A stretch of DNA of 64,000 nt, taken from the NCBI GenBank assembly GCA_965207445.1, contig CBDBLX010000002.1, positions 32,001 to 96,000 on the forward strand, read 5' to 3'. This stretch comes from Nitrosopumilus sp. (GTDB lineage Archaea; Thermoproteota; Nitrososphaeria; Nitrososphaerales; Nitrosopumilaceae). Numbering within the stretch: position 1 is the stretch's first letter; each line of letters starts with the position of its first letter. Both the position numbers and the translations under genes were made by a program. This document shows, piece after piece, positions 1 to 64,000 of this stretch. The notes under the pieces are model-generated. The model did not search any database. It had not been told where the DNA came from and saw nothing but the letters and a program-made list of their open reading frames with translations.

Positions 1-265
1 TGCAAGTGTCGTCGTAAGTGTCGTTGTTGGAGTTATCGTTGTTGGAGTTATCGTTGTTGGTATCATTACCGTTGTGTGGGGTATCCTCTGATCGCTCAGC
101 TGGTTCAACAACAGGTGTATCATTGTGTGTCGTATTAACATCAGAATTGGTCTGATTATTAATATGATCATCTTTACTTGTTAAATTTACTATAGGTACA
201 TCATCATCTGTTATCTCTAATTCTTTGTACTCTTTTATCTGAGGGTCATCATTATTTTGTGACAT
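1..265 (-). CDS. 5' part of a gene running off the window; acidic, low-complexity N-terminus (possibly GrpE-like, unconfirmed)
   Basis: ATG at 265 on -, open to window edge: MSQNNDDPQIKEYKELEITDDDVPIVNL...NNDNSNNDNSNND; not in ORF track. Confidence 0.45.
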   Translation of the reverse strand, partial: MSQNNDDPQIKEYKELEITDDDVPIVNLTSKDDHINNQTNSDVNTTHNDTPVVEPAERSEDTPHNGNDTNNDNSNNDNSNNDTYDDTC

Positions 266-730
266 TATATCTAGTCTTTACAAGCAACTTATAATTTAAC
301 GGTAAATTGTTCTTGTGATGAATAATCTATCATTACAATTATACAAATTCTTGATTGTTTTTTTTTGTTATTAAAACTAATCATAAAAAATTAACGTGTT
401 GCATAATTCGTAAATTTATACTCCTCCGGGGTCGTGGCCATGTGGTCTGAGCCGCGCAACCTTGTCGTTACATGATTCGAAGCCACTCAAATGCTCTGTA
501 AACTGGACAGGAAGACTGTCTGCCTCAAGATATGATGCCAGCGGGTGTGCCAAGTTACACCTACAACAAGCCATAAGCGGGCCGTGCTTCAAGCCTACAA
601 AGTGTACGCGCAAAACATGGCGTGGGATACGCCTTGGTATTTTATGTGTACATACATATATCTTCATATTTGTATTTAATCTGTACAATGTGCCATTATA
701 CAACAGTGTAAATGTGCAAATAGGTTAAAT

Positions 731-1018
731 ATGCATGACGGAAGGATTTCCGTAGACAAAAGTACAAACAAAACGCAGCGTGACATCATCAGAATCATCG
801 ATGAGTTGAAAAACTTTGGTACAAGGTGCCAGAGGATACCAAAGGCCACACAATCAATCTTTGCCGACTCAGCAAGGGTGCACGGTATACAGGTGGCCGA
901 CGCGTTCGCTTACTGTGCCTTGCAGCATAGCAAGAAAAACGAGCAGTTTGACAGCTACTGGGAGGTCATCCGCAACAAACTGGGGAGAAACGACCTAAAG
1001 ACAATACCTGCCAGCTAG
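731..1018 (+). pseudogene. C-terminal fragment of a DUF3800-like protein
   Basis: Motif DSARVHGIQVADAFAY matches the DS-x4-IQxADxxAY end of DUF3800; N-terminal part missing at the MITE junction. Confidence 0.6.
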
Positions 1019-1308
1019 CGTAAAAAACACCCACAAACGTCAAGAATGTGTAGCCGGGAACGCCCCGCTAGCACACCCCATAGGAGACACACCGTATCGC
1101 CCTTTGACATTATCATATGGGCCTACTGCGTAAATAAAATTTCAGTTTTTAATAGCGTGTTGCATAATTCGTAAATTTATACTCCTCTGGGGTCGTGGCC
1201 ATGTGGTCTGAGTCGCGCAACCTACGTTACACAATTTGAAGCCACTCAAATGCTCTGTAAACTGGACAGGAAGACTGTCTGCCTCAAGATATGATGCCAG
1301 CGGGTGTG

Positions 1309-1418
1309 TAATAGTTTCATTAAAGATCCGATAGTTTTCTAATATTTTGTATTCATAATATGTGCTCAACTTCGAGATGAATATCAATCAAAATATCGGA
1401 TCTTTAATCATATCAGTA
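1309..1418. mobile_element. 110-bp MITE nested in the second repeat copy
   Basis: TIR core ATTAAAGATCCGATA; TGTG duplicated at 1305-1308 and 1419-1422; absent from copy 1. Confidence 0.85.
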
Positions 1419-2183
1419 TGTGTCAAGTCACGCCTACAACAAGCCATAAGCGGGCCGTGCTTCAAGCCTACAAAGTGTACGCGCAAAACATGGCGTGGGA
1501 TACGCCTTGGCATTTTGTGTGTACATACACATATCTTTATATTTGTATTTAAGCTGTACAATGTGCCATTATACAGCAGTGTAAATGTGCTAACGTGTTG
1601 GCATAACTCGATGCGCATCGAATTATGCAACACGCTATAAAAAATTGGTCAATTATTACCAAAAAATCAACAGTCGTATACACAGCAGCAAAATATTAGT
1701 CCCCGGTATATCTAATTACTTGTCTAGTCCCAAGAGCTTGATCAAATTGTTTTTCTAACATATCAAAGTAATCATCAAAGGCCGATACATCATCATCATT
1801 ACCATGCACTTTTTGATTGAGGGTAAATGGTTTTCGCATACCATTTTTCAAAACCATAGTCTGTTGTTTATATGCAAACATCTCCAAGAATACTTTTTTA
1901 CAGAACAGTTTTTGACAAATTTACCATCTTTCTCCAATTCATGTATTTTTTGCAGATCGAGATTATCCAAATCGATGATATAATCCCCCCAGGAATGTAA
2001 TCATTACTTGGAAATGATGTCGAATGCTCATTAGTTGAGTTTCCTAAAGTGTATTGTGATATTTGATCACCATAGTTAAAATCCACTATTTCTCCTGAAC
2101 ACAAAAACTACAAAATGATGTGAAAATAAAGACCTTCCACATATCATGATAAAATGAACATCAGTAGTGCACACCACTACCAT

Positions 2184-3494
2184 TTACAAAGTCAAATTTT
2201 TACGTTCAAGTATAGGACTAGTGTTCACCACTATTACATTTGGCATATCTGCCGTTGTTAGTTTTGCAACCTTATGATCATTTATTGTACACGGAATTAT
2301 AGCCACGGGTATTTGTAAGGTATTTAGATCATGAGGAAGTTCAGAGTACAATTCTACATCTGTTATCCATCCTTGTAACCTTTCAAGAAAAAAGTTGCAC
2401 ATTTCGCTATGATCGCCACGTAAAAGATTAGTGTCAAAATTCCACAACAAAATTACCTTTATTCTGGTACGTCTCAAGTCATGATCACGCATGACATATT
2501 TTATATGCTCAGGCAAATGTCGAACATATGATGTTATAATCTTAATAAATGAGTCTGTCATTCGTCGTAGAGGTCTTTTGATTTCAAGTGATGCAGATAT
2601 TATACGTAAATCAAGCAAGCCATCTAAAATTAAATCAATGTTCAAGTTTTGTATCCGCGGGTCTATTGTAAGTTCTGATGCTGCATCATTAGGAGTAGAA
2701 TCACCCAACTCTATAATAGAGCAAATATTAGCAAATCTTGATACTATATCTAATGCATGTTTGTACTCTGCTGCACGCACAGTGATAAATTTGGGCATTT
2801 TGAAATCTGGTCCGGTGGATAATAGTAGTCCAAGACGCTGATCAGTTATAGCAACATCATATACGCCAATGAATTGTGGAGGTGAGCGTCTGCTCTCTAA
2901 TGGATAGTAATAATAAAATACTTTAGTATTTGCCTCAAATCCTGTCATGTGTTCTAATATAGCAACATACTCTTCACCATCACCAATCCCAGCAGGTGCA
3001 CAGAATACTACAGATACGCCCTCACGTACATACTCAATGGCATCTTTGAAGAGTGATTGTATATTTGCCTTAATGTTATGCTCATTTGGTCGAATACGTG
3101 GAGTAAAGAATAGGTAATCGGCCTTTGATATTGCGACTGGTAATCGTTCCATTAGCATTATTGGTTCATCTTCTTTGAGTGTAGATATACTAGGATACGC
3201 TCTTGCAATTTCAGGATTCAGTGATATAGCAGTAGAATCTGACTCATCAACAATATAGACAACAGCACCATCTATTGCAGCTTGCCGTGCAATATTGTAC
3301 CCTTCGGTACTCATGCCAAATATTGTGACTGTGGGAGGAGGTTTGGAGGTGGTAGTGGTAGCAGTAGTGGTAGCAGTAGTGGTAGCAGTAGCATGATGTA
3401 TTTCATTAGGAATGGTTGTTGCTGCATTGGTGGTAGTGTCATTTTTTTTTGATTTTTTATTTTTAGAACTGTTCTTTACCATATGTACAGTCAC
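2184..3494 (-). CDS. Hypothetical protein with a degenerate Rossmann-like start (nucleotide-sugar dehydrogenase-like)
   Basis: 436-aa ORF; VTIFGMSTEGYNIA beta-alpha motif; poly-Thr N-terminal extension. Confidence 0.55.
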   Translation of the reverse strand: MTVHMVKNSSKNKKSKKNDTTTNAATTIPNEIHHATATTTATTTATTTTSKPPPTVTIFGMSTEGYNIARQAAIDGAVVYIVDESDSTAISLNPEIARAYPSISTLKEDEPIMLMERLPVAISKADYLFFTPRIRPNEHNIKANIQSLFKDAIEYVREGVSVVFCAPAGIGDGEEYVAILEHMTGFEANTKVFYYYYPLESRRSPPQFIGVYDVAITDQRLGLLLSTGPDFKMPKFITVRAAEYKHALDIVSRFANICSIIELGDSTPNDAASELTIDPRIQNLNIDLILDGLLDLRIISASLEIKRPLRRMTDSFIKIITSYVRHLPEHIKYVMRDHDLRRTRIKVILLWNFDTNLLRGDHSEMCNFFLERLQGWITDVELYSELPHDLNTLQIPVAIIPCTINDHKVAKLTTADMPNVIVVNTSPILERKNLTL

Positions 3495-3580
3495 AGTGGC
3501 TAAAAGAAAAACCTATTGTAAAATTTAGAATGTACGATCTAAAAAGTTCATTAAGGTATTGCATATGCTAGTGTATTATC

Positions 3581-3653
3581 AGCCCGGTAGTGTAGTGGTC
3601 AAGCATGGAGGGTTTTGGACCCTCCGACCCCAGTTCGAATCTGGGCCGGGCTA
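3581..3653 (+). tRNA. tRNA-Gln(UUG)
   Basis: Acceptor AGCCCGG/CCGGGCT with A1-U72, anticodon arm GAGGG-TTTTGGA-CCCTC, T-loop GTTCGAAT. Confidence 0.95.
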
Positions 3654-3699
3654 TTATTTTACTACATACAAAAGACATCATTACAAAGTAAAACAGTCA

Positions 3700-4470
3700 T
3701 CAAACATTTAGTTTTGTAAGCAATCTAGATGCAATTGCAAAAAATGTGCCTGCCAGTATAACCAATATTGCCACCTCTAGTATGACAAATGATGTAATGT
3801 TACCAAATATACCAGCTCTGATAATATCTACTAAATATGTCAAAGGATTAAAATAAAATGCAGTGCGTAACGGTTCCTGCACGCCGTCTGCAGGGTAAAA
3901 GGCAGTACTGACAAATGCAAAGAATAAAAATACAGTATTTATGATGACATTAAACCCTTCACTTGATCGAAGTCTGGTAGATATTATAGATGCAAGTGAA
4001 CCAAACAATACAGATCCAGATACAGCACCAAATATGACAAGAGGAATAGTTACAGATGACAGTACCACATCGTGAAAAAATATTGGATATCCTACTGCTA
4101 AAATAAACGACGCACTAACAAGACCAATTATCGCAATTGTAAGGATGTTGCTTAATATGTACTGTCCACGCGTAAATGGGCCTGACATTATCTGTTCAAA
4201 CATTCCATGTCGTCTATCATTCCATATTATTATACCAGAGACCAGAGTGCTGTTCATTATATTAAATCCAATCATACCAGATGCTAAAAACGCAGGATAA
4301 TCCAAATCTTTTGGGCCCAGTTGGATTCCAGATACTAGGGGAGCGTATGCAAATCCCGCTATGAATATGTATACGAGTGGAAATATTACCTGCCATATCA
4401 AAAATCCAGGATTGAGTGATATTGTGATGTTACGATTTACTAGTCGAAGTATGGGATGCATTGTAATCAC
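3700..4470 (-). CDS. ABC-2 type transporter permease
   Basis: About six hydrophobic segments, NPLTYLVD motif, coupled to ABC ATPase. Confidence 0.9.
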   Translation of the reverse strand: MITMHPILRLVNRNITISLNPGFLIWQVIFPLVYIFIAGFAYAPLVSGIQLGPKDLDYPAFLASGMIGFNIMNSTLVSGIIIWNDRRHGMFEQIMSGPFTRGQYILSNILTIAIIGLVSASFILAVGYPIFFHDVVLSSVTIPLVIFGAVSGSVLFGSLASIISTRLRSSEGFNVIINTVFLFFAFVSTAFYPADGVQEPLRTAFYFNPLTYLVDIIRAGIFGNITSFVILEVAILVILAGTFFAIASRLLTKLNV

Positions 4471-5639
4471 TAAAGTGTGTTGTTTGTAGTATTGTGATTA
4501 CCGATAGGTGTATTGTTGGAATTGTCATGTTGCGTCGATGATTGTTGTTGGTTTTGTTGTTGTTGTTGTTGGTTTTGGTTTTGTAGCACATTACGGTGCT
4601 CGGATTGCTTGTTAATGTGAGTCATATCCAAGAATATCTCCTCAAGACTAGTAGGGGTAGCAGACAGATCTTCTATCTCAATTCCAGCGTCATGTAGTAT
4701 CTGAAGCGTTTGCAATAAAGCAGAATCAGAGTTTGATGATCGGATGATAATGGTGGTCCGAGTCGATTTTTTGTTGTTGTTGTTGTTGTTATATGTGTCA
4801 TGCGTCATGTGTGAATTTGAGGCTTTTGTGTTATTTTGACTTGCATTATTGTGATGCGCATCACCACTATTGGAGTTGATCTGACAGCCTTGCACACCTG
4901 ATAACATTTCATGTAAATTTGGAGGGCTGTATGATAAATGAATCTTTATCGTCTTTTCATTTCCGAGTTTTGATTTTAATTCATCAGGTGTACTGACCTC
5001 TAATAATTGACCATTGTTCATTATTGCAATCTCATCGCACAAATACTCAACTTCACTAAGTATGTGTGTTGTGTAAAATATACTTAAACCCGTCTTGACT
5101 CTATTTCGAAGATAATCAAGCAAGTCACGACGCGCACTAGGATCAAGTCCTACTGTCGGCTCGTCTAAAAAGAGCAACTCCATATCATGCATGAATTCAC
5201 GCGCCACCTGAACACGCCTGCGCTGGCCTATTGAGAGATCTTCGTTGCGGCGATGTCGTATTTCAACAAGACCAAACTCTTCTAAAAGAGACTCTGCACG
5301 TTCATGGCAAACATGTTTTGGCACATTCCACATCATCCCATATTTTTCAAGTGACTTTTCAACTGATAGTGTGGGCTCATAGCTTAACTGTTGTAGTACA
5401 ACACCTATCTTGTGACGTACTGCAAGTGGCTCCCTTATGGCATCAATACCTAATACAGATATTGAGCCTACAGTGGGTCTGACAAGCGTAGTTAACATCT
5501 TGATTGTAGTTGATTTACCAGCCCCGTTTGGTCCCAAGAATCCAAATACGCATCCCTTTTGAACTGAAAACGAAATATCATTTACTGCAATTGTACTAGA
5601 ATATGACTTTGATAGGTGGCTTACATCTATACATGACAC
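4470..5639 (-). CDS. ABC transporter ATP-binding protein (DrrA/NodI-like)
   Basis: Walker A GPNGAGKST, LSIGQ signature, Walker B LFLDEPT, H-loop; poly-N/poly-Q insertions. Confidence 0.92.
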   Translation of the reverse strand: MSCIDVSHLSKSYSSTIAVNDISFSVQKGCVFGFLGPNGAGKSTTIKMLTTLVRPTVGSISVLGIDAIREPLAVRHKIGVVLQQLSYEPTLSVEKSLEKYGMMWNVPKHVCHERAESLLEEFGLVEIRHRRNEDLSIGQRRRVQVAREFMHDMELLFLDEPTVGLDPSARRDLLDYLRNRVKTGLSIFYTTHILSEVEYLCDEIAIMNNGQLLEVSTPDELKSKLGNEKTIKIHLSYSPPNLHEMLSGVQGCQINSNSGDAHHNNASQNNTKASNSHMTHDTYNNNNNNKKSTRTTIIIRSSNSDSALLQTLQILHDAGIEIEDLSATPTSLEEIFLDMTHINKQSEHRNVLQNQNQQQQQQNQQQSSTQHDNSNNTPIGNHNTTNNTL

Positions 5640-5786
5640 AATTAAACACTGTCAGACGTATTTATAATCATAATTCAATGTTAATGTTAAATCAACCATA
5701 CATTTGATTATATCTAGGTGTAGATATATATGATTAGTTTATAGCCATTAATAAAATACAGTATAAATGCACTAGGTGAAAAATTT

Positions 5787-5934
5787 GTGTGAACCAAGCT
5801 CATTGGACACAATAATAAAATACATACTTATATTTGGTTATATTCCTGTCTGTATATCGAGTATCATGCATGCGATACATTTAGCTAAGAGTTATTTTTG
5901 AATGATCATATCAGTCATAGAGATTAGTTCACAC
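5787..5934. mobile_element. 148-bp MITE (GTGTGAACCAA family), copy 1
   Basis: TIR GTGTGAAC/GTTCACAC; 8-bp TSD AAAAATTT at 5779-5786 and 5935-5942; second copy at 63146-63292. Confidence 0.85.
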
Positions 5935-6154
5935 AAAAATTTCAAGGTATAGACTCAGGTCAAATCATTAATTGGTTAAGACTTGGCACTACAAGGTGTG
6001 GGCATAAACTGTCCAATCAAGCCCTGATACAGAACAGGTGACAGAATCGTTGCCGCAGGTGTGTTGGTTTTATCTGAGTTTGTACCTTAAGTATTATAAA
6101 TTGCAATTTACAACTTTTATTACACACCATAACACAGCACAAGGTGATAAAGAA

Positions 6155-7729
6155 TTGACAGATATTGATGACCTAATAGACGAGATTACAAAACAGAGAC
6201 CAGAGTTAAACAAAGAAGAGATCTTGTCACGCATCAAAGCAAAAAAAGATGCAATCGGTGCAAACTATCTGACTGATAGAGGTGCGGTATTTTTGATTGC
6301 AAGTGAGTGTGGAATTACCATCGGCAAGCCAGTAAAATCAGATGTTGCAATAAAAGAGATGTATGCAGGTGCAGGCGAGGTTTCACTAGAGGTCAGAGTG
6401 TTGTGTGTGTCACCTATCAGAAAGTACACACAAAAAGACGGAGGGCAGGGCGCGCTTCGAACTATAACCGTATATGATAGTATAGAGGACACTGCAAGTG
6501 TAAAGTTGTGGAATGATAAAGCAAGCCTACCAGGGATAAACGAGTTAAAGCCGGGGGACTTTGTAAAAATCACAGGCGCCAACATAAAAGAAGAGAGAGG
6601 TAGAGGAGGAGATGACAATAGTAGTGAAGATACCAAAAAACCACTTGCAATTCATGTTGGGTCTGGCTCAATAATAGAGCCAGTTGATACACCACAACGC
6701 GAGATACCAACTATTCAGAGTATTACAAAAGATATCAGTGACTTGTCAGAGACTAAAAGTGAATCTAATCTGGTAGTCTCAGGCATACTAGATGGTAATA
6801 TACAGTTGTTAGAGTATACAAGACAACAGACAGGTGAGCAAGCAACTGCCCTCAAGTTTAGGATGAGGGGGGAGAATGACACTGGTGGTGGTGGTGGTGG
6901 TGGTGGTGGCAGTAGTGTAAGACGCATAGTGTTATGGGGCAAAGACATGTCATCAGTACCAAAAAAGATCACAACAGCATCTCCACAAGTGACATTAATT
7001 GGAGTATCTACAAAAATTACAGAGCAGCAAGGAATGGAAATTCATGGAAACGAGTCTACTCATTTTGAGATCAAAGGTGGAGAAGGAGACGGCAACGATA
7101 CAATAGATCCCATTACGATAAGAATTCTAGCAAAGCCCACACCAACAAACAGTAGCAACAATACCAACACAAGACAAGCCATTCTCGGGGTCGACTCTAA
7201 TGCCAAACTGTACACGATCATTGACAAGGACCAAGTATCAGTGGCATATAATGAAGGCGAGATAATAGAGTGTGTGCCCACTCGCATACAAGGCAGAAGT
7301 GTCACGCTAGACTCTAGCTCGTATATCAGAAGCATAAGTAGTGAGAGTACAGATGAGCAAGCAACAGCAATAATGCCGACATTAAAAGATGTGCTAACAC
7401 CCATACTCGATATAAAACCAGACGGCGGAATATACTGTATTGGTTGCGTCTTGTTTAATGCACCGGATATGCGAGAGATACTGACAAAAAATGGTGATAC
7501 AATACGTATGGCTGAAGTTGGAATCGGAGATGGTTCTGGTGAGGGTGTGATCAAAGCATGGAGAAACCAATCAACATTGTTTGAAAAATGCAATGTAGGA
7601 GACAAATACATCATAACAGGCATTAGAGCGCAGCAGGGTATGGGTGAGGGTATGGTAGACCTGACGTTGACTGAATACTCTACGATTACACCAGAAGCAT
7701 CTGTGAGAGAAGAGACGCCACAACAGTAA
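6155..7729 (+). CDS. rpa: Replication protein A / OB-fold ssDNA-binding protein
   Basis: N-terminal YLTDRGAVFLIASECG then repeated OB folds (VKLWND, IVLWG, IKAWR); probable TTG start at 6155 after AGGTGA (track start 6038). Confidence 0.8.
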   Translation: MTDIDDLIDEITKQRPELNKEEILSRIKAKKDAIGANYLTDRGAVFLIASECGITIGKPVKSDVAIKEMYAGAGEVSLEVRVLCVSPIRKYTQKDGGQGALRTITVYDSIEDTASVKLWNDKASLPGINELKPGDFVKITGANIKEERGRGGDDNSSEDTKKPLAIHVGSGSIIEPVDTPQREIPTIQSITKDISDLSETKSESNLVVSGILDGNIQLLEYTRQQTGEQATALKFRMRGENDTGGGGGGGGGSSVRRIVLWGKDMSSVPKKITTASPQVTLIGVSTKITEQQGMEIHGNESTHFEIKGGEGDGNDTIDPITIRILAKPTPTNSSNNTNTRQAILGVDSNAKLYTIIDKDQVSVAYNEGEIIECVPTRIQGRSVTLDSSSYIRSISSESTDEQATAIMPTLKDVLTPILDIKPDGGIYCIGCVLFNAPDMREILTKNGDTIRMAEVGIGDGSGEGVIKAWRNQSTLFEKCNVGDKYIITGIRAQQGMGEGMVDLTLTEYSTITPEASVREETPQQ

Positions 7730-7741
7730 TGCTCAAAATCA

Positions 7742-10700
7742 CTAGTCCCAAAATCCACGCGTTGTGACATACTGTCTTTCTGCCTCATAGATCTGTTTGA
7801 AGAGATTATCTTCATCATCACTTATCATATTACGCAATATACGCGCAGCAGTATCAGCACCGATACCGTGCCCAGAGATGACCATTACAGCAACTTTACC
7901 AAAGGATTCTATGAGAGATGCCACTTTCCAAGCTCGATCAAACTTTTTCTTCTCCTCAAGGGTGATTTTGATTCCACCAACTCTTTTACGAATGATACCA
8001 GACAGATTAATGTCAGAGTAATATGATGCGGTAATCTGTCCACTACGACAGTGCGGACATTTCAATTTACCTATTATATCACACGTCTCTACAATCCTCT
8101 CCCATTTACCACATCGCATGCATATCATACGATGTTTAGTATGTGTGATTCTGTTCTTGATGGAATCTAGTATGCGCTTGTCAAGTACAGCAGGTGACGA
8201 ATAATATCTAGAGGTATGGTCTAGTATTGGAACTGCCAATTTTGAGAATCCATCTGTCGCCTCATTCCAATGTACCAAAATCTGGCCATTTTTAATATAA
8301 TCAAGTATCATTTGGCATCCGTCGAGATCATACTTGTCATGAAATAGTTCTCGGAGTGCTTCTTTGACTATTGGTGTGTTTACATATTGATTGTACAAAA
8401 AGCGAGCAAACCTACTCTCATACATGTCACCTCGTCTTGTAGCACCAAATTTTTTTGCAGCACACCACACACGCCAATTAAGATTGTGAGTGCCTACAAG
8501 TGATGTGCCTATCACTTTTGGTAGGTCATAGTCATCTTGCAACAAACGTAACAGTAAGAGTTCAGATATGCGTATAGATGATGAAGATAAAACGATACGA
8601 TATCCATCTGAGCGAGAGTCTACTCGCGAATTTGAGAGTGCAGACAACATTGATGATAATAGTATTGCCAGAGTTGCATTGATACGGCTTCCAAAACAGC
8701 AATGTAGTATGATAACACCTTGTAGTTTTTGAGATTCGACTATAATACTACTATTTCCATTATTAATATAATTTTGATCAGTACTTTTTTGATCAGTAGA
8801 GTCGTAATTAATATTATTATGAACAGTATGATTATGTTTAGCATTATGTTTAGCATTATGTTCATCCATCAAAGGAATGTCAAATGTTATCTCATCAAAC
8901 ACGTGATTCTGAGCAGTAACTTTTCCATCTTTGATCAATCCACGTAGCTCACCCACCCTATACGCAGTCTTGTAATCAATTGGCATCGTCTCCCCCTCCC
9001 AATAAGGAACTGTCTTTGAAGCCGCACCTGACATATGTGGCCCAAGCGGCTCGACATTTACCGTAAATGACTTTTCATCCACATTTAGTATTCGCCACTG
9101 TGAACCACGAAGTACAAAGATGTTGCCTTGCTCACCATGATCACCAACAAACCTTTGATCAAGTGTTCCCATCCTTTTTCTGCCCACAGTATCAAATACC
9201 TTAAAGCGCAACATATCAGGTATAGTAGAGAGATTCTCAAAGTGATATGTAATGTACCGTCCACTTTTGATAAATGTCATATTTTCACGATCATATATAA
9301 TGAGTCTACTCTGATCAAGTTGTTCTAGTACTTGGGAGAATGTCTCTAATTCTAAGTTGTGGTATGGATATGCCTTTTTTATCATATCTAGTGCTGCATT
9401 AATTTTTATCTTGTGTGAGCCTGCCTGAATAGACAGTCCTATCATGTGGTGTGCCAAGACATCAAGCGCATTGAAATGCAGGTGTTGTTGTTCAATTGAG
9501 CCATTGTGTATGCGCTCTAAAATTGACATTGCTTCTAGCTCATCATCAGCACTGTTGGTTATGATTAATCCACGCGCAGAATCCCTGTTATGCCTGCTGC
9601 GGCCTATTCGTTGAATAAACTTTGAGACTTGCCGAGGAGAGCCATAATGAACAACCAATTCTACAGAGCCAATATCAATTCCTAGTTCAAGTGAGGATGT
9701 ACAGACTATAATACGCAGTCCTTTGCCCTCACGCAACAAGTGTTCTGTATCCTCTCTGACACTTTTTGACAATGAACCGTGGTGTAACTCAACTGGTGTT
9801 GTGGCTATCTCTTTTAGTACAGACGCCAAAAACTCAGCTTCTCCTCTAGTGTTTGTAAATAGTAAGACAGGGGAGTCTAAATTGTACTCTTTGATACGAT
9901 CATATATTGCGCGCGCAATATCAGATATTGAACCGCTCTCATACACGATATCAACATCATACTTGCGTAGCGTTCTGTCTTGTATGACACGACAGGGCCT
10001 ATTCGTACCAGAGACAAACTTTGCAGCATCAGAAATATTCCCAACAGTAGCAGATAATCCAATACGTGTTAATGGATGACGTGCATTTAATTCGAGTCGT
10101 TCTAAACTCAAAGAGAGTTGAGAGCCACGCTTGTTTGATAGCATCTCGTGGACCTCATCAATTACAACCCACTGTAAACTTGCAAGTGGCAACAACATCT
10201 TTGGCTGTGAGAGTAATACGACTAGTGTCTCTGGAGTTGTGATTAGTATATCAGGTGGGTTCTCTGTAATCTTTTTGCGCTGACTCTGGGGCGTATCCCC
10301 ATGCCGGATTCCAATTGTAAGATTGCAATTTTTAGCATATGTGGTTATACGACGAAAGACGTCCTTGTTTAGAGCACGAAGGGGTGTGATGTATAATATT
10401 TGGATGCCATCGTGTTTTGTTTTTTGTAGTGATTCTGATACTATAGTGAATATTGGAATTACAGAGCATTCAGTCTTGCCTGAGCCGGTGGGTGCCACAA
10501 CCAAGCAGTCACGTTTTTGAAGTATGAGAGGAGATGCTTTTGATTGTATAGTAGTTAGCCTCTCAAAGCCAAATTTTGCAAAAAGAGATTCAATCACTTG
10601 ATTTTTTGGCTTTGTTTTGGTTGCTGGGTTTTGACTTTGTTTTGGTTGTGATGTTGTCTGAGGCAGTGTTGTTGTCTGAGGTGCTAATGGTTGTTTTTTC

Positions 10701-10774
10701 TTTTCCAGATGCGTGTTCTCTTTTTTTGATTTTTCTATCAGAGTCATTAATAGGGCTTGTTCTTGCTCGCTCAT
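7742..10774 (-). CDS. lhr: Lhr-like DEAD/DEAH-box helicase (real start possibly GTG at 10597)
   Basis: APTGSGKT, DEVH, SAT, HHGSLS, TSSLELGID, QRIGRS; C-terminal CxxC-CxxC. Confidence 0.9.
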   Translation of the reverse strand: MSEQEQALLMTLIEKSKKENTHLEKKKQPLAPQTTTLPQTTSQPKQSQNPATKTKPKNQVIESLFAKFGFERLTTIQSKASPLILQKRDCLVVAPTGSGKTECSVIPIFTIVSESLQKTKHDGIQILYITPLRALNKDVFRRITTYAKNCNLTIGIRHGDTPQSQRKKITENPPDILITTPETLVVLLSQPKMLLPLASLQWVVIDEVHEMLSNKRGSQLSLSLERLELNARHPLTRIGLSATVGNISDAAKFVSGTNRPCRVIQDRTLRKYDVDIVYESGSISDIARAIYDRIKEYNLDSPVLLFTNTRGEAEFLASVLKEIATTPVELHHGSLSKSVREDTEHLLREGKGLRIIVCTSSLELGIDIGSVELVVHYGSPRQVSKFIQRIGRSRHNRDSARGLIITNSADDELEAMSILERIHNGSIEQQHLHFNALDVLAHHMIGLSIQAGSHKIKINAALDMIKKAYPYHNLELETFSQVLEQLDQSRLIIYDRENMTFIKSGRYITYHFENLSTIPDMLRFKVFDTVGRKRMGTLDQRFVGDHGEQGNIFVLRGSQWRILNVDEKSFTVNVEPLGPHMSGAASKTVPYWEGETMPIDYKTAYRVGELRGLIKDGKVTAQNHVFDEITFDIPLMDEHNAKHNAKHNHTVHNNINYDSTDQKSTDQNYINNGNSSIIVESQKLQGVIILHCCFGSRINATLAILLSSMLSALSNSRVDSRSDGYRIVLSSSSIRISELLLLRLLQDDYDLPKVIGTSLVGTHNLNWRVWCAAKKFGATRRGDMYESRFARFLYNQYVNTPIVKEALRELFHDKYDLDGCQMILDYIKNGQILVHWNEATDGFSKLAVPILDHTSRYYSSPAVLDKRILDSIKNRITHTKHRMICMRCGKWERIVETCDIIGKLKCPHCRSGQITASYYSDINLSGIIRKRVGGIKITLEEKKKFDRAWKVASLIESFGKVAVMVISGHGIGADTAARILRNMISDDEDNLFKQIYEAERQYVTTRGFWD

Positions 10775-10850
10775 ATAGAATTGCCCCTACCAGCCCAGCA
10801 GCAAACAACACAGTGCATATAATTGGAATATAATCAAATATTTCTGTCAT
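10590..10850 (-). CDS. Small single-pass membrane protein
   Basis: One hydrophobic helix then basic tail; stop overlaps the probable lhr start. Confidence 0.5.
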   Translation of the reverse strand: MTEIFDYIPIICTVLFAAGLVGAILYERARTSPINDSDRKIKKREHASGKEKTTISTSDNNTASDNITTKTKSKPSNQNKAKKSSD

Positions 10851-11285
10851 GTTAGGGTTTTTGATAACTACCGTTAAAAATCTTAAGATTGACCAGCAAT
10901 CTTGTAACTGTTTTACGGCATGAGTAATAAAGCAACTAAAAAATCACAATGACGCGTGACTTTAATCTGTGTTAGAATTTGTGAGTGTCATCATATCAAA
11001 CATAATTCCTCTCAAATGGTATTGTAAGCTCAAAAAAAAAGAATCAAAATTGATCTCAATTATACAAAACACACAAGTGTAAAAACACACCAAATAGTTG
11101 GACATAAAATTAGAGTAAAAAATACAATCTAAAAAATATTATATGTCTACATTTAATATATATTTAATATACATTTAATATATATTCAACACACATGCAC
11201 AATACTCATAATCATTTCTCACTAAACCAAACATCAACAAACTTTACCAGTAACCGTTCAACCCCCCCCCCCCCCCCCCCCCCCC

Positions 11286-12310
11286 ACCTCACACTGTAAC
11301 ACTACACAAAACTGCCCAGTACAATTGTCTTGATTGTGGTGCAAAATTTCAAGCTAAAAATAACCTTCCACCAAACGGTCAGTTCGATTACTCTGTAATT
11401 CGCTATGTAACATATCAATCCATGCACAGAAAGACTCCTAAAATGGTTTCAGAAGATTTAAAGAATCTGTTCAAACTAGATGTTTCTGATACGACAATTC
11501 GTAATATATACGACCGTCAAACTGCAATGCTAAAACCCATAAGAGATGGTTTCATGGCAGAATTAGAAAAATCACAATCAGTAATCATGGATGAGACCGA
11601 ATACAAAGGTGAGCCCAAAAGATGGATAATGGCAGTTAGAAACGATGACACCGTAGCGTACCTGCACTCTCAGAATCGTAGTGCAACAGATCTCATAGCA
11701 CAGGCCGAAAACTGTATTGGTGCAATAAGTCGAGATGGATATCGCGGATATGATACTGTATTTCCAAATCACATAAAACAGCGCTGCACACAACACATTG
11801 TGCGGGAGAGTGGAACCATTTCAAATCGTAGTGAACTTGAATCTGCTACCAATTTGTATAATGAGTTGAACAAAAAATTTATCGCGTTGCGCAAATGGAC
11901 TCGTGGCAACTACTCTTTAAAGAGTAGGCGTTCATATGTTACAAAACTTCAAAAATGGTTGTGTGGTATAATATCTAGATACAAAAAAAAGCAGGTATGA
12001 AATAATGAAAAAGTTTGGCACCACACTAGAAAACACAGCGCCCGAACTGTTTACATTTGTTTTGTATCCAATTATACCACAAATCTTGGAGAACAGTCAA
12101 TGAAACCTGTAATAGGTCAGAGGAACAGTCGTCTGCAGTTGAAGAGTGACAAGGGGCAGAAAATCTCTGTGTAATATTTAGTTGTGTTGAGACGTGGAAG
12201 ATGCGTGGACTAAATGTTTAGTAGTTGTGTAAAACTATTGGTCCATCGTCTGATGATATATCTTAAAAATATATGATCTTGTTATTATGCCAAAATAGGT
12301 TGGTTCATAC
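11286..12310 (+). pseudogene. IS66-family transposase remnant with right end
   Basis: CLDC zinc site, MDETEY, RDGYRGY, QRCTQH; continues out of frame (APELFTFVLYP); ends TTGGTTCATAC like the 148-bp MITE TIR. Confidence 0.8.
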
Positions 12311-12783
12311 CACAAAATCCATGGGCGACACACCACCTGCTTCCATGTCTGTGGCAGGCAAATGGGTGGAGTCGGCCCGACGGTTGTTGTGTAGAGGTGC
12401 TTCCATGTTTCTCTGGTTACGCATGTCTACGCAGTGCGTCCCGAAGTTCGCGTGCTGTCAAGTTGGTGTGTGATGGTGTATCCGTAAGTACATACGAACT
12501 TGACGCTCCCTCCCACCAACCAACTCTGTTTCCTAATTGTACCTGTAGATACACCATTTGTCATCCGACAGAGACTCGGCAGGCGTCATGAGGCGAGTTA
12601 GAAAACAAAGATTCCCTACCAAATAGTTTACAAAGAGTAGATGCGGTAGAAAAATTTCACTATCCTGCAAGAATGGTAATCGGTAGGAACAACACTGTTA
12701 TCGACAGTTAATGCAAGGATCTTCAAAAGACACTCCGGATTTGGAAAGACCTCCTTATATAACGCAGGATGCGAGGATATACA

Positions 12784-13590
12784 ATGACTGCAAAACGTAC
12801 AAAAACGGCTTTGATTCTATGCATGCTTGCAACATTTGCTATGGCTTCGGTGCAATATACGGCTGCAATTAGCAGTGACACGCCGCAACACGTTGATGAT
12901 TCCCGGATGGTTACTTTTCTTGACAATGTGATTGACAAAACCGGAACAACCATAACCGAACACACGCTTGATGACTCGTCTGTTGTTACTGTTACAAATA
13001 CCGTAACGCCTACAGGGAGTAACACGTACATAGTACAGTCGATAGCTGCTTATCGTGGTGTCACTATTAACAACGAAACCATTACAGTTACGAAGAATGC
13101 CGACAACACGATCCATATGATCAACGAAAAGCACGGATTTAATGTCGTGTTTGGCCGTGGGGACAGTAGTGGTTTTAATGAGCATGGACAGATACAGGTA
13201 CGCAACTCGAAAACCATTCACCCCCTAGGTAGTGGAAGTTCGGACATATCAGGCGCCAAAGTGGATCTGTATGATAGTGGCTACAAGGCAACGTGGGAGG
13301 AACTACTGCGCTTGGAAGACCGTTATGAACAGTGTAATCTTAGAGATTACGAGACTTCCGCAGTTGTATTAGGCAACGACTATTGGACAACTGTCCACTG
13401 GAACTTTGATCAGTTCTATTTCCATTGGTGCATACTAGGACACTCTGTAGACAACGGTGAAATATCGTTCCAAGGAAACACGTATGAGTGGTCTGGAAGC
13501 AGTAACCGAGCAGACTATCGCGACTTCTCGCACGGGTCAAACACGGGTTCGTTCAGAGTAGAGGCTGACGCATGGTATGGAAGCTGGTAA
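12784..13590 (+). CDS. Predicted secreted protein of unknown function
   Basis: Signal-peptide-like MTAKRTKTALILCMLATFAMASVQYTAA; TATA-like TTATATAA upstream; Trp/Tyr-rich C-terminus with two Cys. Confidence 0.7.
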   Translation: MTAKRTKTALILCMLATFAMASVQYTAAISSDTPQHVDDSRMVTFLDNVIDKTGTTITEHTLDDSSVVTVTNTVTPTGSNTYIVQSIAAYRGVTINNETITVTKNADNTIHMINEKHGFNVVFGRGDSSGFNEHGQIQVRNSKTIHPLGSGSSDISGAKVDLYDSGYKATWEELLRLEDRYEQCNLRDYETSAVVLGNDYWTTVHWNFDQFYFHWCILGHSVDNGEISFQGNTYEWSGSSNRADYRDFSHGSNTGSFRVEADAWYGSW

Positions 13591-13900
13591 GTTCCATCTA
13601 CTCCCTTTATTTTCTTGGAAGTTCTTTGCACATTGTGCGGTTTTCATCACTAGTATTGGCTGGTCGTTCTATCTAGTTCAAATGGCATTTTTGGCGGTCA
13701 GTGGATCATTCTTTGATCTGGAATATTATCTTACATCCCGTCTTGGCCATGTAGATTTTATATTAATCTACGCGACAATAACATTTCTCGTAATATTCGG
13801 ATTGTTCAAAAAGAACATGCTAAAAAAAAATATGTCTTTTATTTTGATTTGTGTGGCTGTGGTTCTTAATCTCGTCTTAAGGTTGACTGTTATGGCATGA
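13577..13900 (+). CDS. Small membrane protein, about three TM segments
   Basis: 107 aa, hydrophobic, overlaps upstream stop by 14 nt. Confidence 0.55.
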   Translation: MEAGKFHLLPLFSWKFFAHCAVFITSIGWSFYLVQMAFLAVSGSFFDLEYYLTSRLGHVDFILIYATITFLVIFGLFKKNMLKKNMSFILICVAVVLNLVLRLTVMA

Positions 13901-14604
13901 ATTCGGCCTTTAGTACCCTGTGGGGGTAACAAGGTGGTTTCCTTATGCTGTTCAGCGCTCTCAAGAGGTGATCATGATGTCGTTGCGGACATCTCTCTGT
14001 CCGATGCCTCCAATCTCCTAGATTTTGTAGTTAGCGTCCGTGTACCAGTTTATACAGGGACTAAAGTCTGCATGATCTGCCTACTTGTTCGCACGTCTAC
14101 GGGTCACGCAGACTTTACAGTCCATCCTGTAATGATTGACATAGGTTCACGCCAATTGCCACTTCTCAGTCGTTTGGATGTTGGTCTTCTGTTGCTGACT
14201 AACGTACCTAGCGCCTCAATCCACTTCTCGCAGAGTTCGAATTGAGACCAACTCGAACCCATCTGGCAGGATTAAATCTTACTTTGCCCCGAACCTGCAT
14301 GTTGACAGGCACGAATCCGGATGGCAAAATTCGAGCTGAAACCGATTCGAAAAACGTGATAGCGGGCCTAAAGGTGTTTGGACCCCAATTGGGGTGCGAA
14401 TACCCAACACATGACGGCAGAAAGCGAACCGGGACGCTTACAGTATACATACCCCTTTTTCATTTGTGTATGTATTTGATCTGATTGAGTTTAAGCATTT
14501 ATCAAGGGCGTGTGATACACTGTACATTGCAGTGCGCAAACCAACTTCTACATATGATTGCGTCTTTGTGAGATGTTCTGCGTCTCCGGGCTGGATTTAG
14601 AAGC

Positions 14605-14685
14605 GTAACCGTTCAACCCCTTCCCAAATTTTGGCACAAATTCACCGCCTAACGTCTGGCGCAGGTACAGGGGTGGAACGGTTAC
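14605..14685. mobile_element. 81-bp IS66-type MITE
   Basis: TIR GTAACCGTTC; near-identical to copies at 23893, 23966 and 29905. Confidence 0.9.
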
Positions 14686-15530
14686 ACTTTACCATACTCA
14701 AAGGTTTGTATACCAGACGTTAAAATTTTATATGAAAATATAGCATCAGCATCCTTTTTAGAATTAATATTATGATCATGATATGTAGTAACGGTTTTCT
14801 GTTGATTAAAATAATTATCATATATGGCACACGATACATACCCATACAGTTGTTTTTTTTGTGCAACAGTATCTTTTTCACTTATCAAATGTATCTTTAT
14901 GTGTGAAAAGAGATCAACTTCTGCGGCCATATTCTCGACCTCTTTGTCATCAAAGACACGTACCATATTACTAGTCATTACAGTCACACCATAATGTACT
15001 GCAAGTCTTGCCAAATTGCGCATATATCTGAAGAATTTTTGACTCTTTTCTCGCAAATCTCCATACCGGCTGTATTCGTATGAAAACAAATCAGTCAAGC
15101 TATCAATCACTACCAGATCAAAAGGACAATTACCATAAAGTAATTTTTCTATCAATCTCATCTGCTCTGATACACTCTGCACTCTGGCAACTGATATTGC
15201 ATCAAGTATGTCAGTTATGCTATTGACATGTTGCTGTTCAGATATCTTGTCATTTTGGCCGTTATTTTGGGTGAGACTTGTTGCCATCTCCATTATCCTC
15301 TCTGGCCTAAACGTACCTGCAGTATCCACATACAACACACGTCTGCGCTCACCATATATGGCAAACCTACAAGCAGCCTGCAGTAACATCTGAGTCTTAC
15401 CAGTACCGTGTCTGCCAAACACATCTACAATAACACCAGACGGAATCCCACCTCCAAACATATCATCCAAAATACCCACACCAACTGCAACAACACGTCT
15501 ACTAGTTGATCTATCTGTCAATTCGATCAC
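14682..15530 (-). CDS. RadA/Rad51 paralog (RecA-superfamily ATPase)
   Basis: Walker A GRHGTGKT, YVDTAGTFRPERI, Walker B VVIDS. Confidence 0.85.
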   Translation of the reverse strand: MIELTDRSTSRRVVAVGVGILDDMFGGGIPSGVIVDVFGRHGTGKTQMLLQAACRFAIYGERRRVLYVDTAGTFRPERIMEMATSLTQNNGQNDKISEQQHVNSITDILDAISVARVQSVSEQMRLIEKLLYGNCPFDLVVIDSLTDLFSYEYSRYGDLREKSQKFFRYMRNLARLAVHYGVTVMTSNMVRVFDDKEVENMAAEVDLFSHIKIHLISEKDTVAQKKQLYGYVSCAIYDNYFNQQKTVTTYHDHNINSKKDADAIFSYKILTSGIQTFEYGKV

Positions 15531-15579
15531 AAAACTGATCTACACAGCACAACACATAAGGCTTTTATTCAAGACTTTC

Positions 15580-15849
15580 ATGCACAAATCAAGTGAAAAA
15601 TTAGTGTCCCAGACCAATACAGCAAAGAGACCATTGACTACTCTACAAAAAAACACAAAGAGACTAGTCACAGTCAGGCTAAAAAATGAAGTAGAATACA
15701 AAGGCAGAATGAGCAACATTGATGCATACATGAACCTAATCATGGTTGATGCTGAAGAGTTGCACAATGGTAAAACAATAGCAAATTACGGCAGAGTTAT
15801 AGTTAGAGGAAATAACGTACTGTTCATAAAACTAGAAGATGAACTATGA
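15580..15849 (+). CDS. LSm/Sm-like RNA-binding protein (start possibly GTG 15604)
   Basis: Sm1 YKGRMSNIDAYMNL, Sm2 IVRGNNV. Confidence 0.92.
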   Translation: MHKSSEKLVSQTNTAKRPLTTLQKNTKRLVTVRLKNEVEYKGRMSNIDAYMNLIMVDAEELHNGKTIANYGRVIVRGNNVLFIKLEDEL

Positions 15850-15864
15850 CTCGAGGCATTAATC

Positions 15865-17028
15865 ATGGCCAGTTTCCTATTCACCTCTGAATCAGTAACA
15901 GAAGGTCATCCAGACAAGATATGCGACAACATATCAGATGCATTTGTAGATGCATACCTGCAACAAGACCCAGATGCTCGAGTTGCAGTAGAGACACTCG
16001 TCACTACGGATTTTGTAGTTGTGGCAGGCGAGTACAAGTCAGACATAGCAAATGTCGATGAGACAACACAAGAGAAACTAGTAAGAGATACCATCAGAGA
16101 GATAGGATATAATGACAAGAGTCTAGGGTTTGATGCAGACACCTGCCAAATAATACTCAAAGTACACCAACAGAGTCAAGATATCAGCATGGGCGTGACG
16201 GCAACGTCTCGGCGAGAACAAGGTGCAGGAGACCAGGGGTTGATGTTCGGCTATGCCACAAATGAGACACCAGAGTTAATGCCAATGCCAATTATACTTG
16301 CACATAAATTAACAAAGAGACTCTCTCAAGTCCGAAGAGACAACACTATACCATGGATCAGACCAGATGGCAAATCTCAAGTCTCTGTACAGTATAAAGA
16401 CGGCAAGCCCACAAGTGTTGATGCAGTTGTAATATCAACACAACATGCAGATGACATCTCACAACAAGTTATCACCCAACAGATCACAGATATGGTGATA
16501 AAACCCGTGCTAGGGGACATGTACAATGACAATATAGTAATACACATCAATCCTACTGGTAGATTCGTGACGGGTGGTCCCAAAGGAGACACCGGTCTTA
16601 CAGGCCGCAAGATAATAGTTGATACGTATGGTGGATTTGGAAGACATGGTGGAGGGGCATTTTCAGGCAAGGACCCATCAAAGGTAGACAGGTCAGCATG
16701 TTACATGTGCAGATATATTGCAAAAAATATTATTGCAGCAGGAATTGCTGAGAGATGTGAGGTTCAGATTGCATATGCAATCGGAGTGGCAGAGCCAGTA
16801 TCACTTTATGTCAATACTTTTGGAACAGGTCGCATTACAGATGAGAATATAACAAAAATGGTAAGGGAGAACTTTGATATGAAACCAGCGGCCATAATAT
16901 CAAAATTAAACCTCAAACACATATCATACAAGAAGACAGCATCATATGGTCATTTTGGTAGAGACGAGTTTACGTGGGAGAAGACAGACATGGCACAGAC
17001 ATTAAGGCAGTATGCCGACAGTCTCTAA
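15865..17028 (+). CDS. metK: S-adenosylmethionine synthetase (bacterial/eukaryal type)
   Basis: [28 protein letters not shown]. Confidence 0.97.
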
Positions 17029-18021
17029 CTGTTTTACAACAGAAAATAGAGTAATTCCAGTAGTTTGTGATATTTTGGTATGATCACTGACAAAGCCGCC
17101 TGCAATCACACCTAAATCATCGACTCCAAATATGGTATCAGTTTTACTACTATGTGATAACGCTTTTTTATACAGTGCCTCCATAGAGACTGGATTTATC
17201 TCCACATCATATGCTTTAGCAAGCAAAGACATGTAAGTGAAAAATGGTATGCAGTCCGGACCTACCAAATCAAGTGTTGTACTAAAAGTAGTATTTTCAA
17301 CAAGTTTTTTGATTGCCCATATGATTATATTTGTCACATCATCTATATGAATTGGCTGTATGAGACTGTTGCAATTAAATATGTCAAGTGGCTCTTTTGT
17401 GCCAGATATTTTGTGCTTGTGCACATATGAGGATAGATAGTCCATGCGTCGTCGTTGTGGTGCAATGGTGTGCTGCTGCCCCCCGACTACATAAGATGGG
17501 CGAAGCACAACATGATTTAGTTTTGATTCAGCAACCACACATTCGGCAGCATATTTGGCAGCAAGGTACGCAATTGGTGTATGCAAAGACGCACCTAGTC
17601 CACTCATGTGTATAATGTTCGGTATACTGGCTCTCTGTGCCAAAAATACTGCAAGTGATGCTGTACGAACAATAGAGTCTTCGAATCTACATAGAGCCGA
17701 TTGCCTGCCATTGCCTGCAAGATTTATCAACACATCAAAGTGTCTGATAACAGATAAGATATTTGTCAAACTTTCATTTGGTGTAATATTGCACTTTTCA
17801 TAATTATTAACACGAGAGTCATTATTATCTAATTCATAATACTTGTAATCATCAGGATTAATGCGCTCAAAAGAATCAGATCCATGATATAGAGGCTCAA
17901 GTGTCTTGCGTGATAGTGTGATTATACAAACATCTTTTAAAAGTAGGGAGGTTTTGAGTTTGTGGTATAAAGCACTACCAATGAAACCATTTGCACCTAT
18001 AATGGCAACTTGCGTACTCAC
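17002..18021 (-). CDS. NAD(P)-dependent epimerase/dehydratase (SDR) family protein
   Basis: [20 protein letters not shown]. Confidence 0.8.
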
Positions 18022-18099
18022 ACAAACAAGATGATCATTGTAGTTTTAAGTGTAATCAACATAACACAAACAAAAATACTACTAGACGTAAGATATGAT

Positions 18100-19299
18100 A
18101 TGCACGAGAGAAAAAACAAGATATTAAATACAGTAGATGATTATATAGAAGGAAGAGTCCAACTCACCCAACAGATACTTGATCAATATAACAACAGTGT
18201 ACAAAAAGACGGACAGCGCACAGGGTATACAACTGGTAGTTGTGCTGCTGCTGCTGCCACTGCTGCACTAAAAGCCATACTAACGGCAAGGGCCACATAT
18301 GGCATATTGATATCCTTGCCAAAACAACGCCGGCTCTTGATACCAATCAAAAAGTGCGTCTTTGATGATAGTTCTGCTACATGTACAGTAATCAAAGATG
18401 GGGGAGATGATCCTGACGTCACTCACGGGGCCGAAATTATAGTCAGACTCGAATTAACTGATAACACAAATATCATAGAGATTACAGGCGGAGAGGGAGT
18501 CGGAATAGTCACAAAGCCCGGACTCGGTCTCACACTCAATGAATCTGCGATCAATCCTGTACCAAAAAAGATCATAGAAGAGAATCTTAGAGCAGAGATA
18601 CCATCTGATATGCTAAACACATATGGTATAAAGGCCACAATTATAGTGCCAAAAGGTAAAGAATTAGGACCTAAAACAGATAATCCACGACTAGGAATAA
18701 TAGGCGGAATCTCAATACTAGGAACAAGTGGTATTGTCATACCATTTTCTACTGCATCATACGCAGCATCAATTAGACAAAACCTAGATGTGGCAATTGC
18801 AATGAGTGAGGATGTAGTTGTGCTGACTACGGGTGGCAGAAGTGAGGAATTTGCAAAAAAAACCATTGCGGATTTACCAGATCACTGTTTTATTCAGATG
18901 GGGGATTTTGTAGGATATTCGGTTAGTGAGTGCGCAAAGAGATCAGAGCACATCAAACAGGTGTATGTTGTTGGATTTATAGGTAAATTAGCAAAGATGG
19001 CAAAGGGTGTGAGACAGACACATGTCAAAGGCTCAAAGGTAGATACAAAGTTTCTTGCAAATTTGGCGCAACAAGTAGGAGCAGACCACAATATCATACA
19101 AATGGTATCCAAAGCAAATACAGCAAGACACGTATTGGAGATTATATCAGAAACCAAACACGCAAAGCGGTTCTTTGGGATTTTGTGTCACAATGTGTAT
19201 GAGCATATGATAAAACATGCACGATCTGAGAAAATTCCAATTCAAGTGATACTCTTTGATTTTGATGGTCGTGTGTTGGCAAAAGCAGAGGGTAATTAA
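18100..19299 (+). CDS. cbiD: Cobalt-precorrin-5B C1-methyltransferase
   Basis: GYTTGSCAAAAA, KDGGDDPDVTHG, NPRLGIIGGISILGT; start uncertain (track 18010). Confidence 0.95.
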   Translation: MHERKNKILNTVDDYIEGRVQLTQQILDQYNNSVQKDGQRTGYTTGSCAAAAATAALKAILTARATYGILISLPKQRRLLIPIKKCVFDDSSATCTVIKDGGDDPDVTHGAEIIVRLELTDNTNIIEITGGEGVGIVTKPGLGLTLNESAINPVPKKIIEENLRAEIPSDMLNTYGIKATIIVPKGKELGPKTDNPRLGIIGGISILGTSGIVIPFSTASYAASIRQNLDVAIAMSEDVVVLTTGGRSEEFAKKTIADLPDHCFIQMGDFVGYSVSECAKRSEHIKQVYVVGFIGKLAKMAKGVRQTHVKGSKVDTKFLANLAQQVGADHNIIQMVSKANTARHVLEIISETKHAKRFFGILCHNVYEHMIKHARSEKIPIQVILFDFDGRVLAKAEGN

Positions 19300-19354
19300 T
19301 TGTACAGTTTGACACTTTCACAAGGTATTTTATAAAAATCATTATACGACACAT

Positions 19355-20443
19355 ATGGCAGACGACAATAATATAGCAATATTGGCAATTACAAAACATG
19401 GTATTAGCACTAGTCTAAAATTACACAAATATTTTCCAGAATGGATAGTATACGCACCAGAAAAATTTGCAGCTACATATGAGTACGACAAGCGCGTGAA
19501 ATGGTATACTGATACAACATCACACATGATACCTCAAATCTTTGGCAAATACAACGGTATGATATGCATGTTCTCACTTGGAGCTACCATACGATTAATT
19601 GCGCCACATATGAAAGACAAAAAGACGGATCCGGCAGTCTTGGTGATAGATGAGATGGCCAATTTTGTAATCAGTGTATTGTCAGGACATATTGGTGGCG
19701 CAAATTATTTGGCAAAGACAGTTGCACAAAAGATAGGCGCACAAGCAGTAATCACTACGGCAGCTGATGTCAAGAATACCATACCAGTAGATATGGTGGG
19801 GCGAGATCTCAAATGGGTCATACAAGATGATACTCACATTACAGCAGTCAGTGCACATATGGTCAATGAAGATAAAATTGGCATATACCAGGATGCAGGG
19901 ACTGGCATCAAAGAGTGGTATAATAAAGAGTTGCCAGTAAATGTTCACATTTATAAGACACTTGATGAGATGTACAAGTCAGATTCAGTAGCATATCTTA
20001 TCATAACTGACAAGATAATCATCAAACCAGATATTAGCAAACCGACTGTAGTGTATAGACCCCCCACACTAATAGTAGGAGTTGGATTGCACTATAACAC
20101 AACAGCACAGACTATCATAGATGGTATTACACATACATTTGAAAAGTACAGACTTGCAAAAAAGAGTATCGCAAAGATCTCTTCTATGAAAAAACCTGTT
20201 GATATACCAGGGTTAGCACAGGCAGCAAAAGAACTCGACGTGCAGTTATTATTGCATGAAAAGGACAGATTGGCAGAAATTAAAGTACCAAATCCATCTG
20301 ATACCGTAAAATCCTTTGAGGGTACAGCAAGCGTATCAGAAGCATCATGTATGATATCATGCAATATGGGTAGTTTAATAGTAGAGAAACAGAAATTTCC
20401 ACCAGACTTGACAATAGCAGTAGCAAGGGAAGAGGCGGGGTGA
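19355..20443 (+). CDS. cbiG: Cobalt-precorrin-5A hydrolase
   Basis: KKTDPAVLVID, LSGHIGGAN, VITTA, SVSEAS. Confidence 0.93.
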   Translation: MADDNNIAILAITKHGISTSLKLHKYFPEWIVYAPEKFAATYEYDKRVKWYTDTTSHMIPQIFGKYNGMICMFSLGATIRLIAPHMKDKKTDPAVLVIDEMANFVISVLSGHIGGANYLAKTVAQKIGAQAVITTAADVKNTIPVDMVGRDLKWVIQDDTHITAVSAHMVNEDKIGIYQDAGTGIKEWYNKELPVNVHIYKTLDEMYKSDSVAYLIITDKIIIKPDISKPTVVYRPPTLIVGVGLHYNTTAQTIIDGITHTFEKYRLAKKSIAKISSMKKPVDIPGLAQAAKELDVQLLLHEKDRLAEIKVPNPSDTVKSFEGTASVSEASCMISCNMGSLIVEKQKFPPDLTIAVAREEAG

Positions 20444-21228
20444 TGATGAACAACAACAACAACAAAAGACGTGGCTTGTTACTAATTGATAGAGGAAGTC
20501 GTGAACGCGAAGCATCAGAAGAACTAGAGAGTATTTGCGCAGGTGTAAAAGAGAAAGGAAACTATGAATTTGCAGAGTACTGTTTTTTGGAGGTAGAGCC
20601 ACCATATATTGAGGATGGTATGCTAAAGTGCCTCAAGCCAAATATAATAGACACACTAACTATTGTGCCATACTTTTTGTATCCTGGCAAAAAGGTCAAA
20701 AATGCAGTAACAGATGCCATATCATACCAAGACAAGACAGACATCAAACTGCTAGTCACAAGGGCAATGAGTATGCACAGCACATTAATTGATATCGTGT
20801 ATAGCCGTGTTGCAGCAGCACTGCAGGACAACAATGTCACAGCACCAGATTCAGAGATAGATGTAATGATAATAGGGCATGGGAGCATGGATCCGAATGC
20901 TCAAAGATCTATGGATTATATAATAAATGGTCTCAAAGACAGATATCGTAACATTAGTAGGTGCTGGCTTGAGATAGAACAGCCAGACATATTTGCAGGA
21001 ATAAAAAAGTGTGAGGTAGACTACCCAAATGTACTAGTTGTTGTGTTTTACTTTTTGCATGAAGGCGCACATGTTAAAACTGACATAAATAGTGACTTGT
21101 TGCCAGCACTTGAAAAATCAACTATAAAAAATGTATACATTACAAAACATATAGGTACAGATGAACGAATAGTCGACCTAATAGTAGAGAGAGCCAAAGA
21201 GGTAGAGTCAGCAATTGTCACAGACTAA
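20440..21228 (+). CDS. cbiX: Sirohydrochlorin cobaltochelatase, two CbiX domains
   Basis: FLEVEPP, VPYFLYPG, GHGS, FLHEGAHV; cob cluster context. Confidence 0.85.
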   Translation: MMMNNNNNKRRGLLLIDRGSREREASEELESICAGVKEKGNYEFAEYCFLEVEPPYIEDGMLKCLKPNIIDTLTIVPYFLYPGKKVKNAVTDAISYQDKTDIKLLVTRAMSMHSTLIDIVYSRVAAALQDNNVTAPDSEIDVMIIGHGSMDPNAQRSMDYIINGLKDRYRNISRCWLEIEQPDIFAGIKKCEVDYPNVLVVVFYFLHEGAHVKTDINSDLLPALEKSTIKNVYITKHIGTDERIVDLIVERAKEVESAIVTD

Positions 21229-21868
21229 CAGGGGCCAGTCAATTGAAGATGAAAGCATGCGCATCATCGACTCTGAAATTGATGGTAAGAGCATATATGG
21301 TGAGAAAGAGTGGAAGATAGTAAGACGTGTGATACATGCAACAGCAGACTTTGATTTTGCTACAGATGGCAAGATCATATTTTACCACAATGCAGTAAAA
21401 AGTGGCATGCAGGCACTCAAAAATAGATGTAACATCATAATTGATGTAAATGGAGTGATAGGTGGACTCAACAAGCAAAATCCAAAAGACTTTGGAAACG
21501 AGATAATATGTAAGATATCAGACCCTCAGATAGCACAGATGGCAAGGGAAATGTCTCTGACTAGATCACAGACTGCCATGCGCATGTTAGCCGACGAGAT
21601 GAATGGTGGTATAGTAGCAATCGGCAATGCACCTACGGCACTCAGAGAGGTCATAAAGATGACAAGGGAAAAAGTTACAAAACCAGCGCTAGTGATAGGC
21701 ATGCCTGTGGGTTTTGTTGATGCAGCAGAGTCAAAACACGAATTATCAACACTGCAAGATGATAATATACCATTTATTACAAATGTAGGTAGAAAGGGAG
21801 GAAGTCCGGCCACATCTGCTATAATAAATGCCATGTATAAGATGATCAGAGAAGAAACTGCAAATTAA
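21215..21868 (+). CDS. cbiC: Precorrin-8X methylmutase
   Basis: RRVIHATADF, IGNAPTAL, GMPVGFV, GRKGGS. Confidence 0.93.
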   Translation: MSQTNRGQSIEDESMRIIDSEIDGKSIYGEKEWKIVRRVIHATADFDFATDGKIIFYHNAVKSGMQALKNRCNIIIDVNGVIGGLNKQNPKDFGNEIICKISDPQIAQMAREMSLTRSQTAMRMLADEMNGGIVAIGNAPTALREVIKMTREKVTKPALVIGMPVGFVDAAESKHELSTLQDDNIPFITNVGRKGGSPATSAIINAMYKMIREETAN

Positions 21869-21905
21869 AATGGTATATGGTATTGAAATTTTATGCCATG
21901 TATTG

Positions 21906-21965
21906 CGATGGCATTACGATGGCATTACGATGGCATTACGATGGCATTACGATGGCATTACGATG
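21906..21965. repeat. 11-bp tandem repeat (CGATGGCATTA) x5 plus partial
   Basis: Read directly; intergenic between convergent genes. Confidence 0.95.
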
Positions 21966-22054
21966 TTATACTACCACATGATATTATCATATTATACTAT
22001 CATATAATACATATATACAAATCAATATACTAAAAATTATTTATAAACATTCAA

Positions 22055-23584
22055 TCAACGTCTCTTGTATGTCTTTGAGTTTTCAACAAACATGTATGCA
22101 AATGCCGACATATCAAAGTACAAATGTCCATATGCTGCAAGTGTATTATACATCATAATACCATCTCGATATCTCCATATTCCCATATTGCGTGATTTTA
22201 CCTCTTCATCACTATTATGAAAATACGAGGCACGATATTCATCATCCGCATTATCTAATATCATACATAATTTGGCATCACGTGGAACATGAATCATCTT
22301 TGAGTAATGAAACTCGTGTCCCCTGAACGCATGTTTTTTACCACCCGTAATTGGCGTATACGAATCAATCATACCTTTAGTATATCCCAAGACTGGCCTT
22401 TTTGTCATTACAACACTGGGATCAAAGAGTCCCACCATCTTGTGCTTTGTGCCTTTCTGTGTTGTGATATCTTTGCAAAGATACATCAACCCACCACACT
22501 CAGCATATATTGGAGCCTCATCTTCTGCTGCGCGTTTTATTGATTTCATCATTGATTCGTTACGCTCTAGTTGCTCTGATAGTATCTCTGGAAAACCACC
22601 TCCAATGTATACACCATCGCATGCAGGTAGTTTCTTATCTGACACTGGACTAAAAAATATCAACTCTGCGCCCTCACGATATAATGCATCCAAGTTATCC
22701 TGATAATAGAAATTAAAAGAGTTATCCAATGCCACTGCAATAACTGGTTTATTACTATTTTTGGCCTTGTGCGGTATGGTACGTGGTTTTAACGATGAGA
22801 GTCCCAAATGTTGCGGTATGGTACGATTAATTTTTTTGCGAATAGTAGACGTTTGATTAGAAGATGCCATATGAGACAGAGGCGGCGGCAAGGGTCGCAC
22901 ACACGAAGATAATAAATCCAGTATACGGCTTGTATCTAATTTTATAGACTTTGCAATATCTTGTATACGCTCTTGCAATATAGTATGGTCTATAGTAGAG
23001 TCTAGTCCTAGATGCCGCTCTTTTAATTTCAAAGACTCGTCTCTGTGAATTGTTCCCAATATTGGAATATTCAAATCACTAAATGCATCCCAACAAATAT
23101 TTTGGTGTTTGTAGCTTGCTAATCGGTTCAATATCACACCTATGATTCTAGAGTTTTTTTTGAATGCCTTGAATCCTAAAGCAACAGCAGCTACTGAGCG
23201 TGCAGCCTTTGAGGCATCAACAACTAGTATGACAGGTGAGCGTGTGATTGATGAGACTTGAAAAGTACTAGCAAGATCAGTTTTACCATCATGTCCATCA
23301 TAGTATCCCATTACTCCCTCAATTACAGATATGTCCGAATTTTTTGAGTGAGTGAGAAAGCTCTCCAGTAACCTATTTTTACTACCCATAATCCAAGTGT
23401 CCAAATTATGTGCAGGACGTCCTGCTGCTACACCCAGATATAACGGATCAATATAATCAGGCCCAACTTTAAAGGGTGATACAGTAAATCCTTTATTTCT
23501 CAACTCGTTGATTATAGCACATGTGATGGTGGTCTTGCCGACACCACTTGATGCGCCTGCAATAATCAATCGTTTATTGCTCAT
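22055..23584 (-). CDS. cobB: Cobyrinate a,c-diamide synthase
   Basis: SGVGKTT, FKVGPDYID, IEGVMG, AECGGLMYL, GHEFHYS; likely start MSNKR at 23584. Confidence 0.95.
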   Translation of the reverse strand: MSNKRLIIAGASSGVGKTTITCAIINELRNKGFTVSPFKVGPDYIDPLYLGVAAGRPAHNLDTWIMGSKNRLLESFLTHSKNSDISVIEGVMGYYDGHDGKTDLASTFQVSSITRSPVILVVDASKAARSVAAVALGFKAFKKNSRIIGVILNRLASYKHQNICWDAFSDLNIPILGTIHRDESLKLKERHLGLDSTIDHTILQERIQDIAKSIKLDTSRILDLLSSCVRPLPPPLSHMASSNQTSTIRKKINRTIPQHLGLSSLKPRTIPHKAKNSNKPVIAVALDNSFNFYYQDNLDALYREGAELIFFSPVSDKKLPACDGVYIGGGFPEILSEQLERNESMMKSIKRAAEDEAPIYAECGGLMYLCKDITTQKGTKHKMVGLFDPSVVMTKRPVLGYTKGMIDSYTPITGGKKHAFRGHEFHYSKMIHVPRDAKLCMILDNADDEYRASYFHNSDEEVKSRNMGIWRYRDGIMMYNTLAAYGHLYFDMSAFAYMFVENSKTYKRR

Positions 23585-23824
23585 GTGTATGTATGATAAC
23601 AATTCTAATAATATCTTGTTGTTTAGAATGTGCATGGGAAAAGATGATGGACTAGTTATAGTGTATACAGGTAGGTGGTAAAGGCAAGACTACAGCGGCA
23701 CTCGGAATGGCATTACGTGCAGTAGGACATCAAAAGTGTGTATGTATGGTACAGTTCATCAAGGGGTCGTGGAGTTATGGTGAGATGTACTCTTCTAAAT
23801 TGTTAGAGCCACAGTTTGAGATGA
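23245..23824. repeat. ~580-bp direct duplication, copy 1 (cobB 5' end plus frameshifted, truncated cobO 5' end)
   Basis: Near-identical to 24357-24935; extra A in ACAGGTAGGTGG. Confidence 0.92.
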
Positions 23825-23892
23825 GTGTGAAGTTGTAGAGATGGACGGTTCTTTAGCAGATGGCACTATAAGAGGTTATAGTGAGTGGCCTG

Positions 23893-24064
23893 GTAACCGT
23901 CCAACCCCCGTAACCTGCGCCAGACGTTAGGCGGTGAATTTGTGCCTAAATTTGGGAAGGGGTTGGTAACCGTTCAACCTCCGTACTTGCGCCAGACGTT
24001 AGTCGGTGAATTTGTGCCTAAATTTGGGAGGGAGTTGAACGGTTACAAGGGGTTGAACGGTTAC
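23893..24064. mobile_element. 81-bp MITE with a second 81-bp MITE (23966-24046) nested in its right TIR
   Basis: 9-bp TSD AAGGGGTTG at 23957-23965 and 24047-24055. Confidence 0.92.
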
Positions 24065-24356
24065 CATTTTTATAATGGCAAAATCTATAATGGTTGTTAT
24101 CAATCCCGTTGCTGTCCACAAAGGGCCGCAGTTTTTTTCAGAATTTTTTTATCAAAGCCACATAAAGACTATCTGGGTTTCAGCCGCATGCTTTGTCCAA
24201 TTCTGGACTGCATGTATCTTTTTATTTAATAGTTTGTAAGAGATGTTGGTTGACGATCCCGGTGTAGTTTACTAGGCTACTCCACTTTTTTCAGAATCTT
24301 TTTTAATATATCTAAACCTAGCATGTATATGCAGTATCATGAGATGTGTACTGTAT

Positions 24357-24935
24357 TGATTGATGAGACTTGAAAAGTACTAGCAAGATCAGTTTTGCCA
24401 TCATGTCCATCATAGTATCCCATTACTCCCTCAATTACAGATATGTCCGAATTTTTTGAGTGAGTGAGAAAGCTCTCCAGTAACCTATTTTTACTACCCA
24501 TAATCCAAGTGTCCAAATTATGTGCAGGACGTCCTGCTGCTACACCCAGATATAACGGATCAATATAATCAGGCCCAACTTTAAAGGGCGAGACAGTAAA
24601 TCCTTTATTTCTCAACTCGTTGATTATAGCACATGTGATGGTGGTCTTACCGACACCACTTGATGCGCCTGCAATAATCAATCGTTTATTGCTCATGTGT
24701 ATGTATGATAACAATTCTAATAATATCTTGTTGTTTAGAATGTGCATGGGAAAAGATGACAGACTAGTTATAGTGTATACAGGTGGTGGTAAAGGCAAGA
24801 CTACAGCGGCACTCGGAATGGCATTACGTGCAATAGGACATCAAAAGTGTGTATGTATGGTACAGTTCATCAAGGGGTCGTGGAGTTATGGTGAGATGTA
24901 CTCTTCTAAATTATTAGAGCCACAGTTTGAGATGA
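24357..24935. repeat. ~580-bp direct duplication, copy 2 (truncated cobB 5' end plus start of intact cobO)
   Basis: Near-identical to 23245-23824. Confidence 0.92.
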
Positions 24936-25294
24936 TTGCAGCAGGAAAAGGTTTTGTTGGGATTATAGATGATCACAGTCCCCGAGAAGAGCACCAAAAG
25001 ATTGCAAGGCAAGCATTAGAGTTGGCAAAAGAAAAGATACAGTGCGGCAAGTATGATATTGTGATATTAGATGAGATAAACTATGCAATTGACCTAGGAT
25101 TGGTAGAATTGGCAGATGTGCTTGATGTTATAGATGCACGTGGTGGTGGTGATAGTAGCACTACAACAATAGTACTAACTGGTAATCGCGCCCCCAAAGA
25201 GATCATTGAGCAAGCAGACTTGGTGACAGAGATGAAGGAGATCAAGCATCCATTCAAAAAAGGAATAAAGGCAAAAAAGGGTATCGACTTTTAG
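24746..25294 (+). CDS. cobO: Cob(I)yrinic acid a,c-diamide adenosyltransferase
   Basis: VYTGGGKGKTTAALG, VQFIKG, ILDEI, ADLVTEM, KHPF; ATG at 24746. Confidence 0.95.
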   Translation: MGKDDRLVIVYTGGGKGKTTAALGMALRAIGHQKCVCMVQFIKGSWSYGEMYSSKLLEPQFEMIAAGKGFVGIIDDHSPREEHQKIARQALELAKEKIQCGKYDIVILDEINYAIDLGLVELADVLDVIDARGGGDSSTTTIVLTGNRAPKEIIEQADLVTEMKEIKHPFKKGIKAKKGIDF

Positions 25295-25328
25295 AAACTG
25301 TTTAATGTGCCCAAGACAACATATCTAC

Positions 25329-26162
25329 ATGTCTACTACCACAACAACAACAACAGATGACAATGTACCAGAACAAGGCGAGATTGTAATTGCGACTGTC
25401 ACAAAAGTGATGGATCATGGAGCATACGTGTCACTAGACGAATATGATGGAGTACAGGGATTTTTACACATCTCAGAGATTGCACCAGGATGGATACGCT
25501 CTATTAACAAACATGTCAAAAATGGCGAGAAAAAGGTACTAGTAGTCAAAAAGGTAAATCCCCACAGAGGTGATATTGACTTGTCACTCAAGCAGATCTC
25601 AAAGGATCAAAGAAAACAGAAACTCAAAGAGGTAAAGAGGTACGAAAAGGGCAATACACTATTACAAAATGTACAAGACAAGCTAAATCTGAGTGAGGAG
25701 GACATTACAAAATTAGAGGACAAGATATACACAAAGTTTGACTCTGTGTATGATGCGTTCATAGAGATAGGGCGTAGAGGTGAGGGTGTAGTTGAGAATA
25801 TGCAAATTGATGATAAAATTGTGCAAGTTATGTTAGATGTGGCATCAAAAATCAAACTACCATCAGTTGAGATTAGAGGAGTAATGGAGATAACAAGTAG
25901 TAGACCCAATGGTGTAGAGGTGATAAAAGAGGTATTACAGGGTGCTGCTGCAATATCAGATAACAAAGACAGTACAACAGAAAAGACAGAGATCACTTAT
26001 TTGGGCGCGCCAAAATATAGACTGTCAGTTATATCAGAGGATTTCAAATCTGCCGAAAAGTCACTAAAACCAATAGTAGCAGAGATTCAGTCACGTATCG
26101 AAAAGAAAAAGGGCACATTTAGTTTTACGCGAGAAGAGTCAAAAAAGACGAGGGATAACTAG
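25329..26162 (+). CDS. eif2a: Translation initiation factor 2 alpha subunit
   Basis: S1 domain PEQGEIV..GFLHISEI, IDLSLK, YLGAPKY. Confidence 0.95.
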   Translation: MSTTTTTTTDDNVPEQGEIVIATVTKVMDHGAYVSLDEYDGVQGFLHISEIAPGWIRSINKHVKNGEKKVLVVKKVNPHRGDIDLSLKQISKDQRKQKLKEVKRYEKGNTLLQNVQDKLNLSEEDITKLEDKIYTKFDSVYDAFIEIGRRGEGVVENMQIDDKIVQVMLDVASKIKLPSVEIRGVMEITSSRPNGVEVIKEVLQGAAAISDNKDSTTEKTEITYLGAPKYRLSVISEDFKSAEKSLKPIVAEIQSRIEKKKGTFSFTREESKKTRDN

Positions 26163-26335
26163 TGCGTTTTTTATTGCGTAGATGTGTCTCATGCAAAAAG
26201 TACACATTAAAAGTCAAATGTCCCACATGTGATGCAGATACAGTGTCAGCACATCCTGCCAAATATTCACCTGATGACAAATATGCCAGATACAGGCTAG
26301 CATCAAGATACAACTCTGAGAGTAAGGGTGTATAG
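26162..26335 (+). CDS. nop10: H/ACA RNP protein Nop10 (not in ORF track)
   Basis: GTG start; MRFLLRRCVSCKKYTLKVKCPTC..HPAKYSPDDKYARYR; directly after eIF2 alpha. Confidence 0.93.
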   Translation: MRFLLRRCVSCKKYTLKVKCPTCDADTVSAHPAKYSPDDKYARYRLASRYNSESKGV

Positions 26336-26382
26336 TTCACCGATTAATCACAAATACGGTGTAAAAATAATTATATGTGTAT

Positions 26383-26853
26383 TTAATCAGGAGAGTATTT
26401 GCCACGCAGTTGCGCGCTAGCCAGTATATGTGGCTTTATTGCATCTTCTAACTGTTTTTTTGTCGTAGTGGCGGGAAGATCAAGTATTGCATCCAAGGCA
26501 TAAAGCGTAAAGATGTAAGTGTGTTCTTTGTCAGGGGGTGCGGGTCCACCATACCCAGTAGTTCCAAAGTCCGTGACACCTTGTATTGAGCAGTTAGGCG
26601 CAGAGTTCTCTTTGATTTGAGTCGTATCAGGTAGGATATTCCAGACTATCCAATGAGACCATACTTTGCCTGCAGGTTTCATAGCATCAGGATCATCCAT
26701 TATCAGAGCAAGTGATTTTGCATCAGAGGGAATACCAGTGAATGAGAGTTGTGGACTATGATTGTCGTTTTTGTATCCATGTTTTTTTGGAATCTGTCCA
26801 TTGTTCTCAAACGCATCACTTGTTATTGTGATATGTGTCATATATGATATCAC
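26383..26853 (-). CDS. YbhB/YbcL (PEBP) family protein
   Basis: MDDPDA, WSHW, GYGGPAPP, HTYIFTLYALD. Confidence 0.92.
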   Translation of the reverse strand: MISYMTHITITSDAFENNGQIPKKHGYKNDNHSPQLSFTGIPSDAKSLALIMDDPDAMKPAGKVWSHWIVWNILPDTTQIKENSAPNCSIQGVTDFGTTGYGGPAPPDKEHTYIFTLYALDAILDLPATTTKKQLEDAIKPHILASAQLRGKYSPD

Positions 26854-26891
26854 AGAGTACTAAAATTAAGGGTTTCTTTTATTAAATAATA

Positions 26892-27281
26892 TCATACATG
26901 AGACTCTAAAACAATATTATCATTTGAAAATGACATTATTGTGCACCCACACCCTACAAGTGTTCGTTTTAGCTGTCTGTCCATTGTCGCTACTATAAGA
27001 TTACCATCATGTCTTTGCGCGTAAGAGATGATTGCATCATCTGCATTAATAATATTGTCAGATATCGATATGGTTTCAAATCCTTTGATGTATGATAATG
27101 TCTGTTTTGCATCTTCCTGCTTGGTATCATTGTGCTTTGATATATGAATTAATTCGTCTAAAACTACACGTGGGACTACAAACGATACATCACCTATCTC
27201 TTGGCCTAGTCTGTCAATGTTTCTGATTCGCCTAGTGGCCAGATGCATCAAAAAGCTAGTATCACATATAACATCAGTCAA
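26892..27281 (-). CDS. PIN-domain protein (Fcf1/Utp24-like)
   Basis: DTSFLM, VLDEL, ADDAI, VATMD; coupled to eIF2 gamma. Confidence 0.85.
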   Translation of the reverse strand: MTDVICDTSFLMHLATRRIRNIDRLGQEIGDVSFVVPRVVLDELIHISKHNDTKQEDAKQTLSYIKGFETISISDNIINADDAIISYAQRHDGNLIVATMDRQLKRTLVGCGCTIMSFSNDNIVLESHV

Positions 27282-28551
27282 CTATACCTGCGCCAATCAG
27301 TCTCCACCGATCAGCTATCCTCCTGCTGATTGCAACACGGCCGCCCTCAAATACACATACAGGGCGCTTTAACTCGACCTCTATCACATTGCTATCCCCA
27401 CCTACTCGCAAACGCGTTACCTGACCAGGTATGGGCGCTGTTCCAATATTCAAGCGCAACATTTCACCTGTCTGAATGGGTTTGATCTTTACATCCTTCG
27501 TAGTACCTACTGCCGAATCAAATAGACTAATTGACATTTTTAGCACAGTTGTACTCTGAGGGAGTGTATCAGGATGACCAATAACAGATCCTATGAAAGA
27601 GTCGCTGCGCGTCATAGATGGGTCTAGTTTAGTGCCAATTGCAACAAGTCCACCAGGTTTTACTGACTCTACAGTACCTGCTCCTGTTCCTAGTGATGTG
27701 ATCTCAGTAATTAGTGGCGTGTACTGTCCTTTGCGTTTTTCAGATATTATACCCGGTTTTATCTCGATCTCATCGCCCACATTAAATACACCCTGAGTTA
27801 AACTACCGCCTATCACACCACCCTTTATCTTGTTTATACTAGTACCAGGACGGTTCACATCAAATGAGCGCAATACATGCATTACAGTGTTTTTGCTCTC
27901 ATCACGGTCAGGTGTCTGGATAGTGGACTCTATTGCGCCAATCAACGCATCAACATTAAGTGATGATTGTGCAGACACTGGAATTATGGGTGGATTTTTC
28001 ACATGTGTTTTATCTAGAAAATTTACAATGTCTTTGTGGTTTGCCAAGGCGTCTTGATATGTTAATAGATCTACTTTGTTCTGTATGACTACAATCTGTT
28101 TTATTCCTAGTGTTTGAAGTGCTAGCATGTGTTCTTTTGTCTGAGATCTTGGAACGTGTTCATTTGCTGCAACCAAAAGGAGGGCGCCATCCATCAAAGC
28201 AGAACCAGATAACATATTTGCCATCAAACTCTCATGTCCCGGACTATCAACAAAACTCACTACTCGGGTAAGTTCACTATCATCGCTACAGTGATTGCAT
28301 TTAGAAGTGGTAGAGTATCCCCCAGGCTCATCACAACTAGCACACTTGTAAAATGCCGCATCAGAGTATCCCACACGTATAGTTATGCCTCGCTTTAGTT
28401 CTTGGCTGTGCACACTAGTCCATGAACCAGTAAGTGCTTGAATCAAAGTAGTCTTGCCATGATCAACGTGTCCGGCCGTTCCTATGTTTACACAGGGCTG
28501 ATAGCCGAATTTTTTTATGTACCAATCAGGGAGTGTGTCACGCCAATGCAT
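27274..28551 (-). CDS. eif2g: Translation initiation factor 2 gamma subunit
   Basis: GHVDHGKT, RGITI, DSPGH, NKVD, WRLIG. Confidence 0.97.
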   Translation of the reverse strand: MHWRDTLPDWYIKKFGYQPCVNIGTAGHVDHGKTTLIQALTGSWTSVHSQELKRGITIRVGYSDAAFYKCASCDEPGGYSTTSKCNHCSDDSELTRVVSFVDSPGHESLMANMLSGSALMDGALLLVAANEHVPRSQTKEHMLALQTLGIKQIVVIQNKVDLLTYQDALANHKDIVNFLDKTHVKNPPIIPVSAQSSLNVDALIGAIESTIQTPDRDESKNTVMHVLRSFDVNRPGTSINKIKGGVIGGSLTQGVFNVGDEIEIKPGIISEKRKGQYTPLITEITSLGTGAGTVESVKPGGLVAIGTKLDPSMTRSDSFIGSVIGHPDTLPQSTTVLKMSISLFDSAVGTTKDVKIKPIQTGEMLRLNIGTAPIPGQVTRLRVGGDSNVIEVELKRPVCVFEGGRVAISRRIADRWRLIGAGIVD

Positions 28552-28647
28552 AGTAAAAGTCGTGAATTATAGTATGTTAAGTTTGTTTTGGAAGAAGGGT
28601 ATTTTATGGGTGTTTTTGTTTTTGTATAAGACAAGTAAATTTGAGAC

Positions 28648-29028
28648 TTAGGATTTATCATCAGGGCTTTCTTGTTTTTCTTCTGGGAATTCTCCATCAT
28701 ACCTACAGTTAATCTGGTAAATCTCTTCGGATACTGTATTTCCACGCATAAGTTTGCGGACACGTTGTCCTTTTTCTGCTGCTTGCAATCCCACACCTTT
28801 TGAGAGTAGTACATACTTTCTAGCAGCCCCGTGTATGTCATTGCGCATAGGCACACCAGACTTGTCGCTACCGCCTGTCAGTATGATCTTGCCAGATAAC
28901 CCAACTATAGTAGCGTCAGTTTCTGCTCCTAGTTGAAGTCCTAGTAGTGGAATAGCATCAGAGTCCTTTAGCTCTTTTGAGATCGATTTTCCTTTAGAGT
29001 CAGATATGGTCACTTTGAAATTTGCCAT
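28648..29028 (-). CDS. rps6e: 30S ribosomal protein S6e
   Basis: LTGGSDKSGVPMR, RKLMRGN; upstream of eIF2 gamma. Confidence 0.95.
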   Translation of the reverse strand: MANFKVTISDSKGKSISKELKDSDAIPLLGLQLGAETDATIVGLSGKIILTGGSDKSGVPMRNDIHGAARKYVLLSKGVGLQAAEKGQRVRKLMRGNTVSEEIYQINCRYDGEFPEEKQESPDDKS

Positions 29029-29076
29029 ATATACATTGAGAATAGAAAGCTAATAATCCTTTGCTTCAACTGGTTC

Positions 29077-29700
29077 GTAACCGTTCACCTATGTTAATCC
29101 CCCAAACGTGGTTGAGTCCAGTCTGTCGTTGCATTTTTGTTCCATACCTATAGCAACGAGCATAAGTCCAGGTGTGCCAATTTTACACGATTTTATGCCT
29201 GAAAAGATCATATGTAAAAATATTATATTTTGAAAACGTTACATCTGTTTTTAATATGAATAGAAATATTTCAGATATGCATTGTAACAAGTGCAGTGTT
29301 TGTACCATGCCCCAAAAAATTAGTACTTTATATTTTACTAGTTTGTAATTGGCAAATATGCCGCGTTACCGCAAAAAATTTTGCAGTCGTTTAGGCGTGC
29401 CTATTTTTGGGAAAGTTTTAAATGATCAAATTATTTACTAGGGTATGGACCTGCTTGAACAGTTGTTGAACATACGAAAAACCGAAAAAGACGGTCGTGT
29501 CGTACGCAGATTGTGCATGTTAATTTTATTTTTTAGTTTGGGCATATTTAGTGATACTGAACGAAAACACAGCTACGATAGAAGAACAGTTGCAATGTGG
29601 TGACACAGATTAAAGGCTGCAAGAAAGACACCAAAAGGTATCCGAGATGCATTATCAGACAGGCTCAGGTCAGGATGGCCAACTTACCTGCGTCATCTAG
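29077..29700 (+). mobile_element. IS debris: orphan IS66-type end at 29077 and IS630-like HTH transposase 5' remnant from 29445
   Basis: GTAACCGTTCACC; MDLLEQLLNIRKTEKDGRVVRRL then frameshift and stop. Confidence 0.45.
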
Positions 29701-29904
29701 TCACAACACCTAAAATTTGACATCATATCAACTGCTAAAATTTACATGACTCACAATTCGGACTATCATGCCCATCACCTTACACCTAGACATAATTAAT
29801 TCGGGGTTATCCTCTGTGATATCATTAATTGACCCGTGCTGGCGTGCTTGTTTATGATCATCAATAATTAGACCTGAATGCTTACGATCTAGAAGCGCCT
29901 TTTC

Positions 29905-29985
29905 GTAACCGTTCAACCTCTTCCCAAATTTAGGCACAGACTCACCGCCTAACATCTGGTGCAGGCACGGGGGTTGAATGGTTAC
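29905..29985. mobile_element. 81-bp IS66-type MITE upstream of the cas operon
   Basis: 9-bp TSD CGCCTTTTC at 29896-29904 and 29986-29994. Confidence 0.93.
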
Positions 29986-30034
29986 CGCCTTTTCCATCAA
30001 ATGGTTAATAAGGGATAAAATCCAGGCTCGCCAT

Positions 30035-31237
30035 ATGAAGATTAATCAGATGATAGAATATGTGGAAAAATCCAATGCAATACGTCGTATCCGTCACCTA
30101 CAACCCATTGGTGGGGAAGGAAGTTATGTCGCACCCCCCACATATCTAGACAGTAATAAAAAGCCCGTACATGTCTTTGAAAGGCGTAGAATTACAGGTA
30201 ATGATACACAGTGTGTATTGCTAGACAGTGTACAATCACAAGCCAATAGATTTGAGGAAGCATTATCACAAGCATTACAGGTAGGGGAGCTAGCCATACC
30301 AGATGTACAGGTTGATTTCCGTGATGCTGTAGAGGATGTAGGAATCATATCGTCATTACGCGCACCCCACAGGATATTCGACGCGATCATACGAGACTCC
30401 AAACTTGGTTCAGAGGAATTTTCTAAGACTGAGATTGGTAGAGATATAGACAAGGCAACGCCACGTAATGCGCTGGCACTGTTTCGCTTCTCTCCCACTA
30501 CCCTTATTTTTGGAGGATGGAACTCTAGTGGAGACAGAGGGGGAAATGGGCCGCGATTTCAGCGGTGTATTGTGTCAGAGATAATTGGCATAGATGTTCC
30601 AGTCACCACCACGCAGGACAACAAGAACGGGCAGATCACAACCATGCCAGAGGGCAAAAAGCCGTCCAGTAGAATTGATCCCTTAGAGATCGAAAAGACG
30701 AACATCTTCAAATCCAACACATTAAAATCTGAATGGTCACATAGTGAGTTCCAAAATAGCACAAAAGCCAAACCATCAGATGTAATGCACGGAAACATTC
30801 CCCCACAGATCGCCAACCAAGGGGTAACAATAGACTACGCACAGCAGACCACCACGATAACGTTTGCTGGAATTAGAAAATTGTCATTTCCAGATGAGAG
30901 TGGCAAGACCACGCACGAACGAGATGTGGCAGCATGGACTACGCTTGTCGCGCTGGCACTATGTGCAATCACTGAAAACGACAAGAAAGGCTACGCATTA
31001 AGATCAAGATGTGACCTATACCCAAAATCCAGCAAGACAGAGATAGTACACAACAACGGCGACATAGATGAAGTTGACATTACAGTTGAAGACTCAAAGA
31101 AACTGCTTGATGAGACCACTGCAACAGCAAAAGAATTTGGTCTGCCCTGGGAGACTGAGCCCATAATACTATCGCCGCAGGAAAAACTTGTAGACCTCAT
31201 AAAAAAATCCAGAAGTCTCATCCCCACACCGGACTAG
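30035..31237 (+). CDS. csb1: Type I-G Cas7 (Csb1)
   Basis: LLDSVQSQANRFE, APHRIFD, PTTLIFGGWNS, LRSRCDL; ATG 30035 about 25 nt after TTAATAA. Confidence 0.93.
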   Translation: MKINQMIEYVEKSNAIRRIRHLQPIGGEGSYVAPPTYLDSNKKPVHVFERRRITGNDTQCVLLDSVQSQANRFEEALSQALQVGELAIPDVQVDFRDAVEDVGIISSLRAPHRIFDAIIRDSKLGSEEFSKTEIGRDIDKATPRNALALFRFSPTTLIFGGWNSSGDRGGNGPRFQRCIVSEIIGIDVPVTTTQDNKNGQITTMPEGKKPSSRIDPLEIEKTNIFKSNTLKSEWSHSEFQNSTKAKPSDVMHGNIPPQIANQGVTIDYAQQTTTITFAGIRKLSFPDESGKTTHERDVAAWTTLVALALCAITENDKKGYALRSRCDLYPKSSKTEIVHNNGDIDEVDITVEDSKKLLDETTATAKEFGLPWETEPIILSPQEKLVDLIKKSRSLIPTPD

Positions 31238-31242
31238 TAGAA

Positions 31243-32760
31243 ATGTTTGCGTTAGAAATTGAGTACCTAAATGGCATCTCATTTTCAGCAGCCAGAAGTG
31301 ACAAGAATGAGGTAGAGTGGCCCCCCAATCCCGATAGAGTCTTCTTAGCCCTTGTTGCGGCATGGGGAGAATCAACCAAGGATCCAGAAGAGGCCGATGC
31401 CTTGCGGTGGCTAGAATCGCAGAATCCCCCCGACGTGTTGGTTCCACATGCGCACCGCCGTACAGATTTTAAAAATTTTGTTCCAACATCAAGCAACGAC
31501 GCGCAATCACTTACATACTTTGGACATAAAGAGATCAAGGGCCGAGGAAAGGTGTACGAACCTATATACGAGATCGAAAAAAACATAATACGAAAACAGA
31601 GATTCTTTCCCGCAATGGTCCTGCCAGACGACAGTAGAGTCGTATATATGATATGGAACGCTTCAGACGTCCCCGCAAAGTATCGTACTGCACTCCTAAA
31701 TCTAACAAGTAGCGTGTCACGACTGGGTCATTCTGCGTCACTGGTGCGCGTCACGGTGTCGCCCGGTACAAACCATCATAAATGTGAAAACAGGTGGGTC
31801 CGCAACGACGACGAAGGTTACCTTTTTCTCCGTTGTCCGTACAAGGGAAGATTTGATAGTTTAACAGAAGAGTACCAACATTATAGTAGTCTGGAGGATA
31901 CACCGTTTAGATGGCGCCCGAGCAGAGCACCCGCTCACAGGTATTTAAAACATGTGTCCGAAGAGATTCCAAACAGAATGGGAGGTGACTGGACGGTTCT
32001 TGCATGTAAAGCCGGCGACGTCCCTCCACTACGAGCATTTCCAGTTGTGGCAAAAAGAATGAGGGACGCCATCATGTCGCACATACACGATCCGGTACAC
32101 GCGGTAATTTCTGGGCACAATCCAGATGGAACTTCACTTCAGAAGCCACACCTAGCTATAATTCCCTTGGCAAATGTAGGATGGAAAAAATATTCTGACG
32201 GGAGACTCTTGGGGCTTGCCATGATATTGCCTAGCACGTCCAAATATGGAAGTGTGGAAAGGAGGCAGTTGAAGGGTGCGGTAATTCAGTTTCTAAATTC
32301 AAGCCAATCCAAGCCCGAAGAGGCCGGCACTCTGCAAATTGGCATGCACACAAAACTGCAGTTGAAGAGATACAATGGTGACAAAGCGTCTCTGCAATCA
32401 GGGCGCTACATGCAGAGTAGTAAGACTTGGAATACCGTAACCCCGATCGTGCTGGACAAGCACCCAAAGAAGAATAAGAGCGCAGAGGACATAATATCTG
32501 ACAGTTGTGAGAATGTGGAGCTACCAAGGCCAGTGTCGATCGAGATCTCCAGGTACTCGCGCGTGGTAGGCGCCTCCGCGGCGTTTACGGCAAAGAAATC
32601 AAGTGACGGTTGGATGCCACCCAAGCGCGGAATGCTGGATAACAAATTCATATGCCACGCATCACTCAGATTTAATGACATGGTGCGCGGACCCGTGATT
32701 ATAGGTTCCGGACGATATTATGGGTTAGGATTGTGTGTGAGACAAGGTGAGAGGGTGTAG
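31243..32760 (+). CDS. csb2: Type I-G Csb2 (Cas5/Cas6 fusion)
   Basis: EWPPNPDRVFLALVA, WNTVTP, Gly-rich GSGRYYGLGLC. Confidence 0.92.
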   Translation: MFALEIEYLNGISFSAARSDKNEVEWPPNPDRVFLALVAAWGESTKDPEEADALRWLESQNPPDVLVPHAHRRTDFKNFVPTSSNDAQSLTYFGHKEIKGRGKVYEPIYEIEKNIIRKQRFFPAMVLPDDSRVVYMIWNASDVPAKYRTALLNLTSSVSRLGHSASLVRVTVSPGTNHHKCENRWVRNDDEGYLFLRCPYKGRFDSLTEEYQHYSSLEDTPFRWRPSRAPAHRYLKHVSEEIPNRMGGDWTVLACKAGDVPPLRAFPVVAKRMRDAIMSHIHDPVHAVISGHNPDGTSLQKPHLAIIPLANVGWKKYSDGRLLGLAMILPSTSKYGSVERRQLKGAVIQFLNSSQSKPEEAGTLQIGMHTKLQLKRYNGDKASLQSGRYMQSSKTWNTVTPIVLDKHPKKNKSAEDIISDSCENVELPRPVSIEISRYSRVVGASAAFTAKKSSDGWMPPKRGMLDNKFICHASLRFNDMVRGPVIIGSGRYYGLGLCVRQGERV

Positions 32761-35651
32761 TGAGCCTCTCAACATCAGACTTTAGTGCATTTTTTAAGGA
32801 GGTGCATGATGGGCTCGAACCGTTCAGGTGGCAGGCGGCGCTGGCCAAAAAGGTGTGCCATACAGGCGAATGGCCCGAAGGGTTGAATCTCCCAACCGGT
32901 TCCGGAAAAACGTCCGTGATTGACGTGGCCGTCTTTCACTTGGCACAGGAGGCCGCCAAAAAGCAAGACAGGAATGCGCCAATCAGGATAGTATTTGTGG
33001 TGGATCGGCGCCTTGTTGTGGATGATGTGTTTGAACATGCGTCCAGGATAGCAACAAAGATACAAGAGTCAAACGGTCCGGTTACTAAAAAAGTCGCAGA
33101 GGCATTAAGTATGCTATCGACAACCGGCGAGCCCTTACGCGTAGTCAAAATAAGAGGTGGTATGGTGCAAGAGCCAGACTGGGCCAAGACTCCTGCGCAA
33201 CCCTTGATTATAGTATCCACGATAGACCAAGCAGGATCAAGATTACTGTTTAGGGGATATGGGGTGTCGCAATCGATGAGGCCGGTTCACGCAGGCCTTT
33301 TGGGAACCGATGTATTGTACATTTTAGATGAGGCACATACGTCCCAGCCCTTTTGTGACACTATGAAAAAAGTGCGCCAGATAATGCAATCCAATAACGT
33401 ATTACGGCCGTTCAAATTCGTGTCAATGAGTGCGACTCTCCCGAGTGGGAGTTTGTTCCCTCCTGAAAACTCAAACATGTTATCAGGCGACAGTTGTTTA
33501 CAAAAGAGAATGTCGGCCCACAAGTATGCAAAGTTAGAAAAGACAAACACAAGCCAGCAGTACGACAAGTTTGTTAAATTTGCGCTGGATCTCGCCGGAC
33601 CAGACGATGTCAAGAGTGTAGGTATCGTGGTCAATAGGGTGGGTGCGGCGCGGCGCATTTTTTTGCAGATGCGGGAAAAATTAAAAGGACATAGTCTTGG
33701 CGAGTGTGAGGTGCATCTTCTCATAGGCAGGGCACGTCCACTAGAACGCGACATGTTTGTAAAAAACAAACTAAATCAAATACGTAACGAGGCCAATGTC
33801 ACAGTAGATAAGATATTTTTTGTCGCGACCCAGTGCATAGAAGTTGGTGTGGACGTGAGTTTTGATGCACTTGTAACTCAGATTGCCCCCATAGACTCAC
33901 TGCGCCAGCGCTTTGGCCGTCTGAACCGAATAGGAAAGTTTGAAGAGAGTAAGGCAGTTATCGTGGCTGTTGGAAACGAGATATTAACAAAAAACAAGAG
34001 CGATCCCATATATGGAGACGTTCTACCACTTGCTTGGAAGTACCTATGTGATTTAAGAAACGAAAATGATGAGATTGATTTTGGTATAAAATATTTTAAT
34101 CCAAAAGAACCCAAAGTTTCGGCTCCAAGGCCGAACTCCGTCACCTTGTTCCCATCCTACGTCGATTTGTGGGCACAGACTCGGCCTCCACCTCACCCAG
34201 ATCCGGCCCCACAATTCTTCCTGCACGGGAAAGACACAAAGTCTCCCGACGTCCAAGTCATATGGAGGACAGACATTATACTAGAATCAGAACGATATCA
34301 TCAGACACTTGTAAGTCCACCATCACAACTTGAGGCGGTATCCATCCCCATCTGGACCGTAAAGAAGTGGCTTTCCAAGAAAACGGACGGGATGGTGGGT
34401 GACGTTGAGGGGGTACCAGAACCAGAAGAAGATAATGATAGTCGAGTGTCAAGTAGGAAGGTATTATTGTGGCATGGGAAAAAAAGCCCGCGAACCAAGA
34501 TTGGGGATTCAAAAGATATAATCCCAGGAGATACGATCATAGTGCCATCTTCATACGGTGGGTGTGACAAGTACGGGTGGGACGACAACAGCTCAGACGA
34601 GGTGAAAGACATAGGTACAGAGTCCAATCTGGTTCAAAGAAGGCGCATAACCCTCAGGCTTAATGAACAGATGATTAAATCTGTATGCGGCCATGAGATG
34701 TGGTCCCAGGTACAAAAAATTACAGAAAAATATGCAGAGTCTCCCGATTATGATGAGATGATCTCTAGTCTGCGCGACATGGTGGGCATTCCCAAGACGT
34801 GGGGGCGCATGTTAGACATAATGAGTCGGGATGTGAGTCTAGTAGGGGTCGAAAAGACATCAGAGGGTGACGAGACATGGATAACAGGAATAACATACAA
34901 GAAAAAGATCCAACTGCCAGAGATCGATGATATTTTTTCTGACAGTGACGAAGTTGGGATTCATGAAAGCGCAAAACATGAAAACACCCACTCAGAGTCA
35001 TCTACCGACGAGGAACACGAGTCCGGCTCGGGTGTGAAAACCGTCAGTTTAATCCACCACAGTGAGGGAGTCCGGGAACATGTGAATATGTTTGGCACTC
35101 ACATAGGACTGGATAGTGCCATACTTGACGACGTAAAGATAGCCGCGTTCTTGCACGACTCCGGCAAGGCAGAAAAGAGGGTGCAAGCGCTACTACGCAA
35201 ACAAGACTCTGACGAGTTATACGATCATAATTTACTCGCGAAGGGAATTTCAAGTACAGATAGTTTGGAAGAATACAACAAGTGCCTAGACAGGGCGCAT
35301 CTACCAAGGGGATACAGGCATGAATGTTGGTCTGTAAATCTCGCAAAAAACCACCCAAACATCGGTAGTGCAAACGATCACGAGTTAGTTCTGTACCTGA
35401 TAGGAACACACCACGGGTATGGAAGACCGTGGTTTCCAGCAATAAACGACGTCCACTATGACGGCACAGATGTGTTTTTGTTTGATGGTGTAGAGGCCAA
35501 GTCCGATTACGAGACTACAAGTATTGATTCCGGATGGATAGACATGGTCAATCGACTAGGACATAGATACGGTTGGTGGCAGCTTGCGTACTTGGAGATG
35601 TTGCTACGACTTGCGGATCACCGCCAGTCTGAAAAGGAGCAGAAGACATGA
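32760..35651 (+). CDS. cas3: Type I-G Cas3 helicase with C-terminal HD nuclease
   Basis: PTGSGKT, VVDRR, GSRLLFRGYG, DEAH, QRFGRLNR; C-terminal LHDSGK, HHG, RLAD. Confidence 0.95.
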   Translation: MSLSTSDFSAFFKEVHDGLEPFRWQAALAKKVCHTGEWPEGLNLPTGSGKTSVIDVAVFHLAQEAAKKQDRNAPIRIVFVVDRRLVVDDVFEHASRIATKIQESNGPVTKKVAEALSMLSTTGEPLRVVKIRGGMVQEPDWAKTPAQPLIIVSTIDQAGSRLLFRGYGVSQSMRPVHAGLLGTDVLYILDEAHTSQPFCDTMKKVRQIMQSNNVLRPFKFVSMSATLPSGSLFPPENSNMLSGDSCLQKRMSAHKYAKLEKTNTSQQYDKFVKFALDLAGPDDVKSVGIVVNRVGAARRIFLQMREKLKGHSLGECEVHLLIGRARPLERDMFVKNKLNQIRNEANVTVDKIFFVATQCIEVGVDVSFDALVTQIAPIDSLRQRFGRLNRIGKFEESKAVIVAVGNEILTKNKSDPIYGDVLPLAWKYLCDLRNENDEIDFGIKYFNPKEPKVSAPRPNSVTLFPSYVDLWAQTRPPPHPDPAPQFFLHGKDTKSPDVQVIWRTDIILESERYHQTLVSPPSQLEAVSIPIWTVKKWLSKKTDGMVGDVEGVPEPEEDNDSRVSSRKVLLWHGKKSPRTKIGDSKDIIPGDTIIVPSSYGGCDKYGWDDNSSDEVKDIGTESNLVQRRRITLRLNEQMIKSVCGHEMWSQVQKITEKYAESPDYDEMISSLRDMVGIPKTWGRMLDIMSRDVSLVGVEKTSEGDETWITGITYKKKIQLPEIDDIFSDSDEVGIHESAKHENTHSESSTDEEHESGSGVKTVSLIHHSEGVREHVNMFGTHIGLDSAILDDVKIAAFLHDSGKAEKRVQALLRKQDSDELYDHNLLAKGISSTDSLEEYNKCLDRAHLPRGYRHECWSVNLAKNHPNIGSANDHELVLYLIGTHHGYGRPWFPAINDVHYDGTDVFLFDGVEAKSDYETTSIDSGWIDMVNRLGHRYGWWQLAYLEMLLRLADHRQSEKEQKT

Positions 35652-36559
35652 GTAAAGACGTCGAGATGCGCGGGTTTGACGGCCACAACCTACTCGCATT
35701 TCTTGCTCTGTTGGGATTGTTGACCGCACTTGGCAGATCGCGTCCGGAGTGGAACCCACGCGCGTCTTGGGCGGGAGTAACACCACACCTGCACATATCA
35801 ACTGAGGCAAACCAGGAACAGATCGTCCGAGAAGTTCTCAAAGGCATAAGTGAAATCGGAGGCCTAATGAAGTTCAGTCCGCTCAAGAACCTGAAACTTA
35901 CGCATGAAGAATTTAGCAAGTTACAGGAGCGAATATCACCGGAAATTATGGTGGCACTTGGATCCGATGGGGCTGCAGATGATACAGGTAAAGTCCTGTA
36001 TCCTCCTTTGTGTACCATGCTTGGTAGTGGGAAGCAGAATTTTTTGGAGCGGCTTGAGAATGCCACATGTGTCGACTATGATGAGGGTGATAAAAATATT
36101 GAAAAAATAAAAAACGTATTGTTTGAAAAATGGGAATACAAGGATAAAGAATCAAAGATTACGTTTCGGTGGGATCCCAAGGAGTATCGACCGCATGCAT
36201 ATCGTGCGAAAAACCCAAGTATTGAGAAATTTTCTGCAATTGATGGCGCGAATCGACTGGCAGCAGTGGGCTTTATCAACTACTGGTGCGTTCCAACCAA
36301 AAATAAGCTAAGTACGGTTGCGTGTAAAAGAGATGGTAAGACTTGGAGTACATTCTGGCCAATTTGGACGAAAAAGATGACACTCGGCTCAATACGCGCA
36401 CTCATGTGTAGTCAATATATGGCCAGCATACAGAACAATAAACTTACCCGTGATGAAGAGCTAAGTTTAAAGGCAATGGGAGTGACTCAAGTCATAAAAG
36501 CCCATATATTTTGGGATGAAAAGTTCCGTAACGTTACATGGGGAGAGCGAGTTTTTTAG
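35648..36559 (+). CDS. csb3: Type I-G short large subunit (Csb3/Cas8g-like)
   Basis: DGHNLLAFLALLG, RWDP, ANRLAAVG, WPIW; overlaps cas3 stop. Confidence 0.72.
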   Translation: MSKDVEMRGFDGHNLLAFLALLGLLTALGRSRPEWNPRASWAGVTPHLHISTEANQEQIVREVLKGISEIGGLMKFSPLKNLKLTHEEFSKLQERISPEIMVALGSDGAADDTGKVLYPPLCTMLGSGKQNFLERLENATCVDYDEGDKNIEKIKNVLFEKWEYKDKESKITFRWDPKEYRPHAYRAKNPSIEKFSAIDGANRLAAVGFINYWCVPTKNKLSTVACKRDGKTWSTFWPIWTKKMTLGSIRALMCSQYMASIQNNKLTRDEELSLKAMGVTQVIKAHIFWDEKFRNVTWGERVF

Positions 36560-39500
36560 TGCAATATAATTTCAATGAGTCATAATTTGTTAGTTGTAGA
36601 AATATAGGATTTTGTTTATGCTCTCGAGTCCGGGGCGATGCTTCAATGGGGCCGCAACTTTTGCGTTGCGGAAATAACAGTGTTCATATATTTTGACGCC
36701 GCCTCCATGACCGCTTCAATGGGGCCGCAACTTTTGCGTTGCGGAAATTTGTCTTGGATGTTTATGATAAATTCATTATGTATGCTTCAATGGGGCCGCA
36801 ACTTTTGCGTTGCGGAAATTTACGCCACCTCAGCAGCACTCACCACTCACGATGCATCTTCAATGGGGCCGCAACTTTTGCGTTGCGGAAATTATTGTGA
36901 ATTAAACATACCATATATTAAACTCAACTCTTCAATGGGGCCGCAACTTTTGCGTTGCGGAAATCTAATCTAGAAATTTTTGTAACTTTTTTAATATATC
37001 TGCTTCAATGGGGCCGCAACTTTTGCGTTGCGGAAATATAAAAAATAATATCGTATATAATAATTAAATGTTAAGCTTCAATGGGGCCGCAACTTTTGTG
37101 TTGCGGAAATCATCTGCTTTGAGCTTGACAGACTGCTGAAAAAAGACGCTTCAATGGGGCCGCAACTTTTGTGTTGCGGAAATAGATGTACGTTCGGCAA
37201 ATACTCTCTCACCATTATACGCTTCAATGGGGCCGCAACTTTTGCGTTGCGGAAATTCACGACAATCTCAATACGTAGAAGAGAAGGCACCGGGCTTCAA
37301 TGGGGCCGCAACTTTTGTGTTGCAGAAATGTGTCTATACGTGTATATCTTATCTTGCTCAATTTTGCTTCAATGGGGCCGCAACTTTTGTGTTGCGGAAA
37401 TGTGTCTATACGTGTATATCTTATCTTGCTCAATTTTGCTTCAATGGGGCCGCAACTTTTGTGTTGCGGAAATTGCCATGGGATCATAATACACACCTGC
37501 CACCCCGTAGCTTCAATGGGGCCGCAACTTTTGTGTTGCGGAAATTCACGACAATCTCAATACGTGGAAGAGAAGGCACCGGGCTTCAATGGGGCCGCAA
37601 CTTTTGTGTTGCGGAAATTAACATCGGTGAGAAAACTATGATTACACCTGACATGCTTCAATGGGGCCGCAACTTTTGTGTTGCGGAAATCGTGACCGAA
37701 CATCATGTCTACTAACTCGGCTTGCATACTTCAATGGGGCCGCAACTTTTGTGTTGCGGAAATCAAATTTTGAATTTGCTCATGACGCAACAATATCAAG
37801 ACTTCAATGGGGCCGCAACTTTTGTGTTGCGGAAATGTCACTGCCTGGTATTACTCTGTCTGAATTTGTGACGCTTCAATGGGGCCGCAACTTTTGTGTT
37901 GCGGAAATGAAACCCTATGTATGAAGGGTAAGTCATTATCGACGTTGCTTCAATGGGGCCGCAACTTTTGTGTTGCGGAAATAATCACAAGACAGGTGGA
38001 CACCAACAAGATCGAGCCGCTTCAATGGGGCCGCAACTTTTGTGTTGCGGAAATCAACCACACCCACACCACCTACCACTAAGGAGACGGGCTTCAATGG
38101 GGCCGCAACTTTTGTGTTGCGGAAATCACAATTGCGGGTCTTCGTTTGTCTGTCCCATGTATGCTTCAATGGGGCCGCAACTTTTGTGTTGCGGAAATCT
38201 AGTTGTTGCTGTAACAAAAAGCGGTAAAACCGTAGCTTCAATGGGGCCGCAACTTTTGTGTTGCGGAAATCTAGTTGTTGCTGTAACAAAAAGCGGTAAA
38301 ACCGTAGCTTCAATGGGGCCGCAACTTTTGTGTTGCGGAAATGACTACAAAAAATACATATTTTGGCATGTATACTGGTGCTTCAATGGGGCCGCAACTT
38401 TTGTGTTGCGGAAATCGCTTCATGACGGGCCAACATGTCAGCGTGACCAACGCTTCAATGGGGCCGCAACTTTTGTGTTGCGGAAATCTATAAAGGTATC
38501 AAGTGTTTGTCCTATTGCTGGTAGCTTCAATGGGGCCGCAACTTTTGTGTTGCGGAAATCAATGATGGTAATTTTCCGTCAGTATCTGCCGCAGTTGCTT
38601 CAATGGGGCCGCAACTTTTGTGTTGCGGAAATTCGCCCCTTTTGTACGCCCAATTCGGCTTTCTCAACTTTGCTTCAATGGGGCCGCAACTTTTGTGTTG
38701 CGGAAATACGCTTATCATTTGGCACACCACACCCACCATAATCGCTTCAATGGGGCCGCAACTTTTGTGTTGCGGAAATATTGGGCAGCGGCGGCGGCAA
38801 TGCAAACAAAAGAGTGCTTCAATGGGGCCGCAACTTTTGTGTTGCGGAAATCAAGACGCAAAAAAATGGATTGCTTTTGTGTCAAAGCTTCAATGGGGCC
38901 GCAACTTTTGTGTTGCGGAAATCTGAGGAGGACTACAAACGACTAAAACAATACGTAATGCTTCAATGGGGCCGCAACTTTTGTGTTGCGGAAATCTGAT
39001 GCTGGCAAATTAGAGATCAGACTAGCCGCGATGCTTCAATGGGGCCGCAACTTTTGTGTTGCGGAAATTACATCATGTATTACCACCTGTAACCCCGTCG
39101 TTTGTAGCTTCAATGGGGCCGCAACTTTTGTGTTGCGGAAATATATACAAGAAACTATTCAAGTGTATAACGCCATATTGCTTCAATGGGGCCGCAACTT
39201 TTGTGTTGCGGAAATAGGGGCGTCAGACAGATTCTGCACGGACTGCCGTGGTGCTTCAATGGGGCCGCAACTTTTGTGTTGCGGAAATGTGACCTCAGTT
39301 GCGGAATTGTCAACTGTACTGTTGCTTCAATGGGGCCGCAACTTTTGTGTTGCAGAAATTCCCCCAAGAAGCAATGGCAACCGGCAACGACTATCTGCTT
39401 CAATGGGGCCGCAACTTTTGTGTTGCGGAAATATGGAATTACAGCGGGAGGCAAACACTGCCATAATCGCTTCAATGGGGCCGCAACTTTTGTGTTGCGG

Positions 39501-42500
39501 AAATGTTTTTTCTTTGATGACTTCTAAAAAACCAAAGACATGCTTCAATGGGGCCGCAACTTTTGTGTTGCGGAAATCGAGTCGGGATCAAATGGAATCT
39601 CCACAGGTTCAGGCTTCAATGGGGCCGCAACTTTTGTGTTGCGGAAATTGCTGTGCGGAATCAGAAATGCGCATATATCAGACGGGCTTCAATGGGGCCG
39701 CAACTTTTGTGTTGCGGAAATATGGAATTACAGCGGGAGGCAAACACTGCCATAATCGCTTCAATGGGGCCGCAACTTTTGTGTTGCGGAAATGTTTTTT
39801 CTTTGATGACTTCTAAAAAACCAAAGACATGCTTCAATGGGGCCGCAACTTTTGTGTTGCGGAAATCGAGTCGGGATCAAATGGAATCTCCACAGGTTCA
39901 GGCTTCAATGGGGCCGCAACTTTTGTGTTGCGGAAATTGCTGTGCGGAATCAGAAATGCGCATATATCAGACGGGCTTCAATGGGGCCGCAACTTTTGTG
40001 TTGCGGAAATTAAACCCCTTGCTAAATATTAACAGTGCAGATAATAGCTTCAATGGGGCCGCAACTTTTGTGTTGCGGAAATTTAGTGTCCGCCGTTAAT
40101 GTGGCCGTAGTCGTAGCCGCTTCAATGGGGCCGCAACTTTTGTGTTGCGGAAATATAGAAAGCCATTGCGTAATAATCAGAATTATCACCTGCTTCAATG
40201 GGGCCGCAACTTTTGTGTTGCGGAAATTATACCGCGCCCTGCCAATATAATGAATATACATGCCGCTTCAATGGGGCCGCAACTTTTGTGTTGCGGAAAT
40301 CATTACGTCTACGGTATTCATCAGCATCTCACCTACGCTTCAATGGGGCCGCAACTTTTGTGTTGCGGAAATCAGGCACCACGCTTGTGGCGGCAAAAAG
40401 TTTAGGCAGGCTTCAATGGGGCCGCAACTTTTGTGTTGCGGAAATCACGGCAAGCACCACTATCATTATAATTGCAGGCCAAACCTTCAATGGGGCCGCA
40501 ACTTTTGTGTTGCGGAAATCGAGGGACGACACAAGCCAAACTACTTCCCAAGATTATCCTTCAATGGGGCCGCAACTTTTGTGTTGCGGAAATACGGGCC
40601 GTCAAACCCGTGTAGAGTTCATGATCGTTCCTTCAATGGGGCCGCAACTTTTGTGTTGCGGAAATTACTGTACTTTGAAATTTACGCCACGTGTGTGAGG
40701 TACCTTCAATGGGGCCGCAACTTTTGTGTTGCGGAAATCCACTGCCAAGAGTTGTATTACTTCCAAATTTCTTACCTTCAATGGGGCCGCAACTTTTGTG
40801 TTGCGGAAATCCCTCCCAGTCCTCATAGTCGGCATCAAATATGCACACCTTCAATGGGGCCGCAACTTTTGTGTTGCGGAAATTCTACTAGAAGCAAGGC
40901 AGGCCTTAAAGATAGAGCTACCTTCAATGGGGCCGCAACTTTTGTGTTGCGGAAATTTAAAATAGAGATTTCATCGCATGAAGCCCGTGCGTTCCTTCAA
41001 TGGGGCCGCAACTTTTGTGTTGCGGAAATTATGATAATATTGTGGTTCTTTTTTGCATGTTTGGGTCCTTCAATGGGGCCGCAACTTTTGTGTTGCGGAA
41101 ATACCCAAATCAAACAATAATTGAACGGTGTAATTTAGATCCTTCAATGGGGCCGCAACTTTTGTGTTGCGGAAATCAAAAGCCACAGTATATGTAAGTG
41201 GTTCGTTATATAGCCTTCAATGGGGCCGCAACTTTTGTGTTGCGGAAATCTTTTGTGCAGATAAAGGTATTACATGGCATACAGTCCTTCAATGGGGCCG
41301 CAACTTTTGTGTTGCGGAAATTTGATATCACGTCCATCCCCGGTATGAGGTCTACTCCTTCAATGGGGCCGCAACTTTTGTGTTGCGGAAATGGTGTTCA
41401 TGAATGATAGTGAGGCCCCTATTACCGTTCCTTCAATGGGGCCGCAACTTTTGTGTTGCGGAAATCAGTAAAACAGAGAAACGACGCAAGCCAAGCAGGC
41501 CCTTCAATGGGGCCGCAACTTTTGTGTTGCGGAAATCCCCACATAGTGGTTATACTTCTCCTCTAGTCAATCACCTTCAATGGGGCCGCAACTTTTGTGT
41601 TGCGGAAATCTAGTGACTATGATACTATTGAACAGTATTATGGCCCTTCAATGGGGCCGCAACTTTTGTGTTGCGGAAATCTGCCACCCTCATATCTATT
41701 CTTGTGATGTTCGTTGTGCCTTCAATGGGGCCGCAACTTTTGTGTTGCGGAAATCATGTGGGTAGTTTTACCACTATTATCAATACCCTCACCTTCAATG
41801 GGGCCGCAACTTTTGTGTTGCGGAAATCGTCAATATCTCCTTTATCGACGCGGCCGGGTGTCAACCTTCAATGGGGCCGCAACTTTTGTGTTGCGGAAAT
41901 AAGTCCATAAATGGTGTAAATGTATGCAGGTATTATGCCCTTCAATGGGGCCGCAACTTTTGTGTTGCGGAAATCTAGGCCTAATTGACGTAACATCTTA
42001 AACATATCAGACCTTCAATGGGGCCGCAACTTTTGTGTTGCGGAAATTGGATATTACAGTTTCTTGATCTGTAGAGTTGACATATCCTTCAATGGGGCCG
42101 CAACTTTTGTGTTGCGGAAATTTCTCTAGGGGAATTGTATACTCTGGATTGCGATCAGGCCTTCAATGGGGCCGCAACTTTTGTGTTGCGGAAATTACAT
42201 AATGACCACTGGCAAGTCACTGTACAAAAGGCACCCTTCAATGGGGCCGCAACTTTTGTGTTGCGGAAATTTGAATCAATATTTAGATATTTAACCGCTT
42301 GCTTGACCTTCAATGGGGCCGCAACTTTTGTGTTGCGGAAATACATGTGTGTATTATTGCTCAGTTGACTGTTTATTTCCTTCAATGGGGCCGCAACTTT
42401 TGTGTTGCGGAAATAGGACAAGATATTGAGTATAAGCAATTATACCTTAGCCTTCAATGGGGCCGCAACTTTTGTGTTGCGGAAATTCATTTTACTGCAC

Positions 42501-43086
42501 AATATGTGCACACAATTGTAACCTTCAATGGGGCCGCAACTTTTGTGTTGCGGAAATTCATCACATGAGGGTTCAGTCTCATCGAGGTGGCCGTTCCTTC
42601 AATGGGGCCGCAACTTTTGTGTTGCGGAAATTTGCGGAATTATCCACAGTGTTATTAAATTTGTCACCTTCAATGGGGGTAACAGTTCAACCCCTATTTT
42701 GTAAGTAGTCATGCAGATACAGCAATAGCGATCACCGATCATTACTGTGATCGAATTTACGTAAATCTAAATGATAAACACGACGATATGTGAGAAAGTG
42801 CTCAAAATGTTGAAAACACGTTTGATTATTTTTTGCATCTAGGCAGGAAATTACTCAACTAATTGACCTGTGGTCAGCTTTTGACATTGCGGCCTGTTAA
42901 ATACATATTTTTCTACTTATCATTGTACTCGAAAATGATAAGTAGAAAATCTATTGATATTGTATTGCAAAAACAGTATTTAGACTATTTTAACCACAAT
43001 AATGAAAATTTACATAATTGTGTACATGGTGTACGCAAACACAGTTGTGCGGTGGGTAGCAAAATCATCAGAGGTGGTGTGTTGCA

Positions 43087-43356
43087 ATGATCTCAGAGAT
43101 GGCCACACTGCGCAAAGAAATTCATACATTGCACTCACAGTTGGATTCTGCAAATGATACGATACGCAACAATTCTGCTGAATTAGAGAAGAGTCATCTA
43201 GAGACGGCTACTGCGCGAGCAGAGATTGCGGTATTAGAAGAGAAATACTCCAAAATGTCTGCCAAAAACAAGCAGCTTGAGGATACAATAAAGCAACAGC
43301 AACAGCCACAATTGCAGTCAGGAATGCATAGTTTTGAGAGAGTCAGGAATGCATAG
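43087..43356 (+). CDS. IS66 transposase N-terminal coiled-coil segment, out of frame with the catalytic part
   Basis: Heptad-like sequence; ends within a 25-bp tandem duplication. Confidence 0.6.
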   Translation: MISEMATLRKEIHTLHSQLDSANDTIRNNSAELEKSHLETATARAEIAVLEEKYSKMSAKNKQLEDTIKQQQQPQLQSGMHSFERVRNA

Positions 43357-43358
43357 TT

Positions 43359-44756
43359 TTGAGAGAAGAGGTTGCACAACTAAAACAACAACTCCAACAA
43401 AAAACCAGACAACACCACCGTGTTGATAATGCCCACACACCTCCCTCTGCAGGAAGTGACTCACAAAATAAACTCAAAAATTACAGACGCGAACATGAAG
43501 AACGCTGTTACTTGGAATATGGAATAGTTATGGAAGCCATTACTAATTCTGACAATTATGTACTCGAAAATGCAATTGCACATGAAACCAACGACAAAGC
43601 GGTTAGAAAAGGAGTCAGTCTAATCCTGTATGGGTTAGAAGAGAAGACAAAAGGAAAAAAATGGAATGAAGAGGAGGAGGAGAAAACAACAATATACAAC
43701 ATGGGCGTCACAGAGGAAATTGACTGTACAGTAGACAAATGCCCCGAATGTGGTGCAGATGTAGATGTTAAACACGAATGCAAGATGGTAATAGACACTC
43801 CAGTAATAGTCAAAGCCACAAAAAAACGGATTAAATCATCAAAAGGCAAATGCAAAAACAACCACAAAATAAACACCATGCCCAAAGGATATACCAAAGG
43901 CTCAATGTTTGGCCCCAATCTCATGACCATGATCGTATTCATGTTCTTTACAACACTCAGTCTAAACTCCATATCACACATGCTAACGCTAGTCGGCGTT
44001 CCAAAGGTCTCAAAGGTGACCATAATGAATGCTCTTACAGCAGTAGCAAGAGAAAAGTTTGCAGCAACTGCAAAACAGATCTCAAAAAATCTTGCAAAAA
44101 CAAGATATTTGATGGGTGATGAAACGCCAGTCAAAATAGGCATAAAACGTGGCTATGCGTGGGTCTTCATAGGCGAATATGGCATCAGTTTTGTCATTAC
44201 TCGCTCACGTGGTGCGGCTGTATTAGATATACACTGTCCGTTATTTGACATTCCAATCGTGGTGGATGGATACGCCGCATACAACAAATTCAAAACCAAA
44301 CAGCGCTGCTGGGCGCATGTTTTGCGCGATGCCGAACTGCTGGCAGCCATGCAAGGCGGCAATCTCGTAGAATTACACCAAAAACTCCAGCACATATTTC
44401 ACGAGGCCAAACAGCTACCCCCAGACACCACAGATCAACAACTGCAAGACAACTGGATAGATCCCGTCATGGCAATTGCAGGCACATATACAGAACTAGG
44501 ATATTCGTTTGGTGGCAAACTGCTCAATGCGGCGCCAGACCTGTTTACATTTGTCAAATATCCGGGCATGCCACCTACCAACAACAAATCCGAACGAACA
44601 CTGCGGCGCGTCGTAATTCACAAAAAGATTCGTCAGATGTTTCGCAGTACAACAGGAATGGAAGTTTATGGTATATTGATGTCATGTATGATGACGTGGT
44701 ATGATCAGGACAAGGATCTTGTAAAGAACATCCATAACACCATCATGGCAAGCTAA
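43359..44756 (+). CDS. IS66-family DDE transposase (main part)
   Basis: NAHTPPS, CPECG, GDETP, VDGYAAY, QRCWAH, PTNNKSER. Confidence 0.92.
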   Translation: MREEVAQLKQQLQQKTRQHHRVDNAHTPPSAGSDSQNKLKNYRREHEERCYLEYGIVMEAITNSDNYVLENAIAHETNDKAVRKGVSLILYGLEEKTKGKKWNEEEEEKTTIYNMGVTEEIDCTVDKCPECGADVDVKHECKMVIDTPVIVKATKKRIKSSKGKCKNNHKINTMPKGYTKGSMFGPNLMTMIVFMFFTTLSLNSISHMLTLVGVPKVSKVTIMNALTAVAREKFAATAKQISKNLAKTRYLMGDETPVKIGIKRGYAWVFIGEYGISFVITRSRGAAVLDIHCPLFDIPIVVDGYAAYNKFKTKQRCWAHVLRDAELLAAMQGGNLVELHQKLQHIFHEAKQLPPDTTDQQLQDNWIDPVMAIAGTYTELGYSFGGKLLNAAPDLFTFVKYPGMPPTNNKSERTLRRVVIHKKIRQMFRSTTGMEVYGILMSCMMTWYDQDKDLVKNIHNTIMAS

Positions 44757-47634
44757 ATCATTCACCAAACTTCATCGCATAGCAGTAGATGTGTGTTGAG
44801 GTGTACAGGTAGGGGGTTTAACTGTTACTCAATGGGGCCGCAACTTTTGTGTTGCGGAAATTGGCATAATGACGATCCGAACAGACACACAAAAACACCT
44901 TCAATGGGGCCGCAACTTTTGTGTTGCGGAAATTTACTAGCGGTGACATATACATGAGACGTTTTGACATCCTTCAATGGGGCCGCAACTTTTGTGTTGC
45001 GGAAATTTACACACCCAGACACAACCAAGCAAAATCTTAGGACCTTCAATGGGGCCGCAACTTTTGTGTTGCGGAAATTCAGAAGTGATTTTAAATCATA
45101 AGTTATTTCCATATAACCTTCAATGGGGCCGCAACTTTTGTGTTGCGGAAATCATGCCATAAAAAAAGCAATCCCACCAGCCGACCTAATCCTTCAATGG
45201 GGCCGCAACTTTTGTGTTGCGGAAATAGCACCCGAGATACACGTGGCTAGAATGGTAAGGGATGCCTTCAATGGGGCCGCAACTTTTGTGTTGCGGAAAT
45301 TCAATACAGTACGATTACAAGGAAGCCACGTACCACCCTTCAATGGGGCCGCAACTTTTGTGTTGCGGAAATTTAGCGCCACGTATGTTCACAAAACAAG
45401 AGAAAGATGCCTTCAATGGGGCCGCAACTTTTGTGTTGCGGAAATATGGGAAGCACTACTTTGTATAGAGATAATAACGATCCTTCAATGGGGCCGCAAC
45501 TTTTGTGTTGCGGAAATCAAAAAAGATGGGACTCTGCACAGGAGTTGCAATGCAACCTTCAATGGGGCCGCAACTTTTGTGTTGCGGAAATCGCACTAAC
45601 ACCAGTCTTTGCACGTTTGCCAAAAATCCTTCAATGGGGCCGCAACTTTTGTGTTGCGGAAATTATGACGCCCTCACGTGGGTACACGTACGGTTGTTCC
45701 CTTCAATGGGGCCGCAACTTTTGTGTTGCGGAAATAGGTCGGGCGTGGATATACCTTGTCCGTATTCTAAACCTTCAATGGGGCCGCAACTTTTGTGTTG
45801 CGGAAATCTAAGTCTTCATTTGCATGACTGCCTGCCATTTCCATCCTTCAATGGGGCCGCAACTTTTGTGTTGCGGAAATAGAACTGATACTGGTACAGG
45901 CAGAACTTATACTCAAACCTTCAATGGGGCCGCAACTTTTGTGTTGCGGAAATTATTACCACTCAACATGAAGCATTTGCTCAACAAGGACCTTCAATGG
46001 GGCCGCAACTTTTGTGTTGCGGAAATTTCAAGGACGCGACCCCGAACCAAACGCACCTAGTGACCTTCAATGGGGCCGCAACTTTTGTGTTGCGGAAATT
46101 AAAGATAAACGAAAAATATCAGCTTTAATCTCAACCTTCAATGGGGCCGCAACTTTTGTGTTGCGGAAATAGCAATATGACGCAATGGACAGACCCCCAG
46201 AATATAGCCTTCAATGGGGCCGCAACTTTTGTGTTGCGGAAATTCGTATATCTACTGCTGTAGAAACCACAAAGCCCGCACCTTCAATGGGGCCGCAACT
46301 TTTGTGTTGCGGAAATTTATAATCCAGTTTTTGATCGTCGGGGGGGACTTGCACCTTCAATGGGGCCGCAACTTTTGTGTTGCGGAAATTGATCACCTAC
46401 TGCGCCGCGTAGATGCACTATGCCAACCTTCAATGGGGCCGCAACTTTTGTGTTGCGGAAATACCCACTTGGTGGCCGCCCCATAGAATACCGCGAGTAT
46501 CCTTCAATGGGGCCGCAACTTTTGTGTTGCGGAAATTAGTATATGTGGTTGTGGTCCATGTGCCTGAGATATATCCTTCAATGGGGCCGCAACTTTTGTG
46601 TTGCGGAAATCATTGGCAGTTGGAGCAGTTGGGTGGCTATTGAGACTAGCCTTCAATGGGGCCGCAACTTTTGTGTTGCGGAAATGTGTAAATTCAAAAG
46701 GTAGACGTTGCATACCACTTGGCCTTCAATGGGGCCGCAACTTTTGTGTTGCGGAAATCTACTATCAATTTACCACTATAACATACATCACACAACCTTC
46801 AATGGGGCCGCAACTTTTGTGTTGCGGAAATTCCATTCGAATCAATATAATCACATGCTTCATAAGATCCTTCAATGGGGCCGCAACTTTTGTGTTGCGG
46901 AAATTGTATGCTCTACGTGCAAATTCATCATCAATGTCAATCCTTCAATGGGGCCGCAACTTTTGTGTTGCGGAAATATTAATATCTATCAATAACAACG
47001 CAACCCCTTGTTTCCTTCAATGGGGCCGCAACTTTTGTGTTGCGGAAATCAAATGGAAATGATCAGAACGAAGTTCAAAGACGCATTCCTTCAATGGGGC
47101 CGCAACTTTTGTGTTGCGGAAATTTAGTGCGCCATATACACATACATTCTCATTACAGAATCCTTCAATGGGGCCGCAACTTTTGTGTTGCGGAAATTAA
47201 CAATACAATTAGTATATACGTTGATGGAATATATCCCTTCAATGGGGCCGCAACTTTTGTGTTGCGGAAATGACACCCAGACATATGGACAATCCAATAA
47301 CCATAGCTCCTTCAATGGGGCCGCAACTTTTGTGTTGCGGAAATCCAATGTGCGGATCGGGTACTGTATGCAAAATGGCGCCTTCAATGGGGCCGCAACT
47401 TTTGTGTTGCGGAAATTGTTTTCAGTAAAATCGATTTGATGTAATATATCTGTCCTTCAATGGGGCCGCAACTTTTGTGTTGCGGAAATTCACTAAGATC
47501 AATAGGTTTCCAATTACGTGAATTATCCTTCAATGGGGCCGCAACTTTTGTGTTGCGGAAATAGTATGCTTTGAGCGCGTTGTATATCTCCACAAACCCC
47601 TTCAATGGGGCCGCAACTTTTGTGTTGCGGAAAT

Positions 47635-47807
47635 CCTATACACATGCCGATATTCAACATTATTCACAATTATTCATAAATTTTATTAAAGTTATGTACG
47701 TTCCACAGATTAATTGTAACAGCATTATAGTGTTTGTGCGTTTGCCATATATAATATCTGCGAGTGCTCACACACCTTTCTATTTGTTCCTGACCTCTCG
47801 CACAGAT
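47635..47807 (-). promoter_or_regulatory. CRISPR leader
   Basis: AT-rich non-coding stretch between cas2 stop and first repeat. Confidence 0.7.
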
Positions 47808-48095
47808 CTACACCACTATTGTTGCCTCTCTTTGTGTTTCAAGTGACACACCCATCGTTGTTATCCGCACATCACTTTGACCAACAGGACCCACATTAAC
47901 GATAATGAGACTGTCTTCTTTCATATTCATGATATCTGCTAGATCATCTTTCATTATTATCAATTCACTAGGGCTTAGATCGCACATAAAAACTGAATAT
48001 TGCATATGATCACCATATCCACTCATCTTTTTGTATGTTTGTACAAGCCGTTGTCCATCCCTCACATCATAACACACAAAATATCTGTTGCGCAA
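47808..48095 (-). CDS. cas2: Cas2
   Basis: YFVCYDV, YGDHMQYSVF; TTG start at 48095 after GGTGA. Confidence 0.95.
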   Translation of the reverse strand: MRNRYFVCYDVRDGQRLVQTYKKMSGYGDHMQYSVFMCDLSPSELIIMKDDLADIMNMKEDSLIIVNVGPVGQSDVRITTMGVSLETQREATIVV

Positions 48096-48099
48096 TACA

Positions 48100-49797
48100 T
48101 CACCTCGTACGAAACACAGGGTATGTAGGAATTTCACCCAGTACGTGTCTAGCAAGTAATCTTGCTTGAGTCTCCAATATTCTCCTATAACTTGCACGAT
48201 ACCCAAGTAATGGGTGCATAACTGATGTATCCATACGTCTCTCATATGCCTTTATGATTGTCTTTCTTCCCTCTGCTGAAAGTGACACACCAAAATCAGT
48301 CTTTGTCATATCAGACTCTGTAATCTCACCGTTATTCACAACAGTAAGACATGTAGAGTCACATATGATTGAACGAAATTCTTCTATCAAATCAAGTGCA
48401 AGTGCAGGTTTTGAGTATTTGGGTCGGTGTAAATAACCAAGATATGGATCAAGCCCAACTGCGGAAACAGTAACAGTGGCTTGTCTAGTAAGTACAGCAT
48501 ACAAAAATGATAATATTGCATTAATCGGATCTTTTGGTGGCCTCCTATTTCGACCATCAAAATCAAATGTAGTTGAATCAGATTTTATCATCCCATGAAA
48601 TTCTGAAAAGTATAAACGCGCCGCTATTCCTTCAAATCCAAGTAGAGTATCATACTGTCTTGCAGTTAGCGCTCTATCAGCAAATGATTCCATTTCATTT
48701 ATCTTCTCTATTGGAGGTGACTTGTGATTTCGTCTGAGTAATGTTATACTGTTCTTTATCTTTCCAGCAACGATCTCTCGTGCAATTGCTAGTTGTAAGC
48801 TAGGTTTAGCATATACAGAATGTTGATGTATTCGGAGCTCAATGTTCTTGCTTGCAAGCCCACTAGTCATACCCATGAACCACCCACCATATGTCATATA
48901 ACAAATGGGGATATTTCTCTCACATAGTTCTCTTATTGCTTGTGTGCTAATTTGTACATTTCCAAATATAGTGAGTTCAGATACATCGATAAGTCTAACC
49001 TTTTTAATTTCGTTTTTGGCTTTGATATGCAAACAATCACCTGATTTTGATACGTAGGCGCCTTGTTCTTGTACATACACAGGCACAGCATCATTACGAA
49101 TTGGATACATGCGACGAACTTGATCTTTTGTGATATGTTGCGTTTCATCATCATCATCATTAATAGCACCAAGAAGATTTGTTTCATCAGGCAAACATAT
49201 TCCGACAAGTGAGCATTTTGGACATTTTGGACTATCAACCAATGGTGGCGGCATAAGATCTTTTTGTGCCATTTCCTTCATATCATGTATGGTTTGTAGT
49301 GTCATGGCTATGATTTGATCATCGAAATCTACTGTAACACGTTTCTTGGAGCCAATATAGTATATGATGCCATGTGTACAAGTGTAACCATTAGCGCGTA
49401 AAACCAATCCTTGGGCGCATACTTGAACCACATGATCAGGGTATGTGTTTGTAGGAGTTTGAGGAATTGTACCGCGTTTATACTCTATTGGCGTAGCAAC
49501 ATTTCCATCAATCTCCAATAAATCCATCTTTGCAATCAATCCCAGTTCAGAATCAGAGAGCATGGCAGATCGTGCATGAATGATCTCATCGGCACCATCA
49601 TCCGTATTGCTGGTAGATTTTGTTCTCTTTGATGGTTTGTCAACATTTCGGTGTTTGTATTTACCATCTATAACTTCAGTATTATATGCAAATTCCCCTT
49701 GAGTCCATTCCAAATATGCCAAACGTTTACAGTATGCAAACTGAGTCAACATTCTCACAGGTATAAGATCTGGAACATCACTCTTCTCCATACTCAC
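48100..49797 (-). CDS. cas4/cas1: Cas4/Cas1 fusion
   Basis: Cas4 YCKR, PIEYKRG, CPKCSLVGIC; Cas1 LLGFEG, RNRRPPKDPINAILSFLY, LALDLIEEFR. Confidence 0.96.
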   Translation of the reverse strand: MSMEKSDVPDLIPVRMLTQFAYCKRLAYLEWTQGEFAYNTEVIDGKYKHRNVDKPSKRTKSTSNTDDGADEIIHARSAMLSDSELGLIAKMDLLEIDGNVATPIEYKRGTIPQTPTNTYPDHVVQVCAQGLVLRANGYTCTHGIIYYIGSKKRVTVDFDDQIIAMTLQTIHDMKEMAQKDLMPPPLVDSPKCPKCSLVGICLPDETNLLGAINDDDDETQHITKDQVRRMYPIRNDAVPVYVQEQGAYVSKSGDCLHIKAKNEIKKVRLIDVSELTIFGNVQISTQAIRELCERNIPICYMTYGGWFMGMTSGLASKNIELRIHQHSVYAKPSLQLAIAREIVAGKIKNSITLLRRNHKSPPIEKINEMESFADRALTARQYDTLLGFEGIAARLYFSEFHGMIKSDSTTFDFDGRNRRPPKDPINAILSFLYAVLTRQATVTVSAVGLDPYLGYLHRPKYSKPALALDLIEEFRSIICDSTCLTVVNNGEITESDMTKTDFGVSLSAEGRKTIIKAYERRMDTSVMHPLLGYRASYRRILETQARLLARHVLGEIPTYPVFRTR

Positions 49798-49913
49798 AAA
49801 TCACGCCCACATGATACTATTTATTTGAACGCTAGTAAAATATAAAATGAATATATAAAAATAAGATATGACAGAGTCAACATATTTTTAACACATAAAA
49901 AAATTACAATATT

Positions 49914-50054
49914 GTGCAGATAGACAAACCAGACGACGATGTAATTAAATGCCCCATATGTGACAACATTATGACAAACATGCAAGCCTGTCATTTACAT
50001 TGTAGTAATTGTGGCGCTCATATGGACTGCTCAGATAAAGGAAGTTACTGGTGA
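49914..50054 (+). CDS. Small zinc-finger protein, 46 aa (not in track)
   Basis: GTG start; KCPICDNIMTNMQACHLHCSNCGAHMDCSDKGSYW. Confidence 0.7.
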   Translation: MQIDKPDDDVIKCPICDNIMTNMQACHLHCSNCGAHMDCSDKGSYW

Positions 50055-50228
50055 CTAGAGTCCGGGACGGTCAGGTATGTAGTCAGCAGACATGTTAACT
50101 GCCAAGTCCTTCATAATCTCCAAATATTCATCATACTCGCGCTCAAATCCACAATGCGGACACGTCACCTTTGTGACATTATCATCCAATATAGCAACAC
50201 TACTGCACTCTGGGCATTTTGCATCCAT
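50055..50228 (-). CDS. Small zinc-ribbon protein, 57 aa (not in track)
   Basis: MDAKCPECSSVAILDDNVTKVTCPHCGFEREYDEYLEIMK. Confidence 0.75.
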   Translation of the reverse strand: MDAKCPECSSVAILDDNVTKVTCPHCGFEREYDEYLEIMKDLAVNMSADYIPDRPGL

Positions 50229-50280
50229 ACATCATATTAACACTGAAGATATTTAATCATAAGTAAATAAAACTAGTTAG

Positions 50281-50354
50281 GCGGAGTTAGTTTAGCCCGG
50301 TATGACGTCAGCTTCCCAAGCTGAAGGCCGCGGGTTCGAATCCCGCACTCCGCA
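50281..50354 (+). tRNA. tRNA-Gly(CCC)
   Basis: Acceptor GCGGAGT/ACTCCGC, anticodon arm TCAGC-TTCCCAA-GCTGA, GTTCGAAT. Confidence 0.95.
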
Positions 50355-51338
50355 TCATGCCAATTCCTTGATTGCTTGTTCTATAACGCCTCTATCTATT
50401 GCATTTGGTAGATATTTCAGATACATCTTCAAGTCATCACTTGCCTCTTGTCTTTTGTTTAGCTTTTCCATCAAGTATGCACGATTCTTGTATATGCGCG
50501 CAGAGCGTTTTTCATTTATTTGAATTGCCTTTGTATAAGATGATATGGCTTGCTCAAATTTGTTGCCTTTGAGATAATAGTTGCCAAGGCCATTATGTGC
50601 CAAATACGCATTGTCATTTATTTGAATACATTGTTCATAATACTTTACACATTCTGGATTATTCTGCTCATTGTATAGAGCCCCCAACATTTGCAGTGCC
50701 GTCACGTTTTCAGGGTCCATTTGTAATGCTTCCTGTAAAGATTTCGTAGCGCTAGGTTTGTCACCTAATATCATGGCGCGTTCTGCATCAAAACACAACC
50801 TACACGCAACACTCATCTGTGCAGATATTCTCATAGGTAGTTGAGATAACGTATCTGATGGTGCCACAATTATCATCAGTCTACCCTCCTCAGACCATTG
50901 TACATCAAACGTATCACTTGGTATGGCGCCCTCTTGCTGCTCACCTTGCGCCGTACCTTGTTGTACATAATGAAACACCATACCTGCATCACTATACCCA
51001 GAGACAACAGATGCATGTTGTGTTATTTCTGGATTGCCAGGAATACCAGGCAAGATAACAATTGGTGGAATGCCAGCATCAACTACAGTTTTCAATCCCT
51101 GCATATCGGTGTGCAGCATTACACACGACAGACCGTGTCGCTCTGCTAACTCGACACCTTCAATTATAATACTGCCATCAAACCCCGGATACCTTTTGGC
51201 AGTCTCTACTGCTTCTGATACTGGTAGTGAGACATTCCAGTACGAGGCCACCACATTAATGGGTAATGGTAATGACACTAGCTCTTCTGTCACTAGTGGT
51301 AAAAACAACACATGATCATCATTTTCGTCTGTAGACAT
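50355..51338 (-). CDS. TPR-repeat protein with C39-peptidase-like N-terminal domain
   Basis: PPIVIL..HASVVSGY; C-terminal TPR helices; catalytic Cys not evident. Confidence 0.7.
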   Translation of the reverse strand: MSTDENDDHVLFLPLVTEELVSLPLPINVVASYWNVSLPVSEAVETAKRYPGFDGSIIIEGVELAERHGLSCVMLHTDMQGLKTVVDAGIPPIVILPGIPGNPEITQHASVVSGYSDAGMVFHYVQQGTAQGEQQEGAIPSDTFDVQWSEEGRLMIIVAPSDTLSQLPMRISAQMSVACRLCFDAERAMILGDKPSATKSLQEALQMDPENVTALQMLGALYNEQNNPECVKYYEQCIQINDNAYLAHNGLGNYYLKGNKFEQAISSYTKAIQINEKRSARIYKNRAYLMEKLNKRQEASDDLKMYLKYLPNAIDRGVIEQAIKELA

Positions 51339-51421
51339 ACAGTATACACAAAAAGTGAGTTATTAAAACATGTTTACTATCAGGATGTCAATACGTGTAA
51401 TTATCATCATGACACCGTCAT

Positions 51422-51507
<86 letters not shown>

Positions 51508-51508
<1 letters not shown>

Positions 51509-52062
51509 CACAACTTACAAAACCGCTCAATCATAAAGCGGCCATCTCTGCTCATCTCAGGATGAAACTGCATCCCATACACACCATCCCTATTCACATG
51601 TTTGATTATCTCGTATGCACATGCATCAGACCCCCCCACCACCTCCAACACATTAGGCAATCGACTTATCTCATAACTATGACTCTCATATACACTCACT
51701 ATACCCTTGTCAACTATCGGCAGATCTTTGTAAACACTCACTATATTATGTGTATTTTTTTGCGGCGTATCGGATCGTTTTATGGTGCCACCTAGCGTCA
51801 ATGCTAGTATCTCTGCACCATAGCATATTCCAAGCAATCGTACATCATGATATATCGCATATTTGATAACCTTAGAGTTGACCTTGTTGACCAATCGATC
51901 GTTGCGTTTGCGGCCTGATAACACTATTCCACTATACACAGACAATGTTTCCAAGTCAAGATCAAATGGTTTTATGCGTCTATACACAACATTCAAACAA
52001 TCCAACAATACTGCAAGTTCGTCTGTGTAAGATGAGCCGTTATCAACAATTAGTATGGTCAA
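51508..52062 (-). CDS. Class I glutamine amidotransferase (GMP synthase subunit A-like)
   Basis: IVDNGS, LGICYG, ESHS, QFHPE. Confidence 0.9.
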
Positions 52063-54974
52063 TTAACTCCGACACCTACTGATACATAGTACACCTCAGG
52101 TATCCCATCTTTAATCAGTATCGTACCAATGTTAATTACCGTGTCACTGTCATCATCCAAATTATTCGCATCCCACACCAACACACGATTAGTCCGCGGC
52201 ACGATATAATCATCGATGAACTCTTCTAGCGCCTCTATGGTCTCTTCTCGGTCCCGATCAGTGTAAAAGAACAGTTCATTGACATTAAATGACAACGGTA
52301 CTGCCAAAGATGTAGGTCTTGACACCTCTAGTTCAGCGTCCTCAAACACCTGCAGCACAATATCAATTCTATCTTCTAGCTCTAATTTAACAAAGCCCTC
52401 AGTATCATTACCATCACCACCACTAACACCAGATGGCTCAACACCAGAAACCTTGCTCAGATACGCCTCAAATGCGTCTTCTTGCGTGTCCCCTAACCCT
52501 ACAAAATACTCACCATTAAACGCAGCACCAACAGCAGCTATAGTTCCCAACTGGGCCACTACACCACCGGCACCTGCAGTATACACAGGTATGAAATACA
52601 CATCATGCTCACCTACACGATACAAGATATTATCCCCTATTCGGGGTGTTCTCAATAACGTCTTTAGTTGCGCAAACTCTGGGTCTCTATCAAGCGCCTC
52701 CTTTACAGCAGTGGGCCCTATCAGTTTGGTAGTAGAATTAAGCGGTACTTCATAAAACTGTATATTACCCAAACGCGACAGATCATTTTCCACTACGATA
52801 TATCCTGCTAGATTCCTGCCTTGTGAGCCCCTCAACTCTAGTGACAACAATCCCAAAAATTCCGTCTGATTAAACCCAGGAGGTTTTGCCTCTACATAAT
52901 ACGTATCTAGTCCTGCAGGTATCTCATAAAACTGATTTGCTTGGATAAACGTCTCTACATCAGTCACGTGATAAATGTTGTACATTTCAGTCTTCCAATT
53001 AAACAACTCTACTGGATATCTGATCTGCTCCTCTAGCCATGCAGGCATCGGACTGAACTGATCTGCGTATTGGGCAGCAAACATTTCAGTAAAAAAGTCA
53101 TCACCGGTCTGTAATAGTTGTATATTCCCATCATACGAGTCAACTAGCGCATATCCGACTAGCCTAAGATATGGATTGCCAATTGACCACGGTACATTCT
53201 GAGTATCAAATCCGATAATAAGCGGAATCAACCAATACGAGTTTGTGCCATCTGTAACAGGTAGCGAATCCAATTCTTTTCCAAACAAGTCATACAAAAA
53301 GTACGGATACAGCACTTCCATGCGATGATTAACGTCCTTGTATCTCATAACATGTACTGATTCAGCTGGAAACTGAAGTAAAAAGTTCGGCTCAAATATC
53401 CAGCTAAATGGAGGTCCAACATCCAAGCCACCTACCCCAGAGTACATCGCCTCCCCCAACTCTGCGCTCTCACCAGGACCCCTAGAAGTCGGGTGTCCAG
53501 ACCACGTTGACTCAAATAGTCCACCCTCTCCATAGTATATCTCACGTTGCTGGAAGAACTGATTACTGTCAACTATCTGACCATCAGTTGCCTCCAAAGT
53601 CAAAAACCCATCAGGTACATGCGTATACACAAGATGCTCATTATACCATCGATTATCAGAACTCACAGATGATGGCAGTATAGGTTTCATCGATGCAGTC
53701 CAGTACAAAGTATCATCAAATCGCAATATGTCATTGTCCTCAAAGTCAACATACGGTATCAGACCAATCTCTGGCTTTAGTTTTGCAAAGGCGGCCTCCC
53801 AATCCCACACGCGTATGACATCAAGTACATCTGCATTACTCTTTACATAGCCATCAATGTTATTTGGCGAGACGGGCCGCAACTGTACATCATGGGTCAC
53901 TTTGTTAATATCATCAAGCTCACCCAAATATCTATTCACACTAATCTGCTGAGCGGTATAGGGGCCCAAATATTCTATTTTGCGCGCGTCAGCTATTGTA
54001 TCATTAACTTCTACAAAGATAAACAGAGCAACACCAATGGCCAAGATGGTCAAAAAGCGTATCCACACATCACGCTTGAACATGTGAGTTAAGACACGCG
54101 CGCGTATACGATCTACTACAGAAAAAGCAACAAGCGCAAGACCAATTATCAAGACGCCACCAATTTCGTATTTGGTGTTATAATCAATCTGGTTTGTAAA
54201 AAACATGTTAAAGCCTGCCCACAAGACAGCAATTCCAACCAAGCCTTCTATAGTGGATACATAATTCAAATATCGAGGCTTGCCACTATTAGAGTCCTGA
54301 ACAAAGGATGTTACAACATGAATCATCCTATGAACACCCACATACAGTATAAGACGCAACCCAATAGCAGCCAAGATAGGCGGTATCAAAACTACAAGTG
54401 CAGGTATCATCGGAATTACACTCTCAGTAGCATATATCACATCAGTAGGCGGAGTTACAAATGGCAACGTAAAGAGAATAGGTAGATTCTCAACACCTAA
54501 CATATTACCGTCTACCAAAAATGCAACTGCACCAAACCCGAACATTATATTTGCAAAAAATGCACCAAACAGCAACACCTTTGTTATCTGCCATACAACA
54601 AACTGCAAAACACTAAGCTTGTAATCAGCATAACTTTCCAGACTATCAGATATAGGCTCTTGGACTGGAGACGTTCTAGGACCACGTGCCACAAATGCAA
54701 ATGTGGTCTTTATAGCATACCAGAACATCGATGACCTACCTAACATGTTAACGCGCACCAAAGCTATGGCAGCTAGTATGAGCGAGGACACCAAAGTATA
54801 ATACAAAGGTCTAGTAAACTCTTCATCAAACTCTGAAAAGTTCATGTAAAGTACCACACCTTGGTTTCCCACCACGATCAGCGTAGCTATTGCAATTGCA
54901 GCTACGACTATAAGCCTCAGATACTTGCTAGTGTCAGCCGGCGGGGTCGGTTTATCAGTAGTTGCGCTATACAA
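52059..54974 (-). CDS. UPF0182 family membrane protein
   Basis: Multi-TM N-half; HLVYTH, IYYGE, VDSYDG, IRYP motifs. Confidence 0.88.
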   Translation of the reverse strand: MYSATTDKPTPPADTSKYLRLIVVAAIAIATLIVVGNQGVVLYMNFSEFDEEFTRPLYYTLVSSLILAAIALVRVNMLGRSSMFWYAIKTTFAFVARGPRTSPVQEPISDSLESYADYKLSVLQFVVWQITKVLLFGAFFANIMFGFGAVAFLVDGNMLGVENLPILFTLPFVTPPTDVIYATESVIPMIPALVVLIPPILAAIGLRLILYVGVHRMIHVVTSFVQDSNSGKPRYLNYVSTIEGLVGIAVLWAGFNMFFTNQIDYNTKYEIGGVLIIGLALVAFSVVDRIRARVLTHMFKRDVWIRFLTILAIGVALFIFVEVNDTIADARKIEYLGPYTAQQISVNRYLGELDDINKVTHDVQLRPVSPNNIDGYVKSNADVLDVIRVWDWEAAFAKLKPEIGLIPYVDFEDNDILRFDDTLYWTASMKPILPSSVSSDNRWYNEHLVYTHVPDGFLTLEATDGQIVDSNQFFQQREIYYGEGGLFESTWSGHPTSRGPGESAELGEAMYSGVGGLDVGPPFSWIFEPNFLLQFPAESVHVMRYKDVNHRMEVLYPYFLYDLFGKELDSLPVTDGTNSYWLIPLIIGFDTQNVPWSIGNPYLRLVGYALVDSYDGNIQLLQTGDDFFTEMFAAQYADQFSPMPAWLEEQIRYPVELFNWKTEMYNIYHVTDVETFIQANQFYEIPAGLDTYYVEAKPPGFNQTEFLGLLSLELRGSQGRNLAGYIVVENDLSRLGNIQFYEVPLNSTTKLIGPTAVKEALDRDPEFAQLKTLLRTPRIGDNILYRVGEHDVYFIPVYTAGAGGVVAQLGTIAAVGAAFNGEYFVGLGDTQEDAFEAYLSKVSGVEPSGVSGGDGNDTEGFVKLELEDRIDIVLQVFEDAELEVSRPTSLAVPLSFNVNELFFYTDRDREETIEALEEFIDDYIVPRTNRVLVWDANNLDDDSDTVINIGTILIKDGIPEVYYVSVGVGVN

Positions 54975-55127
54975 AACTGTATATCGTATCTGTTTGTTAA
55001 ATTAATGTGTTGTTAGGTTTGGCACAGTAATAAAATGTTCAACTAAAATGTGCACTTGTATGTATGATTTTCAATAAAATAGGCAAAATCACTAAAATTT
55101 CACCATACATGGTAATTAATCTCAACA

Positions 55128-56279
55128 TTATGGTATATGGGCAAGTCCTTTACATAGTAGATAGGCAGCAGCATATTTTGGTAGAGTAATTTTTTTGTCA
55201 TGTTTGTATGATCCAAGTACCGTGTCTCGCAGACGGAACCGAAGTGGACAATCATGCACAACCACATCAACAGTATCACTAGTATCAATCACAGCATCCA
55301 CATATGGATCAAATGTATCTATATCAGAGCAGGTCATCTTTATCATCGAACTCTTGCTGTTTATGGTGTGCGGCATTCTAAATATACGATGCACATCCAT
55401 CGTAACTCCAGAATCTATCTTTATGCCAATATTATTAATGGCATCATTAACCATACCTTGAAATCTAGCATACCTAGAGTCACCATCTAGTTTATCAAAT
55501 TCTGATAATATGTTGTTGCGGCCTTTTTTAGAGACAAACACATATTTTGCAAACTTGCCGCGCCAACCACGCTCACCAATATTAGGAATGTATTGCTTTT
55601 CAAATTTAGATCTGCTCACTCCCATAGATTCAGGTAACAGTCCTCTGAGTGTGATATAATCGGCTAGTTCTGTACGCGCACTAGCATCTAGTTTCAAAAA
55701 AGGCCCATGTAAAACATGTACATGATAACCCTCATTACCAGAAAAATATATTGTAATTACATTTGGCGAGATGCCCAAGTCATCACACAATATGTCAACT
55801 AGTAGTTTGATCTGCTCTTTTGCGCCTGCCATGCATTTTTTGCACGGCAGTGATACTGGTTTTGTGTTGATATTTTCCCCACATGTGTCACATGTAATTT
55901 TAGTAGATGCAGCATTGCACGTATGGCACACATAAAACACATGATTTTTGCGACAGGGCAACTGCAAGTCTTTGGCATCAACATCAAATATCAAGTCAGC
56001 GCCCTGCCAGTCTTTTTCTGTCAATGGCATATTTGGGAATCTGTAATATGCATTAGAGCAGTAGACATCAGATGGCGTGTTGCGCAAAAAGAATATATTC
56101 ATATTTTTTTTATCACGTATTTGGATATGTCGCATCATGCCAATATTTCCAAGCGTTTGGTATCCAAACTCGCGGCGTTGTATGTGTGTAGGGTGGGGTA
56201 TGTCATCTGTATGATCATAGTAGTATTGCTTGAAGAATGATTCAAGAAATTCAATATCAGGCGGATTCAACTTTATCAT
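55128..56279 (-). CDS. priS: DNA primase small subunit
   Basis: REFG, DLIFDVD, FSGNEGYH, RIFRMPHT. Confidence 0.95.
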   Translation of the reverse strand: MIKLNPPDIEFLESFFKQYYYDHTDDIPHPTHIQRREFGYQTLGNIGMMRHIQIRDKKNMNIFFLRNTPSDVYCSNAYYRFPNMPLTEKDWQGADLIFDVDAKDLQLPCRKNHVFYVCHTCNAASTKITCDTCGENINTKPVSLPCKKCMAGAKEQIKLLVDILCDDLGISPNVITIYFSGNEGYHVHVLHGPFLKLDASARTELADYITLRGLLPESMGVSRSKFEKQYIPNIGERGWRGKFAKYVFVSKKGRNNILSEFDKLDGDSRYARFQGMVNDAINNIGIKIDSGVTMDVHRIFRMPHTINSKSSMIKMTCSDIDTFDPYVDAVIDTSDTVDVVVHDCPLRFRLRDTVLGSYKHDKKITLPKYAAAYLLCKGLAHIP

Positions 56280-57321
56280 CTTTTGTTGTGTTTATCTTTT
56301 TTCTGCCAAACTGCATAGGTGAAATAATTCCATCACATTGAGGTGTAGCGTGACACAAATTTTGTGTGCGTAGTTTGTCACAAGAAGGACATATGTATTT
56401 TGTAGTGGTGCCGAATTGACCTGACAAGTGATTTAACTGGTACATGGTGGTTTTTTCATTATAGTCAGGCGCATTTTTAAACAGAGGTGCTATCTGTTGC
56501 ACCGTCTGATTTCGTCCAAGTAGAAAAGTCGCCAACATGAATCTACCAGAGTGAGGTAGATTCTCGCCCCGTTCAAGTACAGAGATTGCGTGTTTGATGC
56601 ATGGTGGGTACTCACCTGTGTGCTCGTATTTTGGGGTGAGTTGATCAGCGCATGTACTTAGTTTTGAGACTATCTTTTCTAATCCAGGTATCATGTCTGG
56701 TGTAGGTGAATTTTTGATACGAGATATGATGTATGTTGTGAGTGCGTGACGTATCAGGCGGACTGTCTTATCAGGTGTTAATGCTACGTATCCTTTTACA
56801 ACTTGCCTGTTTACCAGTTTCCACTCACGCTCATGAAATACTGCAGAGTGTTTGAGATATTCAGATATGCGTATCAAATAGTAATCATTGCGCTGTGTGA
56901 TCTCCATACCAAACATATCAATAAAGATGAGGCGTACTAGGTTGTATCGCATGGTGTTATTATGTATGATATTGAGATCATTTTTGAGATGCTCTTCTGC
57001 ACGTCTAGCTTCACTTAGCGCAAATCGTTGTATTAGTGTGTGGCGTTTTGTTAGTTTGATGAGTACAATGGCAATCAAAAATGAAAGTATCTCTACATCA
57101 AACATTTGATCCTCAGAAAAGGTGGTCTTGTTATTATGCTCAGATCTGTACACTTTGCCCTGAGTTGCCGTCATTACACGCTCATATGCTGTTTTTACTA
57201 TAATCTCAAGGGCAGGGTCAGTACCAAATTGAGATATCTCAAAACCATAATCCTGAAGGTATTTTCCAGCACCAGTCATAAATGGGTATTTTGCCAAATC
57301 ATCACGACCCAATATTAGCAT
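56257..57321 (-). CDS. priL: DNA primase large subunit
   Basis: AKYPF, PPCI, HSGRF, Fe-S Cys cluster CPSC..LC..C. Confidence 0.93.
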   Translation of the reverse strand: MLILGRDDLAKYPFMTGAGKYLQDYGFEISQFGTDPALEIIVKTAYERVMTATQGKVYRSEHNNKTTFSEDQMFDVEILSFLIAIVLIKLTKRHTLIQRFALSEARRAEEHLKNDLNIIHNNTMRYNLVRLIFIDMFGMEITQRNDYYLIRISEYLKHSAVFHEREWKLVNRQVVKGYVALTPDKTVRLIRHALTTYIISRIKNSPTPDMIPGLEKIVSKLSTCADQLTPKYEHTGEYPPCIKHAISVLERGENLPHSGRFMLATFLLGRNQTVQQIAPLFKNAPDYNEKTTMYQLNHLSGQFGTTTKYICPSCDKLRTQNLCHATPQCDGIISPMQFGRKKINTTKDDKVESA

Positions 57322-57599
57322 ACTATTGCATCAACAAACACATACATAAAATGCACGACTATATCAGTTGGAGAGGTTGTAATTAGGTATGGTTGTTATT
57401 CTTTTTTTTGAGAGTTCTCATCAAATCATAAAAAGTATTTACAAATCATATTATATTTTAATGATCATTAGATATAATATTCCCAAAGCCTACGATCATG
57501 GCAGACTGGTATCTGAGATGAAATCTGGAATTAACCATAATTCATATGAATATAATTGCACAGATACGCGCTCAGGGCAGCTTGTAAAAAGTTACTATT

Positions 57600-58466
57600 T
57601 TACAGAAATTTTTGCCCAGGCGTATGAGGATAATTTATGGCAACAATCTCCATACTGTCATTTTGTGTTGTATATTGCAGTGATCGTCGCAACGCCACAT
57701 AATATGTCTCAAATTTCATATCTGACAGTCCCAAGTCATCAGGGCTGTTTTGTTCTGATATCATGATACGATTATCTCTGCGTGTAGCATCTACAAACTG
57801 CAAGAAACTCTCAGTTGTCGGAACCTCATTGTAATGTGAGTTGGGATTGTTCATGTATGGCGGGTCCAAATACAAAAACGAATTTTTAAGATGTTCAAAT
57901 TCTTCAAATCTCTTGTTTGTTATTGTTATGTTTTTTATGCTCTTGCTAATATTGTGCATATGTCCATTTAGCAGATCAGGGCAGCGTGTATTTTTACGCA
58001 TGGGTACATTAAATCTGTTTTTTCGATTAAAACGAATCTTACCACTAAACGCATTTTTTGCCAAGTATAGAAATTGTCCTGCGCCCTTTACACCATCAGT
58101 TAACGAGTCCTCTGCACGTACTGCTAGATAATACTCATGAGATGATCGACTTTTGTGTTTGTTATATTCATGTATAAGTTGATCAATGTCATCACGCACA
58201 CATGTCATAAAATTAGTCAGTACAGGGTTGTTGTCATTATATGTGATATCACTCAAAGGCCCAAAACGAAAAGAACAGTATATGGTAAACGCCCCAGAGC
58301 CACCAAACAGGTCATAGATTTGTTCGCCATATTCGTTTGGCATCAAGTCATCAAATATGTGAGTGAAACCAGATTTGTTTCCCACATATGGTAACAGGTG
58401 ACACTTTTGATTCTTATTGTTTCTTACTTCATAGTGTGGTGCCGATAACAATAATAGTACACACAA
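57600..58466 (-). CDS. Dam-like (D12 class) DNA adenine methyltransferase, orphan
   Basis: PYVGNK, DLFGGSG, RFNRKNRFNVP, YLDPPY. Confidence 0.9.
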   Translation of the reverse strand: MCVLLLLSAPHYEVRNNKNQKCHLLPYVGNKSGFTHIFDDLMPNEYGEQIYDLFGGSGAFTIYCSFRFGPLSDITYNDNNPVLTNFMTCVRDDIDQLIHEYNKHKSRSSHEYYLAVRAEDSLTDGVKGAGQFLYLAKNAFSGKIRFNRKNRFNVPMRKNTRCPDLLNGHMHNISKSIKNITITNKRFEEFEHLKNSFLYLDPPYMNNPNSHYNEVPTTESFLQFVDATRRDNRIMISEQNSPDDLGLSDMKFETYYVALRRSLQYTTQNDSMEIVAINYPHTPGQKFL

Positions 58467-58524
58467 GTTTCCTAATTTGTAATTTTTGATCCGGGTTTAA
58501 ATTATCATAATAATACCAAAAGAT

Positions 58525-59376
58525 ATGCAGATAGGATGCCACGTCTCTATATCAGGCTCACTTGCAAATGCAGTCGATAATGCTACTAGCCGTAATTGTA
58601 CTGCATTTCAACTATTCACACACAATCCACGGGGATGGTATGCAAAAGACTTGGATGAACAAACAATAGAATCATTCAAGACAAAACTAGAGCAAAGTGA
58701 CATTAATAGTAATGCAGTGTGTGTACATATGCCATATCTGCCTAATTTGGCGTCACCGGATGATGCAAAATTCAAAAGGTCACTGGCATCATTAAAAGAT
58801 GAAATACGCAGGTGTTCTTTGCTTGGAATACCATATGTTGTAACACATCTTGGCAGTCACATGGGTACTGGTGAAGAGGCAGGTATAAACAGATTAGAAA
58901 AGGGATTAAACGCCGCTGCAAAAGATACACCTGATGATGTTATGATACTCTTAGAGAATACAGCAGGCCAAAAGAACTCTGTGGGCGCTGATCTGAAACA
59001 GTTAGGGGAGATACTTTGTCGTTGCAAGCCTGCAAAACGATTTGGCGTCTGTTTTGATACATGTCATGCATTTGTAGCAGGGTATGACATGAGAACAAAA
59101 CAAAAAGTAAATGAGACATTTGCAGAGTTTGACAAGCATATAGGGCTAGATAGACTACGAATAATTCATCTCAATGATGCCAAAGGTGAGTTAGGCTCCA
59201 AGCGCGACAGACACTACCACATAGGGTTAGGTGAGATAGGGGAGAGAGGATTGGCAGAGACCATAAAGATTGCAGTTCAAAAAGGCATCCCGCTGATTTT
59301 AGAGACCCCAATTGATGAGAAGAGAGATGATATAGGAAACATGGAAAAAGCAAGAGAGTTGTTTGCGACGGTTTAA
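58525..59376 (+). CDS. nfo: Endonuclease IV
   Basis: GCHVS, HMPYLPNL, LENTAG, DTCH, HLND, DRH, ILETP. Confidence 0.95.
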   Translation: MQIGCHVSISGSLANAVDNATSRNCTAFQLFTHNPRGWYAKDLDEQTIESFKTKLEQSDINSNAVCVHMPYLPNLASPDDAKFKRSLASLKDEIRRCSLLGIPYVVTHLGSHMGTGEEAGINRLEKGLNAAAKDTPDDVMILLENTAGQKNSVGADLKQLGEILCRCKPAKRFGVCFDTCHAFVAGYDMRTKQKVNETFAEFDKHIGLDRLRIIHLNDAKGELGSKRDRHYHIGLGEIGERGLAETIKIAVQKGIPLILETPIDEKRDDIGNMEKARELFATV

Positions 59377-59405
59377 TTATAATTGATTTTGTGAGATGAT
59401 AATAT

Positions 59406-60884
59406 ATGATAGATTATGAACAAGTAGTAAAACTTGCACTAGAGCGCGGTTTTTACTTTCCAAGTTGTGAGGTGTACGGGGATGCACAAGCAGGATTCTG
59501 GGAGTATGGTCCATCAGGTGTTGCACTAAAAAATAAATTTCTAGAGTTGTGGCGACGTGAACTTCTCAGAAGAGACTCGATGATGGAGATCGACGGCTCT
59601 CAGATAATGTCAGGTTTGGTATTTGAGGCATCAGGACATTTGGCAAGTTTTGTAGATCCTATCATTAAATGCCAAAAATGTGGGCTGACAGCAAGAGCAG
59701 ACAAGACAATACAAGAGATAGTAAACATTACAGTGCCCGAGTCAGCAGAGCCTGGAGAGTTTGATGATATCATATCAAGATATGACATACGGTGTCCCAA
59801 ATGCAAGGGTGAATTTACAAAAACTGAACGATTCAATATGATGTTTAAAGTGGGAATTGGTCCTGAGCAAAGGGAAGCTTTTTTGCGCCCAGAGACGTGT
59901 CAGTCAATATTCGTTGACTTTCCCAGATTATACAAGTCGATGAGAGGTACATTACCAATAGGAATAGGGCAGATAGGTAAGAGTTTTAGAAACGAGATTG
60001 CACCAAGACAAGGTCTGTTGAGATTGCGTGAGTTTTATCAAGCAGAGATTGAAGTATTTTGTAATCCTCAACGACTCGATGAGGTACCAAATTTTGCAGA
60101 GATAGCGGATGTAGAGTTAAATTTACAGTTGGACTCTGATGAGAGTGATGGTACACAACATACTGTAACATGTGATCTGGCAGTAAAAAATGGTTTTTTG
60201 CCAAACAAATTGATCGCATATTATTTGGGCATGTTAACTGAATTTTATCAAAAAACCGGAATTGACATGTCATATAGTAGATTTCGTAAATTGGGACAAA
60301 AAGAAAAGGCGTTTTATGCACAAGTCGCATTTGATTTTGAGGTCAAGACCTCGACTGGATGGCTAGAGTTAGTTGCGTGTAATTACAGATCAGGGCACGA
60401 TCTGCAGGGACATGCTGATAAAAGTGGAGAAAAATTTGAGGTGATCGACTGTGAGCAAAAAGTATTGCCACATGTCTTTGAGATATCAATGGGTATTGAT
60501 CGCAGTTTGTACACCATACTAGAGCATAGTTTGTATTTTGACAAAGAGCACGAGAACAGAAAGGTGTTGTCATTAAAGCCGTATTTGGCGCCAGTACATA
60601 TTGGTGTCTTGTCTCTAGTCAAAAAAGATGGGTTGCGCGAAAAGACAGATGAGATATATGGTATGATAAAACGAAAATGTGACGCATTTTTAGATCATTC
60701 AGGTGCCATTGGTAGACGATACAGGCGACTAGATGAAGTAGGGGCCCCGTTTGCCATAACAGTCGATCATCAGACATTGCAAGACCAAACTATCACAATT
60801 AGAATGCGAGATAGTATGGAGCAATCAAGGATTAGTATATCACAGTTAGATGAGTTTGTAGCAAAACGTATTGCATATCCATAA
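59406..60884 (+). CDS. glyS: Glycine--tRNA ligase
   Basis: LRPETCQ, GKSFRNEIAPRQGLLRLREF, IGRRYRRLDEVG. Confidence 0.96.
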   Translation: MIDYEQVVKLALERGFYFPSCEVYGDAQAGFWEYGPSGVALKNKFLELWRRELLRRDSMMEIDGSQIMSGLVFEASGHLASFVDPIIKCQKCGLTARADKTIQEIVNITVPESAEPGEFDDIISRYDIRCPKCKGEFTKTERFNMMFKVGIGPEQREAFLRPETCQSIFVDFPRLYKSMRGTLPIGIGQIGKSFRNEIAPRQGLLRLREFYQAEIEVFCNPQRLDEVPNFAEIADVELNLQLDSDESDGTQHTVTCDLAVKNGFLPNKLIAYYLGMLTEFYQKTGIDMSYSRFRKLGQKEKAFYAQVAFDFEVKTSTGWLELVACNYRSGHDLQGHADKSGEKFEVIDCEQKVLPHVFEISMGIDRSLYTILEHSLYFDKEHENRKVLSLKPYLAPVHIGVLSLVKKDGLREKTDEIYGMIKRKCDAFLDHSGAIGRRYRRLDEVGAPFAITVDHQTLQDQTITIRMRDSMEQSRISISQLDEFVAKRIAYP

Positions 60885-61245
60885 CAAAAAGTGCGTATAA
60901 AATAAAAGATCATTTATTAGTTATTTCAAATAGAAATTTGGTTTTATTTGTATAGACCTTTTGCACAATCAACATATTATAAGAAAAAATCAAAGTAAAT
61001 TTCAATAAAAAATCATATTAGTATATGATATATGATAGATGGAAAATAAATAAAAGCAAGCTCGGGTAAAATGAATCCTTAATTACTGCTCAGAGATCAA
61101 ACTTTAATTTTTTCTCTTTAGAATCCAAGTGTATGGTGGTTAACTAGCCCCGATATAATCTGCAAGATACGGTCAAGAGAATCATCAAATTTAATGTATA
61201 TGTTTCGCAGCACTGAAAAATGTTTTAGTTTTACTATTGCATGCT

Positions 61246-61784
61246 CTATTTTGATTCGAATTTTACTGATGGATTTGTTGTATTTTTTTTCTCATCTTCT
61301 GCCAACTCTTTTTTTGATTGTCCTCCACGTGCAAATGATTTCAATGTGACTAGTGCACATTCTGTATTTTCTTGTAATTCTGAGCTTTTATACGAACGGC
61401 CACGAGTTACAGTAATCATGTTGTTCAAATACACAGGGTTATCTCTACTAGTAACATCTAAAGATGTTTTATCTTTGAACAGTAAAATTTTCTGTGCGTT
61501 TACAATTTTTTTAAATTGATCATCAATTGTTTTTAGATCTATTATATCTACACTAAGGAAGATCAGAATCGTCAAATTCAATACTCAGGTTTGTCATGGT
61601 GTTGTGGTCTATGGGTCGTTCACCCTCCACGGCAAGATCCAAATCTGAGCCATCATGTGTTGTCTATTTAGATCTGCTTCCAAATACCCATTCTGACATC
61701 TGGCTCAAGATGTCTTTGAAGAATATCGCACACCATACTCATGTGATTCGTGGATATGTCGATTGGACTAGTCAACAGACGCAT
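61246..61784 (-). pseudogene. Frameshifted MNT nucleotidyltransferase running into a type I R-M HsdS fragment
   Basis: Across frames WVFGSR..SDLDLAV..DSDLP..VDIID, then RGRSYKSSELQ..ALVTLKSF typical of HsdS TRDs; internal stop and indels. Confidence 0.65.
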
Positions 61785-62199
61785 TCATCTCCTTGAGGTG
61801 GGCCAAGGTATATTGTACATCCTGCAGAAAATCTACCACACCTTCAAAGATCTCTTGTGCCTTGTCCTCATTGTATGTGTGACTGGTGGTTCCACGACTT
61901 TCTCTGTATTTGCGCCAAACGGTCACATCAGAACATACAAGATTCTTGCCATATGCTTCTCGTATAATTCTGTTAAAAGTCATATCGTTAACTGTTTTGG
62001 GACTGGGTGCAGTTTCTATCAAATATCGCTTGATCATTTTAAATGTAAGTTCATATGTAAATTCAAAGGCCTGTATGGTGGCCGAGCGCAGGTGTCTTTG
62101 CAACACAACATCATTCCTAGTTGCCTCTCGCTTGTATATGTCCAAGGACTCTTCTAGTTGGGCCACTGCTCTCTCCAATGGTCCAAGATCAAGACTCAT
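61768..62199 (-). CDS. HI0074-family HEPN protein (nucleotidyltransferase substrate-binding / HepT-like)
   Basis: IQAFEFTYEL and R-x4-H-x-Y motif RGTTSHTY. Confidence 0.88.
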   Translation of the reverse strand: MSLDLGPLERAVAQLEESLDIYKREATRNDVVLQRHLRSATIQAFEFTYELTFKMIKRYLIETAPSPKTVNDMTFNRIIREAYGKNLVCSDVTVWRKYRESRGTTSHTYNEDKAQEIFEGVVDFLQDVQYTLAHLKEMNASVD

Positions 62200-62606
62200 A
62201 CGCCACCCTCCATGCCTGCAAACCCCAAGTCCCTTATGTTTTTTGTGATGAATTTGTCCAGTTTCCGCGCTTTAGACTGTTGTTTGCCTAATTCGGCTGC
62301 CAGTCGTCTCATCTTTTGCTCAAACGACTCACCATCACCTTCCTCCTGAGGTGCAACTCCTACGTAACGACCCGGCGTGAGTACGTGGCCGTGTTCGCGA
62401 ATCTCTTCAATTCCGACACTTTTACAAAAACCCAGTTCGTCTGTATATTTATTTTTGTTCTGCCATACATGATACACGTCTACGATCTTTTGTGCATCTA
62501 CCTCATCTAACACACGATGTGTACGATCCTCCATTCTGCCCATATTGCGGGCGTCAATAAATAACACCTGCCCGCGTCTTTTGGATTTCTTGATTGTAAA
62601 TGTCAA
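62196..62606 (-). pseudogene. hsdM: C-terminal fragment of type I R-M methyltransferase HsdM
   Basis: VLFIDARNMG, FCKS, VLTPGRYVG; catalytic motifs absent. Confidence 0.85.
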
Positions 62607-62985
62607 TATCGTATTATGTAATATGAACTTTATAACTGAATCTTCGATTGCATGATTTCATGATATCTTAAAAACCAATGCTTTGGGTCGGGCAGGTAGT
62701 GATCGTGGCAGATTCAAAACTATTGCGAACCGTCAAGAGCCCTTCTCAAGTCTGAATAGTCCTAAAACAAGTTCACCCAAGTGGATAAGCTCATGTGGGT
62801 CATTCTGGACTAAACCGAGTAAACGTAACTATTTTGCTTTTTAAAGTGCATACATAAGGTAAAAGATCATGCGCATTTTTCCGATTATAATGATCTCGAC
62901 ATTGTATATTCATATATAATCAATTGGCAAGGATAGTGCGTAGTTGATTATAATACGCAGATGGACACTAATGATTCTGTAGTTT

Positions 62986-63145
62986 TTAGCCAGGTTTGCA
63001 TGCCTTGCACAGCATGTCAAAAAAGCTCTCGCCTCTGATCTTACCTGTTGCAAGCAGTGTGAATAATATTGAGTTGGCATCCATACCACGAGATGTGCTG
63101 TTTCCACCACCATCATTTTTTATGAATACAAATACTCGATTAGTT
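62986..63145 (-). pseudogene. 3' tip of an IS66-like transposase
   Basis: GGGNSTSRGMDANSILFTLLATGKIRG resembles IS66 C-termini; cut by the MITE. Confidence 0.5.
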
Positions 63146-63292
63146 GTGTGAACCAAGCTCATTGGATACAATAATGAAATACATACCTGTATTTGGTTAT
63201 ATTCCTGTCTGCATATCAAGTATCGTGCATGCGATACATTTGGCTAGGAGTTATTTTTGAATGATTATATAGTCATGGAGGTTGGTTCACAC
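63146..63292. mobile_element. MITE (GTGTGAACCAA family), copy 2, no TSD
   Basis: TIR GTGTGAACCAA/TTGGTTCACAC; similar to 5787-5934. Confidence 0.85.
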
Positions 63293-63859
63293 CAACACAT
63301 CCCTATGAAATCCGAGAAGCGGACATTACATACATCCCGGCAGAAAAATCATGGGCCTATTGTTATATAATGATTGACGTCTTTACGCGGGTCTGGGTGA
63401 GATACACCCTGAGCACTACTACCAATGCAACTGCCGCTGTAAAGACGCTACTTGATGCACTACATAGGCATCCCAAAGCAGATCTTACCAAGCTCACGAT
63501 ACGTACTGAGCATGGTAGTCAGTATACGAGCAAAGAATTCAATTTAACCATTAGTGCGCTGGATCTAAAACATGAATACATAAGGTACAAGACACCACAG
63601 CATAACGGACATTGTGAATCATTTCATGGAAAACTTAAATTCGAATATGTATGGCCAGCATATCCGGAATCCTTTCAAGAAGCAGAGAAGATCATACTGA
63701 GAGCATTAGTTGATTATAACAAACGACGTCTCCACTCTGTAATCGGATACATGCCGCCAGCAAAATTTGCATCCAAATGGGAAGAGGCAGAAAACTCATG
63801 ACTGGCGATCTCTCGATTTTTTCTCAAAAAACGCTCTCAATTCATAGGGGTCCAGCTCA
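63293..63859 (+). mobile_element. IS3-family remnant: integrase core plus right IR
   Basis: ADITYI, TEHGSQY (second catalytic D appears as E), NGHCESFH, YNKRRLHSVIGY; ends GGGGTCCAGCTCA. Confidence 0.8.
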
Positions 63860-64000
63860 CGATCTTGATAATGAACAACGACATTTTTGAATTTTGTTTA
63901 TTCTTCTTTTTCTTGTGTTTGTTGCTTGTACCCTATATCTTTGATCTGACTCTTTCCAGATGGCAACACTCTAACAAAGTCATCAAGATGGATTATCTTT

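Follow-up and report, generated by a model that had tools for sequence, protein, structure and literature searches.

A 3.4-kb block in the chromosome of an archaeon (Nitrosopumilus sp.), lying within the 64,000-nucleotide window analysed here, is an insertion: IS66-type ends delimit it on both sides, and beyond each of them lies one copy of the 9-base target repeat ACTTTACCA. We favour, at a probability of about one half, an origin by one composite transposition, in which an end of IS66 family C (IS66-C) and the end of a MITE carried off part of a tRNA-targeting island and inserted it among the final codons of a radA paralog, with decay by deletion thereafter. The outer repeat records an insertion event at the site; it does not by itself prove that all 3.4 kb entered in that event.

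The copies of ACTTTACCA occupy positions 11241–11249 and 14686–14694, the left with the same flank in the second haplotype contig (C1) and the right within the 3′-terminal codons of the radA paralog (14682–15530, minus strand; Rad51 domain). The block's outer boundaries are two inward-facing transposon ends, at 11250 (plus strand) and 14685 (minus strand), and the terminal repeat GTAACCGTTC is located at 11250 (plus), 14605 (plus) and 14676–14685 (minus). The exact 9-bp duplication lies outside these outer ends, and the MITE at 14605–14685, taken alone, has unrelated flanks. A preliminary description of this DNA had reported the terminal repeat at 11250, an 81-bp MITE ending at 14685 and ACTTTACCA on both outer sides, all of which we confirm. 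On contig C2, 450 pairs of non-MITE ends lie no more than 40 kb apart; exact 9-bp matches among them should number 0.0025 by chance, and six were seen: this block, one other block and four full insertion sequence (IS) copies. C1 has the same two block junctions. The reading frames bear out what had been said of the target gene, whose product ends EYGKV-stop with the block and EYGKVC-stop once the block is removed; the terminal repeat supplies the stop, and the cost of the insertion to the RadA paralog is a single C-terminal residue.

The cargo came from elsewhere, because it is absent from the radA-paralog locus in 11 of 11 relative loci (a comparison suggested in the preliminary description, and in agreement with it), is richer in G+C than its flanks (45% versus 38–40%) and carries a displaced island junction. 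Distant relatives keep the gene order, and an Lhr helicase gene directly follows the radA paralog in eight of the 11 relative loci. The block occurs once in the genome, and no further copy next to a different repeat was found; no donor scar was seen, as no other end's flank matches the inner MITE flank, and the empty allele is absent, both the C1 and C2 haplotypes being filled. In a search of sequencing runs, four runs of one sample contained 68–87% of the words and one other run 9%, with no RNA run containing them among those listed.

Read against other copies in the genome, the left end of the block is the right end (IRR) of a dead family-C element joined to an element of IS66 family B (IS66-B) at a CCTCA microhomology. 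This end (11250–11291, plus strand) consists of a 14-bp terminal repeat, an expanded C run (24 C on C2, 20 C in C1) and ACCTCA, and three family-C right ends read ACCTCAGAC after a C-rich stretch. Adjoining ACCTCA are the 1,024 bp of the 3′ part of IS66-B (11287–12310, plus strand), which retain a transposase fragment (PF03050, E 7.6e-17; NF033517 matched below the cut-off) and that element's own right inverted repeat (12298–12310), and are 94–95% identical to copies at C2:1265621 and C2:653752. The fragment is broken by a frameshift near 11990 and stops beyond it, and in C1 a further 1,671-bp IS is nested inside the remnant region. CCTCA occurs once in the 2,197 bp of IS66-B, and that one site is the breakpoint. 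Almost one third of the supposed cargo is therefore another IS66, overlooked in the preliminary description, and the earlier view of the block as built from a pair of miniature IS66 ends has to be given up: there is one MITE only.

That MITE (14605–14685, 81 bp) forms the right outer end, differs from its family majority by three changes and folds into a hairpin of −35.7 kcal/mol (z −4.3); an identity as a miRNA hairpin was rejected, only two sub-threshold Rfam matches being found. Across the genome there are 107 MITE-sized end pairs, 22 of which keep an exact 9-bp repeat, while on C2 the flanks of 70 of the 105 complete MITEs are unrelated, whatever the age of the copy. Age was discarded as the cause of the lost repeats, since the mean distance to the family majority is 7.8 with a repeat and 7.7 without (63 of 66 copies being of 81 bp). 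Because MITEs mostly have unrelated flanks, ends have been rearranged often in this genome, and the haplotype comparison includes one identical flank at which a MITE has taken the place of the end. A direct repeat of 16 bp without mismatch is formed by the ends at 11250 and 14605; M1, the inner MITE end, matches a family-C right end at 21 of the first 22 bases. This sharing of the first 21–22 bases is what a crossover model requires, and to that extent speaks against a one-step move.

Elements of the IS66 family have terminal inverted repeats and produce target duplications of 8–9 bp. Families A, B and C are all IS66 with a single-ORF (ISBst12-like) organization and a DDE_Tnp_IS66 transposase, C being assigned by its DNA likeness to A (74% identity over 418 bp of the transposase gene) and by translation. 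Family A is represented in the window by a copy with a 5′ frameshift (42679–44828, plus strand), and its intact copies elsewhere are a candidate source of transposase: open frames of 557–562 aa occur in three copies on C2 and one on C1, the family is intact and polymorphic between haplotypes, all five full copies have 9-bp duplications, and its ends differ from the MITE ends at one or two of the first 14 bases. The mobilizing enzyme presupposed by the preliminary description, an intact related transposase with near-identical ends and 9-bp duplications, does exist in the genome, and action of family A on the ends of the block is a candidate role. The three other insertions in the window that had been said to share the 9-bp duplication do so (a nested MITE at 23966–24046, a MITE at 29905–29985 and the IS at 42679–44828). 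Family B has 8-bp duplications in two of two full copies, and its ends bound several blocks with 8-bp repeats; the sole full copy of family C has lost its target repeat. Two candidate flank matches were set aside: a lone 9-bp near-match as donor of the family-B right flank was A+T-rich and expected by chance, and an inverted 9-bp match (C2:319586/885499) was one match against 0.3 expected and restored no ORF.

Inside the block, an arm–core–arm segment is likely, from its resemblance to island junctions, to be the attachment junction (attP-type) of a tRNA-targeting island, and the junction of a circle or of a tandem array would both fit. The conserved arm P (14229–14360, plus strand) has 12 full counterparts in relatives: five directly adjoin an intact tRNA gene at its 3′ end, and a tRNA or tRNA-3′-like core neighbours 11 of them. 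Next to it is the putative core (14361–14386, minus strand), a degenerate copy of a tRNA 3′ end which, compared with the 47 tRNA 3′ ends of the genome, best matched tRNA-Lys(TTT) (one mismatch in 13) and then tRNA-Arg(TCT). Arm Q (14411–14446, plus strand) recurs at the far ends of the tRNA-Arg and tRNA-Met islands of the same genome. In the block the two arms flank the core; elsewhere they sit at opposite island ends, although an arm–core–arm junction between tandem islands, without a circle, occurs at C2:2377245. There is no tRNA in or beside the block and no integrase within it, the whole genome giving one PF00589 (tyrosine integrase) match, below the cut-off; no family B or C remnant was found at the tRNA-Lys island.

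The surviving passenger is, judging from its predicted features, a self-contained promoter with a gene pair for a secreted and a membrane protein. A conserved leader (12640–12783, plus strand), with a TATA-like box at 12755–12762, ends just before the ATG at 12784; it has 14 other matches on C2 and an 82% match in genome G081, and the ORFs downstream of the seven copies read and of the paralog at C2:2209064 encode hydrophobic N-termini, several of these ORFs being frameshifted. A bacterial promoter scan, a method unsuited to archaea, gave chance-level results and was discarded. The first gene (12784–13590, plus strand) is intact and encodes a predicted exported protein of 268 aa with two beta-rich domains (an alternative start, ATG at 12769, would give 273 aa); between haplotypes it shows four synonymous and two non-synonymous changes. 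Homologues were found in 12 of 150 same-genus genomes and a profile search matched 10 proteins, none with a name, while no Pfam or NCBIfam family matched and no locus was found in metagenome or genome collections. Its structure model (pLDDT 67.6) had no clear fold match, with no Foldseek match at E 0.001, no Atlas match and a best VIA Z of 7.3, within background. The overlapping second gene (13577–13900, plus strand) encodes a hydrophobic, predicted membrane protein of 107 aa; a similar small ORF lies directly 3′ of five aligned homologues of the 268-aa gene (15–26% identity), and genome G149 has a 69% DNA match spanning the junction of the two genes. The layout alone hints at a toxin–immunity role, which we do not claim.

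Under the favoured one-step move, the donor would have been either a circle excised from an island or an array of tandem islands, around whose junction IS66-C, IS66-B and the MITE had inserted. The outer ends would then have been paired by a transposase, supplied either in cis by family C, when that family was still active, or in trans by the sister family A, and insertion of the paired segment would have made the 9-bp repeat, 9 bp being the length made by family A and by the repeat-keeping MITEs. Because the left end is an IS66-C right end, action of the transposase in cis may have preceded the deletion across CCTCA. That deletion very probably took out the IS66-C body together with the 5′ half of IS66-B, whether it came earlier or later than the move. 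Movement of MITE-bounded composites by a transposase in trans is documented for bacteria (PMC3575428; PMC13367494). Of the designation 'composite transposon' in the preliminary description, the insertion bounded by IS66-type ends with its 9-bp duplication stands; the one-step move does not stand as the sole route to the repeat.

The most serious competitor, though a tentative one, is that a lone MITE made the 9-bp repeat, which would then date the MITE alone, and that a 3.36-kb island circle with one IS66-C right end later entered, by crossover or by insertion targeted to an end, at the left terminal repeat of the MITE, giving the order repeat, end, cargo, end, MITE body, repeat. The direct repeats at 11250 and 14605 and the near-match of M1 to the family-C end suit this route, as does the intact arm–core–arm junction, the expected content of an excised circle, but tandem islands also yield such junctions without a circle; a circle opened at the end would need one deletion only. 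The shared ends, at 16–22 bp, are short for homologous recombination, and no report of such an end-docking reaction for IS66 was found in our literature search. At C2:61077 and C1:79587 different elements follow a shared flank with its 11-bp end, but this haplotype case is a loss, 20.8 kb having gone from C1, and not a gain. IS30 is known to insert adjacent to inverted repeats (PMC9333248). More speculatively still, the shared 11–22 bp IS66 end might be a general exchange site in these ammonia-oxidising, IS-rich archaea, at which family ends swap and tRNA-island circles dock into MITEs as landing pads, so that island genes are rehomed without integrase; in that case the block would itself be such a circle, and the absence of target repeats from two thirds of the MITEs would have the same cause.

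It is rather unlikely that an IS66-C insertion made the repeat and that an IS66-B-bounded segment with the cargo and MITE jumped into it, to be trimmed by two deletions (at CCTCA on the left and end-to-end on the right). Nesting is indeed common (the extra IS within the block in C1; a MITE inside a MITE at 23893–24064), family-B ends do bound several blocks with 8-bp repeats, and C2:2043647–2044977 reads naturally as an IS66-C whose right end has been replaced by a MITE, but the scheme calls for more unseen events, including a second family-B end that left no trace. Very little credence attaches to the original proposal, in which two MITEs bracketed the cargo and were moved in trans as one of many shuttles, and to which a subsequent collapse of the left MITE would have to be added. 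Decay of M1 to a terminal repeat and C run is conceivable in principle, and a MITE with a partial MITE does bound a block with an exact 9-bp repeat at C2:768012–768972; only a family-C right end, however, accounts for a breakpoint on the single CCTCA of IS66-B, and on this comparison the proposal is largely refuted. Nor does a search for further repeat-bounded cargo support MITE pairs as general gene shuttles: the 324 ends on C2 yield just two further non-standard blocks that retain a 9-bp repeat, in one case exact and in the other with a mismatch, both contain only fragments of other repeats, and no MITE pair has intact cargo and a repeat. An assembly artefact or chance repeat can practically be dismissed, for although the genome is repeat-rich and was assembled with a second haplotype contig, C1 and C2 have the same junctions while being 0.6–2.7% apart and differing by the nested IS, the chance expectation is 0.0025, and the flanks rejoin a conserved gene order.

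If the favoured one-step transposition is correct, the block would give a clear example, from an archaeon, of non-autonomous IS66 ends moving genes from an integrase-dependent island to a core-gene neighbourhood; it is equally a warning against taking an outer target repeat as proof of one-step transposition. The mechanism of IS66 is little studied, our literature search finding no paper on it, and a genome with intact transposases, more than 100 MITEs and two haplotypes is a resource for tests of end pairing and end swapping. The by-products, namely the conserved tRNA-island attachment arms and a mobile gene pair that specifies a secreted protein and falls in no known family, may outweigh the block itself in usefulness.

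Among known systems, IS26 translocatable units and pseudo-compound transposons provide the model for later entry of a circle, as there the outer repeat stems from an earlier simple insertion and cargo is added afterwards from a circle. The IS26 reaction joins two whole IS26 copies, whereas here it would act on IS66-type ends of 16–22 bp. Like the cryptic integrated elements of thaumarchaea, as far as the available text of PMC6563490 describes them, the block has a tRNA-3′-derived core (median 17 bp there, 14 to about 26 here) and is connected with tandem arrays and with IS within islands; that text offers no description of conserved arms such as P and Q, and in the block only the junction and one gene pair are left, with no tRNA and no integrase. 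In bacteria, IMU–integron–IMU and MITE–integron–MITE structures (PMC3575428) and TIME-COMPs (PMC13367494) resemble the block in carrying passenger genes between non-autonomous ends, in having an outer target duplication and a struck host gene, and in needing a transposase that must now come from elsewhere. In those structures the same MITE, related to Tn3 in TIME-COMPs, stands at either end, whereas the block pairs an IS66-C right end with an IS66-type MITE; mobility was shown for IMU and is putative for the block, which lies in an archaeal host. The transporter IS66 (tIS66) elements, e.g. ISPa75-fosZ (PMC12888890), likewise have ends that start with GTAA and hold a captured passenger gene between ends of different IS66 members, but have TnpA, TnpB, an intact DDE transposase and many target sites, where the block has only the broken single-ORF transposase of a third family (B) and one site. 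The block was probably brought to its site a single time by ends that belong to two distinct IS66-type elements, and movement of that kind is known from bacteria.

The block at 11241–14694, which adjoins the tail of a radA paralog, is a real insertion whose left end was wrongly typed in the preliminary description, and whose content includes an IS66 remnant and a tRNA-island junction that were overlooked there. Its outline was found as claimed, with a terminal repeat from 11250 onwards, a complete 81-bp miniature element (MITE) at 14605–14685, and the 9-bp repeat ACTTTACCA on both outer sides (11241–11249 and 14686–14694). The reading of the radA-paralog tail with and without the block was likewise as first given. 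Ends of this type (≤2 mismatches in 14 bases) number 332 genome-wide, against 4–5 in a shuffled version of contig C2. For the 450 pairs of non-MITE ends lying no more than 40 kb apart on C2, chance predicts 0.0025 exact 9-bp flank matches, and six were observed: four full insertion sequence (IS) copies, the block, and C2:768012–768972 (contig positions, as for all coordinates prefixed C1 or C2).

The block junctions are the same in C1, a 121-kb contig that represents the start of C2 in a second haplotype (98–99% identical, at least 12 insertion differences); thus the block is real and predates the haplotype split. The two contigs diverge by 1.1–1.3% in the flanks versus 0.6% in the cargo, and in C1 an extra 1,671-bp IS is nested inside the block. 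The C1 haplotype probably raises the contamination figure of the genome. Judging by its genes, the host is a Nitrosopumilus-type archaeon that oxidises ammonia. The cargo lies next to the radA paralog in none of 11 relative loci; an Lhr helicase follows the paralog directly in eight and after 1.2 kb in one, and two are uninformative.

The left end had been taken for a lone MITE-type TIR. The terminal repeat is followed by 24 C, ACCTCA and a 1,024-bp IS66 transposase remnant, whose own right inverted repeat lies at 12298–12310. This remnant belongs to family B, one of three IS66 families (A, B and C); family-B ends differ from those of the block, and the duplications made by this family are 8 bp. 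The exact GTAACCGTTCAACC end is that of family C, whose three right ends carry ACCTCAGAC after a C-rich stretch, and CCTCA occurs once in 2,197 bp of family B, exactly at the breakpoint. The left end is therefore a family-C right end, fused to family B in all likelihood through a microhomology deletion. A collapsed MITE, also considered, is all but excluded by the single family-B CCTCA at the breakpoint and the family-C right-end continuation.

Family C is dead in this genome, with one decayed full copy (C2:1189820–1191918) and no family-C open frame of at least 250 aa. Its sister, family A, has intact transposases (557–562 aa; three copies on C2, one on C1), ends one or two bases off those of the MITE, and 9-bp duplications in all five full copies. 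IS66 is present in 60 of 150 same-genus relatives and this 81-bp MITE in one. In the transposase of one intact-looking IS66-B (C2:652719–654915), a 21-bp unit (KKKDEEL) has expanded into a long tandem array. Paired family-B-type left ends with exact, A+T-rich 8-bp flank matches occur at C2:178385–181001, 413551–416440 and 2220820–2236555, possibly cargo blocks of 2.6, 2.9 and 15.7 kb. A repeat of ~118 bp (dozens of copies, 95–100% identity) sits in IS66-B, IS66-C and elsewhere at many C2 sites.

The G+C content of 12311–14604 is 45%, versus 38–40% in the flanks. The tail of this stretch is probably the attachment junction of a tRNA-targeting island: arm P (14229–14360), a core (14361–14386; best match tRNA-Lys(TTT) among 47 tRNAs), and arm Q (14411–14446), an arm that sits at the distal ends of tRNA-Arg and tRNA-Met islands. 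In relatives (30 loci), five of 12 full P arms directly adjoin an intact tRNA at its 3' end, and for 11 the neighbouring sequence is a tRNA or a tRNA-like core; the arm P profile was built from eight such arms and the core pattern picked after viewing them, tRNA adjacency being independent of both. A single core flanked by both arms is what an excised circle or a joint between tandem islands looks like; the latter was observed at C2:2377245. The block neither contains nor adjoins a tRNA, and this DNA was thus displaced from an island. Arm Q also occurs away from any tRNA, mostly with a tRNA-like core (C2:898028, 1071371, 1751726; L077, L078, L084), and in 12 of 150 relatives, islands sitting at different tRNAs (Val, Met, Ile, Lys, Arg) have conserved attachment arms in common.

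The cargo carries two ORFs, the first intact (268 aa, hydrophobic N-terminus) and the second, of 107 aa, hydrophobic and overlapping it; it also has a leader with a TATA-like box common to 14 other C2 sites. At those 14 sites (e.g. 434243, 602842, 1074332, 1206225, 2379538, 2403532) the promoter-plus-leader motif precedes genes for predicted secreted proteins unrelated to one another, often followed immediately by another gene; several are frameshifted. Homologues of the cargo protein, found in 12 of 150 same-genus genomes, usually have a small hydrophobic ORF behind, and ORFs often beside them, recognised by eye, are presumably transposases. One homologue (P0004) is seemingly joined to an N-terminal TPR region, by fusion or gene-calling error. 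Family, fold and profile searches gave no assignable family or fold for the cargo protein.

The simplest account of the block, to which we give about even odds, is a single composite transposition in which the right end of family C was paired with the outer end of the MITE, the CCTCA deletion having occurred before or after. The 9-bp repeat, however, dates an insertion, not the content of the block. Direct repeats of 16 bp form the ends at 11250 and 14605, and the MITE end matches a family-C right end at 21 of 22 bases. Two other histories fit the same sequence as one-step transposition: a circle docked at a resident MITE, which is possible if somewhat doubtful, and a plain IS66-C insertion filled by nested insertion, which we consider improbable.

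Among 105 complete MITEs on C2, 70 have unrelated flanks, independent of divergence, 28 retain a repeat, exact or with a single mismatch, and seven are intermediate; full IS66-A copies keep their repeats, unlike those 70. Such loss points to deletions anchored at the ends, or end swaps, as common events. Comparing window 29077–49864 with C1:79587–79667, the left flank and an 11-bp end are the same and lead into another element in C2 or a MITE in C1, with 20.8 kb, up to the right end of the MITE, absent from C1. Elsewhere, a MITE sits inside another with a 9-bp duplication (window 23893–24064), and at C2:581702–581905 and 1547164–1547359 the first 119 bp of IS66-C precede a MITE at the same breakpoint, without target repeats, representing a moved unit or a hotspot.

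The broader proposal of MITE pairs as gene shuttles is not supported: in an all-against-all test of 324 ends, none of the MITE pairs had both intact cargo and a repeat. The suggested search for other end-bounded blocks gave two with mixed ends, C2:768012–768972 (exact 9-bp repeat) and C2:2043647–2044977 (one mismatch), whose content is confined to fragments of repeats and part of IS66-C. A cargo element of 8 kb in this genome has 114-bp inverted repeats (91%), which do not belong to the end family seen here.

A literature search judged from listings, with the main archaeal IS review outside it, found no archaeal IS66/MITE composite, although one may exist in print. Thaumarchaeota tRNA islands have short cores, tandem arrays and inserted IS (PMC6563490); the main text of that paper mentions neither 'IS66' nor 'MITE', and its Fig. 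7 and Table S1 list 13 IS families. IS30 is known to insert next to inverted repeats (PMC9333248), IS66 members carrying passengers have been described (PMC12888890), and ISBst12 is simply listed as an IS66 subgroup (PMC8024623). Composites bounded by MITEs have been documented from bacteria (PMC3575428; PMC13367494; PMC10969869), where transposition has been shown for IMU (PMC3575428).
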